A model generated the notes under the pieces. That model saw only the letters and a program-made list of their open reading frames with translations. It was not told where the DNA came from and ran no database searches. Positions 1 through 64,000 of a stretch of 64,000 nt of DNA are shown piece by piece. The position numbers were made by a program, and so were the translations under genes. The DNA is from Candidatus Culexmicrobium cathedralense (GTDB lineage Archaea > Thermoproteota > Methanomethylicia > Culexarchaeales > Culexmicrobiaceae). The stretch spans positions 64,001 to 128,000 of the forward strand of contig JANZKC010000003.1 in NCBI GenBank assembly GCA_025061115.1. The letters are read 5' to 3'. How positions within the stretch are numbered: the stretch's first letter is position 1; each line of letters begins with the position of its first letter.

Positions 1-1309
1 CTTCATCAAGTGGCTTGAAGAAAATGGCATTTCAGTTAATCATGTCCCGCTAGCTGGCCATAATACTATTAGAGCTCAAGTAATGGGGCCAGATTGGAAT
101 CGCGAGCCTACCCCCAAAGAGCTGGAGGAAATGAAGTGGCATGTTCGTGAAGCAATGGAAGCTGGAGCTTTCGGATTATCTACAGGTCTTGACTATGTTC
201 CTGGAGTATTCTCAAAAACGGAGGAGATCATTGAGCTGGTGAAAGTTGTCAAGGAGTTTAATGGAATATATGCCACTCACTGGCGTAGAACAGGATTGAG
301 GCGGGAGCGAGCAATTCCAATAATTGATAAAATTAGAGGTATTCATGAAGCTATTCGGATTTGTAGGGAAACGGGCGTGGTTACGGAGATTTCTCACCTT
401 ATGTCCGGATACACGATTTACCCTGAACCTCCAATAGAGCTGGCTTTAGCAGCCGTCCGAGAAACAATCAAGGTGATCGATGAAGCTAGGAAGGAAGGGC
501 TGAAAATATATTATGACATCATTCCAAATGTCACGGGTGGAACTTTAACTAGCGTTTACTTGGCAGCCCTACTAACTCCATGGGCAAGGGAAATAGGTTC
601 CCTCGTGGGATTGGGAAGAGCATTAAAAATGAAGGATTTCCGCGAAGAATTAAAATCGTTAATATTAGCTGGAAAATGGTGGGCCTTAAATCCTAGAGTT
701 AATCCATATTGGGACAACAAAATAGAAATTGTTTCCCATGCTAATCAAGAGTATGTTGGTAAAACTATTAAGGAAATAGCCGAAATCAAAGACGTCGACA
801 GCATAGAAGCTCTATTCGACATTTTAAGCGAAGACCCCAAAGCAAAGTACAAAAATAAAGGTTATAGAACTGATGAAGAAATAGCAGAATTCATCAAATA
901 CCCTTACTGCATGATAGGCCTAGACACCTACACTTTCGATACTAAATGGAGCATGAAATTACCTCCGTACTACGTTCCACATCCAAACACTTACGGTGGA
1001 ATGCCCAGATATATTAGAAAGTATGTGCGAGAAATGAAGGTGCTACCATTAGAAGAGGCAATAAGGAGAATAACGAGTCTACCTGCAAAGGTATTCAAAA
1101 TTAAGAATAGAGGAATAATTAAAGTTGGAGCATATGCGGACATAGTTATATTCGACTATAAAACCATAAGCGATGTTGAAGATCCAATTGACCCAAGACG
1201 CTATCCAAAAGGAATACATTACGTAATAGTTAACGGAGTAATAGTAGTTGAGAAAGGCAAGCACACTGGAACAAAACCAGGAAAAGTATTAAAGCTAAAT
1301 GAACAGTAA
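1..1309 (+). CDS. N-acyl-D-amino-acid deacylase / D-aminoacylase-like amidohydrolase (5'-truncated by window edge)
   Basis: Frame is open from position 2 (FIKWLEENGISVNHVPLAGHNTIR...). Motifs GLSTGLDYVPG, YATH, ISH, HPNTYGGMPR, GAYADIVIFD and PKGIHYVIVNG are typical of D-aminoacylases. Confidence 0.85.
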   Translation, partial: FIKWLEENGISVNHVPLAGHNTIRAQVMGPDWNREPTPKELEEMKWHVREAMEAGAFGLSTGLDYVPGVFSKTEEIIELVKVVKEFNGIYATHWRRTGLRRERAIPIIDKIRGIHEAIRICRETGVVTEISHLMSGYTIYPEPPIELALAAVRETIKVIDEARKEGLKIYYDIIPNVTGGTLTSVYLAALLTPWAREIGSLVGLGRALKMKDFREELKSLILAGKWWALNPRVNPYWDNKIEIVSHANQEYVGKTIKEIAEIKDVDSIEALFDILSEDPKAKYKNKGYRTDEEIAEFIKYPYCMIGLDTYTFDTKWSMKLPPYYVPHPNTYGGMPRYIRKYVREMKVLPLEEAIRRITSLPAKVFKIKNRGIIKVGAYADIVIFDYKTISDVEDPIDPRRYPKGIHYVIVNGVIVVEKGKHTGTKPGKVLKLNEQ

Positions 1310-1405
1310 AAAAATGAAAATTTTAATTACAATTTATTTTCTCTGTTGCATTGAAATTTCTTTTACTTAAAATATCTTATTTTTTCTTGTTTAACATACG
1401 TCTTT

Positions 1406-1575
1406 TATGCAATGCTTGTGCGTGTGAAATTCCAAATTATATCTTCATCTATTGTTTTCAACAATATAGTGCCTCCCACCGTTGTTTAGTGGTATTTGAG
1501 CTTTGAAATAACTTCCTGTCTGTTAGTGAAGTTGCCTCCTTATTTTGTAATATTGGCGCTACTGTTTGTGGCATC
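1406..1575 (-). pseudogene. possible remnant of a secreted/surface glycoprotein gene
   Basis: Minus frame from 1575 reads DATNSSANITK*GGNFTNRQEVISKLKYH*TTVGGTILLKTIDEDIIWNFTRTSIA*, with four N-x-S/T sequons and two internal TAA stops. Confidence 0.3.
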
Positions 1576-1666
1576 TTTTTATTTTAAATTATAATATAAT
1601 TAATGAAATTATGTATTAGAAATATTTATAAATAAAATTTACGAAATTGTATTGGGGGCCCCACAA

Positions 1667-2929
1667 ATGTCTAGTAAAGAACTTTTGATGAAGACGAGAC
1701 CTCTGATATTTGCCGCATTGATGGTTACTATTCAAATATTTGCAGTTCAAATTGTTGCAAAAGAGTTAGATGCTATTCATCTGAGTGTAACTGTGGTTAA
1801 AGATGGGAAGATTATCCCTAATGCGAGAGTATATGTTTTCGCAATCACGCCGAACGGAACACGCTTCATAACGAGAATATTGACTGGACCAAAAGGAGTT
1901 GGAGGAGCTACTCTTTCAATTAGAGATATAATTAAGCCGATAGATGACTGGAACAAAATGGAGAAAAGAAGCTTTATATTATATCCAGGCTTGTATATAA
2001 CTGCTGTAGGTGAAGATGGAGAATACGAATACTTTGGAGCCTCGTCAGTTAAATTGCCTTTAACCTTAACGGGACCGCTATCCGTACAGAAAAAAGTTCA
2101 ATTAAAAGATAAACTTAGAGTTTCTAAAAAAATGTACTCGGCTCAAGAAAGTGGGAGAAGCATTAGTGTTGAGCAACAAGCTCCACCATGGGCGCAGCTA
2201 ATTTGGAGTGAAGAACACACGAGAAGAGAAACTGTCTTGCAAGTAACTACAGATGCGCATAGTATGGCGAGTGTGGCATACTTAATAGAAAAGAATAAAG
2301 AAGTGGCTTTTAAATGTACATATTCCATTACAAGCGAAATTGACGATGAAGTAATCGTTGAATGGAGTATAGGTGCGGAAATAAGTTGGGTAATATCGAG
2401 CACCGAAAAATACTTAACAATGGATGTGGGTCCCAATAGTGTCGGCTACGTATCTTTCATGGCAGCAGTAAACTATGAATGTTGGCGTTACGAGGAGCCT
2501 GCCGACAGCGGTCAATACTTTTTGGAGCATAGAGTTTACATAATGTATTATTGGCCAGATACGCTTGACAAAATTAAAGGAGATGATGAGATAACTGGAA
2601 AACAAGAACTTCTTAAATCAAAATCTGGACAAGGATGGGATCAATCCGTATATACGGTCTATTTCCACTACGCGACAAGTTACAGTTTTGCAATTCCTGT
2701 AGGAACAATTGTTAAATTGTTGGCTTCCCCCTATCTTCCAGCAGCACTAGAAGTACCCATAGATGTAGAACTCGTACTAAAAGATACAACTGCAATAAAT
2801 GCGGATGCTAGAATTTTTGCTGAAGAAGGGTACATCGTCGACATTTATCTCATTGAAGTCTGGCGCACGCTAAATGCATACTACCACATTCCAGCATGGG
2901 CATTAATACTAACAACAAGAACTGGTTGA
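1667..2929 (+). CDS. secreted beta-rich hypothetical protein
   Basis: Long ORF (track start 1652 TTG; ATG at 1667). Basic plus hydrophobic N-terminal signal (KTRPLIFAALMVTIQIFAVQIVA), then a transthyretin/Ig-like segment (VTVVKDGKIIPNARVYVF). TATA-like TTTATAAA near 1625. Confidence 0.7.
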   Translation: MSSKELLMKTRPLIFAALMVTIQIFAVQIVAKELDAIHLSVTVVKDGKIIPNARVYVFAITPNGTRFITRILTGPKGVGGATLSIRDIIKPIDDWNKMEKRSFILYPGLYITAVGEDGEYEYFGASSVKLPLTLTGPLSVQKKVQLKDKLRVSKKMYSAQESGRSISVEQQAPPWAQLIWSEEHTRRETVLQVTTDAHSMASVAYLIEKNKEVAFKCTYSITSEIDDEVIVEWSIGAEISWVISSTEKYLTMDVGPNSVGYVSFMAAVNYECWRYEEPADSGQYFLEHRVYIMYYWPDTLDKIKGDDEITGKQELLKSKSGQGWDQSVYTVYFHYATSYSFAIPVGTIVKLLASPYLPAALEVPIDVELVLKDTTAINADARIFAEEGYIVDIYLIEVWRTLNAYYHIPAWALILTTRTG

Positions 2930-3560
2930 GACCTTAATCTTATAATATTATTGAGCTGTCTGCTTTCGCATTTTAGATTCTATTTAAATACCAATGCCGC
3001 GAAATACTATGTGATCTTTGTAAAAGTGAAGTCTTGGTTGTCCTTGCTTCAATGAGGTTGGCTGCACCTTTTCATAAGAAAGTTAGTTGCATAGCTCAAG
3101 TCAACTTTTAGAATTTAAGGGAGTTATTTTAGTTTGAGAGCTGGTTGAGGATATTCAAAATTGGAATCACAATGCGTTGTAAAGCTTATCTTATTCACAG
3201 CGAAATAGAATCGCTTGACATCTTTACCTTATGTTACTCTAAGACGCAGGTATCCTTATAGGATTGAATTTTGCTGAATGATAGTGGACATGCTTGTCGA
3301 TTTTTCTATTTAGACCTATAGCTCTAAGAATGAATGTATTGCTTGCTTTCCTCTATTTCCTCTTTAAACCCTAACTGTGAAGGAAAAATCTAAAGCTTCT
3401 TAATAGAGGAAAGATGGAAATTTACCTACATTTCTCTGCCTCCCTTTTCTGCTGTTTATTGATTCACTCTATGCATCGCTTAATTCTGTCAAGATGTTTC
3501 TATTCGAATTCGTCGGAGCCGATAAGCATAATTTTAATGAGTTTTCTGAAATAAACTTGA

Positions 3561-3923
3561 AACGCTATTTTACAGCTACTTACAAATGCTTTATCTGGAT
3601 TAAGTGATGCTTTGCAGGAGTTGAAGGATATGGGTAGTAAGTTGGAAAATGCTATGAGTAAAATTTCAGTATTGGAGGGAAATTTAAGCAGTGTTCAAAT
3701 TGAATTGGAGGATATTTTAGATCGAGTATGTAAACTTGAGATAATTGCAACTTCCCCCCATATAGCTGATGGTAATGAGTTATGCAATGTCTACGTGAAA
3801 GCTTATAATGTTAAGGGTCAACCTGTTTCAAATGCTGTAATTGCTTTATTGAGTAGGACTCGTGATTCAAGCCGCATTATATTTAGTTATTTTCATGGCG
3901 TTGGGGAGTGCATTTTCCGTTAG
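3561..3923 (+). pseudogene. fragment of a coiled-coil + Ig-like (invasin/Big-type) surface protein
   Basis: Frame is open back to about 3561 (NAILQLLTNALSGLSDALQELKD...) with no good start or RBS. Heptad coiled coil followed by ADGNELCNVYVKAYNVKGQPVSNAVIAL, resembling a Big_1-type repeat. Ends at the convergent gene; about 600 bp of upstream sequence has no ORF. Confidence 0.4.
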
Positions 3924-5029
3924 ATTGGACATAAAATAATGCCTCTACTGAAAAGGCAGTCAGCGCAGCTTGGCGCATTTCCCCAGCAATCTAGTTCGTT
4001 GGTTGATGTGAAATGGCATATTTCATGGAACTTGCAGTCAGTGCATGATGGGTATTTGAAGAATCTGACTCTAAATCTAAATTGAACATATCTTTGCTTC
4101 CGCCAAATAGTGCTTAGTGATTCCCTAGTTGCATTTCCAAAAATTACCTGTTTGATTGTTTTTTCAACGTTGTAAATGTAGCATTTGTAAGTGTGGAGGA
4201 AGTTGAAGCATGGTGATACTAGCCCATTCCAAGTTACGCATGAAGCCATGTTTAATACGAATGGGCAGCTTCTCTCTGTTTTGAGAGTGAATTCAGGAAT
4301 TTTTAATCCTACATTTGCTTCTAAACTTTTGATTGAAGCTTTTTCAATAAGTCTCTCAACTTCCTCCTTTTTTTCTCCATATAATTTCTCGCAGTTGAAC
4401 TCCTTTTTAACTGGAATTACATTTGTAATTGTTATCATGTTTACTCCATGACTTGCAGCTAATTCTATGAGGGGAATGAGCTCATTCATGTTTCTTCTCA
4501 TTAACGTGAAGGAGAATTCGATTTTTGGGTAGATTTTTCCCATCTTCTTTTTGGCTTCATGCATGAACTTTAGTGTTCTTAGCAATTCATTTATGTCTCC
4601 ACCTCTAATTTCCTCGTATATTCCCTGCGTTGATGCATCAATTGAAATTACGAGTCTATCTAAGCCAATGTTAATGAGCTTCAGAGCTTTATCCTCGTCG
4701 AGCAGCAGTCCATTACTATTTATTCCTAGCTTTAACCCTTCTTCCTTAATCATTTCTGCAAATTCTATAGCTTTTTTGTGAATTAACGGTTCTCCCCATC
4801 CGCCTAGCCAGAGGAATTCGCCTCCAGCCTCCTTGAATTCTAGGAGGATTTTCTTGAATAGCTTTTCGCTTATATCTCCAAGTTCTTCCGTCCAAGATTG
4901 CCTAAAACACATTGGGCAATTCAAGTTGCACCTAGTTGTTAACTCCACTATCGCTTTCCTAGGTCCAGGAGATGGATTGGCTATTACTGTGCCTTCCTCA
5001 AATTTCTCCAATACTTGATTTGCAATCAT
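3920..5029 (-). CDS. radical SAM/SPASM protein, tungsten-oxidoreductase maturase type
   Basis: CNLNCPMC radical-SAM motif, GWGEP, Cys-rich SPASM C-terminus (PSCTDCKFHEIC...CWGNAPSCADCLFSRGIILCP). Divergent from an AOR gene. Confidence 0.85.
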   Translation of the reverse strand: MIANQVLEKFEEGTVIANPSPGPRKAIVELTTRCNLNCPMCFRQSWTEELGDISEKLFKKILLEFKEAGGEFLWLGGWGEPLIHKKAIEFAEMIKEEGLKLGINSNGLLLDEDKALKLINIGLDRLVISIDASTQGIYEEIRGGDINELLRTLKFMHEAKKKMGKIYPKIEFSFTLMRRNMNELIPLIELAASHGVNMITITNVIPVKKEFNCEKLYGEKKEEVERLIEKASIKSLEANVGLKIPEFTLKTERSCPFVLNMASCVTWNGLVSPCFNFLHTYKCYIYNVEKTIKQVIFGNATRESLSTIWRKQRYVQFRFRVRFFKYPSCTDCKFHEICHFTSTNELDCWGNAPSCADCLFSRGIILCPI

Positions 5030-5163
5030 CTCAGCTAAATAATATATTTGACCTTGAAGTTAAACTTTGTTAATGGCAATCATTTGTAAATCTTGTCATA
5101 CATTAATAAAAGATAAATATGCCTTGCGATATTAATTATTTTTAGACATTCCATTAATTTTGG

Positions 5164-7029
5164 GTGGCTAAATTGCCCGGAGGATATATGGGAAAAATTT
5201 TGAGAGTAAATTTAACTGAGGGCACGCTAAGAGACGAAATGCTGTCAGAAGATGTTCTAAAAATGTGGCTTGGAGGTAGAGGGCTAGGCGTCTACTTAAT
5301 GTTAAAGGAGGTTGATCCTAGGGTAGACCCGTTGAGTCCAGAAAATAAGTTGATTATCCTAACTGGCCCATTAACTGGAACTGCCGCTCCGGAGAGCGGC
5401 AGGTGGTGCTCAGTAACTAAGGCTCCGCTAACCGGCACCATTCACGACTCACACTCAGGAGGGAAGTGGGGTCCTGAACTTAAATTTGCTGGTTATGATG
5501 GAATCATTATTGAGGGTGCATCCGAAAAGCCAGTTTACTTGTGGATTCACAATGGTAAAGCCGAACTTCGCGATGCAAAACACCTTTGGGGCAAAGACAC
5601 TCATGCGACAACTGACATTTTAATTGAAGAGCTTGGAGACAAGAACATCAAAGTTATGTGCATAGGGCCTGCAGGAGAAAATCTAGTGAAATTCGCCTGC
5701 CTAATCAACGATAAAGGTAGAGCTGCAGGAAGAGGCGGCCATGGCGCAGTTATGGGAAGCAAGAAGCTTAAAGCAATTGCAGTGCGAGGAACAATGAAAC
5801 CTAAAATTGCCAATGAAAGCAGATTTAGGGAAGCTGTGAAGCTAAATGTTGACAAAATAAAGAAGCACCCGGTCACTGGAGAGGCTTTGCCAAAGTATGG
5901 AACTGCCGTGCTAGTCAACATTATCAATAAGCATGGAATCCTGCCAACAAGGAACTTCCAAACTGGAGTTCACCCAACAGCAGATAAGTATAGTGGCGAG
6001 ACAATTGCTGAGAAGACTCTCATTAGGCGTGTCCCCTGCTGGGGCTGCATAATTGCATGTGGAAGATACACTAAGATTTCAGATGCAGCTCCATTCCAAG
6101 GGGAGGGGGACGGTCCAGAGTATGAGACGGTCTGGGCTTTTGGAGCTCAAACTGGAACTGATGACTTGGCTGCAATATCAAAGGCTAACTTTCTCTGCAA
6201 TGAGCTTGGCTTAGATACAATTTCAATGGGTCACGTCATAGGAACTCTTATGGAGCTTTACGAGAAGGGCAAGGTTCCAATTGAAAAGCTAAGAGGTTTA
6301 GAGCCAAAGTGGGGTAATCGAGCTGCAATAGTTGAGCTAACATGGAGAACTGCTTACAGGTCTGGAATAGGCGACGACTTAGCTGAAGGGGCGAAGAAGC
6401 TAGCTGAAAAGTATGGCGCACCTGAACTAGCTATGGTAGTTAGAGGTCAAGAACTTCCAGCTTACGATCCAAGAGGAGTTCAAGGACACGGGCTAGGATA
6501 CGCAACTTCAAATAGAGGCGGATGCCACTTAAGGTCATACATGATAGCTCCAGAAGTTCTAGGAGTTCCACAGCTAGTTGATAGATTTACAACTAATGGT
6601 AAAGCTGAGCTAGTAAAGACATTTCAAGATGGATTTGCAGTTATCGATAGCCTAGTACTATGCAAGTTCAATACCTTTGCAACATGGGTTGAAGACTGGG
6701 TTGGCATGGTGGCTGGAGCAACTGGCTGGAACATAACGTTGGAAGAGCTAACGAAGATTGGTGAGAGAATTTACAACGCTGAAAGAGTATTTAATATTCT
6801 TGCGTTTGGAGATGGAAGGGCATACGATACGCTGCCCAGGAGACTGCTTGTTGAGCCAATGCCTGAGGGCCCGGCTAGAGGCCATACAGTTAAACTTGAT
6901 GAAATGCTTGAAGAGTACTATAACCTTCGAGGATGGGTTGATGGTAGACCGACTAGGGAAAAGCTGGAGGAGCTAGGTTTAAAGGAATTTGCAGACAAGC
7001 TTGAAGAGAAAGGGCTTCTACCAAAATAA
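5164..7029 (+). CDS. aor: tungsten-containing aldehyde:ferredoxin oxidoreductase
   Basis: GGRGLG, RAAGRGGHGAVMGSKKLKAI, CWGCIIAC, PEYET, GLDTIS, AYDPRG, RGGCH and LVLCKF motifs. Confidence 0.93.
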   Translation: MAKLPGGYMGKILRVNLTEGTLRDEMLSEDVLKMWLGGRGLGVYLMLKEVDPRVDPLSPENKLIILTGPLTGTAAPESGRWCSVTKAPLTGTIHDSHSGGKWGPELKFAGYDGIIIEGASEKPVYLWIHNGKAELRDAKHLWGKDTHATTDILIEELGDKNIKVMCIGPAGENLVKFACLINDKGRAAGRGGHGAVMGSKKLKAIAVRGTMKPKIANESRFREAVKLNVDKIKKHPVTGEALPKYGTAVLVNIINKHGILPTRNFQTGVHPTADKYSGETIAEKTLIRRVPCWGCIIACGRYTKISDAAPFQGEGDGPEYETVWAFGAQTGTDDLAAISKANFLCNELGLDTISMGHVIGTLMELYEKGKVPIEKLRGLEPKWGNRAAIVELTWRTAYRSGIGDDLAEGAKKLAEKYGAPELAMVVRGQELPAYDPRGVQGHGLGYATSNRGGCHLRSYMIAPEVLGVPQLVDRFTTNGKAELVKTFQDGFAVIDSLVLCKFNTFATWVEDWVGMVAGATGWNITLEELTKIGERIYNAERVFNILAFGDGRAYDTLPRRLLVEPMPEGPARGHTVKLDEMLEEYYNLRGWVDGRPTREKLEELGLKEFADKLEEKGLLPK

Positions 7030-7066
7030 TTAAATTTTAAAGCATCCTCCTCCATTTTTATCATGT

Positions 7067-7336
7067 ATGAGAGTTACAGTAGAATTCTACGCAACTCTGA
7101 GAGAGAAGTTTGGAAGGAAAGTAGAGCTAGAATTAAACTTCGATAATCCGGCTCCCCTAATAACCGTGCTTTCACAAATAGATGGGTTACTTGAAGAAAT
7201 TGCTGAGAATGGCAGAATAAAGACAATGTATAAAGTTCTACTTAATGGATTGAACGTAGAGTTTATTAAGGGGCTGGATACGCCCGTAAAGGATGGAGAT
7301 GAAATATGCATTTTCCCTCCAGCTGGAGGAGGATAA
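7067..7336 (+). CDS. moaD: MoaD/SAMP ubiquitin-like sulfur carrier
   Basis: 89 aa beta-grasp pattern (FYATLRE...DGDEICIFPPAGGG), C-terminal GG, directly after aor. Confidence 0.88.
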   Translation: MRVTVEFYATLREKFGRKVELELNFDNPAPLITVLSQIDGLLEEIAENGRIKTMYKVLLNGLNVEFIKGLDTPVKDGDEICIFPPAGGG

Positions 7337-7350
7337 TCTGGATTCGAAGC

Positions 7351-8190
7351 TCAAATTCTCATCATTTTCAGTCCAAGCTTCTCAATGATTGGAAGTAGAA
7401 AGCTTCGATGACGCTTTTTCAATCCCTTCCATTCAACCACTGCCAATTCAACTTCCCCCTCGGTTCGCATCACTGCAGCTTCAACTTCTCTCTCACTAAT
7501 TTTATCAAAGACGTATTCGGGAATGATGTGTCCAATTGCAATATCAGACCTTTGAACAAGCTTGGTGAATATGGGTGCATAATGAGGACCTCCAAATCCA
7601 ACTCCAACTCTAAATTTTGGTTCTCCTTTAATGCGATTTTCAGCAACCATCATTATTGCCTGAGCTACAGCTCTCGCAGCAATTTCATTTCTCCAGTACC
7701 TTTCGCTACTACCAAGTTCAATGAATATTGTAGGCGTCTTTTCAATGTATGGTCCATGATGCGTAACTTCCAATCCAACCCTCCAATCGCTCAGATTATG
7801 CTCTTCTGCAGCTCTCATCAATTCTAATAAGGCTATTTTTAAACTTGAGGCTGGAGCAATGCAAATCGCCCTCGGTTTTCCTCCAAATTTAGCTTCTTCC
7901 GTCCAATTTCCAGGAGCGTGGGTCAAAAGTGAGGGAATTCCACTTGCAGCAGAATGCCGAGTAGCGAAAATGAACAATTTTGCTTCAAACTCATTCTCAA
8001 TGCCTTCAGCGTAAATCGAGTCAACTTCAATATCAGCTAAGCATATTGATTCACGCATGTAAACCTTCTTTCCACCAATTTTAATTTCCTTAAAATCATA
8101 ATTTGAGAGAATTTGCCTTTTAATTGTTTGAGATGCAATGTCGACTTTTGGCGTAAAGATTATTATGTCTGCAGTTAATTTGCCTGACAT
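7351..8190 (-). CDS. dtdA: D-aminoacyl-tRNA deacylase (archaeal DTD2/GEK1 type)
   Basis: TRHSA..PSLLTHAPGNW, EVTHHGP, FIELGSSE and GFGGPHYAP motifs. Confidence 0.92.
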   Translation of the reverse strand: MSGKLTADIIIFTPKVDIASQTIKRQILSNYDFKEIKIGGKKVYMRESICLADIEVDSIYAEGIENEFEAKLFIFATRHSAASGIPSLLTHAPGNWTEEAKFGGKPRAICIAPASSLKIALLELMRAAEEHNLSDWRVGLEVTHHGPYIEKTPTIFIELGSSERYWRNEIAARAVAQAIMMVAENRIKGEPKFRVGVGFGGPHYAPIFTKLVQRSDIAIGHIIPEYVFDKISEREVEAAVMRTEGEVELAVVEWKGLKKRHRSFLLPIIEKLGLKMMRI

Positions 8191-8306
8191 TTCGGGTCGA
8201 ATACTACGCTAATCTTGGATGTATATTAGATTTCCCCTAATCATCCAAGCGTTAACATAATTTAATAACTAGGTACATTAAAACTTTAGGTGCAATGGGG
8301 ATGTAA

Positions 8307-11183
8307 ATGGCTAAGCGCATTTGCTGGCTTGCATTAACATCTATTTTACTGTTGATTGCTTGCCTTGCGAATTTTGATGCGTGCGCTAATGGAGTGCTAA
8401 GCTTGAATCAGCTTGTAACAAGGATTAGGTTTTTCGATGGTTTAAATGTGAGAGTCAGGGGATACTTAACCGCCTACTCATCTCCACTTGGCTTAAATTT
8501 CGTGCTTACGGATGGTGAGCTGAGCATCGGAGTTAAACCCGTCAATGTTGATCTGACAAGGTGGCTGGGCTGCGAAGTTGAATTGTACGGCACTGTTAAT
8601 TCGAATAGCATGAAATTAGAAGTATTAGCTGTAAGTTCTCCAGTTGAATATGCTGCGCCAAAATTTGAATCCTCAATTGCAGTTTCACTTGAACATTCCC
8701 CTCTTGGTGGGCAGCCCACATACGTAATTCCAGTAAAGTTTCCAGATGTGGCGCCAAGCAAAAACATTACGGAGATAATGGCTGTTGTAGAAGAAGCTGC
8801 AAACGAGTATTATCCTAAAGTTTCATACAACTTGACGTGGTTTAACTGCAAATTTATAGATAACTGGCTTTTAATGCCGAGAAATATGTCATATTATGCA
8901 GCTGATAATGATACTACGCGGGACGATCTAATTAAAGATGCCATTGCACTTGCAGACTCCTTCATCAACTATACGAGATATTATCGAATAATCATAGTCC
9001 ACGCAGGAGGTGATGAAGCTTTAACCCACATTTCAAGTGACATATGGTCATATGCCGCTCTTGGAGAGCTCTTAATATCGACGGACGATGGCTCAGTGAA
9101 GATTTCAGTTGCAGTTGTTTCCGAATTTGATCCTCTGGGAGTTTATGTTCATGAAATGGGCCACATGCTTGGTTTGCCCGAGCTATACGACGTAGATCAT
9201 GTTGAGGAGTTCATGGGAAAGTGGGATGTAATGGCTAAGGGAATGTGGAATGGACGATTTCCTGGAAGTTCACCTGCTCATCCATCATCCGCATGCAAAA
9301 TAAGTCTCGGATGGTTAGATCCTGACAGCATAGTTGAGGTCGAGTATGAGAGCTTCATTACAGTCACAATAAATCCACTTGAAAGCGAAAGTGGAGTTAG
9401 AGTGGTTAAAATTCCAGTTACACCTGAAGCATATTATTTGATTGAAGTTAGGCGTAAAGTAGATTACGACCTTCATCTTCCAGGTGAGGGTGTGCTAATA
9501 ATTTTTGTAAATGAGTCCATATCTTCAGGCGATGGACCGGCACGGATTATAGATTCGAAGCCTAAAACAGCTACGCTAGACGACGCGTTCTTCACTGTAG
9601 GATCCTCATGGAGCGATGCAAATTACAATATAACTATTCGCATCGAGAGCCAAGTAGGTTCAGCCTATATAGTATCAATATTTTACGGGGATAAGGTTAT
9701 CATAGATGAAGCAGAAGTAAGCAGGTCAAGAGCTGATGTAAACTCAACTCAATACGTTAGATTTCATGCGAAATGGGCTTCAAGTGGGGAAAACGCTTCA
9801 AGGATAGAGCTCGAAATCAATGGCACTTTATGCACCACTGATGACGAAGGCTGGGCTACAGTAACTGTCAACTCAAGCAAGGTTGGAAAGCAAACCTGGA
9901 TGGTAACTGCAGCTTACATTGATGAAATTCCAATAGCATTGATAGTGGAAGCTGAAAATCCATCTATAATTTGGGATGAAGTTGTCATAACACTTGTAGT
10001 TCCACCTGAAAAGCTAAGAGTAAGTATAAATTCGAATGCAACAATCCTTTACGATGCCAAGTACGCATATGACGATTCACCATTTGAAGGAAAGGTTTAC
10101 TTAAATGGCTCAACTATTTCCTCCATTCTTGGAGTTAGGTGGTTCAAGGTTTACCGTATCATTGATTATAAGTATAATCTAACGGCATTTAAATCAAATG
10201 TAGTGAAGGTCATTTTCGATGCACTTAAAGTTGAAGTTCAAGTGGATAAGCAATTGTACAACCCAGGAGATGTATTTGAAGTTAAAGTTAAATTGACTTA
10301 TGCTAGCGATGGCACTCCAATTGTAGGTGGACGAGTTAAATTGAATGGAAATCAACTTTCAACTGAAATTGGAGGCATAGCTACATTCAATGTAAGGGCT
10401 CCAAATTGCACTTGCGAATTTACTCTTCACATTGAAGGTGTAAGCGATGGAAAATCCGTTGATGTGGCGTACAACCATGAAAACTTGACATTATATGCAA
10501 CTGCAATAGTAATAGACCGAATATCGCCGAGAAACGTTAGAGTGGAAATTGGAAAACCAATAAGGGTTGATTTTCATGCTATATGGGCTCACAATTATAC
10601 TTCTGCAAGTAATGTGGAAATGTGGATTGCAGATAGAAAGTTAGTGACTGGAAGTGATGGTTGGGCTTCAATTGAAATGGTCATGAGTAGAATAACTAAA
10701 GTAGACCTTGATGTTGAGAAAGTAGCTGCACCTGAAGGTATAACTGCCTTTAGGCAGCCAATTCCGGCTTACATCATTTGGGATAAGCTCAACATTAACA
10801 TCGAAACTTATACTCTCACACCTGGCTCGATCAAATTCATAGTCAAAATTAGTTATGAATATGATGGATCGCCAGTGAAGAATGCTAATGTCATGATAAA
10901 TAGGTTTAAAGTTGCTAAGGTAAATGCAGGAACCTATAGCTTGGTGTTGGACTCCTGGGATTTAACACTAACCGTTGAAGTGCTTGTTGAAGTTGAAGGT
11001 TTCCAGCCTGTAATAAAAGTGGTTGAAGTTATTGCCATTGGAAACATAGTTTTCTACAGCGTTTCACTTACTTTAATTGGATTAATAATCTTGTACTTCA
11101 TGAGGGAATTCAAAATCATTAAGAGGCTTCCAAGAATTAGGAGTAGAATTCGAATTTCACGTGATGCAGCGTCATCCCCGTAA
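8307..11183 (+). CDS. membrane-anchored M6-family (immune inhibitor A-like) zinc metalloprotease with Ig-like repeats
   Basis: Signal peptide; IIVHAG..E, IWS, HEMGHMLGLPELY, WDVMAKGMWNG, KISLGWL and YYLIEVR; repeated beta domains; C-terminal TM helix and basic tail. Confidence 0.88.
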   Translation: MAKRICWLALTSILLLIACLANFDACANGVLSLNQLVTRIRFFDGLNVRVRGYLTAYSSPLGLNFVLTDGELSIGVKPVNVDLTRWLGCEVELYGTVNSNSMKLEVLAVSSPVEYAAPKFESSIAVSLEHSPLGGQPTYVIPVKFPDVAPSKNITEIMAVVEEAANEYYPKVSYNLTWFNCKFIDNWLLMPRNMSYYAADNDTTRDDLIKDAIALADSFINYTRYYRIIIVHAGGDEALTHISSDIWSYAALGELLISTDDGSVKISVAVVSEFDPLGVYVHEMGHMLGLPELYDVDHVEEFMGKWDVMAKGMWNGRFPGSSPAHPSSACKISLGWLDPDSIVEVEYESFITVTINPLESESGVRVVKIPVTPEAYYLIEVRRKVDYDLHLPGEGVLIIFVNESISSGDGPARIIDSKPKTATLDDAFFTVGSSWSDANYNITIRIESQVGSAYIVSIFYGDKVIIDEAEVSRSRADVNSTQYVRFHAKWASSGENASRIELEINGTLCTTDDEGWATVTVNSSKVGKQTWMVTAAYIDEIPIALIVEAENPSIIWDEVVITLVVPPEKLRVSINSNATILYDAKYAYDDSPFEGKVYLNGSTISSILGVRWFKVYRIIDYKYNLTAFKSNVVKVIFDALKVEVQVDKQLYNPGDVFEVKVKLTYASDGTPIVGGRVKLNGNQLSTEIGGIATFNVRAPNCTCEFTLHIEGVSDGKSVDVAYNHENLTLYATAIVIDRISPRNVRVEIGKPIRVDFHAIWAHNYTSASNVEMWIADRKLVTGSDGWASIEMVMSRITKVDLDVEKVAAPEGITAFRQPIPAYIIWDKLNINIETYTLTPGSIKFIVKISYEYDGSPVKNANVMINRFKVAKVNAGTYSLVLDSWDLTLTVEVLVEVEGFQPVIKVVEVIAIGNIVFYSVSLTLIGLIILYFMREFKIIKRLPRIRSRIRISRDAASSP

Positions 11184-11407
11184 GTTAGCCTCGCTGCGAT
11201 TTAATTGATATTTCATTAGACATCAAGCTATCGATTTTAATTGAAGAGTTTCCGTTGCTTGTGCTTATAATGGAGATTTGGTAATTTATTCTTTTTAGCG
11301 GAATTAGGTAATTGCATTGTCTTTCAATTGGAAACATAGTGCAGCTTAATGAAAATATTTTCTGGCCTAATAATTGAAGCTGTTAATTTAATTATTTTAC
11401 ATTCAAG

Positions 11408-12679
11408 CTAGATGAATTTCTTGGTTCTAGCTAGTCTTGGGAATGGCAGAGTATCTCGTACATGATCAAGCTTGCATATCCACCAGGTTAGTCTGTCAAT
11501 TCCAATCCCGAAGCCTGCGTGGGGAACGGAGCCATAGCGTCTTAAGTCTAAATACCAGCTGTACTCTGATAGATCGAAGCCTTCAGCTTTTATTCTCGCA
11601 ATTAATTTATTGATGTCATCTTCTCTTACACCTCCAGTTGCCATTTCACCATAGCCTTCAGGTGCAAGTAAATCTACTGTTAAGCCGATGCCCGGCCTCT
11701 TTGGATCTTCTTTCACGTAAAAGGCCTTGAGGTGAAGTGGATATCCATACATGAATATTGGCTTGGTTAAATTCATAGTTAATAGCTTCTCTTCATCTCC
11801 GCCGATATCCTCTCCCCACCTTATTTCCTTCCCCATTTTTTGAAGCCTATTTATTGCTTCATCGTAGGTTATTCTCTCGAAGGGAGGCTTAATGCTTCTC
11901 AGGAAGTCCGGATCCCTACCAAGCAATTCCAGTTCTTTTGTGCAGTTATCTGCTACTGAATTACATATGTGGGATACTAGCTCTTCTTCAAGTTTCATTA
12001 GGCCTTCAAGATCCATCCAAGCAGCTTCAGCTTCAAGATGCCAAAACTCACATAGGTGCCTTCTAGTTCTAGATTTTTCAGCTCTAAATGACGGGGCTAA
12101 GCACCAAACTTTCTCTAAGCTGAAAATCATGACTTCGAGATAAAGTTGAGAGCTTTGAGTTAGATATGCTTCATTTTCAAAATATTTCATTTTGAATAGG
12201 GTTGCACCACCTTCGCATGCAGTTGCCACTATGATTGGAGGTGAAACTTCATACCATCCATTCTCAACGAAGTACTCCCTACTTGAGCGTAGAACTTCAT
12301 GTCTAATTTTGAATATAGCTTGGTATCTTGCTCCTCTAACTGCTAAGTGCCTATACTCCATTAAAGTCTCTGGTGAGTGAGATTTCTTGCCTAGCGGCCA
12401 TGGAGTTTCGGCCATGTGAACTATATTTAATTCCTTAACTATGAATTCAACTCCTCTCGGAGCTCTAGGCTCCTTTCTCCAAAATCCCTTCAAAATTACG
12501 CTTGATTCCTGAGAAGCCTTTTTGGCTAAACTCCAAGCCTCATCAGAAGCTACTCCTTTCTTAATAACGCACTGCGTAATGCCAAGCGCATTCCTCAAGT
12601 CGAAGAAGATTATCTTTCCGTGTTCTCTTTTCTTGAAAATCCAGCCTCTAATTTCCTCAAGCTTCTCAACTTCGCTCAT
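11408..12679 (-). CDS. asnS: asparagine--tRNA ligase
   Basis: OB-fold N-terminus, LTQSSQLYLE, FRAEKSRTRRHLCEFWHLEAE and YGSVPHAGFGIGIDR. ATG 12679 is preceded by GGAGG (track start 12694). Confidence 0.92.
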   Translation of the reverse strand: MSEVEKLEEIRGWIFKKREHGKIIFFDLRNALGITQCVIKKGVASDEAWSLAKKASQESSVILKGFWRKEPRAPRGVEFIVKELNIVHMAETPWPLGKKSHSPETLMEYRHLAVRGARYQAIFKIRHEVLRSSREYFVENGWYEVSPPIIVATACEGGATLFKMKYFENEAYLTQSSQLYLEVMIFSLEKVWCLAPSFRAEKSRTRRHLCEFWHLEAEAAWMDLEGLMKLEEELVSHICNSVADNCTKELELLGRDPDFLRSIKPPFERITYDEAINRLQKMGKEIRWGEDIGGDEEKLLTMNLTKPIFMYGYPLHLKAFYVKEDPKRPGIGLTVDLLAPEGYGEMATGGVREDDINKLIARIKAEGFDLSEYSWYLDLRRYGSVPHAGFGIGIDRLTWWICKLDHVRDTLPFPRLARTKKFI

Positions 12680-12811
12680 ATTTTTCCTCCACAAGTTAAT
12701 TCAATATGCAAGCTAAATATATTAAATTGAACCTCAACATGGATTATTCCAATTAACGTTCTTATAATCTAACTCAATTCAAGGGTTAATTTACATTTTA
12801 TTTGGCGAGAT

Positions 12812-13300
12812 TTATAGGATTCTGGCTTTAGGCGCATACTTCCTTGCAATTTCATTTGGATAGTCGTCGCTGTATTTTTCAATGAAGCTTCTCAATTCCA
12901 TTTTCAATTTATCAGCATTAACAGCTTTAATTCTTATTTTAATTGGTGTTAGTGGAGTGGCCCATGTGCTGCCACTTAACATTAAAGTTTTCAGCTCCTC
13001 ATCAGTTAGGAGTGCATCTATAACTTCAACTGATAGAACGAAGAAGTGCTGGTCCATGTAGCATACTTCCACCGAACCTATTACTTCTCCATCTCCAATT
13101 AAATTCCAGCATTCGAAGTCTCCAACACCTGCCACACCCTCAACTTCCAGCATTAATGAGCCATGATACCTTAACTTCAATTCAACCTTTTTTCTGCCTA
13201 CTGCATCAAGAAAGCCTCTGCTCTGAATTAGATTTTCAAATTCCTTTAGGAAGTTAAACCAATTTCTTACTCCCACGAATTCCAATTCAACCATATTCAA
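12812..13300 (-). CDS. hypothetical protein
   Basis: 162 aa ORF with GGTGA RBS, co-oriented about 40 bp downstream of the AEP gene. No family recognised. Confidence 0.75.
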   Translation of the reverse strand: MNMVELEFVGVRNWFNFLKEFENLIQSRGFLDAVGRKKVELKLRYHGSLMLEVEGVAGVGDFECWNLIGDGEVIGSVEVCYMDQHFFVLSVEVIDALLTDEELKTLMLSGSTWATPLTPIKIRIKAVNADKLKMELRSFIEKYSDDYPNEIARKYAPKARIL

Positions 13301-13339
13301 GTTGAATCACCAGCTTAGCTTCAAATATATGGCTTGAAT

Positions 13340-14623
13340 CTACTTCTCCCCCTTAAACTTAAAGAATTCGTCCAGCTTAGCATGCTCTCTTCTAGGTGGG
13401 CCGTGGCTTAATAGCCACTCCTTGACCTTCTTTGGAGACTTCAAATTAAATAGTATTTTTTGAGCTTCATCGTAAAGCTTTATCAGCTCAGCAATGTCTT
13501 CAGGCTTGTAGTTTTGGAATGGAATTATTGCGTTCTTGGCGTAATTTAGCGCTTTAATTGTATGTTCAAAATCAATGTTACCTTGAGCATAGTGACTTAA
13601 GATATCCTCAACCTTTAGAAATGCTTCTCTAGAACTTTTACTAAATTTTCTGCCTCCACTTAATGGAGGGGGATTTGGGTTGAAGCGAAGCTCTTCGAGC
13701 TTAAACTTCCTAATGGCAGGCACTTCAACTTTCTTGGGAATAAGGAGCTCAAGCTTTTTCTGAATATTTTCAGCAGGAATCAAAGTTTGAGGGGCTTCCC
13801 TCTTAACTTCTCTTGGGTAGGGCCCTATGATTTTAAACGCCTTTCTTGCAAGTTTATCGGCTTCTCCTTCAACGTAGCTTCTCCACTCATGGTTATGCTT
13901 GAACCTGGTTGGATCAGTCCATTCAAAATCAAATTCGCTGATTTGGCTGGGCTTAAATACTATGCAAGCAACATCTAACTGCTTATGAAGACTTAGGGGA
14001 GCAGTGAAAACTCTTTGGGGATCCATTAAATTTTCAACTTTAATTTCAACCTTAAAGTCTAAATTGACTTTCAAAATTGTGGGCTTAATCTTCCTAATAA
14101 TGTAGTCAACGATGCAATATGCTACATTCATGGGTCCAAACTTACCGTACAATTCGCTTGAAATTGCGTCTTCATGTACGTGTACATGAGCTCCTCTACC
14201 ACTCCACTTCACATATACCGATTCACTCACACCTTCATCCTTTAATGCTCCAACTATTGCTTCAACAACTTTGATAGTAGCCCTCCACCACTCCGGCCTA
14301 CTATCAATATCCCATGTTGGAGTTCTAGCATACACATTTTCATAATAGTTAAGAGCATCCTCCTTTGAAGCCAATCGTGAATATAGGCTTGCAGAAGCAT
14401 AGAAAGTTCTAGGCTTAAGCCCACTAAATCTCCGCAAAATTTTCTTGACATCTTCAGGATAACTTATAGTTAAAGGCTTACCCCTATCATATCTAACCAG
14501 CAGCGGCCTGCCATCACCCTTTTTAGCTTCACAATGAACTGCAACCCACCTATTCCTACAGAAATCCGCTATCTCCCTCCTCACCAATTCACTTTCATAG
14601 TACTTTTCAACATCTAAGCCCAT
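13340..14623 (-). CDS. archaeo-eukaryotic primase (AEP / Prim-Pol) domain protein with C-terminal extension
   Basis: AEP motif I WDID, motif II SGRGAHVH, motif III region KVENLMD and RVFTAPLSLH; linker plus helical C-terminal domain. ATG 14623 (track start 14644). Confidence 0.8.
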   Translation of the reverse strand: MGLDVEKYYESELVRREIADFCRNRWVAVHCEAKKGDGRPLLVRYDRGKPLTISYPEDVKKILRRFSGLKPRTFYASASLYSRLASKEDALNYYENVYARTPTWDIDSRPEWWRATIKVVEAIVGALKDEGVSESVYVKWSGRGAHVHVHEDAISSELYGKFGPMNVAYCIVDYIIRKIKPTILKVNLDFKVEIKVENLMDPQRVFTAPLSLHKQLDVACIVFKPSQISEFDFEWTDPTRFKHNHEWRSYVEGEADKLARKAFKIIGPYPREVKREAPQTLIPAENIQKKLELLIPKKVEVPAIRKFKLEELRFNPNPPPLSGGRKFSKSSREAFLKVEDILSHYAQGNIDFEHTIKALNYAKNAIIPFQNYKPEDIAELIKLYDEAQKILFNLKSPKKVKEWLLSHGPPRREHAKLDEFFKFKGEK

Positions 14624-14743
14624 TAAAATCCCTTCCAACAACATTAATAGACTACTCTAAGTAAAATTATTATACCTCAAACTCTGACAGGTTAAGTGCA
14701 TCAGATGTGCTCTTGTCTTACTTTAAAGCTTGGAGGTGATGAT

Positions 14744-15163
14744 TTGAACTGGCTGGCACTTTCAATTATTGCCACTTTATTTTGGGGGCTTTGGAGCATA
14801 ATGATAAAGATGGCTTTACAGTATCTTGATTGGCATCAAGTTTACCTCTTTTCATCAATACCCGGCGTAATCATCGCAATTACAATGTACTTCACTTTTA
14901 AATCATCAAAAATCGATATAAACTCTCCAGCACTGTACTACTCGATCATAGCTGGAGTCCTAGGCGCAATTGGAACAATAGCGTTCAACATGGCCCTAAA
15001 AAGCGGCAAGGCATCAATCATAGTGCCCTTAACATCCCTATATCCAGTAATAGCTATAATCACTGCACGAATACTCTTACGAGAGAGAATTACCTTAATC
15101 CAAGGAATTGGCGTTTTGTTTGCAATTATCTCTATGCTTTTGCTATCAATAACTGTAGAATAG
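14744..15163 (+). CDS. half-size EamA/DMT transporter
   Basis: Five hydrophobic helices, ALKSGKASIIVPLTSLYP and LLRERIT. TTG start at 14744 follows GGAGGTGA. Confidence 0.85.
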   Translation: MNWLALSIIATLFWGLWSIMIKMALQYLDWHQVYLFSSIPGVIIAITMYFTFKSSKIDINSPALYYSIIAGVLGAIGTIAFNMALKSGKASIIVPLTSLYPVIAIITARILLRERITLIQGIGVLFAIISMLLLSITVE

Positions 15164-15344
15164 AATTCTGGCCATTAGCACTCGGAGCTTGATAAGTTAC
15201 ATTGAAGATTTTGCAAGCGAGTTCACATACGACTTTTATTAATTAATTGTAAGCCCATTTCAATAGTTAACTGATTCCACTCCTTTGTTTTGGTGTAAAA
15301 TTGCTTTTTAGAATTTTTAAGTTGTTTAAAGTGTATTTTTAGTT

Positions 15345-16100
15345 GTGATGATTATGGAGAATATTAAAGAATTGATTGTCAAGGCTGCAAAAATACTTGT
15401 AAAAAGCAAATATGCTGTGTGCATAACCGGTGCAGGCATTTCAGCTGAGAGTGGCATTCCAACTTTTAGAGGTAGGGATGGTTTGTGGAGGAGATTTAGA
15501 GTTGAAGATTTAGCTACCCCCGAAGCTTTTCATAGGAATCCAAATTTAGTTTGGGAGTGGTACAGGTGGCGCATGCATTTGGTCTATAGTGCAAAGCCTA
15601 ATTCTGGGCATCTCGCACTTGTGGATTTAGAAAGAATGGGTATTCTGAGGTGCATTGTCACTCAAAATGTTGATGGTCTACATACTATTGCTGGTAGCAA
15701 ATGCGTTGTTGAATTGCATGGAAGCATCAGGCGTGGAAGATGCGTTGAATGCAATTTTAAAGTTGTCTTTGATGCTCCTCCAGAAGTTGTTCCCCCTAAA
15801 TGTCCCAAATGCGGTGGTCTTTTAAGGCCGGATGTAGTGTGGTTTGGAGAAGCCATACCAAGCGACGCTCTCAACAAAGCAATGCAATTATTTTCTAAAG
15901 CTGATGTTGCCCTAGTTATTGGCACTAGTGGGGTCGTCTATCCTGCTGGCTACTTCCCACATATTGTTAAGGAAAAAGGCGGGGCTGTAATTGAAGTTAA
16001 CATTGATGAGAGCGCCATAACTCCTATAGCTGATGTTTTCATTAGGGGCAGGGCTGGCGAAATACTGCCAAAAATTGTTGAAAAGATAAGATTAATTTGA
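15345..16100 (+). CDS. cobB: NAD-dependent protein deacylase (sirtuin, class III type)
   Basis: GAGISAESGIPTFRG, TQNVDGLH, HG, two CxxC pairs, RPDVVWFGE and GTSG. The YRWR (Y-x-x-R) signature suggests desuccinylase activity. Confidence 0.93.
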   Translation: MMIMENIKELIVKAAKILVKSKYAVCITGAGISAESGIPTFRGRDGLWRRFRVEDLATPEAFHRNPNLVWEWYRWRMHLVYSAKPNSGHLALVDLERMGILRCIVTQNVDGLHTIAGSKCVVELHGSIRRGRCVECNFKVVFDAPPEVVPPKCPKCGGLLRPDVVWFGEAIPSDALNKAMQLFSKADVALVIGTSGVVYPAGYFPHIVKEKGGAVIEVNIDESAITPIADVFIRGRAGEILPKIVEKIRLI

Positions 16101-16112
16101 TTATAATTGAGT

Positions 16113-17255
16113 TTATCTTGTAATTCTGATGCTCTCCATCTCTTCAATTAAGCTTTTGCCACTGCCCTCCCTAAAGTGCTTCCTAATGGGTTTAAGAAGC
16201 TCGATCAATTTTTCAGCCACATAGTTTTTTAAATCAAGTGGGTGGATCTTTCCCTCGCTATATGCTCTCTTAACTTCATCGAAGCTTTCAAAGCTCATTT
16301 TTTCTCCAGTTTTTTCGTTAACTATTACAATTTCATCCTCGCTAATGTTTCTCGAAATGATGTACTCTAATATTTCTATTATTGGGTTGAATTCAACTTG
16401 CTTAAATGGGCAGAATGCTTTCCTAATCTTCATTTTAATTTCGTCCTCACTGTCATGAATGAAAATTGCACTTCCCGGCCTGGATTTTGACATTTTAATT
16501 TCAATTACGCTGTCTTCAAATACTTCGCGTCTTCCTTCCATCTTGGCTTTAATTATTGCATTCCACTCTTTACTGGTTAAGTCTAAGCCCATGATTAGAT
16601 GGTGATGAACTGCAATTGGCTTGTATCCGAATGCCTTTTCTCCAACATCTATTGCAATGACGTGGGCTTTTCTTTGATCTATACCTCCATGAGCTAAATT
16701 AACCTTCAACGTAAATATGTCAGCAACTTGCATTGGAACGTAGATTAACTGGGCGAAATCTAGGCTTCCCCCCCTTTTCCTACCCATGATTGTTATGGAT
16801 CTCCTAACTCTTGAAAGTGTTGTTTTCATTGAAACTTTAATCACGTTTTCGAAGTACTTCAACCCTTCTTTCTCGTAAAGTTCGGAACCCATGATGAATT
16901 TCGTTTTATCAGGATCTCCGCCGACAACCTTCAATGACTGCTTCAAAGCCTCCTTAAAATATCCTCCTGCAACTCTCTTTATGGTGTCTAGATCGCCGCC
17001 AAGCTTTCTATTTATCCATGAATGGTAATCCGCCAAAAACACTATGGTTTCTATTCCTGCCCTTTGAAAATCAGCTACCTTTTCCATGCAAATTATTCCA
17101 GTGCCAATATGAACGTAGCCTGAAATTTCCAATCCAATGTAATGCCTCAATTTAATGCCTTGATTTAAGTACTCTCTCAACCTCTCCTCGGTTAATAATT
17201 CCTCCGTCGGAGTTCTCCTGACCAGTTTGATTATCTCCTCAGCATCCATCGTCAT
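16113..17255 (-). CDS. tyrS: tyrosine--tRNA ligase
   Basis: [14 protein letters not shown] (HIGH), [31 protein letters not shown] and HPLDLK. Confidence 0.95.
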
Positions 17256-17427
17256 CGCCTAACTATAATCAATTCACCAGCATACATTAAAGCTTTAAGT
17301 CGAATCAATTGATATGATGATGCATGCAAATTTGAGTTAAAAATGTTATTTCGAGTTATTTTGAAATTTAAATTACAGTTAAAAGCGCTTACCAACAAAT
17401 ATATGGTGTCTGCAACAATAACATTGT

Positions 17428-18216
17428 TTGATGAGCGTAGATGATGCTTATCTGTTTGGGGAAGCTGCCAAGCTTCTTAGGTCAGGTGAAACTATTGCTT
17501 TATGCATAATTGTGGATAAAGTCGGTTCGGGACCTAGAGGTGTTGGTGCAAAAATGATTGTTTATGGTGATGGCAAATCTATCGGCAGTATTGGCGGTGG
17601 AAAATTTGAACGCATTTTAATTGAAAGGGCTTTGGAGGTAATTAAAAATGGGCATAGTAAATTAGTTGAATTTTCTCTTGGCAGTGGAAGTGGAATAGAA
17701 ACTGGATTAATTTGCGGTGGCAATTTAAAAGTGCTCATTGATGTAATTAAACCTAATCCTAGACTAATAATCGTTGGTTCTGGCAGCATTGCTAAACCAC
17801 TAGCGGAAGTAGCATGCATAGCTGGTTTTGAAGTTATAGTTGTTGATGATAATGAGAAAACAGCTACGCATGATAGATTTCCAATGGCAAGTAGACTCAT
17901 AGTTAAACCCTTAGTTAAAGCATTGAGTGAGCTTGAATTAAGAGGCAGCGACTTTATCGCGATTATTCATGGAGATGTCGAAATTGAATACGCTGTTTTA
18001 AAGGAGCTTTTAAGGAGGAAGCCAAGATACATTGGGCTCCTAGGCAGTAAAAGGAAAGTTGCGGAATTTAGGAGAAGGCTTAAGATTGAAGGTTTTAATG
18101 AGGATGACCTTAGCATTCTCCACGCGCCTATAGGCATCGACATTAATGCTGAAACTCCAGGTGAAATTGCAGTAAGTATTGTTGCTGAGTTAATTAAAAT
18201 TTTAAGGGGAAGCTAA
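17428..18216 (+). CDS. xdhC: XdhC/CoxF-family Moco insertion chaperone
   Basis: GSGPRGVGAKM, GSIGGG, ICGG, YIGLLGSKRK and APIGIDINAETPGEIAVSIVAE. Confidence 0.92.
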   Translation: MMSVDDAYLFGEAAKLLRSGETIALCIIVDKVGSGPRGVGAKMIVYGDGKSIGSIGGGKFERILIERALEVIKNGHSKLVEFSLGSGSGIETGLICGGNLKVLIDVIKPNPRLIIVGSGSIAKPLAEVACIAGFEVIVVDDNEKTATHDRFPMASRLIVKPLVKALSELELRGSDFIAIIHGDVEIEYAVLKELLRRKPRYIGLLGSKRKVAEFRRRLKIEGFNEDDLSILHAPIGIDINAETPGEIAVSIVAELIKILRGS

Positions 18217-18218
18217 AA

Positions 18219-18812
18219 ATGATTTCAGCTGTCATTTTGGCTGCAGGAGTATCGAAGAGGTTTGGACGTAACAAGTTGATTGAACCAATTGGCGGTAAAC
18301 CAATGATTAGATGGACGGTTGAAGCGGCAGTTAATTCAATAGTAGATGAGGTTATAGTTGTATTGGGGTTTGAAGCTGAAATTGTGGGTAAAGTGATTAA
18401 AGATTTACCTTGTAAAATCATTATTAATGAGAATTACTTGGGAGGCATGAGTTCTTCAGTTAAATTTGGAGTTAAACATGTAGCAAGGAATAGTGATGCT
18501 GTGGTTATAATTCCTGGTGATTGCCCATTTATTGGTAGTGAATCCATAAATTCGGTTGTGAATGCATTTAGAAAGACAGGCTCACCTATCGTTATAGCAA
18601 CGTATAAGGGTAGGAGGGGGCATCCAATACTTATTAGTCGCGAGCTTTTCCACGAAGTGCTTGAAATTAGTGAGGAGACGTTTGGTCTAAAGCAGCTTAT
18701 AAAGAAGTATGAAGAAAAAATTTTCTTCGTGGAAGCGCCAACAGTCGGCGTACTGATAGACATTGATTATCCTGAAGATGTGGATAGGACGGTTAAATTG
18801 CTTAAAGCATGA
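18219..18812 (+). CDS. mocA: molybdenum cofactor cytidylyltransferase (MocA-like)
   Basis: ILAAGVSKRFGRNKL, GMSSS, GDCP, GHP and DID; lies between xdhC and moeA. Confidence 0.82.
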   Translation: MISAVILAAGVSKRFGRNKLIEPIGGKPMIRWTVEAAVNSIVDEVIVVLGFEAEIVGKVIKDLPCKIIINENYLGGMSSSVKFGVKHVARNSDAVVIIPGDCPFIGSESINSVVNAFRKTGSPIVIATYKGRRGHPILISRELFHEVLEISEETFGLKQLIKKYEEKIFFVEAPTVGVLIDIDYPEDVDRTVKLLKA

Positions 18813-18828
18813 TTTAATGGTGATTGGA

Positions 18829-20058
18829 ATGATTGCTTCTAAGCGCTTTAGATACTTGCCTGTAAGTGATGCAGTTAGGAGAGTTTTAAGTCAATTGGAA
18901 ATTAATCAATGGGAAGTTGAGGAAGTTCCATTGGTTGATGCTTTTGGAAGAGTTTTAGCTGAAGAGGTGAAAGTTAATTTTGATATTCCGCCGTATGATA
19001 CAGCTCATTTTGATGGTTATGCAGTTAATTATGAGGATACGTTAAATGCTGCACCTAAAAATCCTATATACTTAACCGTAAAGGGTTATATTCCTCCAAA
19101 TAAAATCCATGATTTAAGTATTGGTAGAGGTGAAGTGTATACTATTAGCACTGGTGCCTACCTACCTAGGGGCGCCAACGCAATAATTCCAATTGAATCA
19201 GTCAGATTAATTAATGATGGTAAAATTGAAGTAAGGCATCCAAGTAAGCTTGGAGATCACGTGATTTGGAAAGGCAGCGACTTTAAATTTGGCGAAATCA
19301 TTTTCACCCCGGGCCACGTCTTAAGGCCGCAGGACATCGGTTTGCTTGCCTATTTAGGTTTTAAAAGAATTAAGGTATATGTCAAACCTAGAATTTCAAT
19401 AATATCAGTTGGAGATGAGTTGTTATCGAGGGGGTTTTCCGACCATACATATGTTATTTCGGGTCTAGTTAAAGAGTATGGAGGCATCCCTATAGATTTG
19501 GGAGTGATCGGTGATGATGTAATTGAAATAAGAAGAGCACTGTCAAGAGGGCTTGAAGAAGGTGATTTAGTTATAACGATAGGTGGGTGCTCTGTTGGCA
19601 AGAAGGATTTGGTTCCAGATGCAGCAATGTCATTCAGCAACTCAAAAATAGTAGTTAGGGGATTAAAGAGAGTTCCAGGTCGTCAAACAAGCTTAGCAAT
19701 CATAGACGGCAAGCCTGTGCTGATGCTTCCGGGATTAATTCAATCAATGATTGTGGGTTTCTATTCGCTTGGAATTCCTATTTTAAGAAAACTCACCAAT
19801 TCTTTAATTCAAAATAATTGTATTGCAGTTAGGCTTTTTAGGAGCTTAGAGTTAAATTACATGAAGCCATTTGAAAGAGTGGTTTTTGGTAAAATCATTG
19901 ACTTTAATGGTCTTCCAATCGTTAAGCCCTTGACCGGCTATTCCATGCTTAGAAGCATTGTAGTTAGGTCCGATGGCTTTATAATTATTCCGCCATTTGA
20001 AACAAAAATTGATGTCAATAAAATCTTTAGATTTAACCTCTTCAGGCCAATTTTATAG
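18829..20058 (+). CDS. moeA: molybdopterin molybdotransferase
   Basis: GRVLAEEV..DIPPYDTAHFDGYAV, ISTGAYLPRGANAIIPIE and GGCSVGKKD. ATG 18829 follows GGTGA (track start 18763 overlaps mocA). Confidence 0.88.
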   Translation: MIASKRFRYLPVSDAVRRVLSQLEINQWEVEEVPLVDAFGRVLAEEVKVNFDIPPYDTAHFDGYAVNYEDTLNAAPKNPIYLTVKGYIPPNKIHDLSIGRGEVYTISTGAYLPRGANAIIPIESVRLINDGKIEVRHPSKLGDHVIWKGSDFKFGEIIFTPGHVLRPQDIGLLAYLGFKRIKVYVKPRISIISVGDELLSRGFSDHTYVISGLVKEYGGIPIDLGVIGDDVIEIRRALSRGLEEGDLVITIGGCSVGKKDLVPDAAMSFSNSKIVVRGLKRVPGRQTSLAIIDGKPVLMLPGLIQSMIVGFYSLGIPILRKLTNSLIQNNCIAVRLFRSLELNYMKPFERVVFGKIIDFNGLPIVKPLTGYSMLRSIVVRSDGFIIIPPFETKIDVNKIFRFNLFRPIL

Positions 20059-20081
20059 TTCAAATTGGAGCGTGCATAGGT

Positions 20082-20315
20082 TTGAAGCAAATTAGTTTGG
20101 ATGATCTTGCTAGGGATTATGATATTGATGTTAATAATCTAAGAGAAGAGTTGAGGAGGAGAGGGTTGAGTTTGGATGATGTTAATATTTATGCTTTAAA
20201 TTATGTTCCAATGAGGTTGCAGCACATATTTTTTGAACTTAATAAGTTAGATTTAATTGTTATTGAAACTAGAATTATTGAATCTAAACTATTATTGATT
20301 TGCGCAAAAATTTAA
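20082..20315 (+). CDS. small hypothetical protein
   Basis: 77 aa ORF with TTG start right after moeA; plausible composition. Confidence 0.5.
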   Translation: MKQISLDDLARDYDIDVNNLREELRRRGLSLDDVNIYALNYVPMRLQHIFFELNKLDLIVIETRIIESKLLLICAKI

Positions 20316-20389
20316 TCTATTATTAAATAAACATTAAATTAATGAGTTTTTTACTTTTAATGTTTAAGTGTTAAATGCTTTGGTGCATG

Positions 20390-21667
20390 TTATTTCACGT
20401 ATTCACAGCCGCACCATTCAACTATCATTGTTGCCATGACTTTGGTGGCTCTGATTACATCGCTAACTTTAACTCTCTCATTGTAGGCGTGCATTTGGGT
20501 TATTGTTCCAGGTCCGAAACATACTGTTGGTACTCCCATTTTCATCAGTATTCTCATGTCTGTTGCTCCTTCATGTCCCTTAATTATTGGATCCATATTT
20601 AGTGCGGCTCTGTAGGAATTGATTAATGATTGAACTACTGGATGTTGAACTGAGATTTCTGCTCCTTCACCTGCATATCCTTCTTGCCTGATTATTGGAG
20701 GATTAAATCTCAGCCAAGGATCAGTTTTAGAATAATTTAGTATGAAGTCTTTTAATTCATTAAATGCTGATTCGATGGTTTCTCCTGGTAGTAGTCCCAT
20801 TCTGCCTTTAAGCACAGCTTTATCTGGTATTGCGCTTGGATAGGTTCCTGCATTTAGAATTCCTATGAAGAGTGCGAGCACGCCTTTAGGGTCAGGGTAT
20901 AGTGGATGCTTCTTCTCCTTAATCCTTATTTCATACAGTTTTTTCACTGCTTCATAAACCTTGTATGCTTGTTCAATGGCGTTTACTCCCTTCCATATTC
21001 TTGACATCGATGCGGTTTTGCCTTTAACTTCAACTGTAAACCACATGCTTCCCGATACTGCTGGTTGAATTTCCATGTCGCTTGCCTCGGCATTTATTGC
21101 TCCATCAGCTTTATATCCTCGTAGCAGTGCTGCTAATGTGCCATTGCTTGTGTATTCTTCATCTATGACGTAGTGCATGTATATGTCTCCTTTAGGTTTG
21201 AATCCAGCATCTAAAATTAATTTTACAGCCATGGTATATGCGGCTATGCCACTTTTCATATCTGAGGCTCCTCTACCGTAAAGATAATCCTCTTCAACTA
21301 CGGCTTCAAATGGGTCGTACTTCCAAGATTCTTTTGGACCTGGAGGTATTACATCAACATGACCATTGAATAATAACGATTTGCCACCGCCAGTGCCCTT
21401 AACAATTCCAGTCAGCATGGGCCTATTCTTGTATGGAATTTTCGGTTTTTCAGCTAGTGGGCTCTTTAAAAGTTCATTTTCATTAATAATCCACATATCG
21501 TAATTTATACCCCATTCCTTGAGTTGAGAAGCAATAAATTCTTGAATATCCTTTTCTTGACCTGTAATGCTTGGAATTCTAATTATTTCCTGTAAAAATT
21601 TAATTATTTCGTTTTTACTTTCGTCGATTTTACTAACTATTTTCTCGATGATCTCTTTCTTATTCAC
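20390..21667 (-). CDS. M20A family (ArgE/DapE-like) deacylase
   Basis: NGHVDVIP, GRGASDMKSG, IDEE, NAE and MHAYNE metal-binding motifs; GGTGA RBS. Confidence 0.9.
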   Translation of the reverse strand: MNKKEIIEKIVSKIDESKNEIIKFLQEIIRIPSITGQEKDIQEFIASQLKEWGINYDMWIINENELLKSPLAEKPKIPYKNRPMLTGIVKGTGGGKSLLFNGHVDVIPPGPKESWKYDPFEAVVEEDYLYGRGASDMKSGIAAYTMAVKLILDAGFKPKGDIYMHYVIDEEYTSNGTLAALLRGYKADGAINAEASDMEIQPAVSGSMWFTVEVKGKTASMSRIWKGVNAIEQAYKVYEAVKKLYEIRIKEKKHPLYPDPKGVLALFIGILNAGTYPSAIPDKAVLKGRMGLLPGETIESAFNELKDFILNYSKTDPWLRFNPPIIRQEGYAGEGAEISVQHPVVQSLINSYRAALNMDPIIKGHEGATDMRILMKMGVPTVCFGPGTITQMHAYNERVKVSDVIRATKVMATMIVEWCGCEYVK

Positions 21668-21735
21668 TTTCTCACCAAATATATTGATGACACATATTTT
21701 ATATAATGTTTTATGAGATTATTATTGGTGAAAAC

Positions 21736-22770
21736 TTGAAGGCAGCTATTCTTGAAGGACCTAAAAAATTGCTGGTGGCTGAGGCTCCAACACCTACATC
21801 TGTTAGAGCTGGTGAAGTTATAATTAAAATCGAATATGCCGCGGTATGCGGCACTGACGTTCACTTATATGCCGGAGATTTACCTGCTAGATATCCAGTT
21901 ATTCTTGGCCATGAATATGCGGGCAGAATATTGATGGTTGGGCCCAGAGTTAGGAATTTTAAGCCTGGAGATAGAGTTGTCGGCTCCTACGTAGTTTATT
22001 GTGGTGATTGCAGATTCTGTATTTCTGGGAAATATCAATTATGCGAAAGAAGATTGCTGTTTGGAATAAATATAGACGGCTCGTTTGCCCAGTACATGAA
22101 GGTCCCATTGGCAGATAGAGTTTTAATAAAAGTTCCAGATGACCTTGAACTTAGAGATGCTGTCCTTATACCAGACATGTTTCTCACGGGCTTCTGCGGA
22201 GTCGAAGCTGGAGTTAAGCCTGGAGACTATGTTCTAATCAGTGGGCTTGGAGGCGTTGGGTTATCAGCAGCAATTGCAGCTAAGCATGCTGGTGCTTCAC
22301 TTGTCATAGGAGTTGACATGCGAGACAAGCCGCTTGAGCTTGCAAAGCAGTTGGGCATGGACCAAGTAATCGACGCGCGAAAGGAGAATGTTGCTGAAGC
22401 AGTTAAGAAGCTCACGGACGGGTATGGCGTTCACGTGGCAATTGAAGCGAGTGGAGCTCCTCCAGCAATTAAATCAGCATTGGAAGCAATTAGGCCAAGT
22501 GGAAAACTTGTTCAAATAGGAATTCCTGGAAAGCCAGTGGAGCTAGACTTGAAGTATCTCATAGGGATGGAAAAGTCAATTATCGGTGTGTTAAATCCAG
22601 CAACACCGATACATATGGAGAGGGCAATGAACTTCGTTAAACCTAGGATAAGTGAATTGAGGAAGCTTGTTACTCACGAGTACTCACTGGATGAAATTGT
22701 TGAGGCAATGAATGTTGCTTACAAGAAAGTTGGCGACCCAATTAAAGTGCTAATTAAAGTTGCGCCGTAG
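21736..22770 (+). CDS. zinc-dependent medium-chain alcohol dehydrogenase
   Basis: CGTDVH, GHEYAG, structural Zn CGDCRFC...C and GLGGVG. TTG 21736 follows GGTGA. Confidence 0.9.
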   Translation: MKAAILEGPKKLLVAEAPTPTSVRAGEVIIKIEYAAVCGTDVHLYAGDLPARYPVILGHEYAGRILMVGPRVRNFKPGDRVVGSYVVYCGDCRFCISGKYQLCERRLLFGINIDGSFAQYMKVPLADRVLIKVPDDLELRDAVLIPDMFLTGFCGVEAGVKPGDYVLISGLGGVGLSAAIAAKHAGASLVIGVDMRDKPLELAKQLGMDQVIDARKENVAEAVKKLTDGYGVHVAIEASGAPPAIKSALEAIRPSGKLVQIGIPGKPVELDLKYLIGMEKSIIGVLNPATPIHMERAMNFVKPRISELRKLVTHEYSLDEIVEAMNVAYKKVGDPIKVLIKVAP

Positions 22771-23036
22771 GAGTTTCTCCTACTTGTTAATTTATTCTCC
22801 TCCTTTTGGCAAGCATATCTATTGGAATGCTCGTGTATTAGTATTGCAGTATCCTCTTGAAGTGGGGTTATTTCTCCGACCTTCTAACTCCTTAATGTCT
22901 TGTTGCCCTTCATGGCTATGTGGAGCTAAATGGTTGTAGCGCTCATTTACATACTAATGTACTTCGCAATGTAATTGTTAATTCTGCTGAAAACAAATCT
23001 ATAAATCGTTATGTTGCTCTCATAAATTATGTGTAG

Positions 23037-24365
23037 GTGGTTGTTTTGACGCGCGTTGCAATTGTTAAAGTTAGAGAGCCAGTAGATGAAAGTAACATTC
23101 GAGAAGCAGTGGAGAGCGCGATTGGTAATCTTGGTGGAATTGATCGATTCATTAAGCCTGGAGAAAAGGTGTTAATTAAGCCTAACTTGGTTAGCCCTAG
23201 GCCGCCTCCAGTTACTACTGATCCGAGAGTTGTTGAGGCTGTTGCAATGATTGTTAAGGAAGCTGGAGCTCAGCCAATTATTGCTGAGTCATGCTCGGCG
23301 ATGACTCATTGGTGGAGGGAGGGGATGAATACTAGGCAAGTTATGGAGCTGCTCGGCTACATCGACATGGCTAAGAGGGTAGGTGTTGATATAGTTCCTC
23401 TCGACGAGGAGGGCTTCAAGTCTATTAAAGTAAAAATTCCAAATGGAGTTGTTGTAAAAGAAATTGAGCTTGCGGAATTAGCTCTCAAAGTTGATAAGAT
23501 TATTGGTGTTCCCGTTTTAAAGACTAGCATGGAAGGAGGAGGATTGACTGGTTGCTTGAAGCTCATGCATGGCTTGACAAACACGTTTAATGACAGGTTG
23601 AGATGGCATAGGTCCGACTTATGGTATAAAATTGTTGATGAGCTTAAGCCAATAATGGATAAGTATGTGCTGGGAATTTTCGATGCAATTAAATGCATGG
23701 AGGGGGACGGTCCAATTCATGGAGATCCAGTTGACATGAACTTGATAATAGCTGGCGACGATCCAGTTGCAACGGATGCAATTGCAGCTAAAATTATTGG
23801 ATATGAGTACCCGCATCTTGAAATTGGGCCAATAGCTATTGCGCACACGCAGGGATTAGGCGTTGGAGATCCTTCCAAGATTGAAGTTGTAGGCATGGAC
23901 ATAGATAAAGTTAGGAGGAGATTTAAATTTGCCAATTGCGAAATCGTTGAGCCGCACTTTCCAAATACCTACGTGATTGATGGAGCAAGCTGCAGGACAT
24001 GTAAAGCTTGGATCAAATTCACGCTGTACATGCTCAAGGATACTGGTTTCTTCGATGAACTGAAATCTATGAACAAGTACTTGTATTTCTTCGTTGGCTT
24101 GAACGCTCCATTACCATTAAGCGTTGAAGAGATAAGTAAATTAGCTGAAAAAGGTTTGGTCATAGTTTTTGGGGAATGTACAGTATCAACAACTGGCAGG
24201 GAGCTTTACTGGATCTTGACTCAAGGATCATTAAAAGATAAGGTTATGATTGTTCATGGATGTCCACCCTTCGCCGTGTCGGAGTATGCTGCTGAAATTA
24301 GGAGGAGATTTGGGCTCGAAGTTACTGAACGTGAAGTTGAAGCTTTCAAATATGTTCCAACGTAA
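23037..24365 (+). CDS. DUF362-family putative Fe-S protein
   Basis: VLIKPNLV, TTDPRVV, PVLKT, GCLK and EGDGPIHGDP; C-terminal ASCRTC...GEC...HGCPP. Confidence 0.85.
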   Translation: MVVLTRVAIVKVREPVDESNIREAVESAIGNLGGIDRFIKPGEKVLIKPNLVSPRPPPVTTDPRVVEAVAMIVKEAGAQPIIAESCSAMTHWWREGMNTRQVMELLGYIDMAKRVGVDIVPLDEEGFKSIKVKIPNGVVVKEIELAELALKVDKIIGVPVLKTSMEGGGLTGCLKLMHGLTNTFNDRLRWHRSDLWYKIVDELKPIMDKYVLGIFDAIKCMEGDGPIHGDPVDMNLIIAGDDPVATDAIAAKIIGYEYPHLEIGPIAIAHTQGLGVGDPSKIEVVGMDIDKVRRRFKFANCEIVEPHFPNTYVIDGASCRTCKAWIKFTLYMLKDTGFFDELKSMNKYLYFFVGLNAPLPLSVEEISKLAEKGLVIVFGECTVSTTGRELYWILTQGSLKDKVMIVHGCPPFAVSEYAAEIRRRFGLEVTEREVEAFKYVPT

Positions 24366-24407
24366 ATTGAATTTATTTGGAGGCGATTAAATCTGGCTGA
24401 GGATCCA

Positions 24408-26729
24408 ATGCGCTTGCTTGAAAAGTGGTTAAGAGCTGAACGTTTTCTAGTAGTAGGTAAATCAGTTAAACGATTGGATGCAATTGATAAGGTTACTGGT
24501 AAAGCTAAGTTCATGGAGGATCATGTTTTACCAACTATGCTCTATGTAAAGCTTTTAACTAGCACTGAGCCTCATGCGAGAATACTTGGAATAGATGTTG
24601 GCGAGGCGTTGAGAGTTAAAGGAGTGGTTAAAGTTGTAACTTCAAATGACATTCCAGGTGAAAATCAAGTTGGATACGCCCTTCCAGATCAACCATTGCT
24701 GGCTGCTTGTAAAGTTAGATTTCATGGAGAACCTATAGGGCTGGTAGCTGCTGAAACGCCCGAAGCCGCGCTTGAAGGAGCAATGGCAGTTAAAGTGGAC
24801 TATGAGCCGTTACCAGCAATTTTGGATCCAATTGAAGCTATGAGGCGAAAGGACGTTTTGGTTCATGAGGAGATGGGTAGTAATATTGCATTTACGACTA
24901 AAGTTAGGAAAGGTGATGTTAGAGCTGGATTTGAGAAAGCCGACGTTATAGTTGAAAATGAATATAGAACCCAACATCAAGATCACGTTTATCTTGAAAC
25001 TGAGGGTGCATTGGCCATACCTGAAAGAGGAGGAGAATTAACGATTTTTTCATGTGCACAATATCCGCATTTAGCTCAAGCCATAACTGCAAGAGTACTT
25101 GGTTTACCAGCTGGAAAGGTAAGAATAGTTCAGCCATTTATTGGTGGAGGATTTGGTGGAAAGGATGATACTGGCCCACTTGTTGCAGCTCAAGCAGCAC
25201 TTGTAGCTTACTTAACTGGTAGGCCAGCACTTCTAATCTACTCTAGGGAGGACTCCTTTAGAGCTAGATGTAAACGTGAGTCCTCAATCATAAAGTACAA
25301 GTCAGGGGCTACGAGAGAAGGCAAATTAACTGCAATTGAAGTGATGATAATAATGGATGCAGGGGCATATGCTAATCGGGGTCCATTCATTCTTTGGAGA
25401 GCTACGATGCACTCATCAGGGCCATACGTTGTTCCGAACGCTAAGGTCGATGGGTATTGCGTATATACGAATAAGGTTTATCAGGGCTCGTTTAGAGGCT
25501 TCGGAAATCCGGATATTCAATTTGCAGTTGAAGCTCAAATGGATGAGCTAGCTAATAAATTAGGTTTGGATCCTGTCGATTTTAGATTGAAAAACATTTT
25601 GAAGCCAGGCTCGCTTACAGTTACGAGTCAGCTTTTAAACCATTCGATTGGAATTGGAGAAGCATTAAGGCTTGTTGCTGAGAAAGCGAATTGGTGGGAA
25701 AAAAGGAGTGAGTATGGTTCTCAGAAAGGTAGGTTTCGAAGAGGTATTGGTGTAGCTTGTGCTTGGCATGGAATTAGCACCAGTAGAGGTGTGCCAGATT
25801 GGTCTAATGCATTAATAAAAGTCGAAAAGGATGGAAGCATTCAGGTTTTCACTGGAATTACTGAAATTGGACAGGGATCTCCTACAACATCGCATGTGCA
25901 GATAGTTGCTGAAGTTCTTGGAGTGCCAATAAATTATATTTCAATGCATTTTGGAACTACGGATGCACCAGATACTGGAGCAACGCATGCTTCCAGAGGA
26001 ACGAGTATTGGAGCTATAGGCGTGCTTTTGGCCGCGGCCAGAATTCGTGAGAGACTAAGCAGACTTGCAGCTAAAATTTTAAACTGCAATCCAGATGACC
26101 TAGTTTTTAAAGATGGAAAAATCTGTTCAAAAAGTGATGCTAGTAAATTGATTGGGTGGAAGGAATTAGTTAAGGAAGCCTATAACCGTGGAGTTGAACT
26201 ATCAGCTACAGGGTACTTCTATCTTCCGAAAGGAACTTTCGATCATGAAAGCGGGCAGGGATTTGCCTATCCAGCATACAGCTACATCGTTAATATAGCT
26301 GAAGTTGAAGTTGACGTGAAAACCGGCAGGGTGAGGGTTCTGAGAATGTGGCCTGCACTTGCAGCTGGAAGAATAATTAATCCACTTGCAGTTGAGGGGC
26401 AAATTGAGGGCGGAATAGCTCAGGGATTAGGCTTAGCGTTGATGGAAAAGGTTGAATTTGACGAGAAGGGGGCAATAGTAAATGCGAACTTAACGGACTA
26501 TGTGGTTCCCATCTCACTTGACATGCCTGAAGTGGAGAAGCCAATTTACGTCGAGGATTTATTCAAGTTCGGACCATTTGGAGCTAAGGGAGTAGGCGAG
26601 ATGGCGTTGATACCAACTCCAGCTGCAATAGCTAATGCAGTTGCGCATGCAATTGGAGTGAGAATAACTGAACTACCATTAACTCCAGAAAAAGTTTACT
26701 TCGCAATTAGGGGGAAGAGACATGCCTAA
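24408..26729 (+). CDS. xanthine dehydrogenase-family molybdoenzyme, molybdopterin-binding large subunit
   Basis: DKVTGKA, GGGFGGK, SFRGFGNP, EIGQG, ASR, GQIEGGIAQG and GAKGVGE (catalytic Glu). Confidence 0.93.
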   Translation: MRLLEKWLRAERFLVVGKSVKRLDAIDKVTGKAKFMEDHVLPTMLYVKLLTSTEPHARILGIDVGEALRVKGVVKVVTSNDIPGENQVGYALPDQPLLAACKVRFHGEPIGLVAAETPEAALEGAMAVKVDYEPLPAILDPIEAMRRKDVLVHEEMGSNIAFTTKVRKGDVRAGFEKADVIVENEYRTQHQDHVYLETEGALAIPERGGELTIFSCAQYPHLAQAITARVLGLPAGKVRIVQPFIGGGFGGKDDTGPLVAAQAALVAYLTGRPALLIYSREDSFRARCKRESSIIKYKSGATREGKLTAIEVMIIMDAGAYANRGPFILWRATMHSSGPYVVPNAKVDGYCVYTNKVYQGSFRGFGNPDIQFAVEAQMDELANKLGLDPVDFRLKNILKPGSLTVTSQLLNHSIGIGEALRLVAEKANWWEKRSEYGSQKGRFRRGIGVACAWHGISTSRGVPDWSNALIKVEKDGSIQVFTGITEIGQGSPTTSHVQIVAEVLGVPINYISMHFGTTDAPDTGATHASRGTSIGAIGVLLAAARIRERLSRLAAKILNCNPDDLVFKDGKICSKSDASKLIGWKELVKEAYNRGVELSATGYFYLPKGTFDHESGQGFAYPAYSYIVNIAEVEVDVKTGRVRVLRMWPALAAGRIINPLAVEGQIEGGIAQGLGLALMEKVEFDEKGAIVNANLTDYVVPISLDMPEVEKPIYVEDLFKFGPFGAKGVGEMALIPTPAAIANAVAHAIGVRITELPLTPEKVYFAIRGKRHA

Positions 26730-27003
26730 AGTAAAGTTGAAGCTACTGTTTAGTCCTCTGAGAAGCCTGATAAGTGAAGATGAGCTGACAATCGAAGCTA
26801 AAAGCTTCAGAGAAGTAATTTCAAAGCTAACTGAAAGGTATGGGGGAGTTGTTAGTAATATGTTCTTCACTGAAGATGGGGGAGACCACCACTTCAACTA
26901 TTTAATAATGGATGGAAGAACTTATAGGGTAAGCGAATTGCTCGATTTGAAGTTTAATAGAGATAAAGTAATTTACGTATGGCCAGCATTGGATGGAGGC
27001 TAG
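26722..27003 (+). CDS. MoaD/ThiS-like ubiquitin-fold protein
   Basis: 93 aa, LFSPLRSL...IYVWPALDGG with C-terminal GG; overlaps the large-subunit stop by 8 bp. Confidence 0.75.
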   Translation: MPKVKLKLLFSPLRSLISEDELTIEAKSFREVISKLTERYGGVVSNMFFTEDGGDHHFNYLIMDGRTYRVSELLDLKFNRDKVIYVWPALDGG

Positions 27004-27006
27004 AAA

Positions 27007-27903
27007 GTGGCCCAATTCTATTTGATTCCAAAGATAAACTACTTTAAGCCGAAAAACTTGGATGAAGCATTAAAACTGTTAAGTAAACTTGAAGAAGCTA
27101 GAGTAATTGCTGGAGGAACAGACCTGATAGTGGACATGAAGACCGGTAGAACGAAGCCAAAAAGCGTAATTGACATATCCTCACTAGGTGAACTTAAGTA
27201 CATAAAACTGGACTCAACATCAATCAGAATTGGAGCAGCAACAACTTTACAAGAGATACTTGAATCTAAAATCATTGTCGAAAATGTTCCTGTACTTGCG
27301 GAAGCAATAAGCAATATGGGTTCATGGCATTTGAGGAATGTAGCTACGATAGGAGGAAATCTCTGCAATGCGTCTCCAGCTGCAGATACAGCTCCACCCT
27401 TGCTTGTTCTGAATGCTGAAGTAAAGTTGAGAAGCTTAATGGAAGAGAGAATAGTTCCAATCAGCAAGTTCTTCCATGGCCCCCGCTCAACGGAGTTAAG
27501 AGCTAACGAAATCATGACGGAAATAGTAATTCCAAGACCTCCCAAAAAATCCGGAATGAAATTCTTGAAATTGGGTAGAAGAAGCGCTCACACCCTATCA
27601 ATAGTTGCTGTTGCAACGTTAGTGACTGTCGATAAGGGTAGGTTTAATGATGTTAGAATATCATTAAATGCTGTTGCTCCAACTCCAATAAGAGCTTACA
27701 AGACAGAAGAAGCCTTGAAGGGAGAAAAGGTCGAAATAGGAGTTATAGAGGATAAAATGAAGATGATTGCAGAGGAAATCAAGCCGATAACAGACGTGAG
27801 AGCTTCAGCTGAATATCGCAGGGAAATGTCGATAATATTGGCTAGAGATGCGATTTTTGAATCTCTAAAACAATTAGGATTCAAATTGGAGGTGGATAAT
27901 TGA
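27007..27903 (+). CDS. XDH-family FAD-binding medium subunit
   Basis: IAGGTDL, RNVATIGGNLCNASPAAD and DVRASAEYR. Confidence 0.93.
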   Translation: MAQFYLIPKINYFKPKNLDEALKLLSKLEEARVIAGGTDLIVDMKTGRTKPKSVIDISSLGELKYIKLDSTSIRIGAATTLQEILESKIIVENVPVLAEAISNMGSWHLRNVATIGGNLCNASPAADTAPPLLVLNAEVKLRSLMEERIVPISKFFHGPRSTELRANEIMTEIVIPRPPKKSGMKFLKLGRRSAHTLSIVAVATLVTVDKGRFNDVRISLNAVAPTPIRAYKTEEALKGEKVEIGVIEDKMKMIAEEIKPITDVRASAEYRREMSIILARDAIFESLKQLGFKLEVDN

Positions 27904-28367
27904 AAATTAAATTCAACTTGAATGGAAAGTATGTTGAAGTTGATGCTCCGCCAAATATGACGCTACTTGACCTATTGAGAAGAAAACTATTAATAACTAG
28001 TGTGAAGAGAGGCTGTGAGAAAGGAGAATGCGGTGCTTGCACAGTTCTAGTTGATGGGAAGCCGGTTTATTCCTGCTTAATTTTGGCTCCAATGATCGAG
28101 GGTAGAAGCGTCATAACTGTAGAATATTTATCTAGAGATGGAAGCTTACATCCAATACAAGAAGCATTTGTTGAAGCTGGAGCTGTTCAATGCGGATTCT
28201 GCACTCCAGCATTCATATTAACTGCATACGCACTACTTAATAAGAATCCAAAGCCATCAAAAGAGGAGGTAATGAGGGCATTCGAGGGGCTAATATGTAG
28301 GTGCACAGGATATGTAAAACTAATTAAAGCAACATTACTTGCAGCCGAGAAGATCCGTGGCAAGTGA
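27900..28367 (+). CDS. XDH-family [2Fe-2S] small subunit
   Basis: GCEKGECGACTV, SC, QCGFCTP and CRCTGY. Confidence 0.94.
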   Translation: MKIKFNLNGKYVEVDAPPNMTLLDLLRRKLLITSVKRGCEKGECGACTVLVDGKPVYSCLILAPMIEGRSVITVEYLSRDGSLHPIQEAFVEAGAVQCGFCTPAFILTAYALLNKNPKPSKEEVMRAFEGLICRCTGYVKLIKATLLAAEKIRGK

Positions 28368-28482
28368 CATGGAGATCAATTATACATTATTAAGTTCAGA
28401 AATTTGAAAAGATGCTTCGAAAGCCGATCAAACCCTAACATAAATATTCATTTAGGATTAATTGTATTTAATTGGTGATTAA

Positions 28483-30282
28483 ATGGTGCTGGCTGGTTAT
28501 GGAGGCAGAGTTGTTAAAGTCAATTTGAGTACTTTAAAAGTTCAAGTTGATGATATAAGCGAATCAATAGCTAAAAAGTTCATTGGCGGTCTTGGATTAG
28601 CATCATATTACTTCTACAAGTACCTCCCCAATTACAATGTCGATCCATTAAGTCCAGATAATCTTTTGATTATAGCTTCAGGGCCATTCAATGGAGGATT
28701 AATACCAATGAGTACTAAGGCCATTTTACTGTTCAAATCTCCACAAACTAACGTTCTAGGCGCTTCAATTGTTGGTGGAAGCTTTGGAAGTTACATGAAG
28801 TGGGCTGGAATTGACTTGATAATGATCACTGGAAGAGCTGTAGAGCCAGTCTACATATTAATAAATGATGGAGAAGTTGAGATCAAAAGCGCCTCACATC
28901 TGTGGGGTAAGGGCTCTCACGTTGCTGAGAACAGTATTAAAGAAGAAATTGGGGATTCGGCGTCTGTGCTCACCATAGGTCCTGCAGGCGAAAACATGGT
29001 TAAATTTGCATGTGTAAATAATGACTATTGGAGGCAAGCAGGCAGAACTGGTGGAGGGGCGGTTTTTGGCTCCAAACGGTTAAAGGCGATAGCCATAAGA
29101 GCTTCTCCAAAGGCATCTCATTACTACGATTCTGAGAAGCTGCATGAATTGGTGGCTGAAGTTCATGAGTTAATTAGGAGCAGTAAGCCGATTCAGGGCT
29201 ATTCTTTAAGGGGAACTGTTGGAGCAGTTGAAGTGGCTAACGTTTTAGGGTATTTCCCGACTAGATATTGGAGCAAAGTTAAGCTCGAAGACTACGAAAA
29301 AGTTTCGTGGGAAGCCTACAAGGATTATCGAGTTAAAAGAATGACTTGCATAGGATGTCCAGTAGCCTGCCATCAGTATGTCGAAATAAGAGATTCAAGA
29401 TATGGATTAATTAAAGTTTCACTTGAATATGAAAATATATTTGCAATAGCTGGTTTATGCGAAATTTCAGATTCAATAGCAGTTGCCTATCTTAATGCAA
29501 TTATAGACGACTATGGCTTGGACACGATTTCAACCGGCAATGTAATAGCCTTTGCAATTGAAGCTTTCAAGAGAGGGCGATTAAAGTTAGACAGGGAAAT
29601 TGATTATGGTGATGTCGAGGGATTTACATGGCTCTTGGAAAAAGTAGTACGCAGAGAAGGGGTTGGAGAAATTTTAGCTGAAGGGGTTGCTAAGGCAGCT
29701 GAAAAACTTAAACTAAATGAAATTGCCGTGCACGTTAAAGGACTTGAGCCGCCTGGATATGATCCTAGAACTCTAAAGGGAATGATATTGTCATATGCTG
29801 TGTCATTTAGGGGAGCTTGTCATTTGAGAATGATGGGTTATCATGCAGATTTAATGGGACTTGGTGGGGGAAGATATTCAGCTAGTAGAGAGAAGGTTGA
29901 AATTCTAATTGACTTGGAAAATAGAGGTGCCATGTATGATTCGCTTCCACTATGTAAATTTGGAAGATTCATTTATGACTGGGATTTGATGGCGAAATTG
30001 CTTAATGCCGCAACGGGCTTCAACTATGAAGTTTGCGATCTGAAGAAAATTGCGGAGAGGATAATAACATTAACGAGGTTAATTAACGTCAAATTTGGAG
30101 TTAAAAGGAACGATGACAAGCTTCCGCTGAAGTTCTTTATAGAGCCAGTAGCCCATGAAGGTGAAAGGAAACTAAGCGAAAAGGAGGTTGAAAATATGAT
30201 AAGCACATACTATGCAATGAGAGGTTGGAACGAAAGTGGAATGCCTAAGAAGGAGAAAATAGCTGAACTTGAACTGGGATGA
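28483..30282 (+). CDS. aldehyde:ferredoxin oxidoreductase family (WOR) paralogue
   Basis: GGLGL, RQAGRTGGGAVFGSKRLKAI, CIGCPVAC, EYEN, GLDTIS, GYDPR, RGACH and LCKF. Confidence 0.9.
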   Translation: MVLAGYGGRVVKVNLSTLKVQVDDISESIAKKFIGGLGLASYYFYKYLPNYNVDPLSPDNLLIIASGPFNGGLIPMSTKAILLFKSPQTNVLGASIVGGSFGSYMKWAGIDLIMITGRAVEPVYILINDGEVEIKSASHLWGKGSHVAENSIKEEIGDSASVLTIGPAGENMVKFACVNNDYWRQAGRTGGGAVFGSKRLKAIAIRASPKASHYYDSEKLHELVAEVHELIRSSKPIQGYSLRGTVGAVEVANVLGYFPTRYWSKVKLEDYEKVSWEAYKDYRVKRMTCIGCPVACHQYVEIRDSRYGLIKVSLEYENIFAIAGLCEISDSIAVAYLNAIIDDYGLDTISTGNVIAFAIEAFKRGRLKLDREIDYGDVEGFTWLLEKVVRREGVGEILAEGVAKAAEKLKLNEIAVHVKGLEPPGYDPRTLKGMILSYAVSFRGACHLRMMGYHADLMGLGGGRYSASREKVEILIDLENRGAMYDSLPLCKFGRFIYDWDLMAKLLNAATGFNYEVCDLKKIAERIITLTRLINVKFGVKRNDDKLPLKFFIEPVAHEGERKLSEKEVENMISTYYAMRGWNESGMPKKEKIAELELG

Positions 30283-30373
30283 GGGATTAGTTATTCACAA
30301 GAATCAAGATGCTTTCAAAGATCAATAAGTATTATTAACTATTAAGTCTAAAACAATATGTGAGGGATTAGAT

Positions 30374-31702
30374 ATGAATGAATTTTTTAAGTCATCCAAA
30401 GAAGTGATTGAAAGTCAAAAGAAATTAATGTTCCCATGCATGCCAAAATATCGGCAGCCGGTGGTGATCGTTGAGGGTAGAGGAGCTTTAGTGAAGGATT
30501 TGGATGGAAAGTTGTATATCGACCTGTTTGCCGGTTATGCGGCAGTAAATATCGGTCATTGCCACCCTAAGGTCGTAGAGGCAATAACCTACTGGGCTAA
30601 AAGGATTCATCATACCTCATATGACTATTATAATTTGCCATCAGCATTATTGGCCGAAAAACTCGTTAAAATACTTCCAATGGAGGGGGATAAGAAAGTT
30701 TTCTTCTGCGTTAGCGGTGCAGAAGCAATTGAAGGATCAATTAAATTAATGAAAAAATACATGCTTAAAAATAAAGGAAAAACTGGAATTGAAGTATTAA
30801 CTTTAAGGTATAGCTTTCATGGAAGAACTCACATGGCAACAGCATTAACTGGGCAAAGCAAATACAAGAAGGGAATGGCAACGGTTTCAACAATTCCAGG
30901 AGTAAAAATTGTTCCTGCACCTTACTGCTACAGATGTCCATTCAAAATGGAATATCCTGAGTGCAACTTGTTCTGTGCTTACTATATTGAAGACATCATA
31001 AGATTCGAGACGTCAACTGACATAGGTGCTTTTCTAGCCGAGCCAGTTTTGGGTGAGGGTGGAATAATAGTTCCTCCAAAAGAATACTTTAAAGAAGTAG
31101 TTAAAATCATCAGGGATTATGATGGCCTCTTCATAGCCGATGAGGTTCAAACTGGATTTGCAAGAACAGGAAAAATATTTGGAATTGAAAACTTTGAAGT
31201 GGAGCCAGACATAATTGCAATGGCTAAGGGAATTACTAGCGGATTACCATTAGGTGCAATTGGAGCTAAAGCAGAAATTGCAAATGCGTTTGAATCAGGA
31301 GATCATTCATCGACTTGGGGGCCAAATGCAGTTTCATGTGCAGCTGCAAGTGCTGTAATAGATGTAATTCTTAAAGAGAATATCCCTGAAAAAGTCGACG
31401 AACTTGGAAAGTACTTTATAAGCGGAATTGAAGAATTGGCTAAAAAGCATAGATTAATTGGCGATGTGAGAGGACTTGGACTAATGATTGGAGTAGAATT
31501 AGTTAGGGATAGGGCTGAGAAAACACCTGCAGTTAAAGAGGCAATCAAAGTTAGAAATTACATGAGGGAAAGCGGTTTCCTCATCGGCGCCGGAGGAGCA
31601 TTTGGCTCAACACTTAGGATTGAACCGCCATTAATGATAACTAAAGAGCAAATAGATAGGGCATTAGAAGCATTAGATCAAGCTTTAAAGAAAGTCGAAT
31701 AA
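30374..31702 (+). CDS. class III PLP aminotransferase (GABA/ornithine/omega-amine type)
   Basis: SGAEA, SFHGRT, EPVLGEGG, FIADEVQTGFARTG, MAKG and DVRGLGLMIGVE. Confidence 0.92.
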   Translation: MNEFFKSSKEVIESQKKLMFPCMPKYRQPVVIVEGRGALVKDLDGKLYIDLFAGYAAVNIGHCHPKVVEAITYWAKRIHHTSYDYYNLPSALLAEKLVKILPMEGDKKVFFCVSGAEAIEGSIKLMKKYMLKNKGKTGIEVLTLRYSFHGRTHMATALTGQSKYKKGMATVSTIPGVKIVPAPYCYRCPFKMEYPECNLFCAYYIEDIIRFETSTDIGAFLAEPVLGEGGIIVPPKEYFKEVVKIIRDYDGLFIADEVQTGFARTGKIFGIENFEVEPDIIAMAKGITSGLPLGAIGAKAEIANAFESGDHSSTWGPNAVSCAAASAVIDVILKENIPEKVDELGKYFISGIEELAKKHRLIGDVRGLGLMIGVELVRDRAEKTPAVKEAIKVRNYMRESGFLIGAGGAFGSTLRIEPPLMITKEQIDRALEALDQALKKVE

Positions 31703-31840
31703 ATTCATAATCCTTTTCTTAATACTTAATTTTAAATTATTAAAGTTTTAATGTTTAAATATTTTTGATATTTTATTCCATATTTTTCCCTTAATTTTTA
31801 TATGCTTCTTTTTGAATACTTATTTTTGAGGGTTGATTCT

Positions 31841-32065
31841 ATGTCAAATGTAAAAGTTTGGAAGAGTGAAGAGTTAGGTATTACAATTGAAATTGATTAT
31901 GATAAGTGCACTGGCGTTGGTGAGTGCGTGAGGATTTGCCCTGTGCAAGTTTACGAGTTAATTGATGGGAAGGCGGCTGCTACAAATATTGATCAATGCA
32001 TTGAGTGCTGTGCTTGTGTAGCAGCTTGCCCGAACAATGCGATTAGGCATAGTAGCTGTGCATAG
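31841..32065 (+). CDS. dicluster ferredoxin (probable 3Fe-4S + 4Fe-4S)
   Basis: CTGVGECVRICP and CIECCACVAACP; ATG 31841 follows GAGGGTTGA. Confidence 0.88.
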   Translation: MSNVKVWKSEELGITIEIDYDKCTGVGECVRICPVQVYELIDGKAAATNIDQCIECCACVAACPNNAIRHSSCA

Positions 32066-32107
32066 TTGTCATGCAGTGCAGGCTTGAAGCGTATCATTAA
32101 ACTGAAG

Positions 32108-32572
32108 CTACACGTTGAAGTTGTAATTTTTTCTTGCTATTTCCTCTAGTTTAGCTATTTGTTTTTTCCTAAAGCCAACATATATTCCTCCAAATTTCCC
32201 TCCTACCCATGTAACTATTTCCTCATTTTTTGCCAAAACATCTTTTAAGTATGGATGGAGGACTTTAATTGAATACACCACTATATTTTTATCTTCTATT
32301 TTCAAGTCAATTCCTTTATTGAGCTGTATTCTGAAGCCATTTTCTATTCCAATAATTTTGAGAAATTTTCCTCTTTTTGGCGGTATTATTTTGTCTAATA
32401 TTGTATGTTCAACATCCAAGTGAGTTACTCTTGCTAATGAGTATCCTTTAATGTGAATGTAAACTTCAGCTCCATTTAACTCGATTTTACCATGGTTGGT
32501 TAGCAATTGGACTTCTGCTTTTCCGAGTAGTATTTTTCCTTCTGCAGGACCAGTCATCTCGATCTCTTCCAA
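32108..32572 (-). CDS. hypothetical protein
   Basis: 154 aa ORF with motif-like segments (HIKGYSLARVTHLDVE, WVGGKFGGIYVGFRK). Family not recognised. Confidence 0.7.
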   Translation of the reverse strand: MEEIEMTGPAEGKILLGKAEVQLLTNHGKIELNGAEVYIHIKGYSLARVTHLDVEHTILDKIIPPKRGKFLKIIGIENGFRIQLNKGIDLKIEDKNIVVYSIKVLHPYLKDVLAKNEEIVTWVGGKFGGIYVGFRKKQIAKLEEIARKNYNFNV

Positions 32573-32666
32573 GGTTAAATGTTGCTTTTACTTATATTAA
32601 CTTGAATCTATACCAATTTTGACAATAAATTTTTAACTTTACATGTAGCATGTATCACTAGGTTGA

Positions 32667-35369
32667 TTGAAGGTGGTTGCGGTGCCAGAAGATAGTGTTG
32701 AAAGGCAAAGGGTGTATACTTTCAGTGAAGGTGATTTTAAGAACGTTAAGCTACTTGGGGGGAAAGGTGCAGGGCTCTGCTTAATGACTCAACTTGGGCT
32801 GCCAGTTCCTCCAGGAATTATCATTACTACTGAAGTATGCAAGGAATATTATTCGGCGGGCCGTAGGCTTCCAGATGGGTTGATGGGTGAAGTTAAGGAG
32901 AAGATGAAGTACATCGAAGAAAAGACTGGCAAGAAGTTTGGTGATCCAGAGAATCCACTATTGGTTTCTGTTAGATCTGGAGCTCCTGTTTCAATGCCTG
33001 GAATGATGGATACAGTTCTCAATCTCGGGATCAACGACGTGATTGTAAAGGGACTGGCTAAGCAGCTTGGTGATGAAAGAGCAGCTTATGACGCGTATAG
33101 ACGTTTCCTTCAAATGTTTGGTAAAATCGTTTTGAACATTGACGAGAAACTTTTCGATGAAAAGTTTGAACATGTAAAGCAAAAGTATGGCGCTAAAACT
33201 GATGCTGATTTAACTGTTGATGCTTTGAAGGAAATTGTTGAGGAATTTAAGAAAATAATTAAGGAGAACTATGGAAGGCTAATTGAAGATCCTTGGGAGC
33301 AACTTGAGCTAGCCATTAAAGCAGTATTTGACTCTTGGAATAATCCAAGAGCAGTATTCTATAGAAAAGCGAATAAAATTACACCCGACATTGCTGATGG
33401 AACTGCAGTTAGCATAGTTGCGATGGTTTTTGGTAATGTTGGATTAAACTCAGCTACTGGCGTCATATTTACGAGAAATCCAGCATCTGGAGAAAATGAG
33501 CTTTACGGCGAGTTCCTAGTTATGGCTCAGGGCGAAGATGTGGTAGCAGGCATTAGAACTCCTAGGCCAATTAAGGAGTTAGCTGAATTAAATCCGAATC
33601 TCTACAAGCAGCTATATGATAGTGCTAAACTTCTGGAGAGAATTAAGAAGGAAGTTCAGGACATAGAGTTTACAATTGAGAATGGAAAGCTGTACTTCCT
33701 CCAAACTAGAAACGGCAAAATGACGCCTCTAGCTAGAGTTAAAACTGCTGTGGACATGGTTAAGGAGGGTATTCTGAAGAAGGAGGAAGCGCTATTAAGA
33801 GTTAAGCCAGAACACATTGAACAATTACTCTACCCACAAATCGATCCTAAGGTTAAGGCCGAACCAATAGCTAAGGGACTAGCATCATCTCCAGGTGCAG
33901 TTTCAGGAATAGTCGTCTTCGATGCTGATAAAGCGGTTAAGTGGGCGAATGAAGGAAAGCAAGTAATATTAGTTAGAGAGGAGACTAAACCTGACGACGT
34001 TCATGGAATGTATGCTTCAGTAGGCATTTTAACTAGCAGAGGTGGAATGACAAGCCATGCAGCTGTAGTTGCTAGAGCGATTGGAAAGCCATGTGTAGTA
34101 GGCTGTGAAGCAATAAAAATTGATTATGAAAGTAAAAAATTCACAGTGCCTAAAAATGGCGTAGTTGTAAGTGAGGGTGACTGGATCACCATAGACGGCT
34201 TCACTGGAAACGTCTACGTCGGCAAGATACCTACAATCAAGCCTGAATTGCCAAAAGAATTCCACGAGCTCCTAAGCTGGGCGGATGAGTTTAGAAGATT
34301 AGGCGTTAGAGCAAATGCAGACGTCCCTGAGGATGCGATAACCGCAAGGAAGTTTGGAGCTGAAGGCATTGGACTGCTCCGAACCGAAAGAATGTTCAGA
34401 GCACCAGAAAGGCTCGAAATATTTAGGAAGGTAATATTATCCGAAACAAGCGAGGAAAGGAGAAAACAACTCGAAAAGCTCGTCCCACTACTCAAGAGCG
34501 ACTTCTTGGAAATCTTTGAAGCCATGGAGGGCCTCCCAGTAATTGTAAGATTATTCGACCCGCCATTACACGAATTCCTGCCAAGCGAAGTCGAATTAGT
34601 AACGGAAATTATGGAATTGAAGGCTAAGGGTGAAACCCAGAAATTGGCTGAAAAGGAGCTCCTTCTCAAGCGCGTAAGAGCTCTTAAGGAAGCTAATCCA
34701 ATGATGGGGCATAGAGGAGTCAGAGTCGGCGTAACCTATCCGGAAATTTATGCTGCTCAAGTAAAAGCTATTCTCGAAGCTGCTGCAGAGCTAATTACGA
34801 AAGGAAAGGACATAAAAGTGTCCATAATGGTTCCACAGGTTTGCGATGCAAAAGAGCTAATCTACGTTAAAAAGAATGCCGTAGAACCAGTTGTAAAGGA
34901 GGTTGAAGCAAAATATGGAATCAAAGTGCCATTCAAGTACGGAACAATGATTGAAGTCGTAAGGGCATGCTTAACTGCAGATGAAATAGCAAAGGTTGCT
35001 GAATTCTTCAGCTTCGGAACAAACGACCTAACTCAAGGAACATTTACATTCAGTAGAGATGACGTTGAAGGAAAGTTCATGGCTAGGTACCTTGAACTAG
35101 GAATTCTCAATGAAGATCCATTCAAGACGCTTGATGAGAAAGGTGTTGGAAAGCTGATGAAAATTGCAGTTGAACTAGGTAGAAGCGTAAGAAAAGACAT
35201 TGAAATAGGCATTTGTGGAGAACATGGAGGGGATCCAAAAAGCATTGAATTCTGCCATAAAATTGGATTAGATTACGTAAGCGCTTCACCATATAGAATT
35301 CCAGTAGCAAGACTAGTAGCAGCACAAGCTGCAATAAAGGAAAAGGGCATTGAACTAGCAAAATACTAG
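32667..35369 (+). CDS. ppdK: pyruvate, phosphate dikinase
   Basis: LLGGKGA, LLVSVRSGA..SMPGMMDT, GGMTSHAAVVAR (phospho-His), FSFGTNDLTQ and GICGEHGG. Start may be GTG 32682. Confidence 0.97.
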   Translation: MKVVAVPEDSVERQRVYTFSEGDFKNVKLLGGKGAGLCLMTQLGLPVPPGIIITTEVCKEYYSAGRRLPDGLMGEVKEKMKYIEEKTGKKFGDPENPLLVSVRSGAPVSMPGMMDTVLNLGINDVIVKGLAKQLGDERAAYDAYRRFLQMFGKIVLNIDEKLFDEKFEHVKQKYGAKTDADLTVDALKEIVEEFKKIIKENYGRLIEDPWEQLELAIKAVFDSWNNPRAVFYRKANKITPDIADGTAVSIVAMVFGNVGLNSATGVIFTRNPASGENELYGEFLVMAQGEDVVAGIRTPRPIKELAELNPNLYKQLYDSAKLLERIKKEVQDIEFTIENGKLYFLQTRNGKMTPLARVKTAVDMVKEGILKKEEALLRVKPEHIEQLLYPQIDPKVKAEPIAKGLASSPGAVSGIVVFDADKAVKWANEGKQVILVREETKPDDVHGMYASVGILTSRGGMTSHAAVVARAIGKPCVVGCEAIKIDYESKKFTVPKNGVVVSEGDWITIDGFTGNVYVGKIPTIKPELPKEFHELLSWADEFRRLGVRANADVPEDAITARKFGAEGIGLLRTERMFRAPERLEIFRKVILSETSEERRKQLEKLVPLLKSDFLEIFEAMEGLPVIVRLFDPPLHEFLPSEVELVTEIMELKAKGETQKLAEKELLLKRVRALKEANPMMGHRGVRVGVTYPEIYAAQVKAILEAAAELITKGKDIKVSIMVPQVCDAKELIYVKKNAVEPVVKEVEAKYGIKVPFKYGTMIEVVRACLTADEIAKVAEFFSFGTNDLTQGTFTFSRDDVEGKFMARYLELGILNEDPFKTLDEKGVGKLMKIAVELGRSVRKDIEIGICGEHGGDPKSIEFCHKIGLDYVSASPYRIPVARLVAAQAAIKEKGIELAKY

Positions 35370-35486
35370 CGTTAATTCTTTTAACTATAATTAATTATTT
35401 TATAACTTAATTTTTATATTTTTACTAATTATGGTATTGGTTATTAAGTTACATTTATAATTGATTCTCGTAATGATGTATGCCTT

Positions 35487-36326
35487 TTATTTTGATTTCA
35501 CTAGAAATTCGCAGTATGGGTCTCCTTTTGCAATACATTTAGATTCAATCACCGAAACTTCGCTCTTGAAAAATTGGCTGAACCAACCAGCAATCATACC
35601 TCTAACTAGATGTGAGCTGGGCTTTTTGGATCTTTTATATAACTCACACTCGAAGCAACCATATATCCTAATTATTGCTTCCCTCCTATCCATGTCAAGC
35701 TTTATTGTTTTCATTATTCCAAAGCCAAGATGTTGAAACAATGCTTCAGACACTTTTACCAACTTTTCAGCGTCCCATCCTACAAGCCTGCGATGTCCCT
35801 TTTGAAACACATTAACGCCAATGTCATGGCCCAAAAGGTATAGGATTGCACTAAAACCAGAGCCTAGCTCCTCCCTAATCCTTTTAGCAAACACTTCATA
35901 TTCGCGTTGTAAAAATATTATTCCGCGTTCCTCACCTATCATTAATGGGAAGAAGTATTGATCATAAACGAAGCCATTAAAAATTGGATTAAGCAATTTG
36001 ACATCCAATACATATGGCATGTTTTTCAACACCATAAGCAAATCTTCAGCTTCAATATCTGAATCAGTTAAATCAACGAAAACCACACCATGGCTTGAGC
36101 CTTCCAAATCATGGGATACGGCATAATGAATAATTGGAATTCCCCTCGAGGCAAAAGCACGTGTTATTTGCTCCAAAACACCCGCTCTATATATTGCGCG
36201 GGGATCAAAAATTATATGAAAGCCAATCACCCGCCTTCCAGCAGCATTCACATATAATTGAAATCTAAATGGAGTGTGTTTATCAATCAACGTGAACCAC
36301 CGTTGAAAGCTATTGAAATCAAACAT
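35487..36326 (-). CDS. ACT + V4R domain ligand-binding protein
   Basis: N-terminal ACT-like region (RAGVLEQITRAFASRGIPI); C-terminal V4R with GFG, CFEC, HLVRG and ESKCIAKGDPYCEF. Confidence 0.82.
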   Translation of the reverse strand: MFDFNSFQRWFTLIDKHTPFRFQLYVNAAGRRVIGFHIIFDPRAIYRAGVLEQITRAFASRGIPIIHYAVSHDLEGSSHGVVFVDLTDSDIEAEDLLMVLKNMPYVLDVKLLNPIFNGFVYDQYFFPLMIGEERGIIFLQREYEVFAKRIREELGSGFSAILYLLGHDIGVNVFQKGHRRLVGWDAEKLVKVSEALFQHLGFGIMKTIKLDMDRREAIIRIYGCFECELYKRSKKPSSHLVRGMIAGWFSQFFKSEVSVIESKCIAKGDPYCEFLVKSK

Positions 36327-36424
36327 ATTTATGTATTAATTATGACCAAAACATTGATGTTTTACTTCTAATTTTTAATTATTATTAGTAATTATTCTAT
36401 ATTTAATTTTTTAAATTTTACTAA

Positions 36425-36787
36425 TCAATTAATTGTTAATTCTCTAAGTGAAATAAATGAATTTCTATTAATTTTTCTTTTATTTTTAAATTTAACTCCT
36501 TCAAGTTCGAGCAGCTTCCTCTTAAAATCCACTCCTCCTACGGCAGAATATCCTCCAATTTCGCCATTTGACCTTACAACTCTATGACATGGAATTATGG
36601 GTGCTTCATCGTTCATTTTCATAAGCTTTCCTACTAATCTTGGATTAACACCTAAAGCTAGTGCAAGTTCCTTGTAAGATGTAACCTTACCTATTGGAAT
36701 TAAGAGTAGCAGTGCTTTTGCTGCTTCAAGCATATCTATAATGCCTGCCTTCCTCACATTTCCATTTTCATAAACTAGTAGAGGCAC
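36425..36787 (-). CDS. ogt: O6-alkylguanine-DNA alkyltransferase, single-domain
   Basis: IPIGKVTSYKELA, PRLVG, PCHRVV active site, GGY and KRKLLELEG. Confidence 0.88.
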   Translation of the reverse strand: MPLLVYENGNVRKAGIIDMLEAAKALLLLIPIGKVTSYKELALALGVNPRLVGKLMKMNDEAPIIPCHRVVRSNGEIGGYSAVGGVDFKRKLLELEGVKFKNKRKINRNSFISLRELTIN

Positions 36788-36799
36788 GCAACCACCGTT

Positions 36800-37228
36800 C
36801 TATAAAGTTTGTTTTATAAGTTTCTGAATTTTCGTCAGGTATCTTGCAATTTTCACGCATTTAGGGTTAATTTCAATGTCTTTTCCATTTTCAATTACTA
36901 TGTGCTTCACATTGAGGTTGCCAACTATCCGCTTGACTTCTTCAAGGGCCATGTGAAGTTGAATGCAGTGAGGTGAACCATCAACAGTTAGTACTACGAC
37001 TTCATCCAACTCAACTCTAGCAGCCATTGAAGCGACTTTAAGAGCAACCATGTTCATGTGCTCTTTTTCCATGCAGACAAATAGTGGAACTCTGCCTTCT
37101 GCATACCTTTCAAATATGTCTTTGTGCTCACTTATTACGCATGAGCCACATATCAACAGCTTACGCTTCTCTCTAATCTCCTTTCCAGCAACATTTACGC
37201 TAAGTAGGTCTCGGATCAAATTTACCAC
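36800..37228 (-). CDS. conserved Cys-containing protein (putative Fe-S/metal binding)
   Basis: LLICGSC, VCME.EH and TVDGSPHCIQLH; co-oriented after carB. Confidence 0.7.
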   Translation of the reverse strand: MVNLIRDLLSVNVAGKEIREKRKLLICGSCVISEHKDIFERYAEGRVPLFVCMEKEHMNMVALKVASMAARVELDEVVVLTVDGSPHCIQLHMALEEVKRIVGNLNVKHIVIENGKDIEINPKCVKIARYLTKIQKLIKQTL

Positions 37229-37248
37229 CCAATAAAATTATCTATATA

Positions 37249-40200
37249 TTAATAAAAGTGCAGTGTCGAATGTAGGAAATTCTTATTTTTAAATGGCAGT
37301 TCAGGGTAAGTTACTTTTTTATGTAGATGTTCACTTAATTCTTCGATACTTATGAATCCTTCAGTGTAAAGCCAATTGTGCGCTTTTGAAAGTTCAAGCA
37401 TTAAATTTTGGTCCAGTACGAGTGGAATGTTCAAATCTGCGGAGAGCCTTCTAATCTTATAGTCTAGTTTTGGTGTGTATCCCGAGCAGGCTACAAGCTT
37501 TATTTTATGTTCCTTTAAGGCTTTGCAGGCTTCATCAGCGTTTAGCTTTTCGAAGTTTCCAATAGCTCCTTTTTCTAGTGTGTAGATTTCTACATTTAAG
37601 TTGGCTAAAAATTCTGCAGCTTTGCTCATTATTGGCTGATGGCGTTTAATGCCGCTGTAAATAAGCACTGTATCTCCAGGATTTATGAGCTTATTGGGCT
37701 GTATTGAAAGCCAGCTTTTAAGTAATGCTTCTTCAAAGCAAAGTCCTTGGCTTGCTGCTTCCCCCGTACTTCTCATTTCGGGTCCAAGGTAAGGATATGC
37801 CTTTTTCATTTGAGCCCATGAAAATTGAGGCGACTTAACTGACCACCCATTTATTGGTGGCTCGTAAAAGTCCGCATTAGAAGGTAGTTTTAACTTGGCT
37901 TCGAGAATTGCTTGAGCGGCCATTTCCATGAGGTTTATTCCTCTAGACTTGCTTGAGAATGGCATTGAACGGCTTGCTCTCAAGTTTAACTCTATAACAT
38001 ATGGCTCTCCATTCTTAACTATGAACTGAATGTTAAATGGTCCTTTAACATTTAATTCTTTAGCTAAAGTAACTGCTATTTCTTTAACTTTTAATGCAGC
38101 AAATGGTTCGAGTTTTCGTGCTGCTGGTGTAACCATTGTTGAATCTCCGCTGTGAACTCCTGCTTCTTCGATATGCTCTAAAAGTACTCCAACAACTTGC
38201 TTTCCATCCGAAACGGCGTCAACTTCAACTTCAAGTGCATTTTCAATGAACTTTGAAACTACTGCTGGATGTTCAATTGAAATTTTGGCGGCATTTCCCA
38301 GGTACTCTATTAGCTCGCTTTCATTATGGGCAATTTTCATGGCTGCGCCGCTGAGGACGTAGCTAGGTCTAACGATTACCGGATATCCCACCTGATCTGC
38401 GAATCTCAGGACTTCCTTTAAGCTTGAAGCGGTGCACCATGGAGGCTGCTTAATACCTAGTTTTTCAAGAAGTTCAGCGAACTTTTCTCTATCTTCAGCT
38501 TTGTCGACGCTTATTCCGGATGTACCGAGTATCGTCACGCGTTTCTCTTCAAGTTTCTTGGCTATGTTATTGGCGATTTGTCCACCAGTGAAGACTACGA
38601 TTCCTAAGGGATTTTCCTTCCAGTAAATGTCCAATATTCGTTCGATGCTTATTTCCTCGAAGTAAAGCTTGTCATTTACATCCCAGTCCGTTGAAACTGT
38701 TTCTGGATTATAGTTAACTACGATTACTTCATATCCCCTCTTCTTGGCGGCCTCAGCAAATTCGACACATGCCCAGTCAAATTCCACTGAAACTCCGATC
38801 CTAAAGGTTCCGGCTCCGAGAACTATTATCTTGGGTTTCTTTGCGGTAAACGATATGTCGTCCTCAACGCCATTGTAGGTGACGTATAGGTAATTTGTTT
38901 TTGCAGGCCACTCAGCAGCCAACGTATCTATCTGCTTGACAACGGGAATAACTCCATGTTTAATGCGCGCTTTTCTTACCGCATCTTCGCTTAATCTTGT
39001 GAGTTTAGCTATTTGAAGGTCGCTGAATCCAAGCCGCTTAGCTTCAGCTATAAGCGTGTAAAGCTTATTCGAATCGCCTCTTCTCGCCGTTTTCCTCAGC
39101 TCTTCGGCTAGCTTAACAACTCTTCTAATAGCATTTAAGTAGTACTTATCTATTCCAGTAATTGCGTAGATTTCATCTACAGTTGCACCTAGCTTGAAAG
39201 CTTTAGCTGCCCTTAAAAACCAATATGGCTTTCTTGACTTTAAATCTTTAAGCACATCATGTAGGGATTCGGGCTCATCATAGTTACGCCCTCCTACGAG
39301 TCCCGGTTCACCGATATCCAGCATTCTAACTGCTTTCTGTAGGGCTTCTTCAAGGCATCTGCCTATTGCCATGACTTCTCCTATGCTTTTCATTTCCGAG
39401 CAGACTGAGCGTTCAATTTTAGCGAACTTGTCGAAGTCCCATCTCGGAACCTTAACTACTACGTAATCTAAGCTAGGTTCAAAACAGGCATGCGTCACTC
39501 CTGTGACTTTATTTAGAAGCTCGTCGAGCGTGTAGCCTAGAGCGAGTTTCGCTGCGATGTATGCTAATGGGTATCCAGTTGCTTTGCTGGCTAATGCGCT
39601 GCTTCTTGACATTCTTGGATTTGTTTCGATAATGAAGAATTCTTCGCCAGCTGGATGTAATGCAAGCTGAACATTGCACTCGCCTATTAGTTCTATCGCT
39701 TCAGCTACTTTAAGTGATGCTTTTCTTAAGAGGTAATATTCTCGATTGGTAATTGTTTGCGAAGGTGCAACAACTACTGAATCTCCCGTGTGAATTCCCA
39801 TAGGATCCACGTTTTCCAGGCAGGCTACAGCAACGCTATTTCCTCGAAAGTCTCTAACAACTTCAAATTCTATCTCCTTCCAGAAGTGAAGGTACTTTTC
39901 AATTAGGACTAAGTTTATCTCGCTATGGGCGAAGGCTCTAGCTAAATCATTTTCTAGCTGTTTTTCTGACCAAGCTATGGTTGAACCTCTTCCACCTAGG
40001 TTAAAGCTAACTCGGACAATGACGGGATAACCAATTTTCTCTGCTGCCTTCAATGCATCTTCAATTTTCTCTGCTGCTTTGCTTGGAGGAATTGGCAGTC
40101 CATGAGATGTCATGGTCTCGCAGAATAATTCCCTGTTTAAAGCTCTTTCAATTCCTTCAATTGGCGTGCCCAAGACCTTGACGCCATACTTTGATAGGAT

Positions 40201-40509
40201 GCCGCGCTTATGCAGCTGCAGTCCAATTGAAAGTGCAGTTTGCCCTCCAAAACCCAATAAAATGCCATCTGGCATTTCCCTCTCAATAACTTTCTCCACG
40301 AATTTCGCTTTAAGTGGAATTAAGTAGACTTTGTCTGCAAGTCTATGGGATGTCTGAATAGTAGCGACATTTGGATTTACGAGTATAGATTCTATTCCCT
40401 CCTCTCTCAGAGCTTTCAGTGCTTGGCTGCCACTATAGTCGAATTCGGCTGCTTCAGCTACTTTTATTGCTCCAGACCCTAAAACCAACACTCTGCTAGG
40501 ATACTCCAT
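37249..40509 (-). CDS. carB: carbamoyl-phosphate synthase large subunit
   Basis: AEFDYSGSQA, NPNVATIQT, HTGDS, NPRMSRSSALASKATGYP, NYNPETVSTD and RPSYVLSG. Confidence 0.97.
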   Translation of the reverse strand: MEYPSRVLVLGSGAIKVAEAAEFDYSGSQALKALREEGIESILVNPNVATIQTSHRLADKVYLIPLKAKFVEKVIEREMPDGILLGFGGQTALSIGLQLHKRGILSKYGVKVLGTPIEGIERALNRELFCETMTSHGLPIPPSKAAEKIEDALKAAEKIGYPVIVRVSFNLGGRGSTIAWSEKQLENDLARAFAHSEINLVLIEKYLHFWKEIEFEVVRDFRGNSVAVACLENVDPMGIHTGDSVVVAPSQTITNREYYLLRKASLKVAEAIELIGECNVQLALHPAGEEFFIIETNPRMSRSSALASKATGYPLAYIAAKLALGYTLDELLNKVTGVTHACFEPSLDYVVVKVPRWDFDKFAKIERSVCSEMKSIGEVMAIGRCLEEALQKAVRMLDIGEPGLVGGRNYDEPESLHDVLKDLKSRKPYWFLRAAKAFKLGATVDEIYAITGIDKYYLNAIRRVVKLAEELRKTARRGDSNKLYTLIAEAKRLGFSDLQIAKLTRLSEDAVRKARIKHGVIPVVKQIDTLAAEWPAKTNYLYVTYNGVEDDISFTAKKPKIIVLGAGTFRIGVSVEFDWACVEFAEAAKKRGYEVIVVNYNPETVSTDWDVNDKLYFEEISIERILDIYWKENPLGIVVFTGGQIANNIAKKLEEKRVTILGTSGISVDKAEDREKFAELLEKLGIKQPPWCTASSLKEVLRFADQVGYPVIVRPSYVLSGAAMKIAHNESELIEYLGNAAKISIEHPAVVSKFIENALEVEVDAVSDGKQVVGVLLEHIEEAGVHSGDSTMVTPAARKLEPFAALKVKEIAVTLAKELNVKGPFNIQFIVKNGEPYVIELNLRASRSMPFSSKSRGINLMEMAAQAILEAKLKLPSNADFYEPPINGWSVKSPQFSWAQMKKAYPYLGPEMRSTGEAASQGLCFEEALLKSWLSIQPNKLINPGDTVLIYSGIKRHQPIMSKAAEFLANLNVEIYTLEKGAIGNFEKLNADEACKALKEHKIKLVACSGYTPKLDYKIRRLSADLNIPLVLDQNLMLELSKAHNWLYTEGFISIEELSEHLHKKVTYPELPFKNKNFLHSTLHFY

Positions 40510-41665
40510 ATCTAATCACCAACCTATCGAAAATGTCGAAGATCCACGAGGTATCTGGAGGGCCAGGTGAAGCTTCAGGATGAAATTGAACTGTAAGTAT
40601 CGGCTTGTCCTTATGCTTTAATCCTTCTACGCTTTTATCATCGACATTTATGAACCAAATTTTAAAACATACTTTCTCTGCAGTTTCACCGCTTACTGCA
40701 AAGCCATGATTTTGACTCGTAACGTAGCATCTCCCAGTTTCTAAATTCATGCAGGGCTTGTTGGCCCCTCTATGCCCGTACTTTAACTTGTACACTTCTG
40801 CCTCTTGGGATAAGGCTATTATTTGATGGCCTAAGCATATCCCCATCAGTGGCACCCCATATTCTACGAGTGCTTTGACGGCCTCTATGGTGTCACCTAG
40901 GATTGCTGGGTTTCCAGGACCATTGCTGACCACTACTCCGCATGGCTTCCACGACATGATCTCGTCAACTGAGCAGTTGTATGGAAATCTAACAATTTTA
41001 TAACCTCTCGATAAGAGCTCCCTTAAAATTCCATACTTTACTCCGCAATCGATTATAGCAACGAGCTTTTTACTTTCGCGGTGCGGTTGGTGAACTATGA
41101 TCTTTCGCGGCGAAACTCTTTCAACTAAATTCAAGTTATCGTATCTTGGTGTTTTTGCAAGTATTTCTGAAAGCTCCTCTATGCTGCATTTTTCTTGTTG
41201 TGAAAAGACCTTGAGTACTCCCATCATAACGCCTTTAGTCCTTAGCTTTTTCACGAGGAACCTCGTGTCAACGCAGCTCATTCCAGGAATTCCTTCAGCT
41301 TTAAGCCACTCATGTAAGCTCATGGTTGAAGCCCAGTGGCTTGGATCAGTTTCTTCAGCTACAATTAATCCTTCTACATGTATATTGTCGGACTCGTAGT
41401 GTAATGGTATTCCGCACAACTTTAGCTCTCTGCCCGGCACTCCATAATTTCCGACGAGCGGATAGGTAATGACGAGTATTTGCCCCTCATAAGATGGATC
41501 GGTTAAAGATTCTGGATAGCCAACCATGCTTGTAGTGAAAACGACTTCTCCAACTTTAAGACCAGGAGCTCCAAAACCACAACCTTCAATGAGAGTTCCA
41601 TCCTCCAAGAGAAGAAGCGCATTTAATCCTCGCCTGCATCTGGCTTTAAGCTTGACATGCTGCAA
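40496..41665 (-). CDS. carA: carbamoyl-phosphate synthase small (glutaminase) subunit
   Basis: GEVVFTT.MVGY.ESLTDPSY, SNGPGNP, GICLGHQ, SQNHGFAV and QFHPEASPGP; overlaps the carB start. Confidence 0.96.
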   Translation of the reverse strand: MQHVKLKARCRRGLNALLLLEDGTLIEGCGFGAPGLKVGEVVFTTSMVGYPESLTDPSYEGQILVITYPLVGNYGVPGRELKLCGIPLHYESDNIHVEGLIVAEETDPSHWASTMSLHEWLKAEGIPGMSCVDTRFLVKKLRTKGVMMGVLKVFSQQEKCSIEELSEILAKTPRYDNLNLVERVSPRKIIVHQPHRESKKLVAIIDCGVKYGILRELLSRGYKIVRFPYNCSVDEIMSWKPCGVVVSNGPGNPAILGDTIEAVKALVEYGVPLMGICLGHQIIALSQEAEVYKLKYGHRGANKPCMNLETGRCYVTSQNHGFAVSGETAEKVCFKIWFINVDDKSVEGLKHKDKPILTVQFHPEASPGPPDTSWIFDIFDRLVIRYGVS

Positions 41666-41887
41666 TCCATAACCTCTCTACACAAAAGTTTGAGGGTGCT
41701 TTTAACCTTAACGTTATTCCAATCACATATGTTTCGAAATATGTTCCATTTAAAACTAACATAACAGATGTTCACCATGAAGTTGCGTGTGAAAATGGCT
41801 TCACAAGCAGATTTGCTTTATTCCAGCAAAGCCTTAAGTATTTGCTAGCTCTTAAAGTAAGTATGCCTCGGCGGATGGAGGTCAAAC

Positions 41888-42427
41888 ATGTCAAGGGTGA
41901 GTTCTAAAATTTGGATAATGCGAGACTACCTGAAGTGCAGCGGCTGTAGATTATGTGAAATTGCCTGCTCGCTATTTCATGAAGGTAAAATTTGGCCTGA
42001 AGCCTCAAGAATACGAGTTTTCATGCTGGTTCCAGGCCTAGAATTTCCCCACTTCTGCGCTCAGTGCATCGACTACCCATGTGTCAATGCTTGCCAGGTA
42101 GGTGCTCTCAGCGTCGATGAAGGTACTGGCGCAGTAGTAGTTGACAAGGATAAGTGCACTGCCTGCGGCGCATGCATCGAAGCTTGTCCAGGAAAGATAC
42201 CGCATATTCATCCATCAGAGAAGTATGTTCTCATATGTGATTTATGCGGTGGAGATCCTCAGTGCGTAAAGGTCTGCGAGATGGGCAAGTGGAATGCTCT
42301 TTGGATCGTTCCTAGAAGTAGCGTTGAGAAGCAGTGCAAGCTTTACGCTAGAACTCCAGAGGAAATTACTGAGGATTTGGCAGTTAATGTTTATGGCGAG
42401 TTTGGGAGGGAGATTTGTAGTGAGTAG
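41888..42427 (+). CDS. four-cluster 4Fe-4S electron-transfer subunit (WOR5 small-subunit type)
   Basis: CSGCRLCEIAC, CAQC..PCVNAC, CTACGACIEACP and CDLC...CVKVC; GGAGGT RBS. Confidence 0.9.
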   Translation: MSRVSSKIWIMRDYLKCSGCRLCEIACSLFHEGKIWPEASRIRVFMLVPGLEFPHFCAQCIDYPCVNACQVGALSVDEGTGAVVVDKDKCTACGACIEACPGKIPHIHPSEKYVLICDLCGGDPQCVKVCEMGKWNALWIVPRSSVEKQCKLYARTPEEITEDLAVNVYGEFGREICSE

Positions 42428-44297
42428 GGGTTATGCTGGTAAATTCCTTGAAATAAACTTGAGTCAAGAGAAGATTTCCGAGATAACGTTTGAAGAGGAA
42501 GTTCTCCAACAATATGTTGGTGGAAGGGGCCTTGCAGCTAAAGTTTTATGGGACAGGCTTGGGAGCAGGTGGGATGAAGTAGATCCTCTTAGCCCTGAGA
42601 ATCTGTTGATAATATTTTCAGGGCCGCTAACAGGCTTTTATCCAGGAGGGCGAGTATGCGTTTCAGGTAAGTCTCCGCAAAGCAATGGTATCGTTGGATC
42701 TACGGTGGGCGGGGAATTCGGCATAGAGTTGAAGTGTTCAGGGTATGATGGCATCATTATTAGTGGAGCTGCAAGCAGCCCAGTATACATCTTCATCAAA
42801 GATGATAAGGTTGAAATTAGGGATGCTTCGCATGTTTGGGGGAAGGATGGCAAGCAAACTGTGAAGATTCTAACTCGAGAACTGAGAAGTGAGCTGGAGA
42901 GGAGCTACCCTAGATATGGGAAGTGGAAGGAGCCAGCATTGCTTTACATTGGGCCGGCTGGAGAGAGCAAATGTAGAATAGCTACTGTAATGGCTAAGTG
43001 GACTCACGCGGCAGGGTATGGTGGGTATGGAGCTGTAATGGGCTCAAAGAACTTGAAGGCAATAGCAGTGAAAGGAACTGGTCCTCTTCCGGACGTTTAT
43101 AACCCAATTAAGGTGCACCTATTAATGCATGAAGTTTTCAACGCCTGCATAGCGAGAGATGGAATGAGGCGATGGGGGACTGGAAGTGCAGGCTATTATG
43201 TAGGTTATGCGCTTAGCTCTGAGCCTGTGAGAAATTGGCAGGAAGAATGGCATGATGAGAAAAGCTTCGGCGTTGATAAGTTTGAGCGCAAAGTTTGGGT
43301 TAAGAGGTATTGGGGCGATTATGGCTGTCCAACTACTTGCCTTAAAATAGCTGTCGTAAGATCTGGACCTTTCGCTGGAGCGATAACCGACAATCCAGAT
43401 TATGAATTGCAAGCATATTTAGGAACTAACCTCGGCATCTTCACTCCAGAAGGAAACGTTTATGTTTCATCAATAATAGATGACTTGGGATTATGTGGAA
43501 TAAATGCTGGAAACGTACTTGGATTTGCCGCAGAACTTTATCAGCGTGGAATATTAAGTAAAGAAGATTTAGGTGGAATAGAACTAAAGTGGGGCGATCC
43601 TAAAGCCTTTGCAGAATTAGCAATTAAAATCGCGAAAAGAGAAGGCATTGGAGACGTTTTAGCTGAAGGAACGTACAGAGCTGCCTTAAAGATAAGTGAA
43701 ATGAAAGGAGTAGATGTTATGAAGTACGCAGTCCAAGTAAAGGGAATTGCAGTTGGAGCTCATGGAATTAGAAGTGGATTAGATTATCCAACTCCAATTG
43801 CATATGCCTGCTCAGTTCAGGGTGGAGACCACACGTCGGTTGCTAGATTACCCATTCATTCCCATGGAAGTGAAGTCATAAGATCGCTTCTCGACTCGGC
43901 AGTAATATGCATATTCAACTATTTCGCAGATCCAACTTTATTCTGGAAATTCTTTGAAGCAGTTACTGGATGGAGCCTCACGCCAGAGCGATGGGCTTCA
44001 GAGGATGGATTAAGGATAATACAAATACAGAGGGCAGCTTTACTCCTTGGAGGTCCAGATTTTACATGGAACCCGCAAATTCACGATGATAATCCGCCGA
44101 GGTTCTACGAGCCTTTACCATCAGGGCCCTATAAGGGACAAGCAGCTGATAAGGATGAAGTTGAAAAACTGAAGAAGGAATACTATGAAACTGTTGGCTG
44201 GGATGATAAGGGCATTCCAAAGAGCGACATGCTGAGAAAGCTTGGATTGGAAAGCGTTGATAAAGCACTAGATAAAGTTAGGAGGAAATATGAATGA
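42420..44297 (+). CDS. tungsten oxidoreductase, WOR5-like large subunit
   Basis: HAAGYGGYGAVMGSKNLKA, SSEPVRNWQEE, DYGCPTTC, PDYELQAY, AHGIRS, QGGDH and DDNPPRFYEPLPSGP closely resemble P. furiosus WOR5 as recalled. GTG 42420 overlaps the small-subunit end. Confidence 0.85.
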   Translation: MSRGYAGKFLEINLSQEKISEITFEEEVLQQYVGGRGLAAKVLWDRLGSRWDEVDPLSPENLLIIFSGPLTGFYPGGRVCVSGKSPQSNGIVGSTVGGEFGIELKCSGYDGIIISGAASSPVYIFIKDDKVEIRDASHVWGKDGKQTVKILTRELRSELERSYPRYGKWKEPALLYIGPAGESKCRIATVMAKWTHAAGYGGYGAVMGSKNLKAIAVKGTGPLPDVYNPIKVHLLMHEVFNACIARDGMRRWGTGSAGYYVGYALSSEPVRNWQEEWHDEKSFGVDKFERKVWVKRYWGDYGCPTTCLKIAVVRSGPFAGAITDNPDYELQAYLGTNLGIFTPEGNVYVSSIIDDLGLCGINAGNVLGFAAELYQRGILSKEDLGGIELKWGDPKAFAELAIKIAKREGIGDVLAEGTYRAALKISEMKGVDVMKYAVQVKGIAVGAHGIRSGLDYPTPIAYACSVQGGDHTSVARLPIHSHGSEVIRSLLDSAVICIFNYFADPTLFWKFFEAVTGWSLTPERWASEDGLRIIQIQRAALLLGGPDFTWNPQIHDDNPPRFYEPLPSGPYKGQAADKDEVEKLKKEYYETVGWDDKGIPKSDMLRKLGLESVDKALDKVRRKYE

Positions 44298-44812
44298 GCG
44301 CATATGAAACGATTCTCAAAAGAAGAAGCATTAGAGCTTATAGGAAGAGCGAGCTAACTAAAGAGCAACTATTAAAGCTCTTAAATGCTGCGAGAATGGC
44401 TCCAAGTGCAAGAAACTTGCAGCCATGGCACTTCATCGTAGTACTGGATGAAGAATTAAAACGTAAAATGGTTCCAATATGCAGAAATCAAAAATTTGTT
44501 GGAGATGCAGCATGCCTAATAGTAGGTCTCGCAGATGTGGAAGCATCTCCAAAATGGTCGAAAGTAGATGTGACAATAGCCTTAGAGCACATCGTCCTAG
44601 TAGCACAAGAATTAGGACTAGGAACCTGCTGGATAGGGGCATTTGAAGAAAATGAAGTTAAAAAATTGCTGAAGATACCTGACAAATTCAAAATAGTTGC
44701 AATAATTTCAATTGGTTACCCAGCGGAACAACCTCCACAAAAGCCAAGGAAGCCCCTCAAAGAAATATACTCAATTAACTACTATGGAAATCCACATAAA
44801 CCAATTAACTAA
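44294..44812 (+). CDS. nitroreductase family flavoprotein
   Basis: RRSIRAY, APSARNLQPW, GLGTCWIG and GYP; overlapping start/stop (ATGA) with the WOR gene. Confidence 0.9.
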   Translation: MSAYETILKRRSIRAYRKSELTKEQLLKLLNAARMAPSARNLQPWHFIVVLDEELKRKMVPICRNQKFVGDAACLIVGLADVEASPKWSKVDVTIALEHIVLVAQELGLGTCWIGAFEENEVKKLLKIPDKFKIVAIISIGYPAEQPPQKPRKPLKEIYSINYYGNPHKPIN

Positions 44813-44833
44813 CAATGGGAGCGAGAAAACGCC

Positions 44834-45106
44834 GTGAGCAAATATGAAATTGAAAGAATGGCGAGAGAAGCAGCAGAAAGATATAATAAGTATAGAGCCC
44901 CAGAAGCAATGATCAAATTATTATCAGTTAAAGATAACGCCATTGAAGCATTAATATCGGGATCATTCTGCAGAAGCTGCGGCTTATACGACTGGATTGA
45001 AGATTACAAATACGAGTTAATGGACATGATTGGAACGCAGATTGAAATAGTTTACATAGAACAAGTCAATGAGGAATCATTTAAAGTTAAATTTAAAATA
45101 AAATAA
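44834..45106 (+). CDS. small CxxC protein
   Basis: 90 aa, YNKYRAPEA and GSFCRSCGLYDWIED; last gene of the WOR5-like operon. Confidence 0.75.
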   Translation: MSKYEIERMAREAAERYNKYRAPEAMIKLLSVKDNAIEALISGSFCRSCGLYDWIEDYKYELMDMIGTQIEIVYIEQVNEESFKVKFKIK

Positions 45107-45116
45107 TTTTTATTTT

Positions 45117-46484
45117 TTAGATTTTCTTAACTAGCTTGTACCTTTCATATATCATTTCGACTTTATCCTCTTTAATCGTAAATTCAATAGTGTGTCTTCT
45201 CCAGTTGGATATGGTATAGAAGGTGGATTTCTCTTCTTTAACTTCAACTGGAATTAGTGGTATTGTTATTTCAGTAAATTTATCTCTAATCACTGCAATA
45301 AGGAAGTTACCCTTTCTTTTTACATCGATATTCATGGTGCCCTTGTACGTTTCGTACATTCCTTGAAGTTTACTCAGAATTCTATCTTTCTTGATTATTG
45401 GTAGTTCTTCTGGATTAACTCCTAGGAGGTAAGCTATGACGTACATCCCAATATTGGATAATGGATATCCGCTTGAATTAGCTAGAATTGCAACTCCAAT
45501 TTTCTTCTCAGGCACGTATCCCACGTAGGCTGTGTGAACTAGTACTGAGCCTGAGTGATTTATGAGCTTGTAACCGTAGAAGTTTGGTATGATGCCCCAC
45601 CCATAACCGTAGGATTCGCCGCCGAACAATTCGTATGGTAGGCGAATGTGCTCCGTCTCCATAACTTCAAGTAGATCTTTGCTTATGATTCTTTTTCCCT
45701 CGAATTCGCCTCTACCGATGTACATTTTAATGTAGTTTGATAAATCAATTACATTGCTAATAAGGCCTCCATCTGAGGTTATACCATATGGAAATCTGCT
45801 TGGAACGTGTTTTCCATTCTTATCGACGATGTAAGGCGTAGCAAAATCTCCATCAGCTTCAACTTCGACTTTAGAGAAATACGTTCTATTCATTTTCAGG
45901 GGCTTCAAGATTTTCTCCTTAACGTATTCTTCGTATTTAATTCCGCTTACTTTTGAGATTATGTAGCCTAAAAGCACGTAGCCTTCATTGAGGTAAAAGA
46001 ACTTTTCACCCGGCTTGCAATGCACCCACTTATCGGCTTCTTTCATAAAAGTGATAATATCATCTGGCGTTGCAACTGGAAGCCAATGCCCGTCCAAGCC
46101 TAAAACTCCTCTAATGAATGCTTCTGCATAAGCTAGTGCTGGTATGCCTGAAGTGTGAGTTAAAAGATTGTGTATTTTTATTTCTTCGCCAAAAGGCCTA
46201 ATCCTTAAGGGAACGTACTTTTCAATGGAGTCTTCAAGATTAACTTTACCTTCCTCTACGAGTTTCAATATAGCAAGTGCAGTGAATGATTTGGTTACCG
46301 AGCCTATTCCAAATAGAGTTCTTGGAGTTACTGAAACTCCAGAAGATAAATCTTTAAAGCCAAAACCCCTAACATAGGCGAGTTCATCCTCTTTGACAAT
46401 GGCGATGCTAAGCCCAGGAATTCTGGTTTCGCTCATTTTTTCGAGGATAAATTTTTCGCAGATGCTAAAGTTTTCATGCTTCAT
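45117..46484 (-). CDS. beta-lactamase-fold serine peptidase (Pab87/CubicO-like)
   Basis: SVTK, LLTHTSG, YLN and HSG catalytic motifs plus a C-terminal beta-barrel extension. Confidence 0.88.
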   Translation of the reverse strand: MKHENFSICEKFILEKMSETRIPGLSIAIVKEDELAYVRGFGFKDLSSGVSVTPRTLFGIGSVTKSFTALAILKLVEEGKVNLEDSIEKYVPLRIRPFGEEIKIHNLLTHTSGIPALAYAEAFIRGVLGLDGHWLPVATPDDIITFMKEADKWVHCKPGEKFFYLNEGYVLLGYIISKVSGIKYEEYVKEKILKPLKMNRTYFSKVEVEADGDFATPYIVDKNGKHVPSRFPYGITSDGGLISNVIDLSNYIKMYIGRGEFEGKRIISKDLLEVMETEHIRLPYELFGGESYGYGWGIIPNFYGYKLINHSGSVLVHTAYVGYVPEKKIGVAILANSSGYPLSNIGMYVIAYLLGVNPEELPIIKKDRILSKLQGMYETYKGTMNIDVKRKGNFLIAVIRDKFTEITIPLIPVEVKEEKSTFYTISNWRRHTIEFTIKEDKVEMIYERYKLVKKI

Positions 46485-46642
46485 GATTTCACCAAATATT
46501 ATTTTGAATTATCTTAGTTATATATTAGTGTAGTTCCAAGCTACTTAAGCTAGATTCTTAATATTTTGCTCATTAAATTTAACTCCACTTTAATGCTATT
46601 TCAATGATGATTTAAATAGAATTTATAACACAATAAGAATTA

Positions 46643-47010
46643 ATGGAAGAGAAAATCCTAAGCGACCCAACCTTAAGGCTCCCTTTAGCAGAAACTCAAG
46701 TGAAAGCACTGAAAATCAGTACATCTAAGCAATCAAAACCTCTACGAAGTATACAACACAAAATCATTGGAATTGATTTCAAAATAGAGGTAGAAAAATA
46801 TGTTCCATCAAAAATCAAATGTAATGGGAGACTTTGCCTTGATACACTCAATAGTTAAAATAAGGCAAATAAAAAGCAATATGAGAAAAATACTAATAGA
46901 TCAAAAATACAAAGATACCCGGATTAATGGAAGAACAGTAGCAAATTATAGAAGAATTAACAAGAAGAATTGATTTTTGTAGCAAGAAATTGCATATAAA
47001 CTTACGGCAT
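46643..47010 (+). pseudogene. degraded ORF remnant
   Basis: TATA-like sequence plus ATG, then purine-rich coding-like sequence continuing across several frames with stops. No product recognised. Confidence 0.35.
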
Positions 47011-47142
47011 TTCAGCAATCTCAGCCCTTCAATTTTTCATGATAAATGCAAATTTTGATGGAAGTTTCACATCAGCACTTTGCGATAAAATAGTCAATGC
47101 AAACTTATATCCTTCCCATTAATTTTAAATTAGTGATGGTAA

Positions 47143-47227
47143 TGGGCCGTAGGGCCTGAATCAAAGGACGAGTGCTGAGCTAACTGAACTGTGATGAAGG
47201 GGTTAACAGCTGATGACCCCCGGCCCA
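47143..47227 (+). ncRNA. box C/D guide sRNA (candidate)
   Basis: C-like AGGACGA 47165-71, 12-nt guide, D' CTGA 47184-87, C' GTGATGA 47191-97, 12-nt guide, D CTGA 47210-13. Closed by a 7-bp stem TGGGCCG/CGGCCCA. GC-rich island in an AT-rich spacer. Confidence 0.75.
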
Positions 47228-47683
47228 ATTCTATTTGTGTGACTTACCGTATAAATTCTTTACTTCACCGTTTGTGCAAAAATCATGAGGGCTCTGCCAC
47301 TCAATAGTGGCATCAAATTGCTGAAATTTTTGCTCTTAATTGATTTTTGAGCTGATTCGTATTCTAGCGATTATTTAAAGTAGCTGGAAGGATTAGCTCA
47401 AGGTTTGAGGTGTGTAATTAAGAAGAGAATGGTAAATTAACTTGCTAAATACGAAGAATATTATGTTATTTGGAGATGCAGGTTAGTCAATAACTCTACA
47501 TTACTTAAATAGCCATATCTCCTTCATAGTTTGGCATGCTATCAAGTTAAACCTCCCATAATTCACCGTGGGCATTAGTTGAAAAATGAACGAAAAGAAT
47601 ATCTTGAAAAATTACTTAGCATGGGATTACACAGTATTTAAAAATTAAAGGAGATAACTGAATCATAAAAGTTGACAATATAA

Positions 47684-49354
47684 CTACACCCTATACTTGT
47701 AATAGTCATGCTTGTAATTTGTAACGATGTCGACGATTACTGGTCCTTTCGTTAGCAGTGCTTCTTCAATTGTTGATCGGAGGTCCTTCGGGTCTTCAAC
47801 TCTTAACCCTTTTGCTCCAAGTGCTTTTGCGCATTCCGCGAAGTTTATGTGCATTAGATCTACTGCGAAAAATCTGCCTCCATACCTATTTTGCTGGATT
47901 TTCCATAATATCCCATATTTTGAGTCATTCATTATTATAATTGGTAGGTCTAGCTTTTGTTCTACTGCTGTTGCTATTTCACTTAATGTCATGAGCATGC
48001 CTCCATCTCCTGATACTGCTACAACTTGCCTTTCAGGATATGCTTTCTTTGCTGCTATTGCTGCTGGGAGAGCGAATCCCATGCTTCCAAATCGTTCTGA
48101 AATTATGAATGTATTTGGAGAACGAGTTCTAAAGTATGTTTCCATCCAAACGAAGTTGCTTCCAATATCAGCCGTAAATATGGCGTCTTTTTCTGTGACT
48201 TTTTGAAGTAGATCGCATATAATTGCTGGGTGGATGGGCTTGTTTTCCAAATTCTCTTTAATTATTTCATTTAATTCTGCTTCAACCTTTTCCTTTATAC
48301 TTGAAATTCTTTCGGGTAATTTATTCCATGAGCTTTTATATTTGAATTTTATTTTTTCGCCTATTTCCTTGATCGTCTTTCTCAAAGATGGAACGTTGAT
48401 TTCCATGATGTTGTCGGATTTAAATACTCCAACTTGACCATCTTCCTGATAAATGTGTATTATCATTTTATCTTTTGTCTCGGTAAAATCTGGCATTGCT
48501 CTTACTCCTGCTTCTAATCCAAGCGTAAGGATCATATCTGCTTCATTTAATAGCTCTTTAACTAGTGGGTGAGTGGTTCTTCTAAATGCTGAGCTAAAGC
48601 AGTATCCTACATTTAGTGGGTGATTGAATGGTATGGCGCTTCTTCCCCACCTCGAGTTGAATATAGGTGCATTTATGTTTTCAGCTAATTTTGTAGCTTC
48701 AATCCAGCTGAATGTCCTTAAAACTCCCTTACCTACTATGATGACTGGCTTACTTGACGATGCTATTGCTTTAATTATTTCATCGAAATCTACTCTTTCG
48801 TTCTTGTCCTCTGCTATTTTTGCCTCGTCTGCTTTGTAGTTGACTTCAATTTGAAGTATGTCTACTGGTATGGATAAATGAACAGGTCCGCTTCTACCTG
48901 TCGTAGCTATTTTGAATGCTTTGTGTATTGCTTTTGGAATTTCTTCTGGTTTTTCTATTGTTCTGCTCCACTTTGTTATTGGTGCAAATATTTTTTGAAG
49001 GTAATGCCAGTCATCTACTCCATGGAATGGTTGAATTCTATCTTGCGTTGAGCAGTGTCCCGTTATGTGTAGCATTGGTGATGCGGCTGCATATGCTCCT
49101 GCAACTCCAGTTACCGTATTTGTGGCTCCTGGACCTGCTGTAACTAGGCATGTTCCTGGCTTGCCTGTTAGTCTTCCATAAGCATCAGCCATGACAGCCG
49201 CTGCATTTTCATGTTTAACAAGTATATGCTCTATGCTTGAAGTTCTCAGCACATCGTAAATGTCCAGTATATTGTAACCTGGAAGTCCAAATATCAACGT
49301 GACATTATTTTCTTCAAGTGCCTTAACGAGTGCCTCCGCACTTTTCACTAACAA
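47684..49354 (-). CDS. thiamine-diphosphate enzyme, acetolactate synthase-like
   Basis: FGLPG, KHE, TAGPGATN, GSMGFALPAA and GDGG...MND. Confidence 0.88.
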   Translation of the reverse strand: MLVKSAEALVKALEENNVTLIFGLPGYNILDIYDVLRTSSIEHILVKHENAAAVMADAYGRLTGKPGTCLVTAGPGATNTVTGVAGAYAAASPMLHITGHCSTQDRIQPFHGVDDWHYLQKIFAPITKWSRTIEKPEEIPKAIHKAFKIATTGRSGPVHLSIPVDILQIEVNYKADEAKIAEDKNERVDFDEIIKAIASSSKPVIIVGKGVLRTFSWIEATKLAENINAPIFNSRWGRSAIPFNHPLNVGYCFSSAFRRTTHPLVKELLNEADMILTLGLEAGVRAMPDFTETKDKMIIHIYQEDGQVGVFKSDNIMEINVPSLRKTIKEIGEKIKFKYKSSWNKLPERISSIKEKVEAELNEIIKENLENKPIHPAIICDLLQKVTEKDAIFTADIGSNFVWMETYFRTRSPNTFIISERFGSMGFALPAAIAAKKAYPERQVVAVSGDGGMLMTLSEIATAVEQKLDLPIIIMNDSKYGILWKIQQNRYGGRFFAVDLMHINFAECAKALGAKGLRVEDPKDLRSTIEEALLTKGPVIVDIVTNYKHDYYKYRV

Positions 49355-49529
49355 TCACCAATATTAGTATGCTTATTTTATGCTTATAATTTTATTATGA
49401 GCTATAATGTTAGAGCTCATGTGGTGCTTTAAAATTAGGTATCATTATTTAAGCGTAAAATTGATTTACACTTCATTTGCACATTAATTCGAAATGTCTA
49501 TATTTAGATTTTAACAAGATTGGGGAAAA

Positions 49530-49769
49530 GTGATTTGCTTAAGGAGAGTTGTGTCCATATCGCTGCTCACAACTTTTCTAGCTTCAACAATTAGCGGCTT
49601 ACTTATGCTTTTAATTCCAAGGAGAGTTAAAGGAGCATATTTTTTCTTGGATTCTAGGTTTTTTTGGAGTGATTTGAATACATACGCTTCGATTTTTATG
49701 ATAGTCTTAGGAATTATTTGCATATACTTGAATTGGAGAGCTTTACTTAGCTATTTTAAGTTTCGCTAG
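49530..49769 (+). CDS. small two-TM membrane protein (DUF4405-like)
   Basis: Two hydrophobic helices, ISGLLM and YLNWRAL. The His residues usual in this family appear replaced. Confidence 0.5.
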   Translation: MICLRRVVSISLLTTFLASTISGLLMLLIPRRVKGAYFFLDSRFFWSDLNTYASIFMIVLGIICIYLNWRALLSYFKFR

Positions 49770-49811
49770 CTATTTCAATTTTAATAATAAACATTAGTTG
49801 AGGTTTTATGA

Positions 49812-50498
49812 GTGGTGGTGATGGATATTAGGTTTAGCTCAGTTATACTAGCTGGCGGAGAATCTAAGAGACTTGGACGATATAAGCCAACTGTTAAGCT
49901 ACTTGATAAACCCCTTTTACTTTACGTCATCGATGCTCTGCTACCTATATCTCGTGAAGTTATTATCGTACTTAAAAATTCGATGCAGAGGGTGTTTCTG
50001 GCCGATTTCATCGAAAAATTAAATTCACCGAAAATAAGGTTCACCTACGATGTAAGTGGTATAAATGGTATTCTGGCTGGAGTTAAAGCTGGGTTGCAGG
50101 CTTCGAAGGAGTCGGCGGTCTTTCTAACTGGCTGTGATTTACCTTTAATGAATTCGAAGGTGGTCGAGTTGATAATGTCTAATCTCATTAAGCTTAATGT
50201 AAATGCAGTGGTTCCCATGTGGAATAATGGGTTTATAGAGCCTTTATATGCTGGGTATATGGTTTCCTCAACTTTAAGGGCGGTTGATGAAGCAATTAAT
50301 TTTGGTGAGAAGTCGTTTAGAGATTTGCTTAAAAGACTTAATGTTAATTATCTTTCCGCTGAGCAACTAGTTGATGTTGCTGGCTGTCAGACTTTCTTAA
50401 ACATTAATTCTCAAGAGGATCTTCATCTTGCTGAAAGGCTTTTGCTAACCTCTTCTTCGATGAGTTGTGACGATGCTGATTACATCTCGATCTCTTAA
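49812..50498 (+). CDS. mobA: molybdenum cofactor guanylyltransferase
   Basis: ILAGGESKRLG..K, GCDLP, EPLYAGY and FLNINSQEDL. Confidence 0.85.
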   Translation: MVVMDIRFSSVILAGGESKRLGRYKPTVKLLDKPLLLYVIDALLPISREVIIVLKNSMQRVFLADFIEKLNSPKIRFTYDVSGINGILAGVKAGLQASKESAVFLTGCDLPLMNSKVVELIMSNLIKLNVNAVVPMWNNGFIEPLYAGYMVSSTLRAVDEAINFGEKSFRDLLKRLNVNYLSAEQLVDVAGCQTFLNINSQEDLHLAERLLLTSSSMSCDDADYISIS

Positions 50499-51662
50499 AA
50501 TGTAATCTTTTGGAAGTCTAATGCCTGTTTTTGCGTCAATAGCGTATATTACGCCTTTTGCTAATTCGCTGTGAATCTCCCTTGCTAAGTCTAGGACAGT
50601 CGAGTTAGGAGGCATTAAAAATGCATCTGGAAGCACGTTTCCATGCTTATCTGATAGCTTAACTGGGTCTTCAACTGGATATACTACGTTCATTTTTAGG
50701 AGTTTGAAGACAGCAATGTTTAATGCTTGCTGAACGCCTGTCCTAAATATTTTTCCCATAACCCTGTTTTGCACATAATTTAATGCCCACCTTTGCTTTG
50801 GAGTTAAATTAGCATCATTGACAACCCTGAAAACTTCAGTTCCAGGCACGTACTCTATTAGTCCTGATCGCTCTGCTCGCCTTAAGGCTAGCTCAGCCTC
50901 AGCACTGCATGGAACTACCAACGATCTTCCAAATTCTTCGACAAGTTTTTCGTAGTTTTCTTCAGCTGGTCCCAAGTCCATTTTATTTGCCACAATGAGA
51001 GTTGGTTTAGCTCTTATTCTAAGTTCGTAAGCTAATTTTTCATAATCTGCCTCACTCCACCTTTCAATGGGCTTATCCTCAACTTCAGCTGCTGCAAGGG
51101 AATCAATAATGTGCTGCTTTGTTACTTTCATTCCTGAAAGTACCTTGTGAAGTGCATCTACTATGGCATGCCTTCCGCCTTTAATTAATCTTTCAACGCG
51201 ATTTTTATTCATTTTTAATACTCGCTTAAACCATTGGATTAGTTCATACTCTACTTCATAGAAGTCAGCTATGGGATTTCCGAGTCCTGGCTCGCAGATT
51301 TTTCCTTCAGCGTCTATGCTTCCAGACGCATCTACTACATGTAATAATGCATCAGCTTGCATGGCTACACTTAAAAATTGATTGCCTAATCCCCTGCCAA
51401 GGTATGCCCCCTTAATAAGTCCCGGGAGATCTATTAGTTCGATTGGGATGAATCTCCATCCATTGATGCAAGTGGAATTTTTTGGGTTATCTTTAACTTT
51501 GAATTCTCTGCATACGCATAGTGTTTGAACATATGCCAATCCTATGTTTGGCTTCTTAGTTGTAAAAGGATACGTAGATATTTCAGCTTTCAAGAGGGTT
51601 GCTGCATTGAAAAATGTAGTTTTTCCAGTGTTAGTTTTTCCTATCAGTCCAATTCGAATCAA
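50445..51662 (-). CDS. ychF: archaeal YchF/OBG-family NTPase with TGS domain
   Basis: GKTNTGKTT, YPFTT, DLPGL, NKMD, LPDAFL and IHSEL; AGGAGG RBS. Confidence 0.9.
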   Translation of the reverse strand: MIRIGLIGKTNTGKTTFFNAATLLKAEISTYPFTTKKPNIGLAYVQTLCVCREFKVKDNPKNSTCINGWRFIPIELIDLPGLIKGAYLGRGLGNQFLSVAMQADALLHVVDASGSIDAEGKICEPGLGNPIADFYEVEYELIQWFKRVLKMNKNRVERLIKGGRHAIVDALHKVLSGMKVTKQHIIDSLAAAEVEDKPIERWSEADYEKLAYELRIRAKPTLIVANKMDLGPAEENYEKLVEEFGRSLVVPCSAEAELALRRAERSGLIEYVPGTEVFRVVNDANLTPKQRWALNYVQNRVMGKIFRTGVQQALNIAVFKLLKMNVVYPVEDPVKLSDKHGNVLPDAFLMPPNSTVLDLAREIHSELAKGVIYAIDAKTGIRLPKDYILRDRDVISIVTTHRRRG

Positions 51663-52017
51663 TTTTTGTCCTCCTAGTAACTCGTATTGCAGTCCGTGTC
51701 ATATTAGGTTCTCGGTAATTAAGCGAGGATAAAGTTGCTTTTATATAAATGTTTTTCTAAGTGAATTAATGTTCATAATAGTTCAGATTTAAGAATTAAT
51801 TTAAGTGTTGTTATTATTTTACTATCATATTAATTACGAATTTTAAAGTTAATAATTTTAAGTTTTTAATAGTGGCTTCATTGCTGCTTATCGCATAATA
51901 GGTAAAGTGCTATTTTCTTAACTTTTCCGCGCGCCTTATCTTGTTTTGACCTGTAGTTAGTTTTGGACGTGAAGCTGCGTTATTTAGGTAAATGGCATTT
52001 GATGGATCTTTAGTAGT

Positions 52018-52659
52018 TCACAATTTATCCGCTATTTTTTCAAGCTCTTTTCTGAGCCTAATGCTCAATTGCGCTTCGGCAACTATTTTTCTTGTATCTT
52101 CTATGAGTCTTCTCATCACGTCTATTTTTGATCTCAGTTCTGGAACTAGCGATCTTGGATATTCTAGTGGTTGTAAAATTTCATGCAGCCTCTCCATTAG
52201 CTCAACCATGCGCTCTGATTCTTCAATATCTTCCGCTTTAAGGAGATCTATCGCTTTTCTTCTTAGCTCTCCTATTAGATCAGCTAGCCCCAATACGTAT
52301 GCTTGTTCCAATACCTTCAATTCACTGTTTAGTGGAATTCTCTTCCTCGTCACTATTTCGTAAAGGCTTTTTGCTTCAACATATTCTTGCATTGCAACAA
52401 TAACGCTTCCGCTTATTAACTCTGGGCGTTCTTTGATGTTTTTCATGATTTGCTTTATCTTTTCGTCTGCCAGTTTTAGCTTAGACTCTGCAATGTTTAG
52501 CGCTCTTCTATGAATTGCAGAAATAGCTTCACCGCACATGCGCACAGCTTCTCTGCATGTTATTTTTAGGCTTTCTTTTAGCTGTAGATTGTCATTAAGA
52601 GTTAAGGCTATTTTGCCAATTTCCTCAGCTACTTCCTCCAAATTAATCAATGAAATCAC
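52018..52659 (-). CDS. translin/TRAX (C3PO) family protein
   Basis: AISAIHR, QEYVEA, YVLGLADLIGELRR and LRSKID. Confidence 0.85.
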   Translation of the reverse strand: MISLINLEEVAEEIGKIALTLNDNLQLKESLKITCREAVRMCGEAISAIHRRALNIAESKLKLADEKIKQIMKNIKERPELISGSVIVAMQEYVEAKSLYEIVTRKRIPLNSELKVLEQAYVLGLADLIGELRRKAIDLLKAEDIEESERMVELMERLHEILQPLEYPRSLVPELRSKIDVMRRLIEDTRKIVAEAQLSIRLRKELEKIADKL

Positions 52660-52692
52660 CGTAAACTTGAGCTACATCAGCCTATATACAAG

Positions 52693-53214
52693 TTACTCTA
52701 ATCCCATGCTTCTCATTTCTTCTTCCTGCTTCTCCCTTACTACCTCTTCAAATTCGGAAAGTTTTCTCCAATCCATGAATTTAGCCATTGTAGCAAGAAT
52801 CTTAAGCGATTTGGCGCCATCTACTGGAATTTGAAATGTTATTGCTCTATATTTTTCAACGTCGACATCCTCATCTCTAGCTATTTTTAAGTAGAGGTTT
52901 TTGAAGTCGCTTGGAGGCATTAAACTTAAAAGAATGTACTCGACATCGCCTATTGCTTCAGTGAAATCTCTTAATTCAGTTGAAGTTGGGAATATTAGTG
53001 CATTTATGTTTTCCTTAATTTTCCCTTGCTTGAGTCTGATAATTAGTTTTGCCAATGGCGGTTCAACCTCAACTTTTGCAAGTGCTTCAACTGGCTTTTT
53101 AACTCTAAACCTATGGCGTGTAGGCAAAATGATATATGGATGTCCTTCATCTGTTACGCCAAAAATATAAATTGTTCTCATTTTTTCGATTATGCTTCGA
53201 AGATCTTCGTCCAC
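52693..53214 (-). CDS. hypothetical protein
   Basis: 173 aa ORF co-oriented 33 bp upstream of translin. No family recognised. Confidence 0.75.
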   Translation of the reverse strand: MDEDLRSIIEKMRTIYIFGVTDEGHPYIILPTRHRFRVKKPVEALAKVEVEPPLAKLIIRLKQGKIKENINALIFPTSTELRDFTEAIGDVEYILLSLMPPSDFKNLYLKIARDEDVDVEKYRAITFQIPVDGAKSLKILATMAKFMDWRKLSEFEEVVREKQEEEMRSMGLE

Positions 53215-53542
53215 GAAATCACTTCTCCAGTTCTCAATTGTTTAGCCCAAATATATCTTTATTGCATTTTCGCATGCAATTACGATGAGATTTATATCGT
53301 GTACATAATATTTAAAGCTGGAGTCGAATGTGCTTCAACACTAATATGTGACTTATTTTACTCATTGCAATTAATTAACTTTAGAGGAGAAATTTGAAGC
53401 ATTAAGTATTGGTGTTATGGAAATGTTATTCAATTTGATTGGGAATTTTACTAGCGATGTGATTATGTTGGTTTGATTAATTGGAATTATTTTAACTATT
53501 GTTATAATGGCTGAATTGAAATAAAAAGTTAATATATTACGA

Positions 53543-55606
53543 CTACCGCATCAGAAGGGCATATTGAATGAATAATGGAAGTAACGTTATTGAAACTATG
53601 CTGACGAGCTTAATTAATATGTGCAGGCTTGGCCCAGCACTATCCTTTAACGGATCTCCAACCGTATCCCCAATTACTGCTGCTGCATGTTCTGGCGTTC
53701 CCTTACCCCCTAGAAATCCTGACTCTATTAGTTTTTTGGCGTTGTCCCATGCTCCTCCAGCATTGAACATGAATGTTGCTAGAAGTGCTCCTACAATTGA
53801 CGCTGCAACCATGAATGCTGCTAGTATCCATGGCCCGCCAAGGAAACCTACGATTGCTGGAGTTACTAATCCAACCAGTGTTGGCAGAATCATCTTTTCC
53901 AATGCATGCTTTGTGCTTATGTCTACGCATTGCGCGTAGTTAGGCTTCGCTTCGCCTTCAAGAATGCCGGGTATTTCTCTAAATTGCCTCCTAACTTCTT
54001 CAACCATTTCGTGGGCAGCTTTGCTTACAGCTCTGATTATCATGGCTGAGAATATGAATGGAATGGTTGCACCTGTTAGGAAACCTGCGATTGAGAGTGG
54101 GTTTACCACGTTTACTACGATGTCATTAATTGAATTAAGTTCGATGCCAGCATACCTTGCTGCTTCACTTACGTAGGCAAATAGTATTACAACTGTCGTT
54201 AGAATTCCAGCGGCCATAGCGAAGCCCTTCGTTATGGCTTTAGTTATGTTGCCCACGGCGTCGAGCTTGTCCATGGCTTCTTCAACTTCCCTTTCTAAGT
54301 GGGACATTTCGGCTATTCCTGCTGCATTATCTACTATTGGTCCGTAAGTGTCCGATGCCATTATTATTCCTTTCATTTCGGTTAGACCCATGGCTGCTGC
54401 TGCAACTCCAAATATTCCTAATATGTCTCCGCCGAAAATGAGGTATGCAGCTGCTATTGAAAGTGCGACTATTGTCATTGACGGAACTGCGCTTTCAAGA
54501 CCATAAGCCAATCCTATCATGATGTTTACTGCGGGGCTTGATTTGGATGCTAATGCGATGTCTTTTACTGGCTGCCAACTTTCACTAGTATAGTATTGCG
54601 TGACTATAGCTACTACTAGTGCAGTTACCAGTCCAAGCGTTAAGCAGTAGAATAGTCTTATGTCTCTCATGAAGTAAACTGAGACGCAGTAGAATACTAT
54701 TAATGATAGTACGCCTGCAGTTAAGTAGGCAAAGTTTATGCGGTTTATTGGCTTCATCCCGCCCGTAAATCGTATGGCTGCTATACCTGCTATTGTCGCT
54801 AAATTTCCTGTTGACCTTATTAGGAGTGGAAATACAACTGCTTTCCAGCCGTAGACGGGTAGGAATGTCAGTCCTAAAATCATCATGCACACTAGGTTGT
54901 CCGAGCCTGATTCGAATAGATCTGCTCCTCTTCCGGCGCAGTCACCGACGTTATCCCCAACTAAGTCAGCTATGACTGCTGGGTTTCTTGGATCGTCTTC
55001 CGGTATTCCTATTTCAACTTTACCGACAAGATCTGCTCCAACGTCTGCTGCTTTAGTGAATATTCCTCCGCCTACTTGGGCGAAGAGTGCAGTTAAGCTT
55101 GCTCCAAAGCCGAATCCTACTAGTTCGCTTACGACTTCTGGATTGTGGGGGCCGCCTCCGAATATTACGTAAAGCATTGTTACGCCTATTAGGTTTAATG
55201 ACACGATTAATAGGCCAGTTATCCCTCCGCCTCCGAATGCTAAAGTTAAAGCTCTGCGCACTGATGATCTTGCAGCGTTGGTAACTCTGACATTTGTTTT
55301 AACTGCAGCTTTCATTCCTATGTACGTGGCTATCCCTGAGAACAGTGAGCCTAACATGAAGCCGACAGCTATTTCATGTCTCGGCCATAATGCCACTAAT
55401 AGGGTTACTGCTATTGGTACGGAGAAGTATGCTATTGTTTTGAATTCTCGCTTGAGAAAGGCGTTTGCGCCTTCTTCAATATATCCTGCAATTTCTCTCA
55501 TTTTTGGAGTTCCTGTATCTTCTTTTGTAATTGAGTAGTATATTATTGCAACTACTAGCAGTGATAATGCTCCTACACCTAGAGGTATTAGTAGTAGCAC
55601 GTCCAT
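53543..55606 (-). CDS. hppA: membrane-bound K+-independent H+-translocating pyrophosphatase
   Basis: [45 protein letters not shown] (Lys signature) and [10 protein letters not shown]. Confidence 0.93.
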
Positions 55607-55747
55607 AATTGTGCCTCCAATCGTCTTTACCCAGATTAAATCAACCTTATGTTATAAGGTTTTAGCTCGATCTAGCGAATTTTAAGGTTATTCCGTTTTG
55701 GTAAGTTTTTTAACATAATTGCATCTGAAGATACTTGGGGATTATAC

Positions 55748-57022
55748 ATGGGCGAAATACCCATTACCTACGCCAAGGACACTGTCGTTAGCTTTAGTGA
55801 GGAGGAGAAGCTGTTCAGAGAGGTTGTGAGAGAATTTTGCCAAAGGTATGTAGCTCCTAAGTGGGTTGAAATCGATGAAAAAGCTAGTAAAGATCCTATG
55901 GATATTCCTATTGACTTAATAAAAAAGATGGGGGAGCAAGGTCTCTTCGCAATTCCCTGCGACCCAAAATATGGCGGTCAAGGTGGAACATATACAATGG
56001 CTGTAATTGCAGTTGAAGAGATAGCATATGCTGATCCATCAGTTGCAATAGCTGTTTATGCTCTTCTAAATAACGGTTGGCCATTTGCCCTTCAACAATT
56101 TGGTAGAGAAGATGTTTGCGAGGAGATAATTCCAGAAGTGGCGAAGGGAAATGCGTTTTTCGGTATAGCAACAACTGAGCCTCAAGGAGGATCTGACATT
56201 GCTGGAATGAAAATGACTGCCGTAAAGAAGAATGGCGTATACGTATTTGATGGTGAAAAAGCATACATAAGTGGTGTTGGAGAAGTTATGAAATTACCTT
56301 GGGGTGGAGGGTGGTTCCTAGTAGCTAGAACCGGAGGACCTGGGCACAGAGGGCTATCGGCCTTCGCATTTATACCTAGAAAGAATGGGAAGGAGAGGCC
56401 TGGCTTTCACCCAACCATATACCCTGACATAGGAAGGCACGGACTTACAACAGGTGGCTTTATATGCGAAAACTTTGAGTTAGAAGAAAAATACCTACTT
56501 GGAGAGGAAAATAGAGGTTTCTATCACGTCATGGAAGGCTTCAATCTAGCTAGAATCGTTGTTGCAGCTGCATGCATAGGAGCAACCCGGTGGCTTCTAG
56601 AGCAAGCTGCCCAGTGGTTTAGGCAAAGAAGGCTTTTTGGAGGTAGATACATATCATCATTTCAGGGCATTAACTTCAAATTTGCCGAGCTCTACGCTCG
56701 TTATGAAGCTGCTAAGTACTTTGTCTACAGAGCTGCGAGGCTTGCTGATAAAATATACGTTGAAAGAGATCCAACTTTAAATCCTAAGGATCTAAACGTG
56801 CCAGTGGCAATGGCAAAAATGTGGGCTCCTGAAACTGCAGTTGATGTTGCTGAAGAAGTTATGAAGTGGCATGGAGCTTTCGCATATACCAAGGAGTGCC
56901 CAGTATATCGTGCTTGGCTTGGACTATTTTCATACGTCATTGGAGCCGAAGGAGCGCAAAACATTATGAGGTACATAATCGCCAGGGACACGATTGGCAG
57001 CGAATACGTTAGGCCATCATGA
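55748..57022 (+). CDS. acyl-CoA dehydrogenase
   Basis: TTEPQGGSD, GEKAYIS, FNLARI, FQGINFKFA, MAK and GAEGAQNIMR. Confidence 0.92.
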   Translation: MGEIPITYAKDTVVSFSEEEKLFREVVREFCQRYVAPKWVEIDEKASKDPMDIPIDLIKKMGEQGLFAIPCDPKYGGQGGTYTMAVIAVEEIAYADPSVAIAVYALLNNGWPFALQQFGREDVCEEIIPEVAKGNAFFGIATTEPQGGSDIAGMKMTAVKKNGVYVFDGEKAYISGVGEVMKLPWGGGWFLVARTGGPGHRGLSAFAFIPRKNGKERPGFHPTIYPDIGRHGLTTGGFICENFELEEKYLLGEENRGFYHVMEGFNLARIVVAAACIGATRWLLEQAAQWFRQRRLFGGRYISSFQGINFKFAELYARYEAAKYFVYRAARLADKIYVERDPTLNPKDLNVPVAMAKMWAPETAVDVAEEVMKWHGAFAYTKECPVYRAWLGLFSYVIGAEGAQNIMRYIIARDTIGSEYVRPS

Positions 57023-57159
57023 CCTTAAATTTTTATTTTACTGCATTATTTCTTATAAATCTGAACATTCGAATTTCGTAAATTTTTTAAATTCTTGAAG
57101 TATTAGATATTATTCTAAGTGTCGTATAGGAATAAAAGTCTATAAAGGGAGGATTCAAG

Positions 57160-57952
57160 TTGCACGCTGCAGCGATCTTGATTGATGAAATTATAAGGGA
57201 GGGAAGAGGCTCAAGCCTAGTAATACTAATAATGGCGGCAGTATTCTTCTACATTGCATACTACTTGACAAAGATAGGAAGGCCTCCTAGGCTAAGAAGG
57301 TTGGTTGCAATTGTTGCAATAGCTGAAGCTGTTGGAAGAGCTGCCGAGATGGGGAAGCCCGTTCATTACACTCCCGGATACGCTTATGAGAGTATAGCCA
57401 CCCATTAAGGATCGCAAACATTAGCTTCAATAAGCATTTTAGGCTATATTGGCCAGCTTTGCGCTCGATATGATGTGTCAATAATAATTAACAATTCCAC
57501 TGATGGAGGAGACTCTTAGACTAGCTTACTTAAGGGAAGGTAAGCCTGAAAAATTTGACCCTAAGTGCATTAACTATCAGCCGGGGCAATCTCCAATGGT
57601 AACTGCAATTCTAGGGACATTTCAGAGGGAAAGGCCTGCAGCAAACTTCATGATTGGAGGATTGTACTACGAATCGGTGGTTATAGGAGAAGCAGCTAAC
57701 TTCATTGGAGCAATGCAGGTGGGCGGCACTGCAAATACCCACCAAATGCCATTTATCGTTGCGACATGCGACTACGTGCTGCTAGGCGAAGAGCTTTACG
57801 CTGCTGCAGCCTACATATCTAAAGAACCAATACAAATAGCGAGCATTGCAGGAGAAAATTGGATAAAGTTCCTACTTCTAGCCCTAGTTGTCTTGGGAAT
57901 AATCTTGGAGTCAGCAGGATACCCCCTAATAAGCGATTTCCTGAGGTGGTGA
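57160..57952 (+). pseudogene. DUF6754-like membrane protein, interrupted
   Basis: EAVGRAAEMGKPVHYTPG, then in-frame TAA 57406-08, then GSQTLASISILGYIGQLCARYDV in the same frame. Frame shifts at about 57488-57502 into TIPLMEETLRLAY...AANFMIG...ATCDYVLLGEELYAAAAYIS. Confidence 0.8.
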
Positions 57953-57956
57953 GATT

Positions 57957-58604
57957 ATGGCAACTGTGTTTAGAAGGGCTGAGATACTAATTTTAATTTC
58001 AGGAATGTTGACGGGATTAATTCTATTCGACTACTTCTTTCCAGTCCCAGGGCTGTCAGATGCAGTTGGCGTAGTCAATACATGGGCGGCGGGAGTATCA
58101 GCATTTGCACTTGCTTTAGGCTTCCTATCTGCAGCGAGAATTCACCTATACTACATTCAAAGGAGAATTCCTGGTAGGTGGCCATTCAGCCTGTGGCTAT
58201 TCATATTGACTGCAGTTCTAACCGTTTCAGGGCTCATTAGCGAAGGATCGCTGCCATATGCTTGGTGCTTTAAATGGGTTTTCACGCCTCTTGGTGCAAC
58301 TCTATACGCCATAACGGGATTCTACATATTCTCAGCAGCTTATAGGGCATTTAGAGCTAGAAGCTTAGAGGCTGGAATTCTATTAGTAGCTGGAATTATA
58401 GTGATGCTCGGCAATACGACTATTGGTGAATTAATTTGGAATCAAATACCAATTATCAACGAGTGGCTTCAATTAACTGGCCAAACTCCTGCAATGAGAG
58501 CTCTTCTATTCACGGCATCACTAGGATTAGTCATCTTCGGATTTAGAGTGCTAATTGGAGCAGAAAGGGGCTATTTAGGCGTATCTGGCGAGGGGGGAAG
58601 CTAG
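57957..58604 (+). CDS. multi-pass membrane protein of unknown function
   Basis: About six TM helices, FYIFSAAYRAFRARS and GAERGYLG; starts 4 bp after the previous gene with GAGGTGG RBS. Confidence 0.85.
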   Translation: MATVFRRAEILILISGMLTGLILFDYFFPVPGLSDAVGVVNTWAAGVSAFALALGFLSAARIHLYYIQRRIPGRWPFSLWLFILTAVLTVSGLISEGSLPYAWCFKWVFTPLGATLYAITGFYIFSAAYRAFRARSLEAGILLVAGIIVMLGNTTIGELIWNQIPIINEWLQLTGQTPAMRALLFTASLGLVIFGFRVLIGAERGYLGVSGEGGS

Positions 58605-59474
58605 ATGGCCGAAAAAAGCATTTGGATCAAGCTGGGCGAATTGGATAGAAGAATTCTATACTGGGCTTTAGTAATTGTTCTAGCAGTACTCTTCATTCAT
58701 CCATTGCTTCTGCCAGTTTCAATCTCTGAAACTACCATTTCACTTTACAACTTCATTGAATAATTAGGTCCAGATGACGTTGTAATAATAGGAATTCAAG
58801 CTGGAGTAAGCGCGTGGCCCGAAGTGCTTCCGGGACTAGTAGTAGTTTCAAAACACCTCATTCAAAGGGGTGCCAAGATAATATATTGGGGATTCTCTAT
58901 CGACGTTGACATGACAATGAACGCAATAAAAGCTAGAGTACCGCAACTTAAAGGTCCAAACGAGGCGGCTGGACCTGGGGACTACAAGTATGGTGAAGAC
59001 TGGGTATACTGCGGGCTTCTGCCTCCAGGAGAAGCCACAGTAGCTCAGTTAGCCGACAACATTCATTCCATAATAAAGTATGACAAGTATAGTATACCCG
59101 TTGAGGAATTGCCATTACTACAACGAGTTAAAAGCGCAAAGGATGTTTCATTAGTAATAACCTCAGACACTGGCGATTATGGTGATTATTACATCAGGCA
59201 TTGGAATGCAAGATACAATACTCCAATAGCTGAAGTTGGAATAGCAATGATTTACTCGAGCTACATGACGTACTATCAAACAGGTCAAGTGATAGGCCTG
59301 CTTAAAGGTTGCAGAGGTGGAGCAGAATACGAGAGGCTGACAGGTGCAATAGGAGAGGGAACACGGAGAATGGATGCGCTTAATGCATCTCACTTACTAA
59401 CGATCTTCGCAGTTATAATTGCCAATCTAAGCTATTTCGCTACAAAGAAATCTAGGAGTGGAGGTGGATCGTAA
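58605..59474 (+). pseudogene. membrane-anchored protein with soluble domain, interrupted by one nonsense codon
   Basis: ATG 58605 abuts the upstream TAG. MAEKSIWIKLGELDRRILYWALVIVLAVLFIHP...LYNFIE*LGPDDVV is in frame with track ORF 58824; TAA at 58761-63. Also YGEDWVYCG and GLLKGCRGGAEYE. Confidence 0.8.
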
Positions 59475-60116
59475 ATGCCCTACCCAACTGAGCCTTTAGA
59501 ATTACTCGGCGCGTGGACAGGAGCTTTATTGACCGTAATGGTCTACAGCTACGTGCTTTATAGAGAAAATGTAGCTTTCAGATTTGCCGAGCACACGTAC
59601 ATCGCAACTTCATTTGCAGTTGCAATAGTGCAAGCTGTTAGGCTTATCAAGAATAACATAATCATCCCATTAAGCAAAGGTGAAGCAATATACATCGTTC
59701 CAGTAATTTTAGGCTTCATGCTATACACGCTGCCCTTCAGGCGCTACAGGTGGATAAGCCGCTATCTAGCAGCCTTCCTAGTTGGCGTAGGTTTAGGATT
59801 ATCAATAAGAGGAACATTAACTGCGCAAATCGTTATGCAAATTCTTGGCTCAATATCAGCGCCAGGTGCAGGTGCAACACCTCTAGATTGGTTCAACTTC
59901 CTTTGGATAGCTCTAGGCTTCGTACTCATAACCATGTACTTCACCTTCACAGTAGAGCATGCCGGTCTGTACTACTATCCTACGAAGCTTGGGAGATACT
60001 TGCTAATGCTGGGCTTAGGCGTATACTTCGGCAATACAGTTCAATTCAGAATGGCAATGCTATCAGGCAGAATTCAGTACTTACTGCAAGTATTCAAAAT
60101 AATTCCATGGCCGTAA
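59475..60116 (+). CDS. multi-pass membrane protein of unknown function
   Basis: About six TM helices, YRENVAFRFAEH, YFTFT, GVYFGNTV and GRIQYL; abuts the upstream stop, GGAGGTGG RBS. Confidence 0.85.
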   Translation: MPYPTEPLELLGAWTGALLTVMVYSYVLYRENVAFRFAEHTYIATSFAVAIVQAVRLIKNNIIIPLSKGEAIYIVPVILGFMLYTLPFRRYRWISRYLAAFLVGVGLGLSIRGTLTAQIVMQILGSISAPGAGATPLDWFNFLWIALGFVLITMYFTFTVEHAGLYYYPTKLGRYLLMLGLGVYFGNTVQFRMAMLSGRIQYLLQVFKIIPWP

Positions 60117-60290
60117 ACAACCTAAATTTTCTACATCAATTTTTACTTACTAGAAATACTTATAATTTAAAATAAATTCAATTCCATAATTAGTCACTTA
60201 TGTGCATTTAAAAGTAAATTTAAAGTGCTTCTCAGAAAATTTAAATCGCTTAACATTAAATTAGAAGTGTATTACTTGGAGGCTTAAGAT

Positions 60291-60809
60291 TTGGCGGAGG
60301 CAGTTACTGTCCTTACAAAAATTGCTCAGCTAGAATTATTGAGAAGATTACTGAAAGTTCCAGGTGATCAAAATCCCCTCAGTTGCATGCAATGTGGAAA
60401 GTGCACTAGTGGATGCACAATAATGGTTTTACTTGAAAATTATCCTCATAGAGTTGTTGATAGAGTTAGGCTAGGCTTAATTGAAGACTTATTAAAATCA
60501 GATGTAATTTGGGCTTGTACTCAGTGTTTAAAGTGCAAGGAAGCTTGTCCCCAGAAGGTTTCACCAATGGAAGTTTTCCTAGCTCTCAGAAATCTAGCTA
60601 TATCTGGAGGTGCAAGTCTCCCTGAATCCTACATGAAAATGCTGGCGACAGCCATTGAAACAGGTTTCATTCAAGAGCCCCTTGAAGTTGTTGGGAGAGA
60701 TGGAAAATCCTATAAGAGAGAGGACCTAGGCCTCCCACCGATAAGCGGCCCGAAAAAACTGGATGTTTTCCAGTTAACAATTATGAAGGCGTTTGAGAAA
60801 AGTCCATGA
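60291..60809 (+). CDS. hdrC: heterodisulfide reductase subunit C-like
   Basis: CMQCGKCTSGC and WACTQCLKCKEACP; GGAGG RBS. Confidence 0.9.
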   Translation: MAEAVTVLTKIAQLELLRRLLKVPGDQNPLSCMQCGKCTSGCTIMVLLENYPHRVVDRVRLGLIEDLLKSDVIWACTQCLKCKEACPQKVSPMEVFLALRNLAISGGASLPESYMKMLATAIETGFIQEPLEVVGRDGKSYKREDLGLPPISGPKKLDVFQLTIMKAFEKSP

Positions 60810-60819
60810 GGTGGCGCAT

Positions 60820-61701
60820 GTGAAGTATGTTATCTATCCAGGATGTCTTACATTGACCGAGCAGTACGCTTATGAGCTATCCACTAGAAGAGTTTTTGAA
60901 GCTCTTGGAATAGAGCTACTAACTCCAGAAAACATCTCCTGCTGCGGTGCTCCTCTCAGGAGTGTAAACGCGTATGGCTGGATCTATCTTGCAGCTAGGA
61001 ATATGGCAGTCTTAGAGGATGAGGAAGCTCCAGCCATGATATTGTGCAACTGGTGCCATCTTTCATTTACTCATGCAAGAAAGCTTCTAAGTGAAAAGGA
61101 AGAACTTAGATTGTGGGTTAATGAGTTGTTAAAAGAGGAGGACTTGGAGTATAGGGGTGATTTAGAATTTAAGCATCTCGTAGAAGTGCTTCACGATGAC
61201 ATAGGCATTAAAGTAATTGCTGAATCAGTCAAAGTTAAACTTGAAAGCCTAACTTTATCACCGCATTCAGGTTGTCAATTAATAAGGCCAACTGAATTGG
61301 GGAGGCCCGACAACTCAGTTAATCCAGTAAAGCTATCAAATCTCATAGAAGCACTTGGAGCTAAAGCCGTAAGGCACGTTGGAGAGCTAGAGTGCTGTGG
61401 GTGGGCTATATATAAGACTAGAGTGGATGCTGGACTAACCCTAGCTGGCAATAGAATTAAAGCAGCTTCAGACGCCAAGGTTGATGGAATGATTGTTGTA
61501 TGCCCGCATGGAGCTGAAATGCTTGATGGAATGCAGAGTGAAGCTGGGAAGGCTATTGGATCAAAGTTGGAATTACCAGTACTCTACTACACGCAGTTAT
61601 TGGGATTAGCGCTAGGCATAGAGCCGAAAGAACTTGGATTGCAACTAAATCGATCTCCTGTTGAAAGAATTTTGGAAAGAATATCCATTAACTCTAGTTG
61701 A
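60820..61701 (+). CDS. hdrB: heterodisulfide reductase subunit B-like
   Basis: Two CCG domains (YPGC..CCG..CNWC; HSGC..CCG..CPHG) and LPVLYYTQLLGLALG. GTG 60820 follows GAGGTG. Confidence 0.9.
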   Translation: MKYVIYPGCLTLTEQYAYELSTRRVFEALGIELLTPENISCCGAPLRSVNAYGWIYLAARNMAVLEDEEAPAMILCNWCHLSFTHARKLLSEKEELRLWVNELLKEEDLEYRGDLEFKHLVEVLHDDIGIKVIAESVKVKLESLTLSPHSGCQLIRPTELGRPDNSVNPVKLSNLIEALGAKAVRHVGELECCGWAIYKTRVDAGLTLAGNRIKAASDAKVDGMIVVCPHGAEMLDGMQSEAGKAIGSKLELPVLYYTQLLGLALGIEPKELGLQLNRSPVERILERISINSS

Positions 61702-61752
61702 TTTAACTTATAAGTGATTTACAATTTCTCTTCATAATATTTTGGCTTAGCG

Positions 61753-63015
61753 TCATTTATTCTTAATTGTCGGAACAAGAAGAGCCGCATCATCAATTAT
61801 AAGTATCTTTGCATCCCTTCCTTTCTCCTTCAAGGCTTCGCTCACTGCTTTTTGCAAGTTACTGCATGGCTTAATGAATATTTTTCTTAATAAATCTTGA
61901 TTCATCGATGTGTAAGCCCAGAGTTCAGCCCAAGAAAGTAGATTTGCTAATCTAGCAGCTTTATGATAACCTAAACGGTAATTATCCTTCACTTTCTCAA
62001 AGACTTCCTGAGGCGAATTAGAGCTTGAAAGCAGATCGTAAAAGTTTCTTGGTCCAATACCTTCCCTACACTCTGCAACTAGAATTAATATTCCGCCTTT
62101 CTTGAGAGCCATTTTTGCGTGCTCAACCGCCTTATGCGCTTGATATAAGCTAATGTCGAGTGGAGGTCTAGCAACTGCAATTACTATGTCAGCTTTCTCC
62201 TCTAATTCAATGCAGTGTACTTTAATTGAAGCTTTTACTGACAGCTCAAATGCGTCTTTTACGTGTCCAGAGCATGAGAAGCAAATTCTTCTCTCTGCAT
62301 CTAAAACTGTCATAATAGTGAATATATCGTTGAATCTAGATAACAGCTCTAGAGCATCCATCATATCTTCATGAACTGGATTTCCATCTAAAGATAATAG
62401 TTGAGCTTTCTCATCCAAGGCGTACATGTGATTATGCTCGATTGTCTCATACCCAGCTACGCCGGGGATAAGGAACTTTCTTCCGCCTGTAAACCCTGCA
62501 AAGTAGTGAGGCTCCACAGAACCAGTAACAATTATCCCATCGGATTGCAGAATCAAGTTATTAACGTATACATCGGTGTCGTAGCTTGTGGTTCCAATAA
62601 AAGTTAAATTGCTTTTTTCTCGGCAATTATGAATCTTAATGTGTTTTCTCAAAGAATTATAAAACTCGCCTAAAATATTATTTAGCTCCAGCTCGGTGGG
62701 AGGTCTATGTGCTCCACTTGCAACGAGAATCGTAATTTCTCGGCTTTTCAAGTATGGGTAAATTGACTTTAATATCTTGGCTGTTGGCGTAGGCCTCTCA
62801 TGATCGTTTATAATCATTGTAACTTTCTCCCTTTCCTCAAGAAATGATGACAAATGCTCAAAGTTCACTGGATTTTTAACTGCAGCTTTAAGTAGTTTGC
62901 TTTCACTTTCAACTTTCAAATATTTTGGCTTTAGTAATTCAATCATGTTTTCTCTGGGTATCTCAATGTTTATAGTGGAAGAACTGTAAGGAATTCTAAT
63001 CTTCATTTTAATCAC
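61753..63015 (-). CDS. larA: nickel-pincer-dependent lactate racemase (LarA) family protein
   Basis: DHERPTP, ASGAHR, HNC, HYFAGFTGGRK, LYQAHK and ECREG. Confidence 0.85.
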   Translation of the reverse strand: MIKMKIRIPYSSSTINIEIPRENMIELLKPKYLKVESESKLLKAAVKNPVNFEHLSSFLEEREKVTMIINDHERPTPTAKILKSIYPYLKSREITILVASGAHRPPTELELNNILGEFYNSLRKHIKIHNCREKSNLTFIGTTSYDTDVYVNNLILQSDGIIVTGSVEPHYFAGFTGGRKFLIPGVAGYETIEHNHMYALDEKAQLLSLDGNPVHEDMMDALELLSRFNDIFTIMTVLDAERRICFSCSGHVKDAFELSVKASIKVHCIELEEKADIVIAVARPPLDISLYQAHKAVEHAKMALKKGGILILVAECREGIGPRNFYDLLSSSNSPQEVFEKVKDNYRLGYHKAARLANLLSWAELWAYTSMNQDLLRKIFIKPCSNLQKAVSEALKEKGRDAKILIIDDAALLVPTIKNK

Positions 63016-63025
63016 TTTTTGTTAA

Positions 63026-64000
63026 TTAATCACTTTTTGTTAATAGTGCTTTAACTGCTGCTACTATGGATTCATCAGAAAATTGTTTTTGCTTGATTGC
63101 TCCGGAGGGGCATGCTGCTGCGCAAACTCCGCATCCTCTACATAATGCAATGTCAAGTTTAGCTACTCCTTCATCAACGTCTATTTCAATAGCTTTGAAG
63201 GGACATGCTGCTGCGCATATTCCGCAACCACTGCACTTTGATTCGTCAATTTCAACCGTAAATGGTTCAATTTCAACTTCGCCTGGAGCTAGTAGAGCTA
63301 TTGCTGCTGCAGCTGCGCCTGCTGCTTGAGCTACGCTATCTGGGATATCCTTTAATCCTTGAGCGCACCCGCAAATGAAAACTCCAGTTACCGCTGTTTC
63401 AACTGGTTTAAGCTTTGGGTGGAGTTCAAGAAGGAAGCCATCTGAACTTCTAGGTAGTTTGAGAAGTGAAATTATTTTTTCAGAATTTGCATTTGGTACT
63501 AATCCGGTTTCTAAAACAACTAGGTCAACTGCGAATCTATATAGCTCATTCGCGTTGATGTCAAAAACGTCAAAAGTTACTTTTCCATTTTCCTCTTTTA
63601 TCTCCATAGGTTTGCCTTTGACTAGGTAGACGTTCTCCATTGACCTAATTCGCCGATAGAATTCTTCAAATCCTTTTCCAGCAGCTCTAATGTCCGTGTA
63701 GAATACGTATACCTTGGAGTTTGGGAGCGATGAAGCTATGTAGTACGCATGCTTCAGTCCAGCCATGCAGCCGACTTTACAGCAATAATTCAAATGTCTT
63801 TCGTCTCTAGAGCCAGCGCAGAGTATTATTGCAACTGACTTTGGAGGTTTTCCTGTTGAAGGGCGTATTATTTTTCCTCTTGTTGGGCCTTCAGCTGATG
63901 AAAGCCTTTCTAACTCCATTCCAGTTATTACGTCTCTAATTTTGCCATAACCATATTCCTCAAGTCGCTTAGGATCGTAGATTTCATATCCAGTTGCAAT
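63026..64000 (-). CDS. hdrA: heterodisulfide reductase subunit A-like (5' part beyond window)
   Basis: Frame is open to the window edge (IATGYEIYDPKRLEEYGYG). CAGSRD..YCCKVGC, YTDIRAAGK, GVFICGCAQG.KDI and two C-terminal ferredoxin motifs. Confidence 0.93.
   Translation of the reverse strand: MATGYEIYDPKRLEEYGYGKIRDVITGMELERLSSAEGPTRGKIIRPSTGKPPKSVAIILCAGSRDERHLNYCCKVGCMAGLKHAYYIASSLPNSKVYVFYTDIRAAGKGFEEFYRRIRSMENVYLVKGKPMEIKEENGKVTFDVFDINANELYRFAVDLVVLETGLVPNANSEKIISLLKLPRSSDGFLLELHPKLKPVETAVTGVFICGCAQGLKDIPDSVAQAAGAAAAAIALLAPGEVEIEPFTVEIDESKCSGCGICAAACPFKAIEIDVDEGVAKLDIALCRGCGVCAAACPSGAIKQKQFSDESIVAAVKALLTKSD

Follow-up and report, generated by a model that had tools for sequence, protein, structure and literature searches.

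Does the four-gene cluster at positions 57160-60116 of the window, the 64,000-nucleotide stretch of DNA analysed here, encode a working membrane system of a new kind, and what might such a system do? The sequence-only reading had described a tightly coupled operon with its own AT-rich upstream region and ribosome-binding sites, lying between an acyl-CoA dehydrogenase gene and hdrCB. Analysis of the locus revealed all of these features. The four genes lie on the plus strand with intergenic gaps of 4, 0 and 0 bp, and Pfam matches of the flanking genes agree with the flanks as named (Table 1). GC content is 0.38 in the stretch that includes the upstream spacer (56750-57499) against 0.44-0.45 in the genes. 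Reading of the sequence places a Shine-Dalgarno-like GGAGG/GAGGTG run ahead of all four starts; gene 1 starts with TTG, with a Shine-Dalgarno-like GGGAGG 8 nt before it. The five motif segments quoted in that reading were all located, all on conserved alignment columns, and its DUF6754 assignment is borne out by gene 1, which matches this Pfam family in three pieces. As a four-gene operon the cluster stands in part: genes 2 and 4 are whole, and genes 1 and 3 are broken.

Table 1. Features of the four-gene locus and its flanks (window positions).
Feature	Position	Strand	Basis
Acyl-CoA dehydrogenase, 424 aa (upstream neighbour)	55748..57022	+	Pfam Acyl-CoA_dh_N/M/1
AT-rich spacer, presumed promoter region	57023..57159	+	GC content and sequence reading
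Gene 1 (DUF6754) fragment a: TM1 and first conserved helix	57160..57408	+	PF20539 E 5.6e-10, profile positions 9-69
Gene 1 middle piece	57409..57491	+	PF20539 positions 75-98, E 0.02; orthologue alignment
Gene 1 fragment b, +1 frame: remaining Rossmann-like domain and TM2	57491..57952	+	PF20539 E 1.6e-44, positions 111-253
Gene 2, intact polytopic membrane protein, 215 aa	57957..58604	+	Homologues, invariant motif
Gene 3: TM, alpha/beta domain, TM; in-frame TAA	58605..59474	+	Translation, orthologue alignment
Gene 4, intact polytopic membrane protein, 213 aa	59475..60116	+	Homologues, DUF6754 locus survey
HdrC-like 4Fe-4S protein and HdrB-like CCG-domain protein (outside cassette)	60291..61701	+	Pfam Fer4_17/Fer4_8 and CCG

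The window copy is a decaying paralogue

Three lesions were identified in the window copy. In gene 1 a premature TAA (57406-57408) stands in place of the glutamine of orthologues, and a 17-nt deletion behind 57491 shifts the frame; the middle piece keeps the frame of fragment a and can still be aligned to orthologues. In gene 3 an in-frame TAA falls at 58761-58763, a site at which orthologues encode lysine, glycine or threonine. Two conserved residues are also replaced: the aspartic acid D244 (family alignment numbering), present in all 62 sequences, is asparagine in gene 1 fragment b, and the TM1 proline P29 of gene 3 (96% conserved) is leucine. Against the PF20539 gathering score of 27 bits, fragment a scored 39.2, fragment b 152.4 and the middle piece 14.5, which alone is below the cut-off; in the whole-genome search the window copy scored 156.4 and 55 bits. 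The three pieces jointly span positions 9-253 of the 257 of the profile with gaps at both gene 1 lesions, and no uninterrupted frame crosses the DUF6754 domain. All paralogues and orthologues of gene 1 match the family at E 1e-62 to 1e-91.

Comparison with a sister haplotype, about 99% identical to the window, revealed that it is free of all three lesions. Its contigs from run X2 cover all three lesion sites and those from run X4 only the first stop. Position 57406 is C in both, giving CAA; the X2 contig has 17 additional letters behind 57491; and at 58761 the sister has A where the window has T, the sister-strain protein P0144 having lysine in place of the stop. The sister likewise has GAT (aspartic acid) at position 57857 where the window has AAT (asparagine), and proline at 58690 where the window has leucine. 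However, the sister contigs of X2 and X4 carry an additional G after 59091 that truncates gene 3. The 35 differences between the haplotypes comprise 20 non-synonymous and 15 synonymous changes (pN/pS about 0.42).

Assembly error was ruled out as the source of the lesions, since contigs (depth 62) assembled independently from run X1, the likely source, match the window exactly, all three lesions included, and a contig of X3, a run from another study, is identical to the window over 57468-57623 and so carries the deletion. None of the seven runs located is listed as RNA. Stop-codon recoding was ruled out because genes 3 and 4 of the same operon end in TAA. Because the lesions recur in independent contigs and the sister haplotype broke gene 3 independently, the window copy is shown to be one paralogue of a conserved four-gene cassette that is being lost in this lineage. 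The same genome holds three intact paralogous cassettes, in which the order 1-2-3-4 is kept, at 27-54% amino-acid identity to the window copy. Judged from its reading frames, the window copy is unable to make a whole gene 1 or gene 3 product, and the proposal of a working novel system at this locus was therefore not upheld.

It is extremely improbable that the window copy still functions through readthrough or recoding of TAA, bypass of the frameshift, or split subunits. Such a reading could draw on the intact genes 2 and 4, on the good alignment of the gene 1 and gene 3 fragments to orthologues, and on alternative starts, namely an ATG at 57503 near the start of fragment b and a GTG at 58824 that opens a 216-aa gene 3 frame. 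However, TAA is the ordinary stop of two genes in the operon, the frameshift is a deletion relative to the sister haplotype and not a slippery site, and a split would sever the first beta-alpha units of both domains. The replacement of D244 and P29 and the independent break of gene 3 in the sister haplotype also count against function.

In relatives, an acyl-CoA dehydrogenase gene lies immediately upstream of the orthologous cassette in all four loci that reach far enough (L015, L016, L017 and L018); downstream, an HdrC-like gene occurs in L015 and another gene in L018 and L019. The window offers a natural experiment: two co-existing haplotypes are each independently losing the orthologue group linked to acyl-CoA dehydrogenase, and three paralogues remain intact. 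This indicates that individual cassettes are dispensable and probably differ in specificity.

Conservation of the cassette and its protein families

The four families were found to co-occur far beyond the window. Genes 1-2-3-4 occur in this order on a single strand in all 80 DUF6754 loci surveyed: 79 of them contain gene 2, 77 gene 3 and 76 gene 4, and the cassette is complete in 76 of the 80, the four incomplete loci ending at contig ends. The loci span Archaea and many bacterial phyla, both monoderm and diderm. DUF6754 comprises 2149 representatives at 50% identity, and an estimated 4800 DNA stretches among species genomes carry it. A genome may hold up to 11 DUF6754 matches, with varied neighbours. 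In the phylum of an Ignavibacteria MAG, all 121 sampled genomes contain DUF6754, with 2-6 matches each. The cassette is thus strongly conserved and widespread in Archaea and Bacteria, yet without an assigned function, structure or report in the literature searched, where neither DUF6754 (PF20539) nor PF13941, the family of the ATPase described below, was found mentioned. Consistent with its description as an undescribed system, only gene 1 matches a family. Pfam DUF6754 describes one of four cassette proteins and gives no function, and its window member is a pseudogene.

The four proteins likely form a hetero-oligomer, as suggested by the order of their genes and by stop codons that overlap with starts. 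In a complex prediction of all four subunits with orthologue alignments, the score with gene 1 as partner was 0.78, against 0.73 for the control with chain 3 replaced, a result that speaks neither for nor against assembly.

Genes 2, 3 and 4 matched no Pfam or NCBIfam family, and gene 3 had no PDB sequence match. For the gene 2 and gene 4 families (54 members each) no consistent Pfam family and no PDB sequence match was found. Hydropathy profiles of both proteins, which the sequence-only reading had credited with about six TMs each, show 5-6 weakly hydrophobic segments. Among 1196 homologues of gene 2, none has a functional name that stands up; the SAAYRAFRAR motif and a C-terminal glutamic acid are invariant (invariant residues R130, R135 and E203). 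Gene 4 has 42 homologues by word search and is marked by FRFAEH and EH motifs and conserved arginine residues. A match of the ArsP_1 permease to the gene 4 protein of one paralogue (E 2.3e-4) was dismissed as chance because it is present in just one of the 54 family members. In the ESM Atlas, searches with a DUF6754 paralogue and with gene 2 led only to their own clusters, which were unnamed or labelled DUF6754 and came without a structure.

Intact orthologues of gene 1 (pLDDT 93.9) and gene 3 (pLDDT 91.3), modelled with AlphaFold2, agree with the predicted architecture of a TM helix, an alpha/beta domain and a second TM helix in both proteins. The gene 1 profile gave a best E of only 0.31 against PDB sequences, and Foldseek found no PDB match to either model at E 0.001 or better. 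Comparison with VIA-align gave a best Z of 10.2 and 151 chains with Z >= 8 for the gene 1 model, and a best Z of 9.1 and 13 such chains for the gene 3 model. The matches of gene 1 include sirtuin 4 (5ojn_A, Z 10.2, rmsd 4.0 over 146 residues), RCK domains (RCK/KTN of Trk/Ktr/MthK, Z 9.3-9.5) and transhydrogenase dIII (4j16_C, Z 9.1); those of gene 3 include 1kjn_B (Z 9.1) and the TrkA-type 3l4b_A (Z 8.5). Sequence identity in these fold matches is 5-14%, and the 151 chains at Z >= 8 indicate that the gene 1 match shows merely a common fold. The models resemble membrane-tethered Rossmann-like proteins in having a three-layer alpha/beta/alpha domain on TM helices.

The pseudo-symmetric 2+2 layout suggested earlier found no support in sequence, as hhalign gave a probability of 0.3% for homology of genes 1 and 3 and 0.7% for genes 2 and 4. 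The models of the gene 1 and gene 3 soluble domains have a common secondary-structure order and share some PDB matches (1kjn_B at Z 9.5 and 9.1). With respect to topology, K+R counts are 3.45 behind TM1 in gene 1 and 3.07 behind TM2 in gene 3. Some DUF6754 proteins carry fused extracytoplasmic domains (PKD, beta-propeller, fn3 and Ig) ahead of TM1 or behind TM2, in some forms together with a signal peptide. Charge bias and domain fusions suggest that the membrane separates the two soluble domains, with that of gene 3 apparently on the outer side, as read from charge bias.

The companion ATPase

The statement that the system has no ATPase is true of the operon; it does not extend to the family, which is accompanied by a long GlmL-like ASKHA ATPase encoded outside the operon. 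In the genome of the window, which has one such gene and one for its partner of roughly 390 aa, the ATPase gene lies on the minus strand at G000:C1:243583-245007, in an open frame of 627 aa with no stops, and corresponds to L106:6206-8059, which encodes 618 aa and has a 389-aa partner. The ATPase matches PF13941, the family of GlmL/MutL, an accessory protein of methylaspartate (glutamate) mutase, end to end (E 2e-120). However, it does not reach the NCBIfam cut-offs of the named models: 213.6 of 475 bits for GlmL (NF040745), 216.5 of 600 for ornithine Or-4 (NF040744) and 154 of 204 for glmL_fam (TIGR01319). It also differs from GlmL in being about 160 aa longer and in being paired with a protein of roughly 390 aa. 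This partner shows weak, mostly below-cut-off matches to the RnfC_N/NqrA_N barrel-sandwich families (best E 4.9e-8), scoring 20.4 and 19.8 bits in the genome of the window and 33.4 bits in L081. Against PDB sequences nothing significant was found for the ATPase or its partner, the NqrA match of the partner having E 0.63-1.1.

PF13941 adjoins the cassette in 11 of 77 loci. Among 41 relatives it is above cut-off in 10 genomes, all of which are among the 11 with DUF6754, and in none of the other 30; as related genomes are not independent, this co-occurrence counts as one evolutionary event. These 10 relatives hold one ATPase copy each against 2-8 DUF6754 matches. The ATPase is present in all five diverse cassette genomes examined, and in the phylum of a Symbiobacterium MAG (151 genomes sampled) the long form occurs in nine of the 10 DUF6754 genomes and in none of the other 141. 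In the Ignavibacteria MAG's phylum it was found in 119 of 121 genomes, nearly always as a single copy. Some genomes of the Symbiobacterium MAG's phylum have more long ATPases than cassettes, G041 and G120 each having four against one, and this excess implies that the ATPase has other partners or is no dedicated energiser.

Candidate functions of the cassette

The reading that we prefer, at a probability somewhat short of even, is that each cassette is a hetero-oligomeric, substrate-specific import module and that the modules of a genome share one ATPase. The alpha/beta domain of gene 3 would face outward and bind the substrate while tethered to the membrane. The route across the membrane would be provided by genes 2 and 4, and coupling to the soluble ATPase pair by the Rossmann-like domain of gene 1 on the cytoplasmic side. 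This pair would be common to several cassettes of a genome, resembling an ECF energising module that serves many S-components, and in many bacteria the outward-facing termini of gene 1 would bear additional domains for binding. In 16 of 77 loci (a raw count) the cassette has peptidase, amidohydrolase or amidase genes at its flanks, TonB-dependent receptors lie downstream in four loci, and the copies within a genome are many and their neighbours varied, all of which argues for import. Against it, FCB-type bacteria have housekeeping neighbours such as PtsI, PGI and a nucleotidyl transferase, and the constant presence of DUF6754 in the Ignavibacteria phylum looks like a core machine more than an accessory importer. 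No ASKHA ATPase is known to drive a transporter. The cassette proteins show no detectable similarity to known transporter families in Pfam, NCBIfam or PDB sequences.

ECF transporters share an EcfAA'T module, and ABC importers share an MsiK-type ATPase. By analogy, the presence of one ATPase against 2-8 diverged membrane modules near varied catabolic genes would recall these systems. However, the cassette contains no ABC_tran ATPase, ABC membrane domain, EcfT or S-component family. No ABC or ECF family was found at E 0.1 or better among the window proteins (Pfam, NCBIfam), or at E 0.05 in the gene 2 and gene 4 families except for a chance TMD0_ABC match in one of 54 members. The associated ATPase is of the ASKHA (GlmL-like) fold family and not a P-loop protein, and each module has four subunits, two with Rossmann-like domains. 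The further proposal that the cassettes are interchangeable modules of an unrecognised class of primary-active importer, powered by the shared GlmL-like ASKHA ATPase with its barrel-sandwich partner, is rather unlikely on present evidence.

A cell-envelope machine formed with the ASKHA ATPase, which might export, assemble, anchor or remodel a surface structure and whose outward domains would hold an extracellular partner, is an unlikely alternative. PKD, beta-propeller, fn3 and Ig-like fusions occur in 11 of the 24 long DUF6754 forms examined. The cassette is present at near-constant copy number throughout the Ignavibacteria phylum sample, and its neighbours include nucleotidyl transferases (five loci), a GT2 glycosyltransferase, bactofilin and large Big_1/invasin-like proteins. 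The ASKHA proteins FtsA, PilM and MreB act in envelope machines. However, the cassette is alike in archaea and in monoderm and diderm bacteria despite their differing envelopes, its diverged copies stand beside catabolic enzymes, and the decay of one copy with three intact better fits interchangeable specificity modules. An ion-translocating, energy-converting complex tied to cytoplasmic redox or decarboxylation chemistry, in the manner of transhydrogenase, Rnf/Nqr or a Na+-pumping decarboxylase, is improbable. It would account for the conserved arginine, glutamic acid and histidine residues of the polytopic subunits, the transhydrogenase dIII and sirtuin-like NAD folds among the structural matches, and the weak RnfC_N/NqrA_N similarity of the ATPase partner. 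In three genomes of the family, one paralogue sits immediately behind the genes for BCCP and the PYC_OADA carboxyltransferase, and the position of the window copy between acyl-CoA dehydrogenase and HdrCB-like genes would also suit such a complex. However, searches of Pfam and NCBIfam gave no match to an Fe-S, flavin, heme or NAD family, genes 2 and 4 match no Rnf/Nqr or OAD_beta family, and the fold matches are generic. Many diverged copies with variable neighbours would be unusual for a bioenergetic complex, and the gene 3 domain appears to lie on the outer side.

The arrangement of one domain on each side of the membrane, with variable fused outward domains, would also suit a transmembrane sensor, with a ligand detected on the outer side and the signal passed on by the Rossmann-like domain in the cytoplasm. 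Five of 77 loci have response regulators, MCPs or a sigma-54 activator within two genes of the cassette. Such neighbours are rare, no known signalling output domain was matched in Pfam or NCBIfam, and four conserved subunits with about 16 TM helices far exceed the needs of a sensor, so that this function is very improbable.

If an actin-fold ATPase drives the cassette as a machine for transport or for the envelope, it represents a new kind of membrane system and would fill a gap in metabolic models of uncultured anaerobes such as Bathyarchaeia, Methanomethylicia, Zixibacteria and Ignavibacteria. If the cassettes are primary-active importers with a shared ATPase, they would join ABC and ECF systems as a further ATP-driven architecture for uptake. 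Under the import reading, loss of the window copy would amount to loss of one substrate specificity, and the lost substrate may be linked to the acyl-CoA dehydrogenase kept upstream of this orthologue group.

Layout and decay of the window cassette

Analysis of the locus placed four plus-strand frames at 57160-60116, separated by gaps of 4, 0 and 0 bp, with a GGAGG-like run before every start and a 138-bp AT-rich spacer behind the upstream gene (GC 0.38 vs 0.44-0.45 in the genes). The tight coupling, the AT-rich upstream region and the ribosome-binding sites noticed in the sequence-only reading were thus confirmed. Its placement of the cassette between an acyl-CoA dehydrogenase and hdrCB was also confirmed, as Pfam matches identified an acyl-CoA dehydrogenase on one side and HdrC-like and HdrB-like genes on the other. 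Among the four genes only genes 2 and 4 are whole. In order along gene 1, its three pieces cover positions 9-69, 75-98 and 111-253 of the 257-position Pfam DUF6754 profile; no Pfam or NCBIfam match was found for genes 2, 3 and 4 of the window. Neighbouring genes include a membrane pyrophosphatase, divergently upstream of the acyl-CoA dehydrogenase, and a redox gene cluster that carries the HdrC-like and HdrB-like genes on the plus strand.

Coordinates of the window genes, of the intact cassettes of the same genome (G000; contigs C1 and C3) and of associated features; bare positions refer to the window
Feature	Position	Strand	Remarks
Gene 1 (DUF6754)	57160-57952	+	TAA at 57406-57408; same frame to ~57491, then +1 frame to 57952
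Gene 2	57957-58604	+	whole, 215 aa
Gene 3	58605-59474	+	one in-frame TAA, 58761-58763
Gene 4	59475-60116	+	whole, 213 aa
Intact paralogous cassette	C3:146419-149367		G000
Intact paralogous cassette	C1:65117-62269		G000
Intact paralogous cassette	C1:444721-441801		G000
Membrane H+-translocating pyrophosphatase	53543-55606	-	687 aa; PF03030, E 2.8e-233
Redox gene cluster	60291-64000		
LarA-family gene, same redox cluster	61753-63015	-	Lar_N + LarA_C; lactate-racemase family
Open-ended gene	63026-64000	-	C-terminal 2x[4Fe-4S] domain; HdrA-like by eye
Locus L011	C3:138000-157000		G000; ~22 kb past window end
DUF483-matching protein	L020:5521-6393		directly 3' of gene 4
DUF483-matching protein	L021:9067-9924		directly 3' of gene 4
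DUF483-matching protein	L023:9032-9892		directly 3' of gene 4

The assembly, in 25 contigs, has a listed completeness of 99.99% and a listed contamination of 7.65%; the locus finding is unaffected by this contamination because the 263-kb window contig shares gene order with relatives. The genome is archaeal, since ribosomal protein S25e, deoxyhypusine synthase and HerA are encoded in its other neighbourhoods. The nearest named homologues belong to Methanomethylicia MAGs.

Intact orthologues of five related genomes, aligned with the window copy, gave the positions of the lesions. The TAA of gene 1 stands where orthologues have a conserved Gln, the frame shift of gene 1 coincides with a loss of about six codons, and the TAA of gene 3 stands at a Lys, Gly or Thr of the orthologues. 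Public metagenome contigs from four runs of four studies (X1-X4) were compared with window positions 57100-60150. All 3051 bases of X1, the likely source run (depth 62), are identical to the window; a contig of X3, from another study, spans 57468-57623 with zero differences and therefore shares the deletion. The X2 contig differs from the window by 36 letters and lacks all three lesions, because it reads C at 57406, A at 58761 and 17 extra letters behind 57491. Both X2 and X4 carry an extra G after 59091, in agreement with the gene 3 protein of a sister strain (P0144, 166 aa), where Lys occupies the position of the window's stop and the chain then ends early.

Across the four runs there are two locus haplotypes, about 1.2% of bases apart: one with three lesions (seen in X1; X3 covers the deletion only) and one with a single, different frameshift (X2, X4). 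Because the lesions differ (TAA in the window vs an extra G), gene 3 has been broken independently in two co-existing haplotypes. The 35 listed differences comprise 15 synonymous and 20 non-synonymous changes, the latter including both stop codons; the pN/pS of about 0.42 between haplotypes, a figure without a neighbouring-gene control, is only suggestive. In the window haplotype the changes include the conserved Asp of the 'AIDAI' motif, Asp244 of gene 1 (invariant in 62 family members) and Pro29 of gene 3 (96% conserved). These lesions are real, and the window copy is inactivated and decaying; with genes 1 and 3 broken, it is not a working system. Stop-codon recoding is unlikely, as TAA is the ordinary terminator of genes 3 and 4.

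Distribution and gene order of the cassette family

A full scan gave 2149 DUF6754 representatives at 50% identity, and gene 2 has 1196 homologues. A pattern scan with one genome per species led to an estimate of ~4800 stretches, and the 80 best loci from it were studied. Their sources are Bathyarchaeota, Symbiobacterium, other Bacillota, Ignavibacteria, Zixibacteria, Eisenbacteria, Sumerlaeota, Coatesbacteria, WOR-3 and Calditrichaeota. When profiles of genes 2, 3 and 4, built from our alignments, were run over all ORFs of the 80 loci, the number of loci with a hit was 79 for gene 2, 77 for gene 3 and 76 for gene 4, with the strand of gene 1 and the order 1-2-3-4 kept throughout. L045, L074, L076 and L091, the four loci without a full set, stop at a contig or locus end; in L067 and L069 genes 2 and 3 are separated by other DNA. 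More than one cassette occurs in ten loci, tandem triples included, and in a sample of the phylum holding the L029 Ignavibacteria MAG all 121 genomes have two to six DUF6754 matches. The cassette is an ancient, widespread and conserved four-gene unit. Co-occurrence of the four families elsewhere, on which the earlier proposal had been staked, was thus found with one order throughout the 80 loci.

Comparison with 41 related genomes revealed DUF6754 in 11, all of them members of the window's taxonomic order and with 2-8 matches each; it was absent from the 30 searched genomes of other families in the class. Intact orthologues of the window copy occur in six genomes (G003-G005 and G008-G010; 64-69% nucleotide identity), partial matches in G001, G006 and G007, and only fragments in G002. 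The acyl-CoA dehydrogenase lies directly upstream of the orthologous cassette in all four loci reaching that far. G000 itself has three more cassettes, with all four genes full length in each and 27-54% identity to the window copy. Their neighbours differ: BCCP and PYC_OADA for one, a creatininase-family protein and a PLP enzyme for another, ThiDN and BacA for the third. Three genomes of the family, G002 and G004 among them, retain the PYC_OADA link.

Several loci showed further neighbours. In L011 an intact cassette directly follows biotin carrier and PYC_OADA carboxyltransferase genes, with a fused CT_C_D/CT_A_B protein, an S-Me-THD-like gene and an Asp/Glu/hydantoin racemase nearby. The DUF483-matching protein of three Bathyarchaeota loci (~290 aa) could be the product of a fifth gene specific to that lineage. 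A PTS enzyme I gene (PEP-utilizers N, mobile, C) and bact-PGI_C precede the cassette in L067, L069 and L093, which belong to an Ignavibacteria MAG, a Zixibacteria MAG and an unclassified bacterial MAG. A nucleotidyl transferase lies 3' of the cassette in L067, L077, L088, L090 and L093; the synteny of these neighbours is conserved.

Structure and topology of the four proteins

Confident AlphaFold2 models of the intact G005 orthologues of gene 1 (pLDDT 93.9, pTM 0.88) and gene 3 (pLDDT 91.3, pTM 0.86) both consist of a TM helix, a six-stranded alpha/beta (Rossmann-like) domain and a TM helix, as the sequence-only reading had described. Foldseek found nothing at E 0.001 or better for either model. 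VIA-align returned generic Rossmann-like similarity only: for gene 1 the top Z was 10.2 (sirtuin 4), and Z >= 8 was reached by 151 chains, among them GT-B halves, RCK/KTN domains and transhydrogenase dIII; for gene 3 it was 9.1 (1kjn_B), with 13 chains at Z >= 8.

The DUF6754 domain is predicted to be cytoplasmic with both termini outside, because mean K+R in 12 residues is 3.45 after TM1 of gene 1 vs 0.94 before it. Gene 3 has the opposite bias (3.07 after TM2 vs 0.91 before; 1.5 before TM1 vs 0.59 after), and from this charge bias its domain probably faces outward. When profiles were compared, neither gene 1 with gene 3 (probability 0.3%) nor gene 2 with gene 4 (0.7%) gave a sign of homology; the suggested pseudo-symmetric 2+2 arrangement has no support from sequence. 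Genes 2 and 4 each show 5-6 segments of moderate hydrophobicity. Their invariant charged residues are R130, R135 and E203 in gene 2 and R199 in gene 4, and E39, R96 and H162 of gene 4 reach 90% conservation or more. Among 24 long DUF6754 proteins, six carry PKD, three a PQQ-type beta-propeller, one fn3, one He_PIG and one a CBM_6 match below threshold; no extra Pfam domain was seen in 12. Extra domains are placed either ahead of TM1, some of them behind a signal peptide, or after TM2.

DUF6754 is the only catalogued element of the cassette. Neither the window proteins nor the gene 2 and gene 4 families matched a transporter family in Pfam or NCBIfam, be it ABC, ECF, Rnf/Nqr or another, PDB sequence searches found no solved homologue, and no paper naming the families was found within the limited literature collection searched. 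On these comparisons, which cover genes 2 and 4 by sequence, the cassette family appears to be new.

A separately encoded ATPase and the proposed function

A scan of two ORFs either side of the cassettes (265 ORFs, 77 loci) showed that 11 of 77 loci have PF13941 ('MutL', the ASKHA ATPases of the GlmL family) next to the cassette, upstream together with a 375-389-aa protein in six and downstream in five. In L026, a MAG locus named as the cultured species Symbiobacterium thermophilum, the ATPase gene adjoins the cassette. This partner has weak RnfC_N, NqrA_N or biotin-lipoyl barrel-sandwich matches, and both proteins are without TM segments. Among the 41 relatives, PF13941 is above cut-off in 10 of the 11 DUF6754 genomes (G000 and G002-G010; the exception, G001, is 57% complete) and in none of the 30 without DUF6754, with exactly one copy of ~620 aa in each positive genome. 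It is also present in five of five diverse cassette genomes, and in 119 of the 121 genomes of the Ignavibacteria MAG's phylum, nearly always as a single copy; all these co-occurrence counts take in related genomes and are not independent. The absence of an ATPase, noted earlier, stood for the operon itself and failed for the family, which travels with a separate long GlmL-like ATPase.

In a 151-genome sample of the phylum of the Symbiobacterium MAG (L025), DUF6754 occurs in 10 genomes and PF13941 in 60, in classes drawn by score and length after the list was inspected. Ordinary GlmL-like forms score at least 435 bits in frames of 443-568 aa, one of 695 aa; the long form (319-431 bits, 584-736 aa) occurs only in nine genomes, all DUF6754-positive. 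The tenth DUF6754 genome, G140, is without the long form and matches DUF6754 only in part. Against the NCBIfam models of GlmL and its relatives, the scores of the long form lie far under the cut-offs. G041 and G120 have four long ATPases vs one DUF6754 match each. Further size classes of PF13941 proteins are open frames of ~1240 aa in G121, G157 and G160 of this sample, all DUF6754-free, and second copies of ~930-980 aa in G212, G279, G282, G299, G302 and G310 of the Ignavibacteria MAG's phylum.

The fixed order and overlapping stops and starts suggest that the four proteins form one complex. Our tentative preference, held at somewhat short of even chances, is that cassettes are substrate-specific import modules with one common energiser: each would import one substrate, the gene 3 alpha/beta domain would face outward, and one soluble ATPase per genome would energise several cassettes. 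This reading is favoured because of the many diverged copies per genome, the varied catabolic neighbours, the TonB-dependent receptors downstream in four diderm loci, the predicted outward-facing alpha/beta domain of gene 3, the variable outward fusions of DUF6754 proteins, and the one soluble ATPase per genome. Peptidase, amidohydrolase or amidase genes flank 16 of 77 loci, and PLP enzymes four more. One ATPase common to several membrane modules would be like the ECF transporters in logic only, their ATPase being of a different fold class from the GlmL-like ASKHA protein.

Universal presence in one phylum and the surface-type fusions on DUF6754 proteins would suit an envelope machine, the main rival, which we regard as rather unlikely. 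An ion-translocating energy converter fits less well and is improbable, and a sensor, likewise a less good fit, more improbable still. At the window locus one ACAD-linked cassette is being lost, and the three others of the genome are whole; this pattern fits modules that differ in specificity.
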